Shown: in pieces, positions 1-64,000 of the stretch
How positions within the stretch are numbered: position 1 is the stretch's first letter
Layout of the letters: the number at the start of each line of letters is the position of its first letter
Source of the DNA: Paramoeba atlantica
Taxonomy: Eukaryota; Protista; Discosea
Reading direction: 5' to 3'
Assembly (NCBI GenBank): GCA_977017575.1
Contig: CDRNVI010000063.1
Span: 124,001-188,000, forward strand
DNA length: 64,000 bases
Notes under the pieces: model-generated
Seen by the model: the letters and a program-made list of their open reading frames with translations, nothing else
Told to the model about the DNA's origin: nothing
Database searches by the model: none
Position numbers and translations under genes: made by a program

Positions 1-1223
1 CCGTAGATAGTTCGCCTCAGTTCGTTCTACCAAAGAAATAAGAACGAATATAAAAAAGTTTAGCATTCGAAAGGTTTTTTTGCTACCTATTATAGAGAAA
101 ATCTTGTCCCAAAAAATAGATGAAACGTAATCGCCCAAGAGAGATTATGCCCGTAAAATTAGTATTTAGTATTCCCCCCACGAGCCTTCAGCACTGCCTT
201 CATATGGGCAGGCATACTGTCCACCTGGGCACGACATACTGAGGGTGGTATGTTCGCCCATTCCATTTTTACCCTCTCCCACAACTCTCGGACCCCGCTT
301 GGTGGATCATCGTGCGCTGCAAGGCGCCGCTTGAGTTCTCCTCAAACGTTTTCGATTGCGTTTAAGTCAGGGGACTGCGGGGGCCACCGCATGACTTCAA
401 ACCCGGTACCGCGGTGTGTCTATGAGGTCCATCTCTGATACAGTAAATTTAAGTATCTCAACAATTTCTATGATATTAAAAAAAGAAAGGCCTGATACTC
501 TCAGGATGCAGGGTGGATGCCCTCGAAAGCTTTCCGAGCCGTGCACACGCCGTGTGCGACGACTTGTGTTCTCCGGCAATTCTGCGCAAGAGGTATCATC
601 TCAGCTGCGCCGCGAGGGCGTTGCTGATGTTGTTCCTCAGTCTATCCGAGTTTCGATGCACCGCTTCGGACACAAAGGTAAAAAGCGTGTCCGCAAGCCC
701 TACCTGTCCAAGCGCCATCGCAAGCTTCGGATGGACTTTGCCACGGCCCATGAGCACTGGACAGTGCACGACTGGGCTCCAGTTGTATGGTCGGACGAGA
801 CGAAGATCTCGCGCTTTGAAACGGGGGGAAGTCTTTGGACATGGGGGACCCCGGGGGAGGAACTGGGTGAAAAAGGGGTAATTCCCACGGTAAAGTACGG
901 AGGGGGGCACATCATGATTTGGGTGTGCATGTCCCGAAGCGGTGTGGGGCATGTGCGTCTAGTTCAAGGGAACCTGAACGCCACACAGTACGTCGAGATT
1001 CTTGAAGAGAATCTTGCCCCCTCCATCGAAACTATGGGTCTAGACCCCCCAATGGTCATCTTCCAACAAGATAATGACCCCAAGCACACAAGCCATTGTG
1101 CGCAACGGCACCTCCGGGGTACCGGGTTTGAAGTCATGCGGTGGCCCCCGCAGTCCCCTGACTTAAATCCAATCGAAAACGTTGGGGGGGAACTCAAGCG
1201 GCGCCTTGCAGCGCACGATGATC
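1..1223 (+). mobile_element. Rearranged Tc1-like element: inverted C-terminal/3'UTR segment (1-415) joined to a forward, 3'-truncated DD34E transposase (416-1223)
   Basis: ORF 416..1252 has VVWSDETK, FQQDNDPKH and WPPQSPDLNPIEN, with 34 residues between the second D and the E. 1-476 is the reverse complement of 5949-6424. Confidence 0.9.
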
Positions 1224-1888
1224 TTCTTAGTTCCGAAATATATAAAACGTGAATGCAACACGTGCAGCTTTACATTTTGTGGCATACAAATACTGCAAAA
1301 AAGAGGGAAAAACTTATTGGAAAGTGGATCCCTCAACGCAAAGTATTTGGTTCTCGATGTCACGACAACTACGTCCCAACACGAGATTCCAAAATGTTTT
1401 CCCAGCCCACGCTACATAAAAGAGTCTACTTCGCAGCAGTAGATGCCACACCCATACGATTGGCGATCTGGCCAATGAAAAATGGGGACGTCTTAAAAGA
1501 TAAAATTGAGCAGTATCCCGGTAAAATGGATATTATACTAGCGGAAGCTACAGCAATAGCAAATGCTATTCGCTGCGCTCATAACAATGGTTTTCAATTT
1601 GTTGTAATAGATAATGATAATACGGCTGCGTGTCACTCTTTTGTGAAAGGATATTCCCCGTGAGATACACTGGATCACATAATAAAAGGGTGTGAGTGTT
1701 TCAAAGGAAAGCTAGTGCTCTGTGACATACCCAGCGAAGAAAACATCGCTGATGTTGGGACGCGACCAGAGAAAGTGTACACTGAATCAGAATACAACTA
1801 TAGAAAGTTACAGTCGTGGAATCGACTTTGCCGCGCGTGGGACAATTACAAAAGGTTTGGTACGACATTCGCCAGCCGTGAAGAATGA
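1224..1888 (+). pseudogene. DIRS/TATE-like retroelement fragment (RT C-terminus plus RNase H)
   Basis: Motifs FTFCGIQI, FAAVDATP, AEATAI, VVIDNDN and, past the in-frame TGA at 1661-1663, SEENIADVGTR match the DIRS1-type RNase H pattern. Confidence 0.7.
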
Positions 1889-2329
1889 ATTGACCTATTA
1901 AATTTAGTTTACAAATGCTCGTAGTTCTGCATATTCACTAACCTTATCCCCGCTGTCAACTTACGTACTAAATAATACGCATACAGTATAAAACACAACT
2001 AAAACACACATACGCAACGTATTCTCTGTACCTTTAGAAATTACATGTATAATATTTTTACTATTTATGAATATCGCTAAAAATGCTACGCTCGTGCTTG
2101 ATCAGGAACCCTCCCAGTGGAATTGACACATGGTAGGTTAACCGCGGAGTGCTCTCTGTCACTGGTGAAGGACCTAGGAAGGCCTTGCGTTCCCGTAACC
2201 GCAATAATGCGGGAGCCGGAGTGGTACTTGCGGCGCTTGCATGTGGGGATTGCAGGCGCTCCTGTACCAAACAAACAAATTTTATCGCATCAAACTATGC
2301 ACCCTCTCGGTGCAACAAATCACTTATGA

Positions 2330-2993
2330 AACACGTGTAATTTGCGTCAATGAGGTCCAAAACCAGGGACGTTCAATTACAGACACTCCTGCTCTTATGA
2401 AATGCAGTGAATCTACTGTCTCTGGATGGGTTAAACGCCACCGGGAGACAGGGGGGTTAGGACGTAGGTATAAAATATATAGGTAAAAATGCAATTGATA
2501 AGGTGGAGTTTCGAATAATGTTAGGATCTATTGTAGATGAAGAAAATCAACGTAGTCCCATTGGCTGTCCATCTTGGAGGTGGGTTCACCGCCAAATCGA
2601 TCAAACCAAGTACCCATGCTCTCTTTAATATGTGAAAAAGTTCCTCACCTTACGCCTCTGCACAAATTCGACCGCCTGGAGTTGGTAAATCGTTTGGAGA
2701 GGCTCACCCTTTTTCAATACGCCCGTATTCTGTGGACGGATGATTTTTTTTTAAAATGCGGGTACTACTCACGCAACATTTGGTACGTTTGCAAAAGGTC
2801 AGATAAACCCCTTGAGGCACAAAAAGATTTTGAGAAATATTGTGGGGAAAAGGGGGTTCATATTTCGATGGCGGTGAGCCTTAAATGGGGGGTTCCCAAG
2901 GTTCACTGTTTTCATGAGTTTGCAGAGAACGAGGCGGTAACTAATGAAAACTTTCTTTCTGTCATGACAAAACGAAATGGTTTCTATAACTGA
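2330..2993 (+). pseudogene. Degenerate Tc1/IS630-like transposase
   Basis: HTH-like QGRSITDTPALMKCSESTVSGWVKRHRETG, then KVPHLTPLHKFDRLE and ILWTD. The frame is broken. Confidence 0.55.
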
Positions 2994-3033
2994 TTAAAGC
3001 GTAAACCAGCGACTACAGTGATCATAGACAACG

Positions 3034-3879
3034 CTACGGGCCATAATCATACTCGCCGTGTCGGCAGACATGGGTATTAGCATTCCGGATTGGCCTACCA
3101 AGTCCCTGGATTGGTGGGTTGGTGTGTACACCAGTGTTGGGGTCCACCCAAAATCGTCGATGATTTACTGTCTCATACCGCAAGTCGTTTCCCAGGGAGC
3201 GACTCGCTCGCCAGCAATCAGTGCGCGCCACGGCCCGGCTCCCAGCAGACAACTCAATGACTTGTGTATTCAGACTCTCAGCACTTCGATTTTCCAGAGG
3301 GCTTACAAATATTTCCTTCGCTTTCTGATTTCTCGTAGTACTTGTAATCACATGTACCCATTGTGACTCATTCTTACGGACGCGACGTGGTTTGTAGCTG
3401 CCCCCTTTTTTTGGCGTTGAGAAGCATGTTTCGTCTTTTTGCATATGATTTATTGTCCCAGCCGCTTCTATAGTGCGAATGTCATGGGCATGAGAAATCA
3501 TGGACTCCAGCATGTGGGATATGTTCGTTACTGTTCGAGCGCTAAGCTGACATTCTAACGCAATTTGTTCCCGTCCGTTGCGACAGCTCATTCCGTAAAG
3601 AACGTGAAGCACCTGTTTTGCTGTTCGTCGCTTAAATGCAGTAAGAAGAGGTTGTAGGCAGTAGAGTTTTCCTCGACATTTTTTCCTCTCAGGGCATATC
3701 CAGTGCTCTCCTACAAGGTTGCAAGGGAGAGGAGCATGCTGTTTCGCGCAAGTAACTGCTTTGTACAAGAGTCCATGGTTCTTCATCCATTCAACAACGC
3801 GAGATTCCTCCGTTGAACTGAGCAGACTATAGGAAAAAGTGTCAGTACACGCGAAATCATTGCAACGAGCGCAGTTCAT
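3034..3879 (-). mobile_element. Merlin/IS1595-like transposase with aberrant C-terminus
   Basis: Cys-rich N-terminus, QKDETCF, NRSAESL, RTDCWRA and TVNHRRFWVDPNTGVHTN are ISXO2-like DDE motifs. Confidence 0.85.
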
Positions 3880-4473
3880 AGTGAGAAACCGTGAAAAAAG
3901 ATAATGTTTTTAATGATTTGAGATACTGTAAAAGAAAACACATTTTAAATCAATATTTAAAAAACATAAAAAATATTTTTTTTGGCGCAATAATGCTTCA
4001 CTTTCACCAAATTTACTAATCGAAAATTTGTGGAGCATGATGGACCACCACATCAAATTTACTCTCCGTCCCACAAACCGTAAGGAACTGCAAGCTGCAA
4101 TTCCATGTCCTTTTTTAATCGATAAGGAAAATCAATGATACGAACCTACGGAAGAACACACACGTAAAACCAGAAAAAAAAATCAATTTAGAGTTTATAA
4201 AGTTTATAATATTATTTTGCCACACAATAGAAGCACGCATGGTACAGCGCTTGCTCTGAATAGCGCATAAGTAGTCCATTACCTATAAGTACGAATTTTT
4301 CTGTGTTAAGAACTCTTTGTTGTCTATTATTTTCTAGACTACATATACATGTAATGTAATGTGACTAAATTGTAATAGTAATGTGAACTTGTTTTCTGGA
4401 ATAATAATCATGCACACGTATTAGGAAATTGCATATGTTAGTGCTTTTCGGAAGGATAAAATTTCAACAAAAT

Positions 4474-5244
4474 TTATTGATTTCTGTACCTAAAAGCAAA
4501 ACTCCCTGCGTTTTGTAGCTTATCTACGTACTTCATACGACATAGTAAATCCGGGTTATTTGACAAGCTGACTTCTCTAAGAGATCGAGGCAACTGACTT
4601 AGATCAACAGTACCAGAAAATGCGTTGCTGCTTAATCCCAAGTGAAGCAACAATGGGGGAAGGGCTGTAAGGTCGGGAGTTCCGCACAGACGATTGCGCG
4701 AAAGAAAGAGCTTTTCCAATCGCGGAGGAAGACTTGTGAGACAGACTTCTCCAGTGAAACCATTACAGCTCAGTCGGAGAACTTTCATACTTTGCGGAAG
4801 AACAGTTAAGTCTAGTTCTCCATGAAAATGATTCTTTGTAATAATAAAAGTCTCATGAATTGGAAGAAGATCACCCAGTAAGGCGCGTCCCGTCATATTA
4901 TTATTTTGTGCACTAAAGAGGAACAGAGTTTCTGGAAAATGATGAATAAATAATTCTCCGGATAAGTGCTTCTCGTCCCAATGAATTTCAGTAATGTGAC
5001 TGCACTCGTTACACTTTACACCGAACCACTCACACGCGGGCGTATCGGTGCTCCAGGATGAGTCCAAGTTTTCAAGCTCTTCGACTAGTCGTGCGAGCTT
5101 GTATTCTTCCGGTAGCATAGCCTGATTTATCTTTCCAGTACGTGCTACTGAGATTCTGCAATCAGATTCCGGCGTAGATGGGTCGATGGCACTGATTTTA
5201 CGTCTCTTAGCCGAAACGTCGTGAGAAGTGGTCAAGAGAATCAT
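4474..5244 (-). CDS. Leucine-rich repeat protein
   Basis: TPACEWFGVKC cap, LxLSxNxFxGxxDLxxLP repeats, N-terminal RTGK..LPEEY motif. Confidence 0.85.
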   Translation of the reverse strand: MILLTTSHDVSAKRRKISAIDPSTPESDCRISVARTGKINQAMLPEEYKLARLVEELENLDSSWSTDTPACEWFGVKCNECSHITEIHWDEKHLSGELFIHHFPETLFLFSAQNNNMTGRALLGDLLPIHETFIITKNHFHGELDLTVLPQSMKVLRLSCNGFTGEVCLTSLPPRLEKLFLSRNRLCGTPDLTALPPLLLHLGLSSNAFSGTVDLSQLPRSLREVSLSNNPDLLCRMKYVDKLQNAGSFAFRYRNQ

Positions 5245-5702
5245 GAAAATGATTGAACAGGTATTTAGAACTATTTTTTAAGTGAACTATTACGGTATAC
5301 AAACATGAAAATATCACTTTTCAACATGAAAGATCCTATCTCCGCAAACCGAAACTAAGTCCCTACTTCATTCTGCCCCTTACAATGGAGAATAGCTGCA
5401 GATTGCCGGAGATATGTGGAGATATCTCAATCAAATAACACCAGAAGAAAGAATTGCAGCAGGAGAGTTAAATAGAAGTAGGAGATGTGGGCCATTACTA
5501 CGGGGAAGGCCAGGGCGCGGCTACGGGAACGCCTGCAACTCTATTGCAGTTACAAGAGAACCTCATAGACACACCGCTGTCGTAGAGCTCTGCAATTTGT
5601 TTCTTTACGTAACGTGGTGTGGACCTCATAGAAAATAAGAATTTTAGGTAAGAATTTTAGGTTATAGAGTTTATCTTACACTGTTACATTTTGCACTCTA
5701 TA

Positions 5703-6424
5703 CAGGGGGGGCCACGAAAACTGACAAGGTCCGCATTTTAGCGTCCTGAGGCAGTTTGAGCTGATTTTTGTTGCAAACGAGAGATCTCGTTCTGAATATC
5801 GTGTCTACGCTATTTAAAATACAAAAACGTTCGCCGGAAAACATTTCCAATGAGTTACAAAAGTGAAATTTTAAAGATTTTGCAAATTGAAAAACGGGTC
5901 TAAAATTCGTAATTTTTACGTACCACGGCCCAAAAAGTACCCAGAAATATATCATAGAAATTGTTGAGATACTTAAATTTACTGTATCAGAGATGGACCT
6001 CATAGACACACCGCGGTACCGGGTTTGAAGTCATGCGGTGGCCCCCGCAGTCCCCTGACTTAAATGCAATCGAAAACGTTTGGGGAGAACTCAAGCGGCG
6101 CCTTGCAGTGCACGATGATCCACCAAGCGGGGTCCGAGAGTTGTGGGAGAGGGTAAAAATGGAATGGGCGAACATACCACCCTCAGTATGTCGTGCCCAG
6201 GTGGACAGTATGCCTGCCCATATGAAGGCAGTGCTGAAGGCTCGTGGGGGGAATACTAAATACTAATTTTACGGGCATAATCTCTCTTGGGCGATTACGT
6301 TTCATCTATTTTTTGGGACAAGATTTTCTCTATAATAGGTAGCAAAAAAACCTTTCGAATGCTAAACTTTTTTATATTCGTTCTTATTTCTTTGGTAGAA
6401 CGAACTGAGGTGAACTATCTACGG
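5703..6424. mobile_element. Rearranged Tc1-like element: TIR-like end, inverted N-terminal stub, forward C-terminal transposase segment
   Basis: TA then CAGGGGGGGCCACG at 5701. 6033-6266 encodes WPPQSPDLNAIENVW...KARGGNTKY. 5949-6009 is the reversed MSMRSISD start. Confidence 0.8.
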
Positions 6425-6550
6425 GTACTATTCGGTGACACTCATGCCTACACTACTAGCACACATTACCAGCGCAACGGTGATATTTAATCAATAGCTC
6501 TATGCAATAGAAAAAAAACCGAAACATTCGAACGGTTTTTTTGCTGACTG

Positions 6551-6656
6551 TATATGCATTATCAGTGTGCTAATATGCATTATCAGTGTGCCTATATGCA
6601 TTATCAGTGTGCATTATGCAATATCAGTGTGCGAGTTTTATGCGTTATCAGTGTGC
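6551..6656. repeat. Minisatellite, about 20-bp unit (TATGCATTATCAGTGTGC core), 5 copies
   Basis: Direct reading of tandem units. Confidence 0.9.
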
Positions 6657-7775
6657 GGGTGCCCTTACACACCATGTACACGAATTTCCCCAATTTTGTA
6701 CATTAAATTTATAAACATGTTCATACCAATAAGTATCAACGATATCCGCCTATCTTCTATTTGACTACTTTCTATATATTGGACTACGGCCGTAGTTTTC
6801 TACACTGCTCCCTGCGACACACCGTCTCGGCCTGTTTCGGTTCCCCACACAAGGGACAGACATACCACGGCGCGAGGCGCAGGTGGAGCCACTTAAAGTG
6901 CCACCCCCAGGTCGGGCGCCCCTTACGTTCCGGGGAGCGCTTCCCGTGAGGGGTGCCCCCTTTGTTGCCCCACAGAAACGGGTCTTCCGGGGTCAGGGCT
7001 CGGCCCTCTGTGTCCATCCCATCCTCTATACCTGCAGCACTGGTCACAAGACAAGGCGTCTCGTGCAGGGAGGAAGCAACGGGGGGAGAGGGGGGAACGG
7101 GAAAGGGGTGGAGCAGGGAGAAGGGAGAGGGGAGACGGGGGAGGAGGGAAGGGGAGGGGGTGGGTCGAGGGGGTTGGGGCACTCGACGGTGTTTGTAGAG
7201 GAGAGGTTGTGCTGAGGGTTTGATATTTGGAAGAGGGGTGTGAGGGTAGGGGGAGGTAGGGAGCGGAGGAAGGAGTTTTTGAACCAGTCGGCGGAGGGTG
7301 AGACGTGTGTGGTTCAAAAGAGCGTGTGGGCTACGGCAGGACATGGGAATGGGTTTCGTATTTGGTATGAAAAAAACCGTTTTTTATCGAAAAAGATATA
7401 CTCCCCAGTACCCTACTTATTGCTTTTCGGACGTTGACTCTTGTCGTGAGTGCCGTGAAGTGTACATAGAAGTAATATTGAATGGCTAAAAATGCAGGGT
7501 TCGCGGAAACTTTAATAAGGTAAACACAAGGTGAACACAAAGTAAATTTGGGTGCAATCTGACGTTCATGCCAATTGAATAAAATATTTTTGCAAAACAA
7601 GCGCACAAAGGGCGTTCGCATACGAGAGCTCGTATGCAACAAATAACTTTACTACTCATAAGCGTTCAGAAAACGTTTCGTTTTACGAATCTCTCCTCCC
7701 TATACGAGCGTCCCGGTTTCAGTTAATAGCAACGCTAATATTATAACAAGAGTCAATTCCTCACCAGAAACAACG

Positions 7776-8465
7776 CTAATAAGGAGGGGTAGGCGCCCAA
7801 AGTCTTATTCGTGTCCCTGCTACAGATCTGTAACGCAGTCTTCCCCACTGCGCTACATCAATTACGCCTTCAAGCTCGCGATTATCGGTAAAGAGAATAG
7901 AATCCATTGTCAAGGGAAGTAGTCCAAACAGAAGTCGGGTAAAATTATTAGCTTCTACATCGACGCAACTCATTTGAGGGGGAAGTACCGTCATGTCTAA
8001 CGTACCTGCAAATTTGTTGTGGGCAAGTTGGAGGTGAGTAAAAGTCTGTGGCAAGTCTGGGAGATTTACTTCACCAGTCATCTTATTGGCTCGTACAGTC
8101 AACCATTCCATTGAGCAAGGAAGGTCTCGAAGATTGACACCCCCAATAATGTCATTGTTCGTCAGATAAACAACCACCATACTGCTAGGAATAAATTCCC
8201 ATAATAAAGTTCCTCGTAAAGATCTACTACCCCAATTAAGTTTTATTGCCTTCCCCTCGGAATTGATTTTCACCTCGATCCATTCATGAATAGGTTTACT
8301 GGCGTCCCATGAAGGATCGGGGTTTTCAATATTTCTTATAAATCGAGACAGTTCAATTTCTTGGGACAGAGCAACTCCCCGAAGCTTTCCTAATCGGGAT
8401 GGAGCATCACGATCATGGCACAGAGCGGATAAAGAAATAAAGACGCCCTTGTACAGCGCAACCAT
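7776..8465 (-). CDS. Leucine-rich repeat protein
   Basis: RLGKLRG..LSQEIEL leader and LP..M..L.L..NxFxG repeats. Confidence 0.8.
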   Translation of the reverse strand: MVALYKGVFISLSALCHDRDAPSRLGKLRGVALSQEIELSRFIRNIENPDPSWDASKPIHEWIEVKINSEGKAIKLNWGSRSLRGTLLWEFIPSSMVVVYLTNNDIIGGVNLRDLPCSMEWLTVRANKMTGEVNLPDLPQTFTHLQLAHNKFAGTLDMTVLPPQMSCVDVEANNFTRLLFGLLPLTMDSILFTDNRELEGVIDVAQWGRLRYRSVAGTRIRLWAPTPPY

Positions 8466-8906
8466 GAAACTTATGCTTCAAACGAAAACAATATGCGTAC
8501 CCCATCTTTAAAATACTCTGAATATTCACATTACTTTACATACCGTAGAAACGGAAATTCAAGAATAGTTAAATTAAGGAAAATTTCTTTGTGACACAAA
8601 ATTATTTCCTTAATTAAAGTTTTCTTAATTTTCGTCTTCCTTTCCAAACAGGCAGTTTGAGGACTGCTAGTGCAATCCAGGGCCAACCTGTGCCAACCAG
8701 TGCAAGACAGGAAGTGGCTGAGTGTTGAAAGATACCGTAGAAGAATACTTATGAAAATGTTGTGTGGAACCGAGAAAAACATTTTTTCTTCTTTGATCAA
8801 ATCAAAAAAAACTTAGTGTCAGTAAAAATACTATCCTGCAGGTAGCGGGGGTAGAATGAATTTTTTTCATGCTCGTAATGTACGCGTAGAAAAAAATTGC
8901 AACTCC

Positions 8907-9895
8907 CTAGTTTTTCTCCTCTTTGCGTAACTTCTCGTACGTCCGCTTGGAGATTCGAGGAACGGAGGACTCAATCCATTTGACTGGCAGAACAGGCTTG
9001 GGATACACCACTGAAGTAAAATCGTTCTCTTTCAGGTATAACTTAAACTGCCGTGGACCGCCAGGTAGGTGACATAGATCTACGATTCCACTTAATGTGC
9101 TGTTCGTGAGGTCAAGGACTTTCAACCCGGTTGGAAGATGAGTAAGATTTATCTCGCCTTCAAGCCCACGCAACTTGTTGTTTCTGAGATAAAGAACTTT
9201 CAGGGCGGTTGGAAGACGAGTCAGACTTATCTCGCTTTCAAATAGATTATGATTGAGCGCCAAGTCTTCCAAAGTTTCTGGAAGCTCTGTAAGACAGAGA
9301 GGACCTTGAAACAAGTTGTATGCCAAATCGAGTTTTTGTAGAGGAGGGAGGTGACATAAATCAACTTCTCCGATAAAGCGATTCTGCGCAGTATTAAGTT
9401 CTCGCAATGTGTTTGGAAGTTTAGAAAGATCTGCGATTCCTTCAAACCAATTTTTACCAATGACCAAACGTTCTAAGTTGGGAGGAAGTACAGTAAAATC
9501 GAAAGTTTCTGTGTGCATATGACCCCAAATGGAGAAGTTTTGGAGAGGATCGACCAATTCCTCTGAGGGAATATGCCCGATACAACGATATTGATCCATA
9601 TTGACATCGGCTTCAAAAATCACCGTGTGTGAGGGCATAACCCGATAATTTCAAAGTCTTTGTTGCAACGTACCCCATTCCAAGAACACACGCGAATAGA
9701 CTCATTTTTCCATATCAAAGCTAGACAAGTGTGTGTATGAGTATGCTCCACAAAACGTTTCAATTGATCCTCATCAGAGCTTTCAGAGGCTGTATGAGTC
9801 GTGAATTGGTCCAACCGTTTCCGTTTTAGAGGAGGGCTAGTGGTATCAGGTGCGCGTACTCCAAGAAAGCGGACGACAAAGAGGAAAAAGATCAT
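8907..9895 (-). pseudogene. LRR protein split by one frameshift near 9635 (pseudogene or sequencing indel)
   Basis: ORF 9620..9895 carries the VCSWNGVRCN cap. The overlapping ORF 8907..9638 carries the LRRs. Confidence 0.7.
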
Positions 9896-10163
9896 CCAAA
9901 AAACGTTGAATTCACCCTTTCATAAATAACTATAATTATGAAATATAAACTTTATGAAATTACACTGTACTGTACGATTACATACATGTAGTGCCGCGGG
10001 TTTCGACAAAATGGCACTAATAGCGCCCTGAGAGGAAGGGGTTCCATCAGATAAACCATAAAAAGAAATCACAAAACGTAGAATACAAACAGGATGCCAG
10101 TTCAATGCCTACAACTAATATGAATGCGTTCCACGATTCCCTATACCCCACTCACCCCTTCCC

Positions 10164-11927
10164 CTACACTACATCCGCGCACGTTATACTGGACACCACA
10201 ACAATCACCTTAGACATCTTTCCCGGCGCCGCACTCTGCTCCCTTTGGTACGCTTGCGCTGCACCGTACAACCCCTCCCGTCTCCCTTGAGGTCTTGTTT
10301 TCCCTGCACCTGCAACAGCCTCCCACATCCCCCTCCGGTTCCCCGGCCTCTCCCCTCCCTCCGTCGGTGCGTCCCGTTGGCTCGCGTCCCTGGGCAAGGG
10401 CTCGAGGAACGGCAACGAGAGCACCAGGGACTGGACATTTAACTCCAGCACCACGGCCGTACAGAGTACGGTGCCATAGAGTGCATCACTCGCGGTAGCC
10501 CCCCGCATGAGGTACACAACCGTGTGTTGTAAATCCCGAGGCAGCGGGGCGTGAGGGAGAGGGGAAGCCTCGACAACCGAAGCCATCTCCCCCCTCTCCA
10601 TCTCGCTTTTGTTTTTTACCCCCCCGAATACTTTTTCAGAGGTTAGGGGTTTACTCCTTTCCCCTTTCTTCGAGTGTAAACGAAAGAACTCCACCCGTTC
10701 TAACGGAATGGTGTGGGTCGCGGGACTCACCCGCACCGACGCGGCTCCGTAGAACCACCGTTGCAGGTTCTCCCTCACCCGGAAACCGGAGGGAAGTGCC
10801 ACCACCCCGGTCGACACAGGAAGACACTCCACACCTACCTTTAAAAAGGTAGCGGTTCTCCCCTCCCTATTGTTGTTACCCTTTTCTTCATCCCCTGGTT
10901 GACCGCGATTTTGTTGACCGCGATTTTGTTGACCGCGATTTTGTTGCTCGCGATTTTGTTGCTCGCGATTTTGTTGCTCGCGATTTTGTTGACCGCTCCC
11001 CACCCGGCTCGCGATTTCATGCGCCAACCTGTCGTCGCCCAACACGACGACGTGGGTGACACGAAGCCGATCCACCACCCCCCCCACGGTCTCCAGCGCC
11101 ATCCCGGGGGGCGTGTCAATGACCACCCCACCGGAGGCCACCGTGTCGCTGGTGTGATGCGTGAGGCGCTGCTCGGTGAGGTGACAGAGACGCTCGAGGG
11201 CGTGGGCATAAACCGCGGGGTCCTCGAACGGGCGAGCGGTCCCGACCGGGAGATGCAGCCCGTTGGTCCCCGCCACCGCGACCTCATCGATCGCGTTGGG
11301 GTGGTCCCAGGTGCAGGCGGTGAGGACCCCGGGGGGACCGGAGAGGGGGGCGTGGGGGTCGAGCTCGAGAAGCGTGGGGGTGTGACCGCAGCGGGCGGCG
11401 TAGTTCAGGAGGATACGACACAGGGTGGTTTTGCCGGAGCAGGGCGGGCCGAGGACGAGGGTACGGGGCGAGGCCAGAGGGGGTGGGGAGGGGGGAGATG
11501 GGGCCCCGGTGGGGAGGCCACGCAGGCGGGCCTCGTGAAGCAGGCTGTGAAGTTCAGCGTAGAAACGCATGGGGGTGGAGCGTGAAATATACGCAGAGTG
11601 GAGTATTTTCGAATTTGTGCATTGAAATTTTACGGTGCATCCTGTCCAGGAGAAGATGGCGAGGGAGCAGCCCCAAGGCAGGGTGTAGGCCACCCCAGGA
11701 AGAAGGGGAGCGCCAAAGATCTCGGCATGTGCTCTATGCTCCTCAAGTAAAGTGACTTCAGCAAGATGACTCGGTATTGAGGAATCCCCATCATCGCGAG
11801 AAAACGGAATGGGTAGGAAGATGCGGAGTTCGGACTCCGGACACAATACAAAGTTCTGAGTATCTGTGGGCACGTCAAGTTTTCCCTGTAAGTTGAAAGT
11901 TTCATGCCCTCTAGCGAGATAGTGCAT
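10164..11927 (-). CDS. CLP1: Clp1 polynucleotide 5'-kinase
   Basis: ESELR, AEIFG, AIFSWTGC, Walker A GPPCSGKTT, LLNYAAR, ELD and GVVIDT match the Clp1 family. Confidence 0.9.
   Translation of the reverse strand: MHYLARGHETFNLQGKLDVPTDTQNFVLCPESELRIFLPIPFSRDDGDSSIPSHLAEVTLLEEHRAHAEIFGAPLLPGVAYTLPWGCSLAIFSWTGCTVKFQCTNSKILHSAYISRSTPMRFYAELHSLLHEARLRGLPTGAPSPPSPPPLASPRTLVLGPPCSGKTTLCRILLNYAARCGHTPTLLELDPHAPLSGPPGVLTACTWDHPNAIDEVAVAGTNGLHLPVGTARPFEDPAVYAHALERLCHLTEQRLTHHTSDTVASGGVVIDTPPGMALETVGGVVDRLRVTHVVVLGDDRLAHEIASRVGSGQQNREQQNREQQNREQQNRGQQNRGQQNRGQPGDEEKGNNNREGRTATFLKVGVECLPVSTGVVALPSGFRVRENLQRWFYGAASVRVSPATHTIPLERVEFFRLHSKKGERSKPLTSEKVFGGVKNKSEMERGEMASVVEASPLPHAPLPRDLQHTVVYLMRGATASDALYGTVLCTAVVLELNVQSLVLSLPFLEPLPRDASQRDAPTEGGERPGNRRGMWEAVAGAGKTRPQGRREGLYGAAQAYQREQSAAPGKMSKVIVVVSSITCADVV
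10904..10993 (-). repeat. In-frame 15-bp coding tandem repeat, 6 copies (QQNRE/QQNRG)
   Basis: CGCGATTTTGTTG(A/C)(C/T) units on the plus strand. Confidence 0.95.
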
Positions 11928-12183
11928 AAACTCCTGTAGGATATTTCTATGGATAGAATAACGAAAATCTAATCACTTTTCCGAGTTATGAAAACAAAGA
12001 AAAAGACTAATGAGCTGTATTGTAGAATTCCTATAGACCATATGAACCTTCTCTTTAATGTTTTTAAGTAAGAAGTAGGTATTTCTTAAAAAGTGCGCTC
12101 GGTCTGATCCATTCAATGAATTTCATACAAGTTCTACAAAGGAGATTGTTTATATTTTCTATGAAAACATCGCACATTTCAAT

Positions 12184-13395
12184 CTACGTATCTCCATCAA
12201 ATCCTTTAGGGTGAAGTCGATTGTTGTTTACACCCACACTCAGTACCTGTTTGTCCCAAGTTCTCCGATCCTCACGACTTTGATAGTGTCGCATGCGGTT
12301 CTGTCGCGCACGTTCCTCTTGAGCGTGATTAGCGGTCAACTTTTGTCCACCCGAGTAACACCGCAAAGCTGAAAAACGATCTCGAAACGATGTCATTGAC
12401 GAGTGCGGCGTATTTACAGCATACAGACTTGTCTTCTGTCCTCGAGCATTTATCGTCAAATGATTTCCACTGATTCCTCGTCCAGTCGTATGCCCCCGAT
12501 CAAGTATTTGTCGCAGCTTGCCATCCGCAGTGGATTGCAAGGCAAGTTGCCCCGATTCTCTCTGGGGGCCACTATTACCCACGGAACGATCCAAATAGGA
12601 TTTCACAGGACCGCAGTAACTTTTCCCTCGTTTTGCAAACGGCCCGGTACGTGTTTTTTGGTCCACATTGAGGTCACTGGCTATTGTCTCAAGCCACTCT
12701 GTTTCATAGTACGGGTCATATTCCCCCGTAGACAGAGCAGACAGGGGAATAGCGGTGTGGCGCTGATCCCTCATATGCATTTGGACCGCAGTCAGGGAGT
12801 CAAACTCCTTGGAGGACCTCTCGGAGGACTCACACGTGATGCACAGCCCGGCAGAAATCTTTCGTGCAAGATAACAAAGCAGTCCCTGAAGGTCGTGAAG
12901 ATGGATTTCAAAAGGTATTTCGAAATTGTGGACCGTCTTCATATGGGATATAGTGGTCGTGATGTTTGGAAAGAGAGGGGATCGTAGGCAGAACAGACAG
13001 TGCAGTTCCGTGATGGAACTATCGGAATTGGAAACTGATTCAGCGTACTCGAGAGAGGCTTCTTCTTTACAATCGGATAGCGTTTCATTTTTTCGGGTGG
13101 CGTTTTGTAGCTTATTGTAACGATGTGTCCGGGAACGTACGTGGTCTTGTAAGGTCAATGCAGTGTTAAATGTCTTCTGACACAACTTGCAAAAGTATTG
13201 AGCTGAAGAAACGCGTTGAACGTCAGTGTTGGAAGGTTGCAAAAGCGAAAGCTGAGCCGACCCTGAGGCTCGTGTACGTACACGAAGATTATGAATGTGT
13301 GTCTCACTGGAATAATGTTGTCGCAAGCTGAACAAATCGCCTGAAATAGAGATCGTGCATGTGCTGCAGTAGTGAGGGGCACTCTCGGTGTTCAT
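12184..13395 (-). CDS. REI1: Pre-60S maturation zinc-finger protein (REI1/REH1/ZNF622 family)
   Basis: YCSTC..HYSSETHIHNLR, CKLCQKTF..HVRSRTH, CLFC..HMKTVHNF and LCITC..AVQMHMRD..H. A polypyrimidine tract lies upstream of the ATG. Confidence 0.88.
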   Translation of the reverse strand: MNTESAPHYCSTCTISISGDLFSLRQHYSSETHIHNLRVRTRASGSAQLSLLQPSNTDVQRVSSAQYFCKLCQKTFNTALTLQDHVRSRTHRYNKLQNATRKNETLSDCKEEASLEYAESVSNSDSSITELHCLFCLRSPLFPNITTTISHMKTVHNFEIPFEIHLHDLQGLLCYLARKISAGLCITCESSERSSKEFDSLTAVQMHMRDQRHTAIPLSALSTGEYDPYYETEWLETIASDLNVDQKTRTGPFAKRGKSYCGPVKSYLDRSVGNSGPQRESGQLALQSTADGKLRQILDRGHTTGRGISGNHLTINARGQKTSLYAVNTPHSSMTSFRDRFSALRCYSGGQKLTANHAQEERARQNRMRHYQSREDRRTWDKQVLSVGVNNNRLHPKGFDGDT

Positions 13396-13440
13396 TTATA
13401 GTAGAGAAAAAAGAAAGAAATAGAGAAACGAATGTACGTA

Positions 13441-13743
13441 CACCCCCGCTAATTAATTTTTATAAACATAAATTATAAAAATTTTGCATTCGTATTTATA
13501 ATTTAGACAAATTATTTTGTGAAGGTACCGGTTGACGTCACCAATATCACGTACTTTTCCCGACGATAGTGAAAGCATCAGCATTCCCAATACTTTCGGA
13601 ATGCCGTTTCGACCACTTTGATGAAAAAAGCCATACAAGTTTGAAAAAACGTTTTATAAATTACACAACGAAGATTTACTATAATTAAGAAAAGTATAAA
13701 GGTCGAAAAATCACCCGTTCATAAAAATATATTAGCAGGGGTG
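13441..13743. mobile_element. MITE with TA TSD
   Basis: TA-CACCCCCGCTAAT ... ATTAGCAGGGGTG-TA. A shorter relative lies at about 32293-32388. Confidence 0.7.
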
Positions 13744-14049
13744 TAATTTAGAACCCGACAAAAGACGTTACCCGGTGTCAACAGAACTCTCTACATAACT
13801 ATGGTGTCATTGATTAAGAGAGAGATATTCTAAGAAATTCTGAGTAAGGTACTCGCCTATTGCATTTTATTGTCATCACAAAACAACGTTTTTTGAGAGT
13901 TTTGTGGTCGATATCGGAAGTTTTGTGACCTGTAAGTTCCTCTTGCACTGTACCTCTTCCACGTTCACAAGTCGAAGAGACGTGATCACTTCATGAATCC
14001 AGGTGCAGGAGTACTCTCCCTCTCCTTAATTTTTATAAATTATAAATTA

Positions 14050-14228
14050 CTGTCCCCCCCGTTTAAGCGCACCTCGTTTTCCGCGAAAAGTGCGCTTAAA
14101 CGGGGGGGTCTGAATCACTACATAAAAAAGAAATTGGCACCGCTTCGCGGCGCCGGGCTCTTTCCTTCAACTCTATGTGCGCTTAAACGGGGGGGGGGCT
14201 GACCAGGTGCGCTTAAAAGGGGTGGCAG
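14050..14228. mobile_element. 179-bp MITE with TA TSD
   Basis: TA-CTGTCCCCCCCGTTTAAGCGCAC ... GTGCGCTTAAAAGGGGTGGCAG-TA. Confidence 0.7.
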
Positions 14229-14261
14229 TATAACAAAAAGTGAGTTATAATTATAATTATA

Positions 14262-14495
14262 AACCCTGTTCTGGGTTATTGTGACTAGAGATACTTATTG
14301 TGCAGGGGGAGACAATAAGTGGAAACAACCACTATTATTGTGCCCTCCCCTCCAAAATATGGCGCCGCCAGGCGGCGCCAATTTTTTTTACCCTTTTTTG
14401 GGTTTTCCAATATTTAGTTATTGTGCCTAGAGCCAGGTATTGTGCCTAGAGCCAGTTATTGTGCAGGGGGGGGCGCAATAACCCGGAACAGGGTT
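14262..14495. mobile_element. MITE with 20-bp TIR and 8-bp TSD
   Basis: TIR AACCCTGTTC(T/C)GGGTTATTG. TAATTATA occurs at 14254-14261 and 14496-14503. Confidence 0.8.
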
Positions 14496-14899
14496 TAATT
14501 ATAAAATTAATGATCCCGTATAAATGACCGCTATTCCAAAAACAGGTCGGCGTTAGTACGATCTGTAAGATGGTAGTGCCAGGGAAGACCGCGAGCAGGT
14601 CCCGACCATGCTTCCCCATGCTGAATTTTTTCGGTGAATCGCGTTTTACAAAAATCAGTATCTTCATCTCAGGAAGAAAATCCCGCCCAAAAAAGATTGT
14701 CTTTTCCCCTACATGAGCATTTTTTCATGAATCAATATCTGAAGCTGAGTCAAATAAGCAAAAGAAATCACATAGAGGTAATGTACTATAAACAAAATAA
14801 AGTTTGTATTTTCTCACCATCTGCCTCCAGCATAGAAATCAACCATTTGCGCTTTTCTGTAAGAATTTTCTTCGTAGGGCGTCTATCCACGTTCACAAA

Positions 14900-15788
14900 A
14901 TTTCTTTTTTAGCCTCTTCGTTAAACGCGGTGGTTGTTTTCAACTTAGAAGTCACTCATGCTGCGCGCTTCGCGTTGAAAACTACCGCCGCGTTTAACGA
15001 AGAGCCTAAAAAAGAAAATTTAGCCTGAAAAACGGAAAGATTATAGCCAAAAATAGCCGAATTTCGGGTAAAAATGGGGTGATTTTCGCGTATTTTTGCT
15101 CTCAGAGCACTAAATCCGACATTTGCGCGTGGGAAATCACTCGTAGGCATGAATGAAAGCCTACCGAATGTAAAAGGTAGAGAATGCGACTCCAACCATA
15201 CCATTCTTTCGACACAAAAATGCCCCTTTAGGTCCGAAAAATACTTTTTCACCTTTTTTAGTCAAAAATGGGTCATTTTGAGGGGCGCACCACGGTTTGA
15301 AGAAGGGATACCTTGCGAAAGCAACTGCGGAGAAAGCTAGTGTAGGTCCCAAACTATCAAAATACAATAGGGGAAACGATTTTGGAAAAATATTTTTTTT
15401 GTCATTTTTTTCGCCAAGTTGAAATTTTTTTCAAAAAATTTTTTCCGAAAAAATCCGAACTTGGCGGACCCGTCCTGCGGATACGCGGGGGGGTCACCCC
15501 CGGGTAGGGGTGTGGAAAATGCGCGCCAAGACCCCGGCTACCCTTTCTGCGTTTTTTTTTCGAAAACTAATTTTTTCGAAAAAATTTGCTCGACCATGAA
15601 CCCCCCTGGACCCCCCCCATGGACCCCCCACTTTTTTCAATTTTTTTTTTCAGTTTTGGTCCACCGGAGCCCCCTTTTATATTTTTTTCTTCTATTATAT
15701 TACTGTGTTCCTCTTTATATTTTCACTGTTTTTGTTCACTTTTTTTCAATAATCGAGGGTAGAGCGGTAGTTTTACAACCACCGCAAT
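14900..15788 (+). repeat. Family R interspersed repeat, copy 1 (long hairpin at one end)
   Basis: Near-identical inverted copy at 20265-21196. 44-bp stem at 14901-14944/14974-15017. Confidence 0.9.
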
Positions 15789-16513
15789 CCATCTTAAGTA
15801 GAATAATAGAAAAAATTCTTTGGTTTAGAATAAAATTAAGAAATAGCGTTCGATTAATTTCTGATTAATAAAAATTAATGATCCCGCATAAACTAAATTT
15901 TTATAACTCGAAATCCATTTATATAAATTAATGAGAGAGGGAGTATTATAGTAGCTGTCTACTTGAGAACTCTTTCTCGAGTACAGAAACGAACTCTTCT
16001 CGAGTACAGCCGAAGCCAAACCCTCCAGGCAAAAAGGACCGAAACGAGCTCATCTATTGGCCGCAAAATATATAAAAAAAGTTACAAGGTTACAACAAGG
16101 GGGTGACGTATTCAATTGAAATGATTTTCCTCCCCGATTCCATATTCTGATACCTTATGACCCATGGACTCAACGGGACATTAGTACAAGCTTGAAGCGC
16201 GGTACTGTGTAAAATGGGAGCCGCTGTGTTAAGTTTCCATCTTCTGCAAGAAAGAGTTGCTCTATCAACAGAGTTCCCCTATCAACAGAGTTCCTCGGAG
16301 CATTGCACCACCGATCATAAATAATAATAATTCTCTGCACCCTTGTTGATGCTGAGAGATTTAAATGGGTACACAAGACGGTGGACAAGGTACTTTATAG
16401 TTTATATCTGAATACCGTAAGACGGATGGGGTACGTCATTAAGTCTTAATGAACATCTTAAGATGATGTCGCCGTGACTTTTGTGCTCATGACTCCAAAA
16501 TCATTTTTGAAAC

Positions 16514-16626
16514 TCTTTTAGTCGCTTCGGTAAACGAGGTGGTTGTTTTCAACTTCGAAGGCACCAAATCTGCGCGCTTCGCGTTGAAAACTACCTCCGC
16601 GTTTAACGAAGTGACTAAAAAAGAAA
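16514..16626 (+). repeat. Family R hairpin, diverged copy
   Basis: Same arms and 29-nt loop as 14901-15017. Confidence 0.85.
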
Positions 16627-17069
16627 TAATTGCCAGGAAAAAGGAAGAAACCAGAGAGAATACAAACGAAAATGACCGACTTTTGGGTAAAAATATTAGT
16701 AATATTTTTTAAAAAGTCTTTTTCAGTGGAGGAAAGTTACTTTAAAGTACTTTTTTTTACTATAAAACTTTCAATTTTTTTTTCCGTTTATCCAAAAATT
16801 CGGTAGAGTAGAACTGCCATGACCTTTTCTTCGCATTCGAACTTCAGGTTACCTGTTATCTTGGAAATTGAAAGGGGTGAAAGGAATTGAAAGGGGTGAA
16901 GAGGGTGAAAGGGAGTGAAGGGTCTCGCATTACGCGAATAGGTACTTTTCCATTGAGTGAGTTGAGAGAGAAAAAAATGTGCGTAAAGAAAGATAGTAAA
17001 AATGCTGCTAAAGTGCAACTGATTCGCAAAATGCAGTAAAAAGCAAAAAAAGTACTTTATCAGCCCAAA

Positions 17070-17610
17070 TGCAAAATTGAATACAAAACATTTGAACACC
17101 GAGAAAAGAATCGCGCCTCAACTGCCGATGTGACATCGATTGGTGTTGACATTTTCGATCAATTTTCAATAAATACAACACTGTAAACACCTGGAGAGAT
17201 CAGAAAGTTCGAACTCTTAATCACAGTGTCCAAAGTCGACCACCAACGTGTTTCTTTCTTCATGTTCCCGCATCTGACACGACGTGAACAGCAAAGATGC
17301 GTTCAGATTGAAGTTCATCCAATGTTTGCTCAAGCAGAAGCTTGAATGCGGTGGCATCAGTTGATGACACAGGCTTGATAGCCCAACACATCGAGATTCC
17401 TTTACGTACGAGCGTCACGGCACATGTCGTGCGGCGGTGAATAGTGGAGGTATCCATACATACACTTACCATACATTGTTGTTGTGAGAACAAGAACACG
17501 TTCTGGTTCTCAGAATCGAAGAACACTGTTCTCAGAACATCGAGAACACGTGGATTTAACTCAGCGGTCGTCATCTCCTCGTGAGAAAGTGTGGTGATTT
17601 TTGTCCTCAT
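17070..17610 (-). pseudogene. hAT-like (DUF659-type) transposase remnant, a different lineage from the 34853 element
   Basis: VSVCMDTST and VHVVSDAG resemble the first two catalytic Asp motifs. Downstream P..TSAVEARFFS resembles the hAT dimerisation motif. Confidence 0.5.
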
Positions 17611-18074
17611 AAACTATGTAAACCCTCCCGACGGTTATTGTTCACATTTTTTATTGTTCACATTCTTTATAGTTCACAATTTTTTGAAATAACCTTGGCG
17701 GATCACCGTCTTGATTTGTAAAATCATTTGGATTGCAGAAGGAATTTCATCGGGAAACTTCAAGGTAAATAACATATTGTGTTGTTCCGAGCGACGGTGA
17801 AGCAGGCTCTGTTTCAGCGGATGCGTTGTCAGATGATGATTCTTCCAATATTAGCACAAGTGATGCGACCCTCAACGAAGCAAGATCTGAGGAAAATTCT
17901 TCTGAAACAGAAGCAAACGAATCTTCTGAAACAGATGACTCCAATGAAACTGAGACAGAAGATAGTTCTGCAGGATCCTCGGAATGCTATGGAGTCCTCC
18001 TTATCTCGTCCGGATGTTGTTCTTTCTGCATTTAACAGATTAGGTTACCTTCATCCTTGCAAAGCTTCCATTAG

Positions 18075-18115
18075 AAACATTGATTATCAAGATACAGTTT
18101 CTGTACCTTGTTGGT
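18075..18115 (+). ncRNA. Spliced-leader exon-like 39-mer followed by GT
   Basis: AAACATTGATTATCAAGATACAGTTTCTGTACCTTGTTG|GT contains the conserved euglenozoan SL core CAGTTTCTGTAC and the TTG|GT junction. No convincing SL intron follows. Confidence 0.5.
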
Positions 18116-19821
18116 AAATTTTCCTTTAGCTCATCTTTTCTTTCCCCGGCAACGGGCATAATCTTACTGTTTTATATGCCCGTTGCCGGACGGCACTAAG
18201 GCCGAAACTGTCCCTCTTTCTCGGCGAAGCAGGGGACGCACTTCCACCCCTTCACCCCTCCCCGGATCACTCTTTGAGTGAGTTTACTTCCCTCCCCGAC
18301 TTTCTTACCTTCGCGCCTTTCCTTCCCGGGGAGCCATGCTCCATGGCGGCCTCCCTTGAGGACCACTGGGCGTGGCTCTGCCTCTTCTTATCGCGAGGCA
18401 GCGGTCGGTTGCAGTGCGCCCCTCCGGCTGGGTAAAGAGAGGGCGAGTTGCCTGGACCCCCTCTAACGACAGAGTCCGTGCACCCTTGGTGCGACATCCG
18501 TCATCGCGGAGTGCGCCGATGATATCTGCCGTCGCATCAAGGGCTGTATCTCTGCGTCAACGAGCGCATGGACATCAAACTTGAGGAGCCAGACGATGTG
18601 GTACCCCCAGACGATGTGGCACTCCCAGACGATGTGGCACAAAGTACGCGAAATGCACGCGAACGCGATAACATCGATCGGGCATCGCATACGTTATTAC
18701 AAAACAGAATGCCCGCTAAGCAACGCAAGATTACAGAGTTTGTAAATGTTCAACAGAACGATGACAGTGTTGAAGAACCTCCCCCGTAGAAGGGAGGTAG
18801 ATTGTCCTCTAGGGGCCGAGGTAGATGGGGCTGTCCCATGACTGGAATTCTTGTGAAGCCGGCTGCCGCGTTTGAAGCGGGTCAATGGCGAGAGCCGGGG
18901 AGAGAGATAGAGTAGGAAAGGAAAAGAGGAAGAAGCCAAGAAACGTTTGCCCTTGTGTAAGATTGTAGGTGCACTGCATGTATCCAAAGTTGTTAGTATC
19001 AAAAGATTTTTGATGCCAAGTACGTAATATTGTACCAATGCTACACGTTTGTAAGATGAAACTACAGGCGCGTTGCCCCCCTCTTAGCCCGGAAGGTATG
19101 CAACAACCAGAGCGAACTGTCTGTGAAGTAAATACATACATCTCCGCAGTACGGTACTTCGTACTAAGCGTAGTACAGACCCCGTATTTCGTACTAGTAC
19201 GTACTAAGTACCGTACTATCCGTACTTAGTACGAAGGTCCGTACTTCATGCAGTTTGTCTAACAATTTCAAATAAAGAAACCACACTGAAGTAGTGTACC
19301 ATGTGACGCTGAAGGGCTGCAACCTCTGTCATGAAGGGCATACATGTTAACACTCACAAAATAAAAGCAAATATAGAAGTAATTTAAAAGGAATATAGAA
19401 GAAGTATATGGTGAAAGCATAAAAATTTGAATCAAAAGACACTCTATATTTATCACAATTTTCTCACTTGCTATGAACTAACGAATAGGTGATCGCCGAC
19501 ACCCGCCCAAAAAATGTATAAGAGAACGGAAAGGAAAAGTGAAAGTGATCTAAGAACTTTTAGAAGCTATTTTCATTGAATGTATAGAATGCTGTATATT
19601 TTTTTAACAAAGGTATGCAATCAATATCATACATTACAAGATTCCATTAATTTTAGTTTAATACTACGAAAAATCACCCTAAATTAGTCCAATGAGAGGG
19701 TGGTTACTCTGTAAAATCTTTGTCTTCGCCTTCACCTGTATCGCTACTTTCGTGAAGATCAAACTCACCTTCCTCGGATGATTTATATTGCGTTTTCGGG
19801 CTATGAGTCACTCTTTTAATC

Positions 19822-20087
19822 TTATTTAGGTTTCCACGCAAAAAAAATCCGGTCAGCAATCACACGTGGAGGGAGTCTGGATTGTCGAGGACTGTACATA
19901 TACGACAATATCGATAGCCATGAGTCACACTTTGTCACGAGAGGTGGCGTCCAAACGTAATGACGCGCGGCGAAAGCAATAGATGGGAAAAGTCTATCAC
20001 CCGTAGTGCACCAGTAATCATTACTGTGCACAGAGGGATCCCACTCAAAGTCAGTACAAGTGACGTACGCTAGCCACTCTGTGTCAG
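19822..20087 (-). pseudogene. hAT-like transposase C-terminal part, separated from 23972-24387 by a pogo insertion
   Basis: DFEWDP..FPSIAFAARHYVWTPPLVTKCDSWLS, homologous to ORF 36590..37396. Confidence 0.85.
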
Positions 20088-20264
20088 TACTGTGACCCTC
20101 CCCTTTAATATGCACCCCCTTCCCCCCCCCTAAATATGCACAAATTCGATGTTGAATTTTCGGAGCGTTTTTTTGAGAACAGATGTTTTGCCTATTTTTA
20201 CCCAATTTCTTCAAAAGGCTTTGTGCTTTTAAGCCTCTGATGTGCATCTATGTATGTGGAGATA

Positions 20265-21196
20265 ATTGCGGTGGTTGTAAAACTACCGCTCTACACTCGA
20301 TTATTGAAAAAAAAGTGAACAAAAACAGTGAAAATATAAAGGGGAACACAGTAATATAATAGAAGAAAAAATATAAAAGGGGGCTCCGGTGGACCAAAAC
20401 TGAAAAAAAAATTTGAAAAAAATGGGGGGTCCATGGGGGGGGGTCCATGGGGGAGGTCCAGGGGGGGGGTCCAGGGGGGGGGGGTCCAGGGGGGTTCATG
20501 GTCGAGCAAATTTTTTTCGAAAAAATTAGTTTTCGAAAAAAAACCGCAGAAAGGGTAGCCGGGGTCTTGGCGCGCATTTTCCACACCCCTACCCGGGGGT
20601 GACCCCCCCGCGTATCCGCAGGACGGGTCCGCCTAGTTCGGATTTTTTCGGAAAAAAAAATTTGAAAAAAATTTCAACTTGGCGAAAAAAATCGCAAAAA
20701 AAATATTTTTCCAAAATCGTTTCCCCAATTGTAGTTTGATAGTTTGGGACCTACACTAGCTTTCTCCGCAGTTGCTTTCGCAAGGTATCCCTTCTTCAAA
20801 CCGTGGTGCGCCCCTCAAAATGACCCATTTTTGACTAAAAAAGGTGAAAAAGTATTTTTCGGGCCTAAAGGGGCATTTTTGTGTCGAAAGAATGGTATGG
20901 TTGGAGTCGCATTCTCTACCCAATACGTTCGGTAGGCTTCCACTGATGCCTGCGAGTGATTTCCCACGCGCAAATGTCGGATTTAGTGCTCTGAGAGCAA
21001 AAATACGCGAAAATCACCCCATTTTTACCCGAAATTCGGCTATTTTTGGCTATAATCTTTCCGTTTTTCAGGCTAAATTTTCTTTTTTAGGCTCTTCGTT
21101 AAACGCGGCGGTAGTTTTCAACGCGAAGCGCGCAGCATGAGTGACTTCTAAGTTGAAAACAACCACCGCGTTTAACGAAGAGGCTAAAAAAGAAAT
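20265..21196 (-). repeat. Family R copy 2, inserted in the pogo 5' region
   Basis: Reverse complement of 14900-15788. Hairpin at 21079-21195. Confidence 0.9.
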
Positions 21197-21202
21197 ATAT
21201 AT

Positions 21203-23431
21203 TTGTATACTTGTTCCTCTCTTTCTCCCGTACTTTTCACCCTTATGTCAGATACTGACGGAGTTCCGACCACAGTTCACTCTGTGCGTGGACCTCTGAC
21301 CACTTGGCTTCGGAAGCTCCCTCCACAACCGCAAGTAGCGGAGCGCACACCCCTTATTATTAACAACACCCCGACGGTAACAGTTCAGGAAAAACGGCAG
21401 CGTACTGAACTTACTATATTCGAGAAACGAGAAATTTGTAGATCTCAAAGTTCTGTAGAGCAAACCGAACAAAAATATGGTATATCACGGAGAGCGGTTT
21501 ATGAAATTCGTAAAACGGGGATTGACCACTACCAAAAGTTAATTAACCGCAACATGGGAAACCAACACCGGAACCGGGGATTCAATGAAAGAGGGGGGGA
21601 TTATAGTAATGCGAATGCCGAAGTCTATGATAAGGCTGAGGCAATGCTGTCTGTTCATCGTGCTTGTGAGCAGGCCTCCGCATTGTGGTGCTCACTGACC
21701 AAGTCGATGGTGATCGACTTGATCCGACAGAAAACGAGATTAACTTCTATAACTGCTTTAGAAGACACTTATCAGCGTTTCAAAAAGCACTATGGATGGG
21801 TGTGGCGGAGATGGGGTCGAACGCAGTGCCTGGCGCCCAGTGACGTAGAATTTCGAATCTCTCAGTGGGCAGAGAAATTTTATACTCAAAACACTGTGCG
21901 TAAGTATCGCTTCGCTTTCTTCGGTGACGAAACTGCGATGTTTGTCAATGGAGAAGTTCAAGGATACACTCATGCTCCGATTCGTTGCCCACAGCCAAAA
22001 GTCGTGGATACCAATCTGAAAGAAACAGTTACAGCTTTTCTTGCAGGTGTGTATGATTTTGCTTTGGATAAGGTATTTCCACTTTACCCAACGGTGATCT
22101 TTGAGCACAATGCAAAGAATCGAGAAAGCTCTACCATTTACACTGAAATGACACGTCTAGCTTATTCTCTGAGCGGGATTTACATCGATGTAAGTCGTTC
22201 TGGGTGGGTTACTGACCATGTCTATGAGCGAATGTTAAAGAAATATTTACCCTATACTCTTGACAACCCCTCGACGGTTATTATCACGGACGATTATACC
22301 GCTCATAGAACGAATAATGTACCAACGAATTGTGATCCACAGACGATACCCGGAGGGTGTACGAAAGCCATACAATTCCATGATCGCGTTTTTAATCGCT
22401 TATTCAAGCGTCAATACAATGAGCTTCTTAGCGCGTGGCGACTTCGAAATAGCGCCCAGAAGGTTACTCGTGCGCTTGTTTTGCAATGGATTAAGGATGC
22501 ACATGCACATGTATGGGCAAAAAACCAGAGCACTTTATTAAAAGTAGCACAAACTTACATTTTGCGACCTGCGACTGAGTACCCTTGGATTGAGTCAAGC
22601 GTTACAGTTGGCTCAAAAGCTACTCTTGGAATATGTCCTGAACATGCCGTCTCATCCTCCTCAATTTCAAAAGGAGAAAAACCCACACAAGAATCCATTG
22701 TGGTAGAAGATAGTGCGGGCAACACGTCCCACTATGACAAAGAGTGGAAACGATTCCGCGGTCGAAAGCGATTTCTTACCACGCATGCTGTTGATACATT
22801 ATGCGAAAATGTATTGCAGGCATACCGTCTAGCCCCTTCCGCAGACAAAAGAATAGTTTTTTTGAACACAGGAAAGACTCGATTACTTTTAGGTTTTCAG
22901 CGCAAAATGTTCAGTCAAATTTTCCCCGACTCACGAATTATTGCGGTGCTCTTCTTTAACAACCATTTTTTTTTCGTGGAACTCCGAAAGCATCTGTTGA
23001 CAATATTTGATAGTTACGAGGATTATTCTCCGATTGCTCGTCAAAATTTTCTTCAGTGCTTTCTAAAATTATTCTGTCCTCTTCTTGGTCACTCAATAGA
23101 GGATGTTCGTCTTCGACATGCTTCAGTCATGCAGCAGGAGCCTACGCTAAATGAATGTGGAATACATGTAGTGAACAATTTATGTTCATTCCTGTTCTAT
23201 CCTGCCACATTCAGTAGAGTGAATAATGTTTTGACCCGAAAGAATCTTTCTAAGTCATGGTGGCCGTGCGGACCAGGAATTCTATCACTTCCTGAAAAAC
23301 AAAGTGCTGACGAAGAAACCGTCGGAGCGCTCCGTGACTCAGATTCCGATTGTGAGTATACAACCAATTTGATAAAAGATGTGCAGCTTGAAGATGCGAC
23401 CGCGGATGGATGGGAGCTGTCCGAAAATTAA
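21203..23431 (+). CDS. Pogo-like DD30D transposase fused to a C-terminal Ulp1/C48-type peptidase (likely start 21245)
   Basis: HTH (LTIFEKREIC..KYGISRRAVYEIRK), FFGDET, ITDDYTAH and IQFHD. C-terminal NNHF, IFDS and QQ..NECGIHV. Confidence 0.85.
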   Translation: MYTCSSLSPVLFTLMSDTDGVPTTVHSVRGPLTTWLRKLPPQPQVAERTPLIINNTPTVTVQEKRQRTELTIFEKREICRSQSSVEQTEQKYGISRRAVYEIRKTGIDHYQKLINRNMGNQHRNRGFNERGGDYSNANAEVYDKAEAMLSVHRACEQASALWCSLTKSMVIDLIRQKTRLTSITALEDTYQRFKKHYGWVWRRWGRTQCLAPSDVEFRISQWAEKFYTQNTVRKYRFAFFGDETAMFVNGEVQGYTHAPIRCPQPKVVDTNLKETVTAFLAGVYDFALDKVFPLYPTVIFEHNAKNRESSTIYTEMTRLAYSLSGIYIDVSRSGWVTDHVYERMLKKYLPYTLDNPSTVIITDDYTAHRTNNVPTNCDPQTIPGGCTKAIQFHDRVFNRLFKRQYNELLSAWRLRNSAQKVTRALVLQWIKDAHAHVWAKNQSTLLKVAQTYILRPATEYPWIESSVTVGSKATLGICPEHAVSSSSISKGEKPTQESIVVEDSAGNTSHYDKEWKRFRGRKRFLTTHAVDTLCENVLQAYRLAPSADKRIVFLNTGKTRLLLGFQRKMFSQIFPDSRIIAVLFFNNHFFFVELRKHLLTIFDSYEDYSPIARQNFLQCFLKLFCPLLGHSIEDVRLRHASVMQQEPTLNECGIHVVNNLCSFLFYPATFSRVNNVLTRKNLSKSWWPCGPGILSLPEKQSADEETVGALRDSDSDCEYTTNLIKDVQLEDATADGWELSEN

Positions 23432-23971
23432 TGACGGAGATACAAATTCCTATCCAAAATAAGTTTATGTGCGCGCTATTATACTCAAATTTTACACAGA
23501 TATTTTTTGTGGGGGTTTTCCATGTTTTGTTCGACGCTTCTACACTTTTTCCCCGCACTAGCTTCTTGTTGCATTAGTACGCACCCTCTTCTTCGTGTTT
23601 CACCATACACGACATTTACTTCATGTATTAATAATAAGAGCTACAACAATTAAACTTACAAATAATATTTTTTATTAAATATTTTAATATTTAATACATA
23701 CAGAACGTGTATGTACACGTTCTTCACATTTTCCATGCTGGCACACACGAACAGTCCCCCCGCCCCGGCCATCATCTCTGCTGAAAAGTACCATACGCTG
23801 TGCGACGTAAGATCAAAACACGCACAGGAGAGAAAGGCGCCGCGAAGCGGCGCAATTCTTTTTTCTTGGGGGGGGGGCGGCGGGTTCTCCCCTCTCTTAC
23901 CCCCCCCCCCCCCGCCCTTGAATATGCAGAAACCCCAAAAACGTGTGCATATTAAAGGGGGGGTCACAGTA

Positions 23972-24387
23972 ATAGAGAATAAGGCGTTTCGCTCTGTTAG
24001 TGCTCCCAAACCTCGATCAAAAAGGTTGTTCGCCCGCTGCACACTGATACTCTTCATGTTATATGGGCGCCCGAATTCAGAAATGAATATTGGATCGAAC
24101 CAAACAATGTCTTTCCAAAATTCCATGTTATGGTTTTTAGAAAGCCGGGCCATATGATGCTTCAGCGCTTCTTTTAAACCTTCAGGCCCGACTCCTTCCT
24201 CTGAATCCTCGAATACCTGTTCCAAAGTTTCGGCAACGTGCGTCGCTGTAGGTTTCCCATTGAGGTCAGAAAATTTGTTCAATGCAACGAAGAGAATATC
24301 GCATTCCTTTAAGAAGGTTAAGCACGAATTGCGAATATTTTCAACTCCGTAACGAACTAGAAGGCTTGAACAGTTCACAATAGACAT
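23972..24387 (-). pseudogene. hAT-like transposase middle part
   Basis: FSDLNGKPTATHV..HNMEFW..RANNLFD. It rejoins 20087 in frame (FSI-TDTEW) once the pogo and one TA are removed. Confidence 0.85.
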
Positions 24388-24614
24388 ATTATATAGGTCA
24401 TATTTAAAATATGACCTTCACTGTGTTAGCTTTCTAATAAAACCAGCGATTTAAATTGAAACTTGAGGATGACCATCCAAGTGGGTCCGGGGGTCCCGGA
24501 CCAGGGTCCGGACCAGCACGGACTTGGGTCCATGGACTCACATGGGTCCGGACCTGTCGGACCCGCAAAGGTATGACATATGGGATCCGTCCCCACACGC
24601 GAACGAATGTGAGT

Positions 24615-25073
24615 GATGGTGTGATGTGGGTCGTCACTATTTCCCGAATGTTTTTACTGCTGCACGACATTACTTATGGACGCCGCCGCTGGTCATCAAA
24701 TGTGATAGTGTCTTCCCTGACAGACACTGCCACATCACTGATAGTACTCTGTGTATCGCTGATAATTGGGCACTTGCAGCCAAACGTGTTGATATTGTCT
24801 CTGTAAAACAGTATCAATTCGCCGGTTACTTGCGACATGAATACGCCATATTGGGACCAGCAACAAGTCACATTTCGAGGCAACAAAATCTTCTCGGTGA
24901 AATTAATGATGACTCGGATGAAGCTGTCGCATGTCGGTCGTTCATACAGGATGGCATGCGTCGCCTACTTTCTGGTAGTAAAAATCCGCGGGACTGGATC
25001 ATGTTCTCCATGACCCGCCCATAAGAAGCGTATTTTCTACGCTGCAGTCGATGCAACAACGGCTCGCTGAATG
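24615..25073 (+). pseudogene. Chimera of a hAT C-terminal fragment and a DIRS-like RT/RNase H fragment
   Basis: YFPNVFTAARHYLWTPPLVIKCDS, then RT-like QYQFAGY, then HKKRIFYAAVDATT matching HKRVYFAAVDATP in the ORF at 1253. Confidence 0.55.
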
Positions 25074-25398
25074 ATTCTATTTTTTCTTCAAAAGCTCATC
25101 GAAACCTTTCAAGTAAAGTGGGTTCATAGAATGATGTTCTCGGTGTTCTGAGAACAAAGAACAGTTCTCAGAACAACATAGTATGACTTACGTCCGAAAA
25201 TTTAAAGCCAAAGTCAATGCATGTTTTGGTACGGATTTGCTTGGCGTACTCAATGGTAAGTTCATTCAGCTTTTCTCTTCGAGGTGGGGTGGGGCACATT
25301 CCACGGACAATTTTGTAACGAAATATTGGGTACTTTCTCCCTTTGTTCCGTGCACCACGCATCATAGCTTCTATCGTGCTTTCGAAGGTGCCTTTCTG

Positions 25399-26340
25399 CC
25401 GATATAAACCCCCCACAGCGAAAAGTCACCCCCCTCTAAATTTTCAGCCAAGTGTCCGTTTGAGCTGATTTTTGTTGCATTTTGCAGTTCCCAACACAAA
25501 GACTTTGCGCGTTAAAGCATGGAACCAAAACTCTCAAATGCGTGCATCCGATAGATGGATTATCACTTTCTTCACATTTTTCATGAAACCATTTCTCACA
25601 CTTTAACTAATTAAATATTCTCCTCCCATGAGGAAATCAATTATTTCTGTCCGTTTTTGCTGATTTTTGTTGCACACGAGAAATCTCGTTCTCCTAGCAA
25701 AGAGCTTTGCCACCACTTTTTAATATTGACCCACTTGTGCCCCCTGGCCGCGGAGTGTTTGCTTTCTCAAGTTAGTGTGGTGTGGCGATGCAAAAAAATA
25801 AAACCTAAAAATAATTTACATTTTTCAGTTTCTAAAATGATCTAAAAATGGTGGGAACGTGTAAATCTCAGAATTTTGAACGATAAAGTGATATCTTAAC
25901 CCCCTTAGGCCCCTTCAAGCAAAAAGTAAAGGGGACAGCTTAAAAAAGTTGATTTATCACCGTTTCAAGAAAGAACCAATCAAAGACAAATATTCCACCA
26001 CGTGACAAATTGAATGTTTGTTATCTGTTTTTCATCATTTTTGTTGCAATCGAGAGATCTTGTTCCCCTAGCGAAGATCTGTAACGCCATTTTCATGTTG
26101 ACCCCCTTCTTCCCCCCTGGTCGAGGAACATGAGATTTTTCAGGTAATATTGGTATGACTATGTAAAAACGTCATTAAAGAAATGAGTTTTAATTTGTTA
26201 TCTGTGAAGAGGTCTAAAAACAGCGGGAACGTGCAGATCTCAAAATTTTGAACGAAAAAGTGGTGCCGCAACCCCCCTAAGCCTCGTTGTACAAAACAAA
26301 GAGGGGGGTAACTTATTCGCTGTGGGGGGTTTATAATCGG
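25399..26340. mobile_element. Non-autonomous Tc1-related element (family S)
   Basis: Inverted ends CCGA(T)TATAAACCCCCCACAGCGA. Internal blocks are shared with 58320-58480, 59800-59870, 60990-61100 and 54190-54350. Confidence 0.6.
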
Positions 26341-26991
26341 TCTGCAGACCTCTTGCCGTCAAAAAACGTTTTTTGCTATTCTCAGGGCGCCAATTGCATT
26401 CCAACATCTGCTTGTCGCCCTCTGCATTAGCTACTTGAGCAAAGAATTCTTTACAAAAACTGCCCCGGGTGAGCTTTTCCATCGGAAAAAAGAGTATTGT
26501 GTATTGTATAGAGGCCTAATAATAAACTGTAATGAATACAGACGAATCAAAATCATGATGAAAGAAAATTCTGCGATTCTAAAGTATACGAAGAAAAAAA
26601 GTTTTTAAAAGTTTTTAGAAAAAAAATAAAGTAACTTTAAAGTACTTTCTTGAAAGTTTTAAAGTTTCCGCGAACCCTGAATATTACCAATTCCCCGTAT
26701 TTTTGCTCCCAGAGCAATAAATGCGATACTTTCGCACAAGAAATCATTCCTTCGCAGAAACGAAGGACTTCAGAACGTAGTGGGAACATAACACGACTCC
26801 AACCAACTCAAAATTCTGAACGAATAAAGAGCTGTATAAATTTCAGGGGTTGCTTACAACCTCTGCCTCTCCCTTCTTTATGGTGTCCGGGATAGGATGT
26901 ATCGAGGAGGGTGGAAAGGGGGGTCTAGCCCCCTTTATACTCGATTTGGGCGCATATCGCTGTGCTTAAGAACGTAGGCCTCGGGATTCGA

Positions 26992-27064
26992 GCCCAGGTA
27001 GTCCAGCTTATAAGGCATACCGCTCATAATCTGGCGGTCGCAGGTTCGACTCCCGGTGGTGTTA
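26992..27064 (+). tRNA. tRNA-Met(CAT)-shaped pseudogene or Pol III element with eroded stems
   Basis: Canonical spacing: T8 A9 G10 A14, loop CTCATAA, 5-nt variable loop, B box GGTTCGACTCC, T-run at 27067. Acceptor and anticodon stems barely pair and the D-loop GG is absent. Confidence 0.5.
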
Positions 27065-27862
27065 CATTTTTCGCGGGCCTGAGCCATACGCGGCGTCGTT
27101 AGCGGGAAACAATTTGCAAAGCCCCGTTTACCAACAACCACCGTTTTTTAACGAAGCAACTACCGCCACGACATTCATTCAGCTCGCGCGGTGTACTGGA
27201 GCCTAAATGTATCTAAAGGTGGCCTTTTTTGATCTAAACTTTCAGCACGCACCCGGACGCACCCGCTCGTACCGAGCCCAAATATTTAACGTGAATTTTT
27301 ATCTGTTTTTGCTCATCTTTGCAGCATTCGAGAGATCTCGTTTTCCTAGCGAAGGGCTTTGCCGCCCTTTTTTCATAGGGACCCCCTAGGTCCAAAAACA
27401 TGGTTTTTTGATACCATTTTTCCGGAACGCACCCATTTTTTTTTACATTTTTTTGTGTTTTATGAAATTATGTCCTTCGCATTTTTGCTCGTTTTAATCG
27501 CGTTTGATGAATCTCGTTCTCATAGCGAATAGTCTTGCTGCATTTCTTTCTTAGTGGCTCCTTAGAGTTAATAATGGACAGTTTGTTAATAAAATTTAAT
27601 AGATGATTTGTTTTGAAATAATGCCCCACTTTTCAATAATAGATATAATGAACGTTTCATCTATTATTAGCAGTCGGCCTTTTAGGCTTGTTTCCTACGA
27701 TTATCCCCACGAATAGCCCCACTTTTCATGAAAAAATCTCCTTGAAAGATGATTTTCGCATAAGTTTCCCGTTAGGGAAGCTGCGAAAAAAGAGAAAAAG
27801 CAATTCTTGTTAATAATAGATGAATGTTAATAATAGGTGAAATAATAATACCATTGTTAGTA

Positions 27863-28632
27863 CTCCCCCCTCCATAAGTAATTATAAGTAATTTTTTTTT
27901 TGGAATTTATAATTATAATTATAATTATAATTACTTATGGATGTGAACCTAGTGAACCTGGAGAGGGGTAAAAATTGGAATTTCACACTAATACTCTTCA
28001 TGATGATTTTAGACAGGGCGGGCGAGGAGGCAGCAGACAGGGCGGGCGAGGAGAGCGACAAAGCGGGCGTGCGAAACAAGGGGGGTCTTCCTCTCGGGGT
28101 GAAGGGGGGCATGGGGGGGTAAAATTAAGTTATCCAGTTATATATCAGTTATCCAGTTTACCGGTGAAACGGTTAAGGATAAAAGTAATTAAGGCAGAAC
28201 GGATTTAAAAATTAATTATTGCCTTAATTAAAGTTGCCTTAATTAAAGTGGCGCTGATAAAAGCCCAAAACAGTTCTTATTTAAATATTGTCGTTTGTAG
28301 CATAAACATCGCATTTCTGCTAAAAATGCTCAATTTCTGGTCATTTTTCATGTTTTTCGAACTTTTCTAGACGAGCTTCGCCCGTTTCGCCTACCTTTAC
28401 GGTCTTCAACCAGTTCAACGTGTGAGAGAAAATCTAAAACGATCATTGAAAGGAGAAGTCTGAGACGGAATCATGAAATCAATTTTTCTCAATTTTTCCC
28501 CCAAAATGACGAAAAATTATTTATTGCCTTAATTTATTTATAATTACTTATGAAAGGTATAGGAATCATAAGTCACGAGGGAGTAAAAGTGCTAGTTCGA
28601 GGTGTACTTATAATTACTTATGGAGGGGGGAG
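27863..28632. mobile_element. Stowaway-like MITE, 28-bp perfect TIR, TA TSD
   Basis: TA-CTCCCCCCTCCATAAGTAATTATAAGTA ... TACTTATAATTACTTATGGAGGGGGGAG-TA. Confidence 0.88.
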
Positions 28633-29233
28633 TAATAGGTGATTGTTAATAATAGATGAACCCCCTCTTTATGTACATGTACTTGTAATCGTTTTTTAAA
28701 AGTTATCATCAAAAGTTCCCAACATGTATCTTATTGATATAAGCCCTCTTTTGTATGTAACGCGTACATTACTATAAGCAGTCCAAACGAGATATCTCGT
28801 ATGGGGCACACTTGCTCTCCCCAGGAGAGGCAAACAAATCACCTCCGCCTAGGCATCGGAGTGCGTGAACTCCGAGCGGTACTTGCTACCGGTAAACGAG
28901 CAGAGGGACTTTCCTCGGAGTGCGTGTGAAACTTAAAAATAAGCTTCAGAGACATCAACACCTGAAGAAAGTTGTTTCGTCTCGTTGCCTCACTCCGTGC
29001 ACGTACAAGATAACTTTGACGGGTAACTTTAAGTCGAGCGCACGGAAACAAATTCCGAGCTCAACTGATGTAATCATGTAGATAAGAATGTGAGTCACGG
29101 ATGAAAGAGTCTAAAAGAATTTTTAATTATTCCCCCTGTTTAATAGGGCTCCGATTTTAGGCAAAATGCCCTATTAAAGAGGGGGTACATGCAAAATTTT
29201 GTGAAAAAAAGTTTTACTATTCAGTTGATCAGT

Positions 29234-30037
29234 CTACTTTAATTTCTCGAAGGCTCGTTCCAGAAAAAACTCTGTTTCATCATAAAAGCGTATGCCCACG
29301 TTCTCCGCGAATTTGCGGTCTGAGTCAGAAAAATCTCTTGCTCGACCAGCGGCATCCCCTACATAAAAACTTTGATGGTAACAAAGTTTGATATTATCTC
29401 TACGAAACAATGATTCTAAGAATAACCACATGCTCTTCTCCGGTTTTCGATAAGATGAAACCTTTTCGGTTGCAACGAGGGCCTGTATAGGAAGAACGCG
29501 TTCCTCTCCTTTTATCGGTGACGAAACACCGGATTCCAAAATCTCAGATTGTACTTTATCAATGAACCCTTTTATGCGCGTCTTAACCTTTGCGACTTGT
29601 TGTGCCCGCGTTTTCGTGGCTCGTCCAATCCCACTTTGATTGGAGAGAATGACTATGGTGTATCCCTTGTCATGTAGAAGCTGTAATGCTTGCACGGTTT
29701 CCGTTGGAAATCGAACGCTCCAGGCATCGGGAGCGGAATTGTATAAAGAAGTCTGTGCTAAACAGCCGTCAAAATCAAAAGCAGCTATTGGGCGTGTTCT
29801 CTGTGTGTTCGATGTAGATACTTGTAGCTGGTAACACATAAGTTCGCCTTGAGCATACCATGCCCAGTTGTCATTGTCACGCTGACAAGGTTGCAAGATA
29901 CTTTGTTGAGTGTGGGGACTACTTAATGTAGGAGATTGGTGGAAGAATCGCAAAGGCATGGTTTTTTTTGCTACAGAAAGACTGCTTTTTCTAGCTTTCG
30001 GAAGTTGCGTATTTCCTGAATTGATGGTTCTTTTCAT
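29234..30037 (-). CDS. DNA 3'-phosphatase (PNKP phosphatase domain only, HAD fold)
   Basis: AAFDFDGCL, ILSNQSGI, RKPEKSMW and SFYVGDAAGRARDFSDSDRKFAENVGI. Confidence 0.88.
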   Translation of the reverse strand: MKRTINSGNTQLPKARKSSLSVAKKTMPLRFFHQSPTLSSPHTQQSILQPCQRDNDNWAWYAQGELMCYQLQVSTSNTQRTRPIAAFDFDGCLAQTSLYNSAPDAWSVRFPTETVQALQLLHDKGYTIVILSNQSGIGRATKTRAQQVAKVKTRIKGFIDKVQSEILESGVSSPIKGEERVLPIQALVATEKVSSYRKPEKSMWLFLESLFRRDNIKLCYHQSFYVGDAAGRARDFSDSDRKFAENVGIRFYDETEFFLERAFEKLK

Positions 30038-30061
30038 TTGAATAGCAGCCTCAGAGAAACT

Positions 30062-30126
30062 TTACCACCTATCTCAATATTACCACCTATCTCAATATTA
30101 CCACCTATCTCAATATTACCACCTAT
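30062..30126. repeat. 18-bp perfect tandem repeat, about 3.6 copies
   Basis: TTACCACCTATCTCAATA units. Confidence 0.95.
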
Positions 30127-30570
30127 TAGTAGAATCTATGCAATACATGATTTTAATGAGATGCAAATACAGTGACCTTCACTCCTTTTTATTAGTTAGG
30201 TTTCTTTCAAATTCTTAAAGATCTTTGCGTACATTATCGGAAAAAATGGTTCTTTAGGCAGAAAACCACATTTTCAGCCGTTATTTACAAAGTTAGTGTC
30301 ATGAGGTTATTTTTGGTTACACTAGAGTGTAGGATTGTCATTTTGCTTTTGAAAATTTGAGTACCACCTCCCACATCGTAAAGAGAAATTGCTTCGCAAA
30401 AAGTAATTAAAACCCTGCACCCTAAAAAAGGATTTCGCAAACGTACCAGAACTCCCTCATAAGCAGGGGGGGGGTATAGAACGTCATTTGAAAATGGAGT
30501 ACTCCGTTGTAATCTAAACCGTACTTCGTTGTATTCTGGACTAACTACGAGATGTTGATTCACCATTGAT

Positions 30571-32295
30571 TCAATAGTACCATGCGATTTGAGTCCGTTG
30601 AAGTCCTAAAACAATTTCATCGGGAAGTAATTTTTCATTCACATGTCCATGAAGGTGTGGATTGTCGTCTAGATTTAATGTACACAAATATTTGGGCAGT
30701 GCAGTCAGCTGTACACTCCCTTCAAAGGAATTGTTATTCAACATAAGAGCACTCAACTGGGGGCTTAACTTTGTTAGATCAGGTGTCCCAGTAAAGTTAT
30801 TGTGACCGAGATTGAGAACTGTGATACCGTAGGGCAGATCTTGTAAATCTATCGGACCTGAAAAGTTATTGTGCTCGACATTGAAATGAGTTATCGAATC
30901 AGAAAGAGTATTGAGGTCAAGAGTACCATGCAGTTGATTATGAGCCATTCGGAATGTATGCAGTGAGTGCGGGATTGACCCTAATTCCAGCAAGCCCGAG
31001 AAAGCGTTTTCACTGAGGTCAATCACTTTCAAGGATTCTGGAACACTACTCATATCCAGATTTCCAGATAGTTTGTTGTTATTCAAGTAGAGAGCCGATA
31101 AAGTACATGGTAAAGTAGAAAACTCGATATTTTTGATATCGTTATAGGAAAGATCTACAGTTCTCAGATCCTGTGGTAGGTCTTGTAGATCTAGTATTTC
31201 GACGAAAGCGTTTCTGCTGAGATCAAGCTTCGTAATATCGGGTGGCAACTGACCTAAACTAAGACTTCCAGTAAATGAATTGTTGTGTGCTTCGAATTCA
31301 AGTAGACCCTCAGGAAGCGTGCTAAGATTAAGTTTTCCGTGAAATCTGTTGCTCGATAATTTCAATTCTGTCAATGACGCGGGTAACTTATCAAGAAAGA
31401 GTCTTCCAGATAAGGAATTGTGCTCCACTTTGAGTGCAGTTAAATGGTTCGGTAACATGCTGAGATCCAGCTCCCCAGAAAGATTGTTGTATGATGTGTT
31501 AAAATGATCCAATCCTTCTGGGAGCATACTTAAGTCCAAAGTATTTTCGAAAAGATTGGTGGTTAGCGTCAAGTCCTGCAGGGCAGTAGGAAGATGCCCA
31601 AGACTTAGGGAACCCGTCAGAAGGTTCATGCCGAGATCTAAGCTCATTAAGGATGTGGGTAACTCACGAAGATTAATTGCTCCTTCAAATCTATTGTTAT
31701 ATGCAGCAAAGCATTCAAGGCTCAGGGGTAAATCGTTCATTTGAATTTCCCCACTAAACAAGTTTAATTCCAGCTTCAGCACCTTTAGCATCGAAGGCAA
31801 ACGAGTGAAATCTATTCCGCCTTCAAATTGGTTATTGGAGAAATCTATAAAAGTTAAATTCTGCGGTAAAACACTTAGATCCGGCCTGCCGGAAAACCCG
31901 TTGCCTTCCACGGAGAGCACTGTCACACTTCTAGGAACGTATTCCAAGTGCAATTCACCCGTCATTCCTATGATAGAGCTCTCCGAGTCCCACTCAATGC
32001 GCTCTACTTCGCCGTTCGTGTTGCAATGTATGCCTTCCCACTCACAGGCAGGTGTTGCTACTTTCCAGGAGGAGTGCTGATTGATTGTTTCCGATATGAG
32101 TCTTTCTAGTTCGTATTCTTGTGGTAAAAGAGCGCCTCGAATCTTTCCGGTGCGAGAATAAATTCTTTGCTTGTTAAGCATTTCTTTACTCGAAGTGCTT
32201 TGGTGTGTCTTTCGACGCTTTGTAGGAGGCTGTTGATCGTCACAGACGCAAATTGAAATTGCCATTCTGAACATAGAAATTAATAAATGATGCAC
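30571..32295 (-). CDS. Long leucine-rich repeat protein (likely start 32274 or 32265)
   Basis: PTKRRK, RTGKIRGALLPQEYEL, TPACEWEGIHC cap and many LP..L..L.L..N.F.G repeats. Confidence 0.9.
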   Translation of the reverse strand: MHHLLISMFRMAISICVCDDQQPPTKRRKTHQSTSSKEMLNKQRIYSRTGKIRGALLPQEYELERLISETINQHSSWKVATPACEWEGIHCNTNGEVERIEWDSESSIIGMTGELHLEYVPRSVTVLSVEGNGFSGRPDLSVLPQNLTFIDFSNNQFEGGIDFTRLPSMLKVLKLELNLFSGEIQMNDLPLSLECFAAYNNRFEGAINLRELPTSLMSLDLGMNLLTGSLSLGHLPTALQDLTLTTNLFENTLDLSMLPEGLDHFNTSYNNLSGELDLSMLPNHLTALKVEHNSLSGRLFLDKLPASLTELKLSSNRFHGKLNLSTLPEGLLEFEAHNNSFTGSLSLGQLPPDITKLDLSRNAFVEILDLQDLPQDLRTVDLSYNDIKNIEFSTLPCTLSALYLNNNKLSGNLDMSSVPESLKVIDLSENAFSGLLELGSIPHSLHTFRMAHNQLHGTLDLNTLSDSITHFNVEHNNFSGPIDLQDLPYGITVLNLGHNNFTGTPDLTKLSPQLSALMLNNNSFEGSVQLTALPKYLCTLNLDDNPHLHGHVNEKLLPDEIVLGLQRTQIAWYY

Positions 32296-32789
32296 CCTCG
32301 CTAATTAATTTTTAGAACTACATTTTATAGAATTATAAAAGTCGAAAATCATCCGTTTATAAAAATAAATTTATATTAGCGGAGGTATAGAGGGGGGGGG
32401 GCACGCGTCTGTGGTGATCGGCAGAATATGGCAGAAATGGGCAGTAATCTGCTGTTAACGAGTACTGCAGCGGAGAAAAAGAGTCCCATGTGGAAAACAA
32501 ATCGGTGCCGCTTCGTGACGTAAGTCCTCAGTAACTTAAGCGTGACATCCAGTATGTACTTTGTGCTAAAAAAACAGTTCTTCGCTAAAAATGTACGAAA
32601 ATTATGTTAGATGTGTGTTAAAAGTCTTAAATTTTTAGTATTTGCCTTGTTTTGATTGCAGTTCGAGAGCTTACTTCAGCACATGATTTCTTTTTTACGT
32701 GCACCAAGCAACACACCATGATACGTGATGAGGTCGAGGATTGGCTTTGCAATCCCTTCCTCGCGAAGCGTCACCCGGCATGCAACATA

Positions 32790-33397
32790 GTCGTCGTAGG
32801 TCCAAACATTAAAAAACAAAATTGAAAAAAATGGGGGGTCCAGGGGGCGCATATGCTCTTTAAAAAATTTATGGTTCGAAATCCAGCGAAGAGAAGTGTT
32901 AGTACGCAGCGGCGATAATTCCCCCCCCCCCCCCACCCCCACTTGGGGGTGACCCCCCCTGGTACGCGCAGGAGGGCCTCGGCAAGTTCGAAATTCCAAA
33001 AGAAATCCAAAAGAAAAGTAAAAATATTATTTTTCCAAAATCGACTCCTAAAACATACAGGGGTGCGAATCTAAAGGTGGGGGGGTCTAAAATTCGTAAA
33101 AGTTGTCCAATTTTGGAAAATAATAAGAGTTTGGGCTACCATTCTACGACGGTTTTTTCGTCAGGTGCGCCTCCTACCCCTACTGGTAAGGCATCAAAGG
33201 CAGCCCAAATTTGGGTCAAAATTTCGTTTTTTTGGCCCAAAAATCGGGCATTTCACCCAAATTGTACAAAAAATTGTATTATTCGTGATCTTTTTGTCAA
33301 TTTTTCTTTTTTAGTCGCTTCATTAAACGCGGAGGTAGTTTTCAACTCGAAGCCCGCAGCATGAGTGACTTCTACGTTGAAAACAACCACCGCGTTT
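32790..33397 (-). repeat. Diverged family R relative ending in the hairpin (33303-33397)
   Basis: Shares the GGGGGTGACCCCCC block, GCAAGTTCG and the hairpin arms and loop. Confidence 0.65.
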
Positions 33398-33979
33398 TTT
33401 TATCACATAATACCGGAGGGGTATATAACCACCAAATCAAAAAAAGCTTTTCACACAAAAAAAGCGCGCCGCTTCGCGGCGCGGGGTAGGTTCCAAAAAT
33501 AAAGTACGCCTCAAAAGGACGAAACCCTTGCAATCGGCAGAATATGGCAGAATAGTGCCGCATTGGCGGTGACCCCCTCTCATAGTACTTGGTAAATAGC
33601 AGATAACTTTTCTAGTTAAATAGAACCGAATTTAAACAATTTTTGAAGCTCATCAAGACTGCTATTAACTAAGGGATTTTCTAGGCGAAAGAAATTTACC
33701 CAGACATAACTTTCATACTCTTATAAGGTGGAATTCAAGGAAGATTGCACACTTTTTGAAAAAAAAAGGTAATATCTGTTTTTTCTGAACAAAAATTGTA
33801 CAGAAAAGCATCTTATGAAGTGATATACTTATTGCTACTCACTAAGAACATTTTTTTCTCGCTTTTCTTGTACTATTTCAATGGTCTGCTCTGGATGCCC
33901 CGACACGAGATGCGCAGAGCAGTTGGCTTTAACGGACGTGGGTGCTTGGAATGATACAAGTGCTCTTATGTAATTAAAA

Positions 33980-34292
33980 TGTCATACAAAATTTGGCGGA
34001 CACGACCCGAGATGCGAAACTAAAACAAATGTTTGTGATTTCCGCACCTGATAGGAGAGCGGAAACGTTGGTACCAATTGTTGAAGAAATGGCTCGTGGA
34101 CCCTGTTGTCGCATCTCGACCGATGGAGCACGCCACAACCAGACAGGTTTCTCAGGCAAGTACCGCTGGATCCAAGTAGTCCATCGGAATGAATGTGTAA
34201 CACCAGAAGGTGTGCACACAAATACCGTTGAGGGAGGCAATTCGATGCCCAAAAAGTACGGAGAAAAGGGAAAAGTGTGCAATCTTCCTTGA
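33980..34292 (+). pseudogene. Merlin/IS1595 transposase fragment
   Basis: DRRAETLVPIV, ISTDG and VVHRNECVTPEGVHTNTVEG. Confidence 0.8.
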
Positions 34293-34446
34293 ATGTAACC
34301 TCTTATAATAATATTTTCTCAAAACACATAGAGTCATGCTATATCTTTCTTAACGTCGATTTCTTAACCTTCGATTTACTAGCTACTAATTTGGGCGGGG
34401 GCTTTAGGCCTTGCCATGCAGGTGGAATGCCTTCCTGTAGGTGCAA

Positions 34447-34852
34447 CATACCCCTTCCGGGTCGATGGGTAATTACCCATTAGCGGGTCTGTGCGGGTAA
34501 ATTACCCGGGTCTGTGACCCAGTTACCCGCACCGACCCACACAGACCCGCATCGGCGCACTAGCCATTAAATACAAAATGATTTCCTCTCAAGTGTGCTG
34601 ATTCGTAGGATTGGCACGGAATGCTCTATGTACAGAAACGGTATCTTTAGCGATGAGGAATTCCTTCCATAAGAAGAATTCCTTCTACTGATTTGCTTGT
34701 GTCGCCCATCTATTTTTTTTTTTTTGGTGTGAACCCCCTAGGCCCACCGGAAGCCTACCCCCTAACACTGCAATGGTACCAATTTTTTCTATTTTTTTTG
34801 GCCAGTCGAGTTTACCCTCGAGTCTTAGCAAACTAAGGTGAAACTATAAAGA
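34447..34852 (-). mobile_element. Probable 3' end of the minus-strand hAT copy (continues at 37795)
   Basis: CATACCCCTTCCGGGTCGATGGGTAATTACCC is a variant of the family TIR, followed by ATTACCC subterminal motifs. Confidence 0.6.
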
Positions 34853-45729: not shown

Positions 45730-46769
45730 GGAGAGAGAAAAAAGAAAAAAAAACACCCCAGTGCTCTTTTCAAGACAGAAAAGTGATGGTTCTTGCGATA
45801 GCTTTTGTACATGTACAAAATGTACATACAGAAAGGGAGGGAATTCGTAAGGGTTCACGTAACGTATACAGAAAGGGAGGGAATTCGTAAGGATTCAGCT
45901 ACTAGTCGTGCTTGTAGAATGTTTATTTTCATAGACAGGCAGAATGCCTGGAGTCCAACGGACCGAAACTATTAATCATCATTTAGAGTAGTTCGTGATA
46001 AGAAAAAGTCCCCCCTTTTTTCTAAGAAAAAACTTACAAAAAAAGTGTGTAAGTGGCTAACTTAGAGGAATGAAACTTAAAAAAACGTCACCTGGACGAA
46101 CCGAAGCGAACCGAGGCGAACCGACCCAATCCCATTGAAACCAATGACGATTTCTACTTGGCGTTTTTTTCAAAGCTAGCTGCAAACTTTCCATGTTCAA
46201 AAAAATGTGCACTTCTATATGATTTTCTTGTATACTCCCACATTACACGCTGCAGTCCTAGAGGCACAGTTCCGGCACTGTGAAGTGAAGTCTTTACTGG
46301 AGGACGGAGAAAACCTCTAGTATCATGGAAATTTTCCTTGCAGTATGGAGGTGCCTGTGATGGTACGGACGCATGTAAGTGTTTGTAAATTTCTTGTTGA
46401 CTTATTTCTCCTTTCCTTCTTTACTCCCCCCCCCCCCCCATGGCAGAACTCCCCAAGGGTCTATTGTTCTGTGCGTACTGTGGCTCGAAGTTCGAACCAC
46501 CCTCCCCTCCCACCGGCTGTGCCCGACGTGTGCACACACAACCGGCCAGGCGTACCGACCCATCTGGGACGCACCCTCATCTCTTGGGCCAGCCCACGGC
46601 GGACGCAAGCAGAACACCTCCTCGCGTGAGTCCTCCCGTTCCCTCTCCCGCGATAGCAGGCCGTGCCTCTTTTGCACGCAGCCGTTCTCCCCTGGACATC
46701 ATTTCCACCGTTTCTGTCCCGTGTGCGCGGAATTGAGGGCCCAGCGCCAGAGCTCGGCCCCCCACCCAT

Positions 46770-47292
46770 CACCCGGATCCAAGTGGACGAAAGGTTCGTT
46801 GGAAAGCGAAAGTAAAAGTAGGCGCCAGCGGAAGAGGATGGTGGTTTACCACCGTCATGGAGATCCGCGGACAAGAAATGGGAAGAACCCATTGGAAGTT
46901 ATTCAAACGCAGAGACGCTGAAATATTACATATCTTCATCCTGTCGCACTTGACGAGCGCGAGGGCTGTTGTTTTCACTGACTGTTGGGGGGCGTTTACC
47001 ATTCTGGGGGACTTTAGTCGCCACCACGCTGTCAATCACAACGTTTGTGAACTTCCAAGGCTACCACACTAACACCGCTGAAGAGTCGAATCGCATCATC
47101 AAAGACTGGGTGAGAAAACAGCACTGTAATTTTGGTGAGAAGTGCAACGTAAAGTTGAAGGTGAGCGACAACGATGTGCCATTAAGAATATTTAAGGACA
47201 TTCATGATTTTTGTGATTGTATTCATACATTCCAAAGAAATAGAGGAAGTAGTAAAGGTGCGTATAGATCATGGCGGTTTTTTACTTATTAG
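46770..47292 (+). pseudogene. Merlin/IS1595 transposase remnant
   Basis: IQVDERFVGKRK*, KRRDAEIL, VFTDCWGAF, AVNH and GYHTNTAE. Contains stops and frameshifts. Confidence 0.78.
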
Positions 47293-47668
47293 AGCATGAG
47301 AAGATTTTGTACAAGATTTTATCTTCGTTCTACAACATATTCTTCACAAGTACACATGTGGCCACACCACCGATGACGCGTCCCTTCCGTTGCTGCCTTT
47401 ACTGCAGTGTAAGCAAACATCTTCTGTAAATTGCAGAACATCCTTTTTAGCCTAAATTGACAAAATTGAACAGCCGATTCCGGATGTAAACCGATGAGTG
47501 ATTAAAAACATAGACTTTTAGTAAAATATGCACGGCTAGTGAAATATAATAATTCCCATGCTGTGCGTGTAGTGACTACGTTTCGAAAACGCTTCATTCA
47601 GTGTTCAGTAAGTCCAGTTCCAGATTTCGTATATTTCTCGTTGGCTGCTTGCACCCCATGCGCTTACT

Positions 47669-48778
47669 CTACGATAAGATGCATTTTTCTTTTCCAAGCT
47701 GAAGCGGCCCAGGTCGTTGAGGATTACCTGTAAACTGTGTACCAGTTGGAATTGCGGATTTATCAATAGGGCCCGTAAACTCGTTATTTTGTATTTCAAG
47801 AATTTTAAGCTCGGGCGGCAAATTTTGGATGAACAGGCGACCAAAAAATTGGTTGTCATTAAGTTGAAGAGTGTGAAGCATCTTCGGGAGGTGTGATAAC
47901 TCGAGTGTTCCACTTAGTCTGTTATGCGCCAGAGAAACTGAAACAGAAAAGGGAGGAAGCATGCTCAGATAGATCCCTCCAACCAACTCATTATTGGAAA
48001 GGTGAAGCTCAGTGAGCACCGGTGGTAAATACGACAGGCAGATTTCGCCGTGAAGCCTGTTATACATAACGTCTAGTGACTTCAACCGAGAAGGGAGCTC
48101 GGTGAGGTCTAGAGACCCAATCAGTCGATTGTGATCGAGCCCCAGAATTTCTAAAGCCGGCGGAAGGCCCACCAATGATATCTCCCCTGTGAGGTGATTC
48201 GACCCCAGAAACAGCACGTGCAGCCCTGCGGGAAGTGCGCTCAGCTCGAGGCTTCCCCCCAAAGCATTGTGGTGCAATGAAAGACCACGGAGAGAGGGGG
48301 CCAGTTCCTCCAGCCGCAGCTGACCGCTGAGAAGGTTCTCACTCAGAAACAACCTCCGTAGTACACGGAGCCCCAGAGTGGGATATAATCGTCCGGAAAA
48401 TGTGTTCCTCGAGAGCCGCACAATCTCAAGCGAGGTGCAATGTTCGGGAAGTACGACGGAGCCACCGAGAGCATTCTGGCGCAAGCTGATCTCACGCAGA
48501 CTCCGTGGCAGAGCGGCCCAGTTGATGCCGCCCTCCAGACCCATCTCGCCCCAAGAAATGCGCTGGATTTGACCGTCGGGGTTACATGTGACCCCTTCCC
48601 ATTGGTGAGCGGGGAAGGGGAGATCACACCCGGACGAAGTAGGGCGCAACCACGAGTCGTGAGGATTGTAAATGTATTGAACCAAATTCTGTAGCTGCAG
48701 CTCCGGGGAGAGGTCGGCGTTTAGCGGGGGAAGGGCTTGCGAAGAGGACTCCGAGAGGTGATGGGAAGAGGTATCCAT
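47669..48778 (-). CDS. LRR protein with C-terminal CaaX (CILS), paralogue of 44545
   Basis: LQNLVQYIYNP..HQWEGVTC, collinear with ORF 44545. Confidence 0.88.
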   Translation of the reverse strand: MDTSSHHLSESSSQALPPLNADLSPELQLQNLVQYIYNPHDSWLRPTSSGCDLPFPAHQWEGVTCNPDGQIQRISWGEMGLEGGINWAALPRSLREISLRQNALGGSVVLPEHCTSLEIVRLSRNTFSGRLYPTLGLRVLRRLFLSENLLSGQLRLEELAPSLRGLSLHHNALGGSLELSALPAGLHVLFLGSNHLTGEISLVGLPPALEILGLDHNRLIGSLDLTELPSRLKSLDVMYNRLHGEICLSYLPPVLTELHLSNNELVGGIYLSMLPPFSVSVSLAHNRLSGTLELSHLPKMLHTLQLNDNQFFGRLFIQNLPPELKILEIQNNEFTGPIDKSAIPTGTQFTGNPQRPGPLQLGKEKCILS

Positions 48779-48969
48779 GAACAGAAAGGAATCCGCGAAG
48801 GATTTACAGAATCTTAGGGTTTTAAAAAACTCTTTTAGATTTTATGATTCTTGTATGAACAATTCAGTTCGAAAAGAAAAGTACTGTATCCTCCTGGTTA
48901 CCTGTCACTACTTTTCGGGAAAAGGTGAAATATACGAAAACAAGAAAAGGTGAGATATACAACTGTATA

Positions 48970-51900
48970 CTGTGACCCCCCCTTTAATATGCACCCCCTT
49001 CTTACCCCCCTTTAATATGCACAAAATGGAGGCTGAAGAAAATATGTGTAGTGGGACCCCCCCTTTAATATGCAGAAAATTGAAGTTGAAGAAAGTTCGT
49101 GTGGTGGGACCGATTTGATTTTTTCTTTTTTTATTCTGTTTGGAAAGTCACTTAGGCTACCAACTTCCAACAATAAACTTCCAACTTCCAACAATAAGTT
49201 ACTCAATACTGTAGACTTTTTAGCTTTCTCTATCTGCTCTATCTGTTTCTCTTCGTCAACACATGCCGCACACGGACGGTGTACCGACAACCGTGTATAT
49301 GATAAAAGGTCCGCTGTCGAGTTGGGCTCGGTCAGCGCCACCCTCCCCCCAGGTAGGGGAACGGGCACCTGTTCTACAAACGAAAGCACCTCCAACGGTA
49401 AACGAAAAAAAGAGGCAGCGAGTTGAACTCACAATTTACGACAAACGCGAGATTTGTCGATCCCAGGATTCGGTGAAGGCTATTCGAGAAAAGTACGGGA
49501 TATCTCGAAGAACAGTGTACGACATCCGTGCGACTGGAATATTGAATTATCAAAAGTTAATAAATCGAGATATGGGGAACCAGCATCGTAACAGAGGGTT
49601 TAACACCAAAGGAGGTGATTACAACGACCCGGAGTCTGTCACGTACAATAAGGCAGAGGCAATGTATGAAATTCATCGTGCTTGTGAAAAGGCATCTTCC
49701 TTGTGGTGTCCCTTGACCAAATCCATTGTAATCGATCTAATACGCCAAAACACGAAGTTGACTTCGGTTTCAGCATTGGAAGACACATATGCACGCTTCC
49801 GGAAGCATTATGGGTGGGTTTGGAGAAGGTGGGGAAGGATACAGTGCCTGGCTCCGGCAGACGTGGAACATAGGATATCACAGTGGGCGCAAAACTTTTA
49901 CTTTCAGAATGCTGTTCGGAAATATTTTTTCCGAATATTTTTTTCGGGGACGAAACGGCGATGTTCGTAAACGGTGAGGTACAAGGATATACGCTAGCGC
50001 AGATCGGATGCCCGCAACCGAAGGTGTTCGACACAAATCCCAAGGAAACTGTTACCGTCTTCCTGGCTGGAATATATGACTTTGCTCTAGATAAGGTTTA
50101 CCCTCTTTACCCAACTGTTATATTCAACCACAGCGCCAAGAATCGTGAAAGTTCTGGCATTTATGCTGAAATGACGCGCCAGGCTTCCGCTCTTACTGGA
50201 ATATACGCGGATGTTAGTCAATCTGGTTGGGTAAAGGGAGTTATTTATCCGCGAATGCTTCATAAGTATCTCCCCTATACGCTCGAAAACCCATCTACCG
50301 TCATTATTACGGATGATTATAGCGGGCACCGAACAGATAATATTCCTCCAAATTGCGATCCACATACGATACCAGGAGGTTGCACAAAGGCGATACAAGT
50401 GCATGACCGAGTTTTTAACCGATTATTCAAGCGTGAATACAATGAGATTCTGACTGGCGACTCGACAACACTTCTCAGAAAGTATCTCGCGCTCTGGTAC
50501 TACAGTGGATAAAAGATGCGCACTCACGCGTGTGGTTGAAAAATAAGAATTCCATATTATCTGTCGTCCGTATATATATCCAGCGACCTGCAACGGAGTA
50601 CCCTTGGGTAGAAAAAGCCAAACCTGGGTCCAAAACATCTGACACGGAAACCAAAAACCAAGACGAAAACTGTTTGACCACGAGCGAAACCTCACAGATC
50701 GATGCTCCTCCCATAATTGGTGTAGATAGTTTACTGAGCACTGGGAGTCATGATAATGAATGGAAGCGCTTTCGCGGTCCTAAGCGCTTCCTTACAACTC
50801 ACGCTGTTGACACGCTGTGTCAAAACGTAATAAGGGCTTATCGGCTGTTATCCCGTGCAGAGAACGAAATAGTTTTTTTGAATACTGGAAAGACAAGATT
50901 GATGTGAGGATTCAATCGCCCACCTTCTGATCTAATCACCACAGATTCACGCATTGTTGCCGTTCTCTTCTTTAACAATCACCTTATTTTGGTAGAACTC
51001 CGAAGGTCCCTGCTCACAGTGTATGACAGCTATGAGGCGTATTCTCCATTCGCCCGAAGCGACTTTTTAAAATTATTCTTGGAACGGGCAACTCCTCTTC
51101 TTGGGCAAGAAAGTGGGAACAATCGTGTTAAATATGAAAAGGTCTTGCAGCAGGAGCCTATGCTAAATGAATGCGGATTGCATGTTGTTAACAACTTATG
51201 CTCTTTGTTATTCTACCCTGCAACTTTTTCTAGGGTTGACAATGTGCTTGTCAGAAAAAATCTTTCCAGGTCCTGGTGGCCTCGTGGTCCAGGAATTCCT
51301 CTACCCCCTGAACGAACAACAAATTCCGAAGAAACCCTTGGAGAAGTGTCCGTGGAGAACGTGTGAAGATGATTCTGATTCTGATTGTTCTATAATTGTG
51401 AATTTAGTGAATGATTTGAACTTTGAAGATGAGTCCGTTAACAGTTGAAAACTTTATGGGGTCAAGGACATTGTCAAGAAAATGTTGGGGCTTAGCGAAC
51501 CTCACCTCCCGAGCTTTATTTCCGTCCACAGCAACGGTTCATATTGTAATATTATTTTTTACCACGGAACTGGGCTTTTCTGTGGTTTTTACTCGGTGTC
51601 GTGTAAGTCCTCGTAGTGATTCTCCAGGCATATTCTACTATGGGCGTTCAACAAACTCGAAATAATATTATAGTATCCTATGAATCAGTTACATTAGTAA
51701 CTAGTATTTAGGTATACACATTTTTTTATATTTTTTACTTTAAGCACTTTCTTGTTTATTAGTGTTACACAAGCTTCATGAAAAATATCTTTGCTCGAGA
51801 ACAGTTCCTTCACTCTCTTCCCCTCCGTCATCGACCCTTGCTTCGCCACCGATGTCATTGGTACCATGTACGCACTTTCCACCATCCCCCTTGTTTCACC

Positions 51901-52061
51901 CTTTTCTTCCCCCCTTTATTATGTACCCCCCCTTATTATGCCCCCCCCCCCCCCTTTATTATGCACCCCCCTTTATTATGCACCCCCCCTTTATTATGCA
52001 CCCCCCCCTTTATTATGCACAAACTCCAAAAACGTGTGCATATTAAAGGGGGGGGTCACAG
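48970..52061 (+). mobile_element. Pogo-like DNA transposon, copy 2, TA TSD
   Basis: TIR CTGTGACCCCCCCTTTAATATGCAC at both ends. CCCCCTTTATTATGCA minisatellite at about 51910-52020. Confidence 0.92.
49263..51448 (+). pseudogene. Pogo DD30D-Ulp1 fusion gene, disrupted
   Basis: Collinear with 21245-23431. Frameshifts near 49930, 50460 and 51360, and a TGA at 50905. Confidence 0.85.
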
Positions 52062-52979
52062 TAAGTTAACGGGGGGGTACGGTGTGACAGATAACTAGGG
52101 GGTTCAATGTGTGACAGATAACTAGGGGAGGGGGGGGCGGTCACCAAAAAAATAGAAAGAGGAAGTTAGTGACAAAAAAGACGCCTTTAACCCCTATAAG
52201 ATTTTTGTCCACCCGGGATTTCTTTCTTTTCTTCCTATGCACGATCACTCACTTTCAAACTGATAAGAAAGGAAATAAAAGTTTTGTTTTTTTGAAAAAG
52301 ACGAAAAACGTGACAGTTAACTAGTGGGGGGATCACGTGTGACCGATAACTAGGGGGTACAGTAAAATAAGCTTGCGTAGAGTAAAATAAAAGTACTGTC
52401 CCCTCTATTTACTATTTAGTACCTTGCCCCCTCTATTTAGAGGGTTGAAACCTACGAAAGGCAAAACCTGGCAAAACCCGCATATTCCTCATTGGAGAGT
52501 ATGCAGTAGGTCTGTGTAAGTTCGTGTTGGTCCGTGACGAGCTGTGTAGGTACGTGTAGGTTCGTGGTAATCCGTGTAGATTCGTGTAGGTTCGTGTAAG
52601 TTTTTTTTTGACATTTTTTGAGAAGGTTCATTGGCTCGGCCGCTAGGATGATTGCATGTAACTAAAGTAGACCGAATTAAACCACTGTCCGGGTTAATAT
52701 TCCCGGTAGGAATAATAAGAGGGTATAGGAATACAACGAGGTATAGGATTATTAGAAAATTAGCAGAAAAGGACCAAAACATTTTTCCCGCCGCTTCGCG
52801 GCACGATCTTTGATCTTGTCCTCGTTTGGGTCTTGTGTGTGCTTGAAGCTCGCTATTTTGATGAAAGAAACATACAAAAAAGGGATTTTCGAGGGGTGAG
52901 TTGTGTGGATCTCAAGCAAAGACAGGGTAGGTGTCGGGGAGAGGGGGGTAGGAATATTAAGCACCGTTGGGACGACTTA

Positions 52980-53101
52980 GAGGGGTGACTCTAGGTGGGA
53001 GCGCCCGGGAGCGCCTAGGATATCTTTCGTTAAATTTTTTTTCCTTAGTTTCTTAATATTTTAGAAGTTTACTGGGAGCGCCTGGGCAGGAGTCACCCCT
53101 C
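52980..53101. mobile_element. Tourist-like MITE, TTA TSD
   Basis: TTA-GAGGGGTGACTC ... GAGTCACCCCTC-TTA. Confidence 0.78.
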
Positions 53102-53541
53102 TTAATATTCCTGGTAGGAATAATACGAGGGTGTAGGAATATTAACCCCGCAAAAAAAAGCGAAAAGTTTCAATGATGGACCCGGGCTAAGTTTATGAAG
53201 TTTTGCGAGTGTCTTATAGGACTTAAGTCGTTCTTAATCGATCACGAGTGCCGTGCGCATCTCGGGGCACACGCGGGAGGAAGATAATCACAGGGGGCGG
53301 TGCTTCTTCGCCATGAATCACCAATAAATGTACCAATTTAAAAAAAATGTACTCAGTGAAAAAAAAATCAACTTTTTTGCGGTTACGTTTTCCGGTTTAG
53401 GTATGATACGGGTGTCCACGAGTGAAAAGGACCTTGGATTCGGAACGATTGGGCCGAAAAACAGTCCCAAACAAAATATTTCCAAAATCGGACAAAATAT
53501 GAGACCTGTAGGGGGGGGGGGGTAAAAGAGGCTGAACACTA

Positions 53542-54515
53542 CTGTATAGGGTCGATCATGCGTTTTTGGAACGGTTCTGCAGTCTGCTATGAGATAGATT
53601 TTTGGAAAATAACGGCGAATTCGTGAAGATCTGTGGGAGAGCTCAACCGAAAAAATACTTCCGACCTGAGGAGAACATAAATTGTAAGTTAAATATTAGT
53701 GACAAAACACGTTTTTTCGGATTTTTCAGAAGAAAAATTTCAATAATTCACCGATTTTTATAATTTTTTCCCAACTTTCACCACGCCCACCTAGGACCCA
53801 GGGGGGGTGATAGGCAAAGCAAGGATGGGAAATGCACTAGTTTTCGAGATCTGTTGAATGTCGAAGGAATTAGGTCAAAAGCTCGCACGGTGCGCTCTGG
53901 AGCCCGGGGGGAAACCAATAACTGGACTGTATAGCAACCAATGCGCTGTTCACAAATAGCTCATGTACGAAATAAATGAATAAGAAATCAGTGCGAGTAA
54001 ACGCAGATGAAGATAACTCGCTTGAGGAAAACGAATCTCTTTCATGCACAACTGCGTCACTTGACTCTTCGTCATACAATTCCAGGAAGTTCGCCATATT
54101 TGGAAATTTCGAGGAAAAGTAAAATAAAGGTTAGAGAAAAGCAAAGTAAAATCTCTCGAAAAAAATAGCTCTCCTGATATGCTATTAATAGAGGGAACGT
54201 GAATATCTCAAATTTTTGAACGTTAAAGTGATGCTGTAGCCCCCTAGGCTCCTTCTGATGAAAAAGAAAAGGTTCGCTTATTCATTGTGGGGTATTATTT
54301 CAGACGGTTATATGCAAAAATAGGGGGCTAGACCGTGAATTTTAGGCTGAAAAGATCACATTTCTCCTCCAAGTAATTTTTTTTGCAAAAGTGAAGTTTG
54401 AGAGTATTTTTACGTCGAGTCATTGTCATAAGAAGTACACTGCGGATTTTATTCTTATTATAGCAGCCATGGTACCCCCTGGAGAACCGTTCCATTTTTC
54501 ACGATCGACCTATAA
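53542..54515. mobile_element. Family S-related element with imperfect TIRs
   Basis: TA-CTGTATAGGGTCGATC..GGAACGGTTCT versus AGAACCGTTCC..GATCGACCTATA. Confidence 0.5.
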
Positions 54516-55100
54516 GTTGAAAACAACCACCGCGCTTAACGAAGAGCCTAAAAAAGAAAAATATTAAAAATGAACTAAAGTAAAACTACTAGAAATCGGA
54601 AAAAAAGTGGGTCTGTGTAAATCTGTGTGAATTCGTGTAGATCCGTGTAAGTTCGTGTAGGTTTTTTTTGAACCCCAACCTAGTCCATCTGCAGACTCTC
54701 CATTGACGTGGCGAAGGAAACTACTCTGTCAAAAATAGTGAAGAACATACTTGATCTCCATCGTGCGCTGCAAAACATTTTCGCGCCACAAAAAATTAAA
54801 ATTTTGAAAAAAATATTTTTCGAAATACACCCCCAGAAAGGGTAGCCGAGGCCACCCCCGTACTCGGGCACGACTCCCCCTGGTATCAACAGGACGGGTC
54901 CGCCAAGTTCGTTTTTTTCTGAAAATAAAGTTGAGAGAAAGTCAACTTGGCGAAAAACATGGCTTAAAAAACAGCTTTTCAAAAAAGTTTCACCTAAAGT
55001 AGTTTGAGAGTTTGGGACCTATACTAGCTTTCTACGACGTTGTTTTCACAAGATACCCCTTCTTGAAGACGTAACGCGTCTCCCAAAATGACGCCCACAA
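54516..55100 (-). repeat. Diverged family R body starting with one hairpin arm
   Basis: GTTGAAAACAACCACCGCGCTTAACGAAGAGCCTAAAAAAGAAA, then blocks matching 20520-20830. Confidence 0.65.
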
Positions 55101-55440
55101 AAATAGTTCCTGGCAAAACCAGGCAAAACTTAACAGGTTTCAACCCTCTTAGTGTTTAATTTCAAAGGTTCGTAGAAATTGGCGCCGCGAAGCGGCGCCG
55201 TTTTCTTTTCCCCTGTAATATTCGATTTCGTCTAATTTAATCTACTCATTCGAAATAGAAGTGGAAAAAGTTTCTTTTTCTTGATACATTCCTCTTCTTT
55301 GTATGTCGATTGGACCTCTTTCTGGCTGGTGCAGATCAAGACAACCGCTTCCTCGGGTTGGTTCATTGACTAACCAGATTGCCTCAAATGTTGATGTGAC
55401 GTCCGTCCTCGAGGAAGCATTGCCACACACAAAAGCCAGT

Positions 55441-55620
55441 CTTTCAATGTAAGACAAGCTGACGATTAGCAGATCGAGCGAGAGTGCAAAGTCGCTATCA
55501 AAGAAGTATAAAGTGACAGAGCAGTGTATTTATCAGATCAAGCGAATCGGTTCTTAGTTTATCAAGAACGAGTAAACCGTGGTGGGAGTTCTATAAAAAA
55601 AGAAAGGAACGCTAATCCGT
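55441..55620 (+). pseudogene. Pogo-like HTH remnant
   Basis: KLTISRSSESAKSLSKKYKVTEQCIYQIKRIG resembles the N-terminal HTH of ORF 21203. Contains stops. Confidence 0.35.
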
Positions 55621-56184
55621 ATTGTTTGAGCTAATGGAAAAAGGTGTATTTCGTAGCGACTCGGGCTCCCCTACTTAGTGTTTAATTTTGCCCAATTCTA
55701 CTAAACACTAAATAGGGGGGGGGACGGTGTACACGTAGGCACGCAGAAACACACAGGTAATTTTCTGTGCACACCCTGGAGTAAGTGGCTTGTAAGTTAC
55801 AATACTACCCACTTACAAGGTTGTAAGTTACAATTTTAACTTACAAACTACAAGTAACTTTCATGGGGTGGTAGCGATTGCAAGATACTATTGCAATTCT
55901 CGAAGGCATTTCTCCCTCAGACAAGCTGCGACTTCAAGTCAACCGTGTGTGTTTGTGTTGTGAGTCATATGAAATAGTTAGCGCTGTTCCTACGATAAAA
56001 CGTATTGACAGCATCCTACCAGGTTCCACTCATGACAGGCTGCAACGGATAAGCAACTCTGTGGACAGTGGATAGAGAATGATATTGAAATGCTGACTTC
56101 TACGTAGCCACGAGCTTCAACAGTTTAACATTTTTCAACGTTAAACTACCTTTGCATCACTTTGTGCAGCTGCGAAGTACGTGT

Positions 56185-58164
56185 TCATTGTTTCGCATTG
56201 CTTTCTAGTACGACATCTAGTGCGTTGTTTCCAGTTCTGTTACGAACGTAGGAAAGGAAGGGTGCAGAAAGTTCCCCATAAGGAGGCCGTAGCTTTGTAA
56301 TGAGTAGCGTGAGTCGAGATGCCGAATGCAAGTCGCCAAGAGCCAGAAGCCGCCGAATAAGCACCATCAGAGGATAGGAATCTAGTACGACAGGAGGTTC
56401 ATAGTTTTGCATCAATCTTAGCGTGAGTTCGAGGGCATCGGTCATGTGATCATAGGTTAAAAGTTGCTGAACAGCTAAATCAAGTACTTGAGGTGTGATC
56501 GCCACACCCTTAGCTTCCATTGCTTCCACAACTGAGAGGGTGATTGATGCCTTTATGTGATGATGTCCACATGCATACAATGCACAATGAAATGAAGTTG
56601 CATCAGCATTCAGTCCAAAGATACCTTCAATCGCTTCCAACCTCTCAAAGGTACGAAGTTCGTCGCCTTGCAACGCACATGCTAAAACCACTAAATTGAG
56701 AGAGCCGAGTTTCACCGCAGGAGTTTTTGTCGTGTCGTCTTTACACTGTATCGAATCGCGGTGTACGGTCTCCAGGAAATAATATGCACTATCGACCCGG
56801 GCCTGCGAGCACAGTTCCTGTCCCAGCAGGTGCATGACAGCCATTCCGCGGGAGGACACATCTCCGGACCAATCCTCTAGCATACGCATCCCCCTCTCTA
56901 CGTTTCCCCGGGAGAACAGTGCGTGTACCATTGTGACGACATCACGCTGCTCGGCTAGCACTCGCCGCTGAGTGTTTGGGAGTAATGAAATAATTTTGTC
57001 AAAAGTTTCTACATCACGGTAGCGCCAACACTGCCGTTCCATGTGCCGCAACACAGAGGGAGATAAAGCCCGTGCTACCTCGCTGGTGTGTTTCTCATAT
57101 AGGTTGACCTCGGGGAAGGTGCCAGTAAGATCAGGGTTATTTTGAGCTCCGAGACGTAATGGAGAAAAAAGGGTAGTCGAGGGTCGTTTGTCTTCCCCTA
57201 GTCCGGTAGAGGAATCCCCTACATCCACTTCTGTAGACTTGATCATGACTTTGTCCTTGGCTGCAAAAGAAATATCTTTTTCCGAACTGTCAGTTCTGTC
57301 TTCATCGCTCGTTGACAGAATATTTTTTTGAGGTATGCTTGAAGCGGAGTTTGCTTGCGTGGCAGCAAAGGAAATTGTGCGATACATGAGGTCTAATAAT
57401 TCCGGAAGAACGGAAGGCGCAAAGGAAACATCGCGCGCTGCCCAATAGATCCATAGCGTTAGCCTCTCCGGTGTTAGTTCGGGCTTGTAATCCTGTATCG
57501 GAGCGTCAGGCCACCTCACTTTCTTTTCTATGTTAGTCGAATCTGGTAGGCAACGTGACAAGGTGTCCAACATTACTTGAGAGGACGGCCAACATCGCGC
57601 TAATGCTTGAAATAGACTGTGATAGGCATCGTTCGGGGCGCGTAGTTGCCGGCGCTCCATTTCCTCCCACAGGGCCGTAGGATCCGTACCATTTTGTAGT
57701 TGTAATGCTATCATGTTTTGGTACGTATGGGCATTTTTCTCCAGCCCTAGTGCATGAATTCGTTGCTCCACGTCACACAGTATAGATGGCGTCACAACGT
57801 CGGTGCACTCCAGTAGGCAAGCAAGGTAGGTGTTAAAAAGCTCCAGCACATAGCTCCGGGTGTTACAGCTCAACGTGAGATCAAGTATTTTGTGCAGCCA
57901 GGCGGTGGATGTGCCTCTCGTTGTGTACGCTCGCAGAAGATGGATACCAACTAATGCTGCTTCTTCCGTCTTTCGTACGTAGGATGCCATTGTGCGACCT
58001 TCTTGGAGGAAGGTGTCGAATTCGGTACAAATAGAAAGAGCTACCTCGTTGCGACTACGGTCGGACTGCGTTATCTCTGCGAATCTTACACATGGTCTAA
58101 GCTTCGACACTGTGTCACTTGTGAGTACGCTGTATACCTGCCAACGTCTACATATTGAAAACAT
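56185..58164 (-). CDS. Pentatricopeptide-repeat-like protein, probably mitochondrial
   Basis: PPR-like helices (GLEKNAHTYQNMI, FGLNADATSFHCALYAC) and an Arg/Ser-rich N-terminus. Confidence 0.65.
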   Translation of the reverse strand: MFSICRRWQVYSVLTSDTVSKLRPCVRFAEITQSDRSRNEVALSICTEFDTFLQEGRTMASYVRKTEEAALVGIHLLRAYTTRGTSTAWLHKILDLTLSCNTRSYVLELFNTYLACLLECTDVVTPSILCDVEQRIHALGLEKNAHTYQNMIALQLQNGTDPTALWEEMERRQLRAPNDAYHSLFQALARCWPSSQVMLDTLSRCLPDSTNIEKKVRWPDAPIQDYKPELTPERLTLWIYWAARDVSFAPSVLPELLDLMYRTISFAATQANSASSIPQKNILSTSDEDRTDSSEKDISFAAKDKVMIKSTEVDVGDSSTGLGEDKRPSTTLFSPLRLGAQNNPDLTGTFPEVNLYEKHTSEVARALSPSVLRHMERQCWRYRDVETFDKIISLLPNTQRRVLAEQRDVVTMVHALFSRGNVERGMRMLEDWSGDVSSRGMAVMHLLGQELCSQARVDSAYYFLETVHRDSIQCKDDTTKTPAVKLGSLNLVVLACALQGDELRTFERLEAIEGIFGLNADATSFHCALYACGHHHIKASITLSVVEAMEAKGVAITPQVLDLAVQQLLTYDHMTDALELTLRLMQNYEPPVVLDSYPLMVLIRRLLALGDLHSASRLTLLITKLRPPYGELSAPFLSYVRNRTGNNALDVVLESNAKQ

Positions 58165-58752
58165 ACCGCTTACCGAGCCATTGAATATGTGGAAAATCTC
58201 TAATACTCCATATCATTGTGCTACGTACAAGGGATGGCACTCGTACATGGAGACAAAACATTTATAAAAATCATATACTGTCTCTTTCATAAATAATTAT
58301 AATTATTAAATATAAAACTTTTGGATTTATACTTTGAACGAGAAAGTGATATCTTAGCCCCCTTCAAGCAAAAAGTAAGGGCGGCAGCTTAGAAAAGTTG
58401 ATCTTTCACCGTTTCAAGAAAGAAGCAATCAAAGACAAGTATTCCACCACGTGACAAATCCAATGTTTGATATATGTTTTTGCTCATTTTTTTGGTATTA
58501 AATTACCTTCATCTGCGTATTCCACAAGCGCTCCGGCTCAGTCGATTTCGGACCATCACACCGTTGCTTACTGCAATCTTTGTTCTTGCACTCCCCTTAT
58601 ACTTCCAAGAAACTTACACTTCCGTCAACCGTCATTTTTGAGTCAACCAAGGAAGAGAACTCAGGTAAACTTTAAAAGACCTCAAGAACATTGGAAGCCA
58701 TTTGGGGAAGATTTACGCTCACGTAACAGGACCCGATTGGATGCAAGATGAA

Positions 58753-58923
58753 GACCCCATGAACCCCCTTTTTTTTCAATTTTTCAGTTTTGGACCACCG
58801 GAGCCCCCTTTTATAGTTTTTTCTTCTATTATATTACTGTGTTCCTCTTTGTATTTTGACTGTTTTTGTTCACTTTTTTTTCAATAATCGAGGGTAGAGC
58901 GGTAGTTTTACAACCACCGCAAT
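58753..58923 (+). repeat. Family R terminal fragment
   Basis: Ends in the same GCGGTAGTTTTACAACCACCGCAAT as 15788. Confidence 0.85.
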
Positions 58924-58947
58924 GCATACTAAACGGCACATTTATAA

Positions 58948-59453
58948 TGCATATAGCACATTCAGATGCATATTAGCACATTCACATGCATATAGCACAT
59001 TCAGGTGCATAACAGCACATTCACATGCATAACAGCACATTCTAATGCATATAGCACATTCGCATGCATATAGCACATTCACATGCATATTTCTCAATTT
59101 TGTTGATCCTTCCCTTTTAATCACAAAATTCAAAAAACGTGTAGATATTGTTGGCTCATTGGCCCGGCTGGCCCCTCCGTGCGTTCGGCCTCTCATTTCT
59201 CCCAAAACAACTACCACCTTCCCCCCCTATTTAGCGGGGGTCGCTCGGGTGGAAGGGGGGGAAGGTGGTAGTTGTGGGGTATGGAGGCCTCTCGCAACTC
59301 CGGGGCCTCACCGGGAGCAAAGGTGAGCTTCCATAGCACCCCGCACCAACTTTTCGAAAAAGTTGAAATCTGTGCCTAAAATTTTATGCATTTGAATGTG
59401 GTGTTATGCATGTGAATGTGCTATATGCATGTGAATGTGCCGGATTTATGCAT
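58948..59453. repeat. About 19-bp minisatellite (TGCATATAGCACATTCACA) at 58948-59090 with inverted copies at 59386-59453
   Basis: Direct reading of both arms. Confidence 0.8.
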
Positions 59454-59754
59454 GTAATATAATTTATATTACAGTTATTTTTAATTACGGTTATTTTTAA
59501 TTAAGATTATTTTTAGCCCCGAAAAAAATAACTTTTTTTTCATGTCTATCACCATCGACCTCACTTTCATACGAAACGTAAACCTTTATAAAATGATCAC
59601 AGACGAATCCAACGGCTTGGTCGCTTAAAAGCTACTCAAAAAGTATGTTCAAAAACTATTAATTTACGAGTGGACTATATTACGGTTAATTTAATTAAGA
59701 TCAATTTTAGCCAAAAATAACCTTAAAAGCGTAATTAAATAATACTGTAATTAA

Positions 59755-61115
59755 ATAAACCCCGCGTCATGAAAAGTGAGCCCCCACTTTTTTTTCGTAC
59801 AAGTGTCCGTTTGAGCTGATTTTTGTTGCATTTTGCAGATCTCAACACAAGGACTTTGCGCGTGAAGAAATGAAACAAAAAGAAGCGAATACGTATATTT
59901 TATTGAGGAATTACCATTTTTTCACCTTTTCGCCTTTCAATCTTATACACTCCTTAAGGCGTGAGTCAAAGCTTAAGACCGTTTTGTCGATCACATTTTG
60001 AGACAAGCGAGACCACGCTTTGCGTACACATCGGATGAGTGAAGGCTTATCCGATGGGGTCTGTTCGTCCACCGCCCCTTGGACCATAGACCAGACGTTT
60101 TCTATTGGGGAAAGATCTGGTGAGTTGGGGGGCCAATTTTTCAGAAGTTCACTCATTGCGCTTTCAATGTACTCCTTTGAGGCACGAGCAGTGTGTGCCG
60201 TTTCCCCATCTTGCTGAAAAATAGGGGGGAATTTTTTTTAGGGGGGAAATCTACCTCTTTTAATGTTTCTATGTACGTCTCACTTGTAATAGATGTGTCA
60301 TTTTGTAGAATTACCAAGTACCTCCACCCCACCCCTACAGCACCCCAAACTTGGCATCTTGGTGCCCGACGTACTTTTTGACGCGGGGCTGCTTTTTGAC
60401 CGCGCCTTACCCACATTTTTCTTCCGCCATCATTCGTATCAAATGTTTTTTCGTCTGTAAAGATGACACGGGAAGTATCCATATTGTAATTCAACTCAAA
60501 TTGAACTCTTTTTACTTTTTGTCGTTCGGTAAGCCCTTGGCATAGCGGTCGAGCGGCATAACTGTAATCCAGGGATGATAAGTCTCTCTGTAGAGTTCTT
60601 TTTGAAACTTGTATATTCTTTTTCTTCAATTCGGCTGCTATGCGCCTTGATGAATTGAGTCTCGGTACTCCAGCGGGGTCAAGAGGGGTTATTATCTTCT
60701 CAATTTTCGTTTTACGAGTTTGCATTATTTTTTTTCGCTCAGGACTCAAAGTGTATGCTGGGGTAGTTTTTTTTCGTTCAAATATTTTTTAACTATCCTT
60801 CTAGAAACGTTGAAATCACGGGCTAACTCTTTTATTGGTACTCCTTGTCCGTGCCTCATCTTTAAAAGAACCTTTCCAGTAGAAGTCAGCCCCCCTCTTG
60901 GGAGTCGATATGGTGATTTTGGCATTTTTGAAAGAAAAGTTGAAAAAATTAATTTTTTTTTACTGAATTTTAAAGTTTTAAAATGAGCTAAAAACAGCGG
61001 GAACGTACAGATCTCAAAATTTTGAACGACAACGTGGTATGATAACCGCCCCACGACCCCCTGTGCTAAAAATAGGGGGGGGTCACTTATTGGTGACGCG
61101 GGGTTTATAACACTG
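59755..61115 (-). mobile_element. Tc1-like element with frameshifted DD35E transposase (60925 to 59911)
   Basis: End TA-CAGTGTTATAAACCCCGCGTCA (read on the minus strand) with a partial mate at 59755. Motifs VIFTDEK, VWGAV, FQQDGETAH and WPPNSPDLSPIENVW. Confidence 0.85.
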
Positions 61116-61734
61116 TATGTAAACTTATCTGCCAAGTCAGCTGACTGGCAGCTGACTGGACAGTCCACTGTAATATGGTACTGTAAGCTAATATGTCTAA
61201 TATGGTACTGTAAACATTAAAAATCTACTCTAAACAGTATAAATGGTTGATGGTTGCACTGAAAGTGCATATCTAGCGCTCCTTGGTACCATATTGTCTG
61301 ATTGAACCTTAATTTTTCACGCTCAGGGCATCGTTCTGAACATCTTAATAATTATTAATAATTATTAATAATCGTTAATAATTTTTTAATAATAATTATT
61401 ATTAAAGCCTAAAATTATTAATAATTCTTAAATAAATTAAATTCTTAATAATTCGTCTTACGTATACGAAATGCAAAATGCATTTTTTGATAGTCAGCTG
61501 GCTATTTTTCCAGGTGGTGGCCAGCTCACCATTGCTCCAGGGGGTGGCCAGCTGGCCACTTTTTCAAGGCCGAGAAAATCATACCTTTTTTTCGTTCATT
61601 TGTTATGCCGTCGGCGAGTGAAATGCGTTTCAAAAAAAAAGACATTTCTGGAAGTTAGTTAATGAGCTCAAAAATATTCCCCAAACTTTGAAACAGCTGT
61701 AGTCTGTCAATTTTGGGAACCTCTGAGCTGCCTT

Positions 61735-62440
61735 ACAAATCATGTGACCTATACATGACAAAAACGTAATGGTGGGAAACGCAAAACGTAAGCCTTGCTC
61801 AAAGTTCAACAGATCATCTTGGCCAACACCATCAGTCCGATCATAAATTTCGCGCAGATGACCCTCGCAATGCAACCGGGCAACATGGTTAACTGCACTG
61901 CCGTCGACCATGAGAAATTTTAGTTTTTTTAGTCGATCAGCTCCGATGTTAATCATTAAGCTGCTAATGAAAGTCTCGGCCATGAGTTTTCCATCGAACG
62001 CCTTGTGTTGAGGTGAATAAAGTGGTGGAAGAACATATTCTTCAGCCCCCACATATAAGATGCACAAGAGCAAATGTTCACTCTTTACCCGATCAATACC
62101 TGCATCTACCGCTGCACCAAAAAAACGTGATTATCGATGTGGTCTCGAAGAACCCCCCATAATTCATTTGCCAGAACGGACTCGCATTCATGAAGTTTTC
62201 GAGTTGTCTTAGGAAAAAATGCAAGAAATTGTGCGGCAGTCACGTTAGGAGGCCACTGCTCCAAAAAAGAGTGAACAAAAGTGATAAATTGCTGTGATGG
62301 TGTGCTCATAAGAGCGTGCACACATGGAACTACCCGCGTTGCGTACACCTCCGCATTTTGCCGCATTGTTATCGTGCTGTTTCGTTCCTCCTCTTCCATT
62401 CGAACAGTCCGAAGATCACATTCCTTTCTGTGTCGTTGGT
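61735..62440 (-). pseudogene. hAT-like transposase N-terminal fragment (same family as 34853)
   Basis: AVDAGIDRVKSEH, YVGAEEYVLPP, FLMVDGSAVNH and LSCIGHM. Confidence 0.85.
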
Positions 62441-62917
62441 AGTGATTTCGAGCCTTACTGTAAGACTAAAAATCTAAGTCTCTACGTAGAATTTCTACGT
62501 AGAACGCGTAGAATTCTACGTAGACTACCAACTATGCTTACAGTGAGTCTATAATTTATACCAGTATGCACAAGCAACTATACGAGTATGCACATACAAG
62601 CACATGTAGAGGTGCTCAGCACAAGTAGGAACATACGAAGTGAAGCAAATCAACACATCTATGAGATATTGTATAGTTGGTGGTCAACGTCTTTGTAGGA
62701 GTAGTATCTATATTACTCTTTTGCTACTGATATTTATTGCGAAGTGACCTCAGATGTTTTAATTCCTACGGACCAGGATGCTTGTTTTAAGAAGCTCTGT
62801 TCACTGAAGCGCAAGGGCATATAGGTCCGAAGTGTACTGGTACGTTGCTTACCAGGTGCTATCCAACACGCTAAGCGAGTAGTCAACGTTGAAAACATTT
62901 TTGAAAAAGTTACCTCT

Positions 62918-63652
62918 ATGGCAGGAAACGGTAAAACTACCGAGGGCGTACAGAAAATGGAACTTGCGTGCGCAGCTTTGCTATCCGGAAACTTTAGTTC
63001 ACGAAACGTAAGTGATGAGATACTCGTCGCTCTACGAGATGCCGTATTTGAAATTGAAGTAGACTCCAAAAACATGGAAACAAAGGAGCCAACGGAGGAA
63101 AAACCCGCGCATGAGCTTTCCTCTGCGCAGAAGCGCCTAAAGGAGATCCAGGATCAGGTTCGGCCGTATATCGGCACCATGGACGATCCTCGTTGTGGAG
63201 AACTGATCCACAAATGCCTTTTGAACGTGGGGTTCGCCAGTGAAAGTTGGATGACCCCAGAAATTGTTGCAAATGTGCGCAACGTAGTAGGAAAGGCTCC
63301 CTACATGCGATATTATGCGCAGCTCTTCACGAAGCATCCAGCTGGAGACCCACTTCCAGATGTGAGTAACAAGGGAGTTCGCCTGGTAATGTGGAGTCTA
63401 TTATGCAAGCTTGGATCTGTAATGATGTCACACCGGCTGGCGCATCACGGAAAGATCATCGCAGCAGAAAAGATAGAAGAAACACTATTGAACAACGAAC
63501 ACATCAAAGTTGATCATAGTATCGTGGCGGTTATTGCAACTGATGAGAGAGCTACGTCACAGGTGAACCTCAAGAGCTCAGCTCAAAAGTGTTATCGGGA
63601 AATTCGTGATTTTATCACCCGCCTCGTTTCACCCACACCCGGCCAACCATAA
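62918..63652 (+). CDS. Unassigned ORF, possibly a degenerate element gene
   Basis: 244-codon ORF with natural-looking composition on the strand opposite the host genes. Its 3' flank resembles 26830-26890 (minus). Confidence 0.35.
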   Translation: MAGNGKTTEGVQKMELACAALLSGNFSSRNVSDEILVALRDAVFEIEVDSKNMETKEPTEEKPAHELSSAQKRLKEIQDQVRPYIGTMDDPRCGELIHKCLLNVGFASESWMTPEIVANVRNVVGKAPYMRYYAQLFTKHPAGDPLPDVSNKGVRLVMWSLLCKLGSVMMSHRLAHHGKIIAAEKIEETLLNNEHIKVDHSIVAVIATDERATSQVNLKSSAQKCYREIRDFITRLVSPTPGQP

Positions 63653-64000
63653 AGACGAATAGGCAGAGGTTGTAAACAACCCCCGCAATTATAAGCACAT
63701 AATCCCAGAATAAGGTCAAGCCGAAAATAAAATTTGGTTTTACGAACGTCTACTTTATGATGAGTCATTTTGCTCCTCTCTTGAATCATTTGATTCAGAA
63801 GAGCCCGAAGGCTGAGTAAGTCTGTAAGAAAGTAAGAGTTGGAGGGATGAGGGAATCCAAAAAGGGGGGATGAGTAAGTCATTCAGTAATTCAGTAAACA
63901 AGACAATGCTTAATTCAGTAACCCGGGGGTCAGGTTACCATTTAAAGGTGGATTACCGTTTAAATTGCAATTTACAGGTAGAGATGTATTTACGAGTCTC

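Follow-up and report, generated by a model that had tools for sequence, protein, structure and literature searches.

A pogo-type DNA transposon encoding a transposase with a C-terminal Ulp1/SENP-like protease domain

The DNA analysed here is a stretch of 64,000 nucleotides (the window) from a kinetoplastid-type host genome. It contains a structurally complete cut-and-paste DNA transposon of the pogo superfamily (DDE_1), referred to below as copy 1. The element is flanked by a TA target-site duplication, which could be read directly on the left (20088-20089) as well as on the right side (23970-23971), and it is bounded by terminal inverted repeats (TIRs) of 26 nt. The 5' TIR (20090-20115, forward strand) begins with CTGTGACCC, extends through to TTTAATATGCAC and contains the 17-mer CCCCCTTTAWTATGCAC once; this 17-mer is repeated in direct orientation at 20125-20141. 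The 3' TIR (23944-23969, reverse strand) is the mirror of the 5' TIR. These are exactly the ends given in a first-pass annotation of this DNA, which had described a TIR/TA-bounded element at 20090-23969. In the window, 13 occurrences of the 17-mer were counted, exclusively at element ends, compared to an expectation of 0.03. TA on both sides together with 26-nt TIRs was detected not only for copy 1, but also for a second element of the window (copy 2) and for the copy L002. An empty site matching the TA duplication was not found, the flanks being unique in the window and in the loci. When the flanks of copy 1 are joined they form no continuous ORF, indicating no visible split of a gene by the element. 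Rfam gave no match in the 64,000-nt window.

Copy 1 is interrupted at approximately 20265-21196, past the 5' TIR and before the start codon, by a nested insertion of some 930 bp. This insertion is an unrelated, very high-copy repeat and foreign to the pogo element proper. It is 93% identical to positions 15788-14900 of the window, the depth over it is 100- to 1000-fold higher, and contigs from other runs connect 20247 to 21194, skipping it. The insertion is also absent from the copy L001, which is 98.5% identical to copy 1. The existence of this nearly identical copy and of internally deleted derivatives of the copy 1 subfamily in other runs indicates recent activity of the subfamily. Because of its position just 5' of the start codon, the nested insertion may have an effect on expression of copy 1. 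No element sequence was detected in RNA, as far as the one run guessed to be RNA is concerned, and L003, whose ends show neither a spliced leader nor poly(A), is therefore not callable as a transcript.

Copy 1 contains a single, intron-less ORF on the forward strand. In the ORF listing it starts with a TTG and covers 21203-23431 (742 aa), and the residue numbers used throughout follow this listing (TTG 21203). The conserved ATG at 21245 is the likely start, since the homologous methionine starts the ORF of copy 2. The intact transposase-protease ORF (21245-23431, TAA stop) would then encode 728 aa, so that the single 742-aa ORF noted at first pass is present, though probably somewhat shorter.

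The N-terminal DNA-binding region (aa 60-230, 21380-21892, forward strand as for all regions of the ORF) was tentatively assigned to the helix-turn-helix type on account of weak matches in copy 2, one piece of which gave sub-threshold Pfam matches to CENP-B_N (E 0.002), HTH_28 (E 0.0014) and HTH_23 (E about 0.002). With copy 1, Pfam returned no N-terminal HTH match, not even a sub-threshold one. The following catalytic core (aa 231-455, 21893-22567) was matched by Pfam PF03184 (DDE_1) at aa 294-437 with an E-value of 2.2e-7 (31 bits, cut-off 22), and P0007 and the L004/L005 copies likewise gave DDE_1 matches. Assigned by motif and not by structure, the acidic triad comprises D242 (GDET, 21926-21928), D363/D364 (TDDYTAH, D363 at 22289-22291) and D394 (HDRV, 22382-22384). 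Provided that D363 is the catalytic residue, 30 residues separate the second and the third Asp, which together with the Pfam match agrees with the DD30D core proposed at first pass. D394 (column D380 of A3) is invariant in all six aligned sequences, and the other two motifs correspond to the A3 majority consensus. There was no rve/integrase match on the transposase in Pfam. A word-index search of 5.8 billion proteins with the whole ORF yielded only two relatives, both from the same assembly, indicating that the transposase is very diverged. The matches of the transposase part to 'Pizza' designer-repeat entries of the PDB obtained with phmmer were spurious and contained no passing stretch.

A poorly conserved linker (aa 456-509, 22568-22729; amino acid identity of 0.38 between copies 1 and 2) connects the core to a C-terminal domain (aa 510-700, 22730-23302). 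By profile, model, Foldseek and VIA, this domain resembles the Ulp1/SENP-like cysteine proteases of family C48 (clan CE). Its motifs NNH588F, FD603S, Q644-Q645 and NEC652G contain a complete His-Asp-Cys triad, namely His588 (22964-22966), Asp603 (23009-23011) and Cys652 (23156-23158), as well as the oxyanion residue Gln645 (23135-23137). The first-pass annotation had already recognized His, Asp, Gln-Gln and Cys in C48 order; all of them are present and in register with Ulp1 in the profile alignment. Compared with the PDB, the family profile matched only Ulp1, SENP1, Ulp2 and SENP5 (E 1e-5 to 1e-3; Ulp1 1euv, E 1.2e-5). The match to Ulp1 and a fold match with a Z-score of 15 place the C-terminal motifs far beyond chance.

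An AlphaFold2 model of the domain based on a 15-sequence alignment reached a pLDDT of 80, with more than 90 in the core; single-sequence AlphaFold gave an unusable model (pLDDT 43). With the former, all of the top 50 Foldseek matches were clan-CE proteases of the Ulp1/SENP type (Ulp1, E 1.2e-6). In VIA, the comparison with SENP2 gave a Z-score of 15.4 (rmsd 2.9 Å over 166 residues). The values for SENP2, SENP5, SENP1, Den1 and Ulp1 ranged from 14.3 to 15.4, and those for bacterial CE effectors (about 10) and for adenain and poxvirus I7L (about 8.7) were all clearly below the scores of these eukaryotic enzymes. Of the 30 Atlas feature matches of the domain 28 were C48, as were all Atlas structure matches. 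According to the model, the C-terminal domain thus has the Ulp1/SENP-type C48 fold suspected at first pass, and we regard this fold and the anatomy of the element as nearly certain.

Pfam detected no C48 match on the whole ORF. For the isolated domain PF02902 was the only family match, but remained below threshold (E 0.055, 13.7 bits, cut-off 20.7), so that of the two Pfam families expected from the first-pass annotation DDE_1 was recovered and Peptidase_C48 was not. We treat this score as a limit of sensitivity, and passing the threshold not as a trait that defines the family. The relatives P0016 and P0017, found by phmmer, pass the Pfam C48 threshold unaided (29.3 and 31.6 bits), and C48 is a Pfam match in 6 of 15 family members. 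A phmmer search of the PDB with the C-terminal domain returned nothing above noise (EpiD and other entries with E above 0.08). Word-index searches of proteins gave no match for the C-terminal part of the ORF, and for the protease region of P0007 only this protein itself.

The cellular proteases Ulp1, SENP and Den1 (1EUV, 1TH0, 2G4D, 1XT9) share with the domain the predicted fold (Z 14-15, rmsd about 3 Å over about 165 residues) as well as His, Asp, Gln and Cys in the same order and with the same spacing. For Ulp1, we take the catalytic residues to be H514, D531, Q574 and C580. Asp and Cys lie 49 residues apart here and, by these residue numbers, also in Ulp1. In contrast, His and Asp are 15 instead of 17 residues apart, Gln and Cys are separated by one residue more, and the identity amounts to only 9-16%. 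Unlike its cellular counterparts, the domain is fused to a transposase and has His and Phe at the probable clamp positions: the two Trp residues that form a clamping tunnel over the Gly-Gly of SUMO in Ulp1 (W448 and W515) correspond to His528 and Phe589 in an extended HMM alignment, in which identity is low there and equivalence uncertain. This apparent replacement suggests that substrate specificity may differ from that of canonical SUMO proteases. Since the NEDD8 protease Den1 scores as high as the SENPs, the fold does not identify the modifier that is cut.

The ORF ends with an acidic tail (aa 701-742, 23303-23428) that is predicted to be disordered (pLDDT below 50). It consists of a run of Asp and Ser residues, followed by a short hydrophobic one and by a Gly-Trp motif, which reads DGWE in copy 1 and EGW in 3 of 7 aligned family tails. 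The acidic stretch with its hydrophobic run is possibly a SUMO-interaction motif, a candidate that we mention as a lead only.

Copy 2 (48968-52063, forward strand) is a dead member of a diverged subfamily with 67% nucleotide identity to copy 1. It has the same TIRs, which together with the TA dinucleotides occupy 48968-48995 and 52036-52063, and six tandem 17-mers at 51910-52020. Its ORF is broken into pieces on the forward strand (49263-49970, 49883-50512, 50530-50907 and 50989-51366) by two frameshifts, one close to aa 240 and the other close to aa 411, and by an in-frame stop at 50905-50907. The first-pass annotation had described it (48970-52061) as a diverged copy keeping His, Asp, Gln-Gln and Cys; the residues are indeed retained, but the copy is a pseudogene. 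A second intact fusion ORF, P0007 (784 aa), originates from a different run with a different GC content and aligns to the copy 1 protein over aa 60-686 (E 6e-113). We rejected a programmed frameshift or a two-ORF design, as the ORFs of copy 1 and P0007 are each single and intact, and copy 2, L002, L004 and L005 are broken at differing sites. Two further C48 domains, L007 and L008, lie on pieces too short to show a fusion to a transposase. Scans of JGI metagenomes with full-length and protease alignments detected no relatives.

The same domain order is found in at least six diverged lineages, one of them from another sequencing run. Between these lineages the proteins differ by 24-60% in the DDE and by 34-72% in the C48 domain. 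The two domains diverge in step (Mantel r 0.91, a value reached in 3 of 720 permutations), and their trees show the same major splits. Collinearity in six lineages and this co-divergence point to a single, old fusion under selection, as judged from sequence comparison. Values of pN/pS were 0.17 in the DDE core, 0.22-0.30 in the DNA-binding region (0.22 for copies 1 versus 2), 0.30-0.41 in the C48 domain, 0.59-0.79 in the linker (0.63 for copies 1 versus 2) and 0.57 in the acidic tail; they are rough, as synonymous sites are saturated and some pseudogenes were compared, which mixes selected and neutral phases. Between copies 1 and 2, pN and pS in the C48 domain were 0.22 and 0.73, and pN was 0.44 in the linker and 0.34 in the tail. 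Neutral evolution of the protease domain, named at first pass as a finding that would refute the interpretation given there, is therefore not what was observed, its pN/pS being similar to that of the DNA-binding region and well below that of the linker.

These results bear on the question whether the domain might be a passenger, i.e. a captured host SENP fragment that is useless to the element and evolves neutrally. Host gene fragments are often captured by transposons, and plant Mutator elements spread Ulp-like genes (PMC2836005; PMC12903978). Here, such a capture is hardly credible: transposase and protease domain share one reading frame in two intact ORFs of different organisms, pN lies well below pS unlike in the linker, C48 and DDE core co-diverge over six lineages and most members retain the catalytic residues. 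Host-gene capture without function was rejected on the basis of the selection and co-divergence results. We also consider it quite improbable that C48 cuts the fusion in cis or in trans to release free transposase and free protease, like the viral polyprotein proteases of the clan. The clan CE processing proteases adenain, poxvirus I7L and ASFV pS273R do match the model (Z 8.5-9), and the long, poorly conserved interdomain linker could house a cleavage site. However, the model is far closer to SENP/Ulp/Den1 (Z 14-15), and the linker (aa 456-509) lacks Gly-Gly; all Gly-Gly motifs of the ORF fall within the DNA-binding region or the DDE region, and P0007 does not conserve the first of them.

Alternatively, the domain might be a non-catalytic reader, a SUMO- or Ubl-binding or protein-docking module that cleaves nothing and serves to anchor the transposase at modified chromatin or at repair foci. 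The apparent replacement of the Trp clamp by His528 and Phe589, the resemblance of the tail to a SUMO-interaction motif and the sub-threshold Pfam C48 score would be in accordance with this. We nevertheless regard it as unlikely, because retention of all four residues, His, Asp, Gln and Cys, is unexpected for a pure binding module. Both intact ORFs and most other lineages have them, and nearly all family members retain their catalytic residues, dead ones included; losses of His or Asp are confined to three fragmentary members (P0003, P0009 and P0006, the latter with an internal deletion). The findings as a whole are best explained, with a probability of roughly 0.6, by an old, selected pogo-C48 fusion with an active isopeptidase acting at the site of transposition.

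Comparable architectures are known from other transposons. Ginger1 transposases of Hydra and other animals carry a C-terminal Ulp1 or OTU protease domain, and Ulp1 is also present in Mutator elements, for which a role in SUMO/ubiquitin-linked steps of transposition has been proposed as for Ginger1 (PMC2836005). Like the element described here, Ginger1 is a TIR-bounded cut-and-paste transposon encoding a DDE-type transposase and a C-terminal Ulp1 domain (pfam02902-type) in a single polypeptide, and the proposed role is the same. But its transposase is Gypsy-integrase-like, with a YPYY motif, a zinc finger and a GPY/F motif, instead of pogo DDE_1, and it resides in animal hosts, often with introns, as opposed to an intron-less element with TA duplication and 26-nt TIRs in a kinetoplastid-type genome. 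To judge from the sequences, the likeness is analogous, not homologous. C48 was repeatedly recruited by Mutator-like (KI-MULE), CACTA/En-Spm, hAT and Crypton elements, too (PMC2836005; PMC3212892; PMC12903978), and a hAT+Ulp cluster was seen among our Atlas matches. These, however, belong to other superfamilies, in many of which the protease is not fused to the transposase as a conserved extension in the same frame, but is encoded by a gene of its own or derives from a host gene that was captured and amplified. DDE_1, an Asp as third catalytic residue, a D-to-D distance of about 30, TA and short TIRs are shared with pogo, Tigger, Fot1, Lemi and others of the pogo superfamily, whose N-terminal HTH has a putative counterpart here (PMC7386202).

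The pogo survey of Gao et al. 2020 lists CENP-B dimerisation, KRAB and zinc finger domains as extra domains of domesticated genes, and mentions no protease or peptidase domain (PMC7386202). Full-text literature searches gave no description of a pogo-Ulp1 fusion either. In feature space, on the other hand, the whole protein lies closest (score 0.91, with 193 of 256 features in common) to an Atlas cluster of 64 mostly basidiomycete members named 'Ubiquitin-like protease family profile domain-containing protein', in which PF03184 DDE_1 occurs in 69% and PF02902 Peptidase_C48 in 53% of the members. In contrast to our protein the cluster, known here by its automatic label only, is fungal and its representative is longer (1151 versus 728 aa). 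Hence, whether the fusion is already catalogued, a point raised at first pass, has a divided answer: no pogo paper describing it was found, but the DDE_1 and C48 pair is probably already present in public protein databases as fungal entries. None of the three findings named at first pass as refuting its interpretation was obtained, and that interpretation is supported.

Returning to the favoured reading of an old fusion with an active isopeptidase, the protease domain would be a putative isopeptidase for SUMO or another ubiquitin-like modifier. It could ride into the nucleus with the transposase and act in trans where transposition occurs. The target freed of its modifier there would be the transposase itself, a chromatin or silencing factor or a protein of double-strand-break repair. 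Such removal might promote excision and integration or help to repair the donor site, and the acidic tail with its short hydrophobic run may aid SUMO binding. The function proposed at first pass, deSUMOylation or self-processing, is likewise putative. That catalytic Ubl deconjugation benefits the element is, in our estimate, evenly balanced. A further and rather doubtful proposal is that the fusion represents a convergent, independent acquisition of a SUMO/Ubl isopeptidase by one more DNA-transposon superfamily after Ginger1, Mutator, CACTA, hAT and Crypton, with the protease as a true transposition or anti-silencing factor; SUMO would then be stripped from host chromatin, repair proteins or transposase at the moment of cutting.

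In kinetoplastids, SUMO marks active chromatin. Ulp1-type domains were repeatedly acquired by unrelated DNA transposons and, to our knowledge, nobody has shown what the element gains from them. The advance made here is limited, since Ulp1 domains on transposases are an established pattern and fungal database entries probably already contain the same Pfam pair. The element adds the pogo/Tc1-mariner group to the superfamilies with an Ulp1-type accessory domain, and a young DNA transposon family to the kinetoplastids, from which no DNA transposon had been reported before 2021 (PMC8101967). As a small, intron-less single-ORF fusion with clear purifying selection and many diverged copies within one genome, it is a useful test case, in which wild type and Cys mutant are directly comparable with regard to transposition and deSUMOylation. 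If the protease were indeed a convergently acquired transposition or anti-silencing factor, the element would be the simplest system to study why transposons keep recruiting deSUMOylases.

The first-pass annotation had placed a pogo-like element (copy 1) at 20090-23969 and a diverged relative (copy 2) at 48970-52061. The limits of copy 1 were found exactly there: a TA at 20088-20089 directly precedes the 26-nt 5' terminal inverted repeat, the 3' repeat occupies 23944-23969 as its mirror image, and the right TA follows immediately (23970-23971). Copy 2 is bounded by these same terminal repeats and by TA flanks. It shares 67% DNA identity with copy 1 and keeps the catalytic residues, but it is a dead copy: its reading frame shifts near residue 240 and again near residue 411, and an in-frame stop interrupts it at 50905-50907. 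The 17-mer CCCCCTTTAWTATGCAC inside the terminal repeat occurs 13 times in the window, compared to 0.03 occurrences expected by chance. All 13 are located in the ends of the two copies and are probably transposase-binding sites. Just inside the 3' repeat of copy 2, six tandem copies of this core (51910-52020) lie in opposite orientation to the terminal copy, resulting in hairpin-capable palindromes, e.g. 52000-52021 with 52035-52056. The corresponding site of copy 1 contains one degenerate 17-mer only.

Copy 1 exceeds copy 2 in length by about 800 bp; the difference stems from a very high-copy repeat, unrelated to the element, inserted between the 5' repeat and the start codon of copy 1 (about 20265-21196). 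This insert is absent from L001, a copy that the same assembly contains on a different contig, and other sequencing runs yielded contigs joining position 20247 directly to 21194. The nested repeat ends in a hairpin with a perfect stem of 44 nt (21079-21122 / 21152-21195), recurs in the window at 14900-15788, 16513-16694, 33299-33397, 54507-54564 and 58755-58923, and reaches a depth in other runs 100- to 1000-fold above that of the pogo element. Judging from the 98.5% identity between copy 1 and L001, the copy 1 subfamily is young. Three other runs from one study contained contigs with the element and copies without the nested insert, together with internally deleted derivatives (joints 21188 to 23936 and 22051 to 23921). 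In the sole run guessed to be RNA, element sequence was absent.

The open reading frame of copy 1 (21203-23431, forward strand) comprises the 742 codons proposed, counted from a TTG. However, the protein most likely has 728 amino acids and starts at the first ATG (21245), since this codon aligns with the start methionine of copy 2. A Pfam search identified the transposase domain DDE_1 (PF03184, E 2.2e-7) with 31 bits against a gathering score of 22. Acidic residues are present in the usual pogo motifs, namely D242 (GDET), D363 (TDDYTAH) and D394 (HDRV). Taking D363 as the second catalytic residue, the distance to the third is 30 residues, in agreement with the proposed DD30D core. D394 is invariant over six diverged relatives, and GDET and TDDYTAH are present in the majority consensus of the alignment. 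The N-terminal helix-turn-helix gave sub-threshold Pfam matches, on a piece of copy 2 only. DDE_1, the acidic motifs and the TA duplication place copy 1 in the pogo superfamily.

The same Pfam search did not return a C48 match on the whole open reading frame, and with the isolated C-terminal domain (aa 510-700) Peptidase_C48 was the sole match at E 0.055. Comparison of this domain with the PDB by phmmer gave noise only. Searched exhaustively with phmmer, 1.84 billion representatives yielded 15 relatives. One of these, P0007, is a further full-length fusion, and two stand-alone ones, P0016 and P0017, reach the Pfam C48 threshold by themselves (E about 1e-7). A profile of 15 family sequences (alignment A1) had Ulp1 (1EUV, E 1.2e-5), SENP1, Ulp2 and SENP5 as its top matches in the PDB, and in the alignment with 1EUV His588, Asp603, Gln645 and Cys652 stand opposite the catalytic His, Asp, oxyanion Gln and Cys of Ulp1, in the C48 order noted before. 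The AlphaFold2 model based on A1 reached a pLDDT of 80 (above 90 through the core), and its best 50 Foldseek matches were all clan-CE proteases, with Ulp1 first (E 1.2e-6). In the VIA comparison, SENP2 scored highest (Z 15.4, 2.9 A, 166 residues); eukaryotic SENP, Ulp and Den1 proteins lay at Z 14-15.4, bacterial CE effectors at about 10 and adenain and poxvirus I7L at about 8.7. A protein-language-model search found C48 in 28 of 30 neighbours, and the Atlas shape search with this domain returned C48 clusters exclusively. Four lines of evidence agree that the C-terminal domain is Ulp1/SENP-like. In Ulp1 two Trp residues clamp the SUMO Gly-Gly. The extended 1EUV alignment places His528 and Phe589 at these positions, in a stretch of low identity. 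This suggests, as a lead, that the Trp clamp may have been lost in the copy 1 domain, in contrast to canonical SUMO proteases.

Both copy 1 and P0007 carry the fusion in frame. P0007 is a 784-aa open reading frame found in another public run; its contig has 54% GC (44% for the window), and the protein aligns to residues 60-686 of copy 1 (E 6e-113). In the assembly of the window (ERZ24900291) a protease-like domain was detected in four further lineages (L002, L004, L005 and L006); in the first three of these it follows directly downstream of the DDE_1 region, with breaks at differing places. In P0006 (317 aa), an internally deleted member from the same assembly, the N-terminal DNA-binding region runs straight into the distal half of the protease domain within one open reading frame; the DDE core and the His and Asp motifs are missing, and P0006 is probably a non-autonomous derivative.

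Selection was assessed by Nei-Gojobori counts for each domain, with pN/pS values that are rough because pS is saturated (0.73-0.92). Between copy 1 and copy 2, pN and pN/pS were 0.21 and 0.22 for the DNA-binding region, 0.15 and 0.17 for the DDE core and 0.22 and 0.30 for the protease domain, compared to 0.44 and 0.63 for the linker (aa 456-509) and 0.34 and 0.57 for the tail (aa 701-742). Other copy pairs gave the same order of domains. The protease domain has therefore experienced purifying selection of about the same strength as the DNA-binding region. Across six lineages, pairwise protein distances for the DDE part correlate closely with those for the C48 part (Mantel r 0.91; 3 of 720 permutations as high), and the two trees agree in their main groups: copy 1 with copy 2 and L002; L003 alone; L004 with L005. 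Since the distances correlate and the trees group alike, the data fit a single ancestral fusion followed by joint divergence rather than repeated capture. A neutral passenger is excluded by the domain-wise pN/pS values together with this co-divergence.

We think that the C48 domain is catalytically active, acting as an isopeptidase on SUMO or another ubiquitin-like modifier. Because Den1 reached Z 15.1 against the model, the fold cannot tell SUMO from NEDD8 specificity. The predicted enzyme would work in trans at the sites of transposase action, and its targets may be the transposase itself, chromatin or repair factors. The same role has been proposed for the Ulp1 and OTU domains of Ginger1 (PMC2836005). 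Self-processing, in which the domain would cleave the fusion protein and which the first-pass annotation had offered beside deSUMOylation, is less likely: the model resembles SENPs much more than the processing proteases of viruses, and Gly-Gly is absent from the linker. A non-catalytic reader module is possible, but would not readily explain why all four catalytic residues persist in the intact open reading frames and in most lineages. The tail (23303-23428) is predicted to be disordered and shows, across subfamilies (alignment A2), a stretch rich in Asp and Ser, followed by a short hydrophobic segment and a Gly-Trp motif; as a lead, this resembles a SUMO-interaction motif with casein-kinase-type sites.

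Between its transposons the window carries unremarkable host genes (CLP1, zinc-finger and leucine-rich-repeat proteins); three leucine-rich-repeat genes, all on the reverse strand, lie within 18 kb with transposons interspersed (30571-32295, 44545-45858 and 47669-48778). A weak match to the pogo DNA-binding region at 55288-55551 (29%, 89 aa, E 4e-7) may be the remnant of another, more distant pogo-like element. Contig L006 (2317-2478 and 4269-5381) carries a Tc1-type transposase gene (DDE_3, HTH_Tnp_Tc3_2) beside a pogo-Ulp1 remnant, indicating a genome with several cut-and-paste families. Two sequence features point to a kinetoplastid origin of this genome, namely the spliced-leader core CAGTTTCTGTAC with a GT donor at about 18085-18112 (region 18075-18115), outside any visible array, and a helicase with a REH2-type dsRNA-binding domain on a neighbouring contig. 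DNA transposons of kinetoplastids were first reported only in 2021 (Merlin elements, PMC8101967).

The first-pass annotation had not recognised the architecture as one described for pogo. Full-text searches of the literature gave no report of a pogo or Tc1-mariner transposase with a Ulp1 or C48 domain, and the main pogo survey (PMC7386202) nowhere mentions a protease or peptidase. However, in feature space the whole protein lies closest (score 0.91, 193 of 256 features shared) to a cluster of 64 proteins, mainly from Basidiomycota, with DDE_1 in 69% and Peptidase_C48 in 53% of its members according to the cluster annotation. As a lead, the pair is therefore likely to be already present in public databases. 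One study on cut-and-paste elements of fungi names 'C48 protease' as an accessory domain, with the superfamily not stated. Mutator, CACTA and Crypton elements carry Ulp1 as well (PMC2836005, PMC3212892, PMC12903978), and the Atlas contains a plant hAT-Ulp cluster. A C-terminal Ulp1 on a transposase is already established for Ginger1 (PMC2836005), whereas here the Ulp1-like domain resides on a pogo transposase. Overall, the first-pass observation is borne out and its interpretation receives support. The fusion of a transposase with Ulp1 is a known pattern, which this element shows with a pogo transposase and in a genome of kinetoplastid type.
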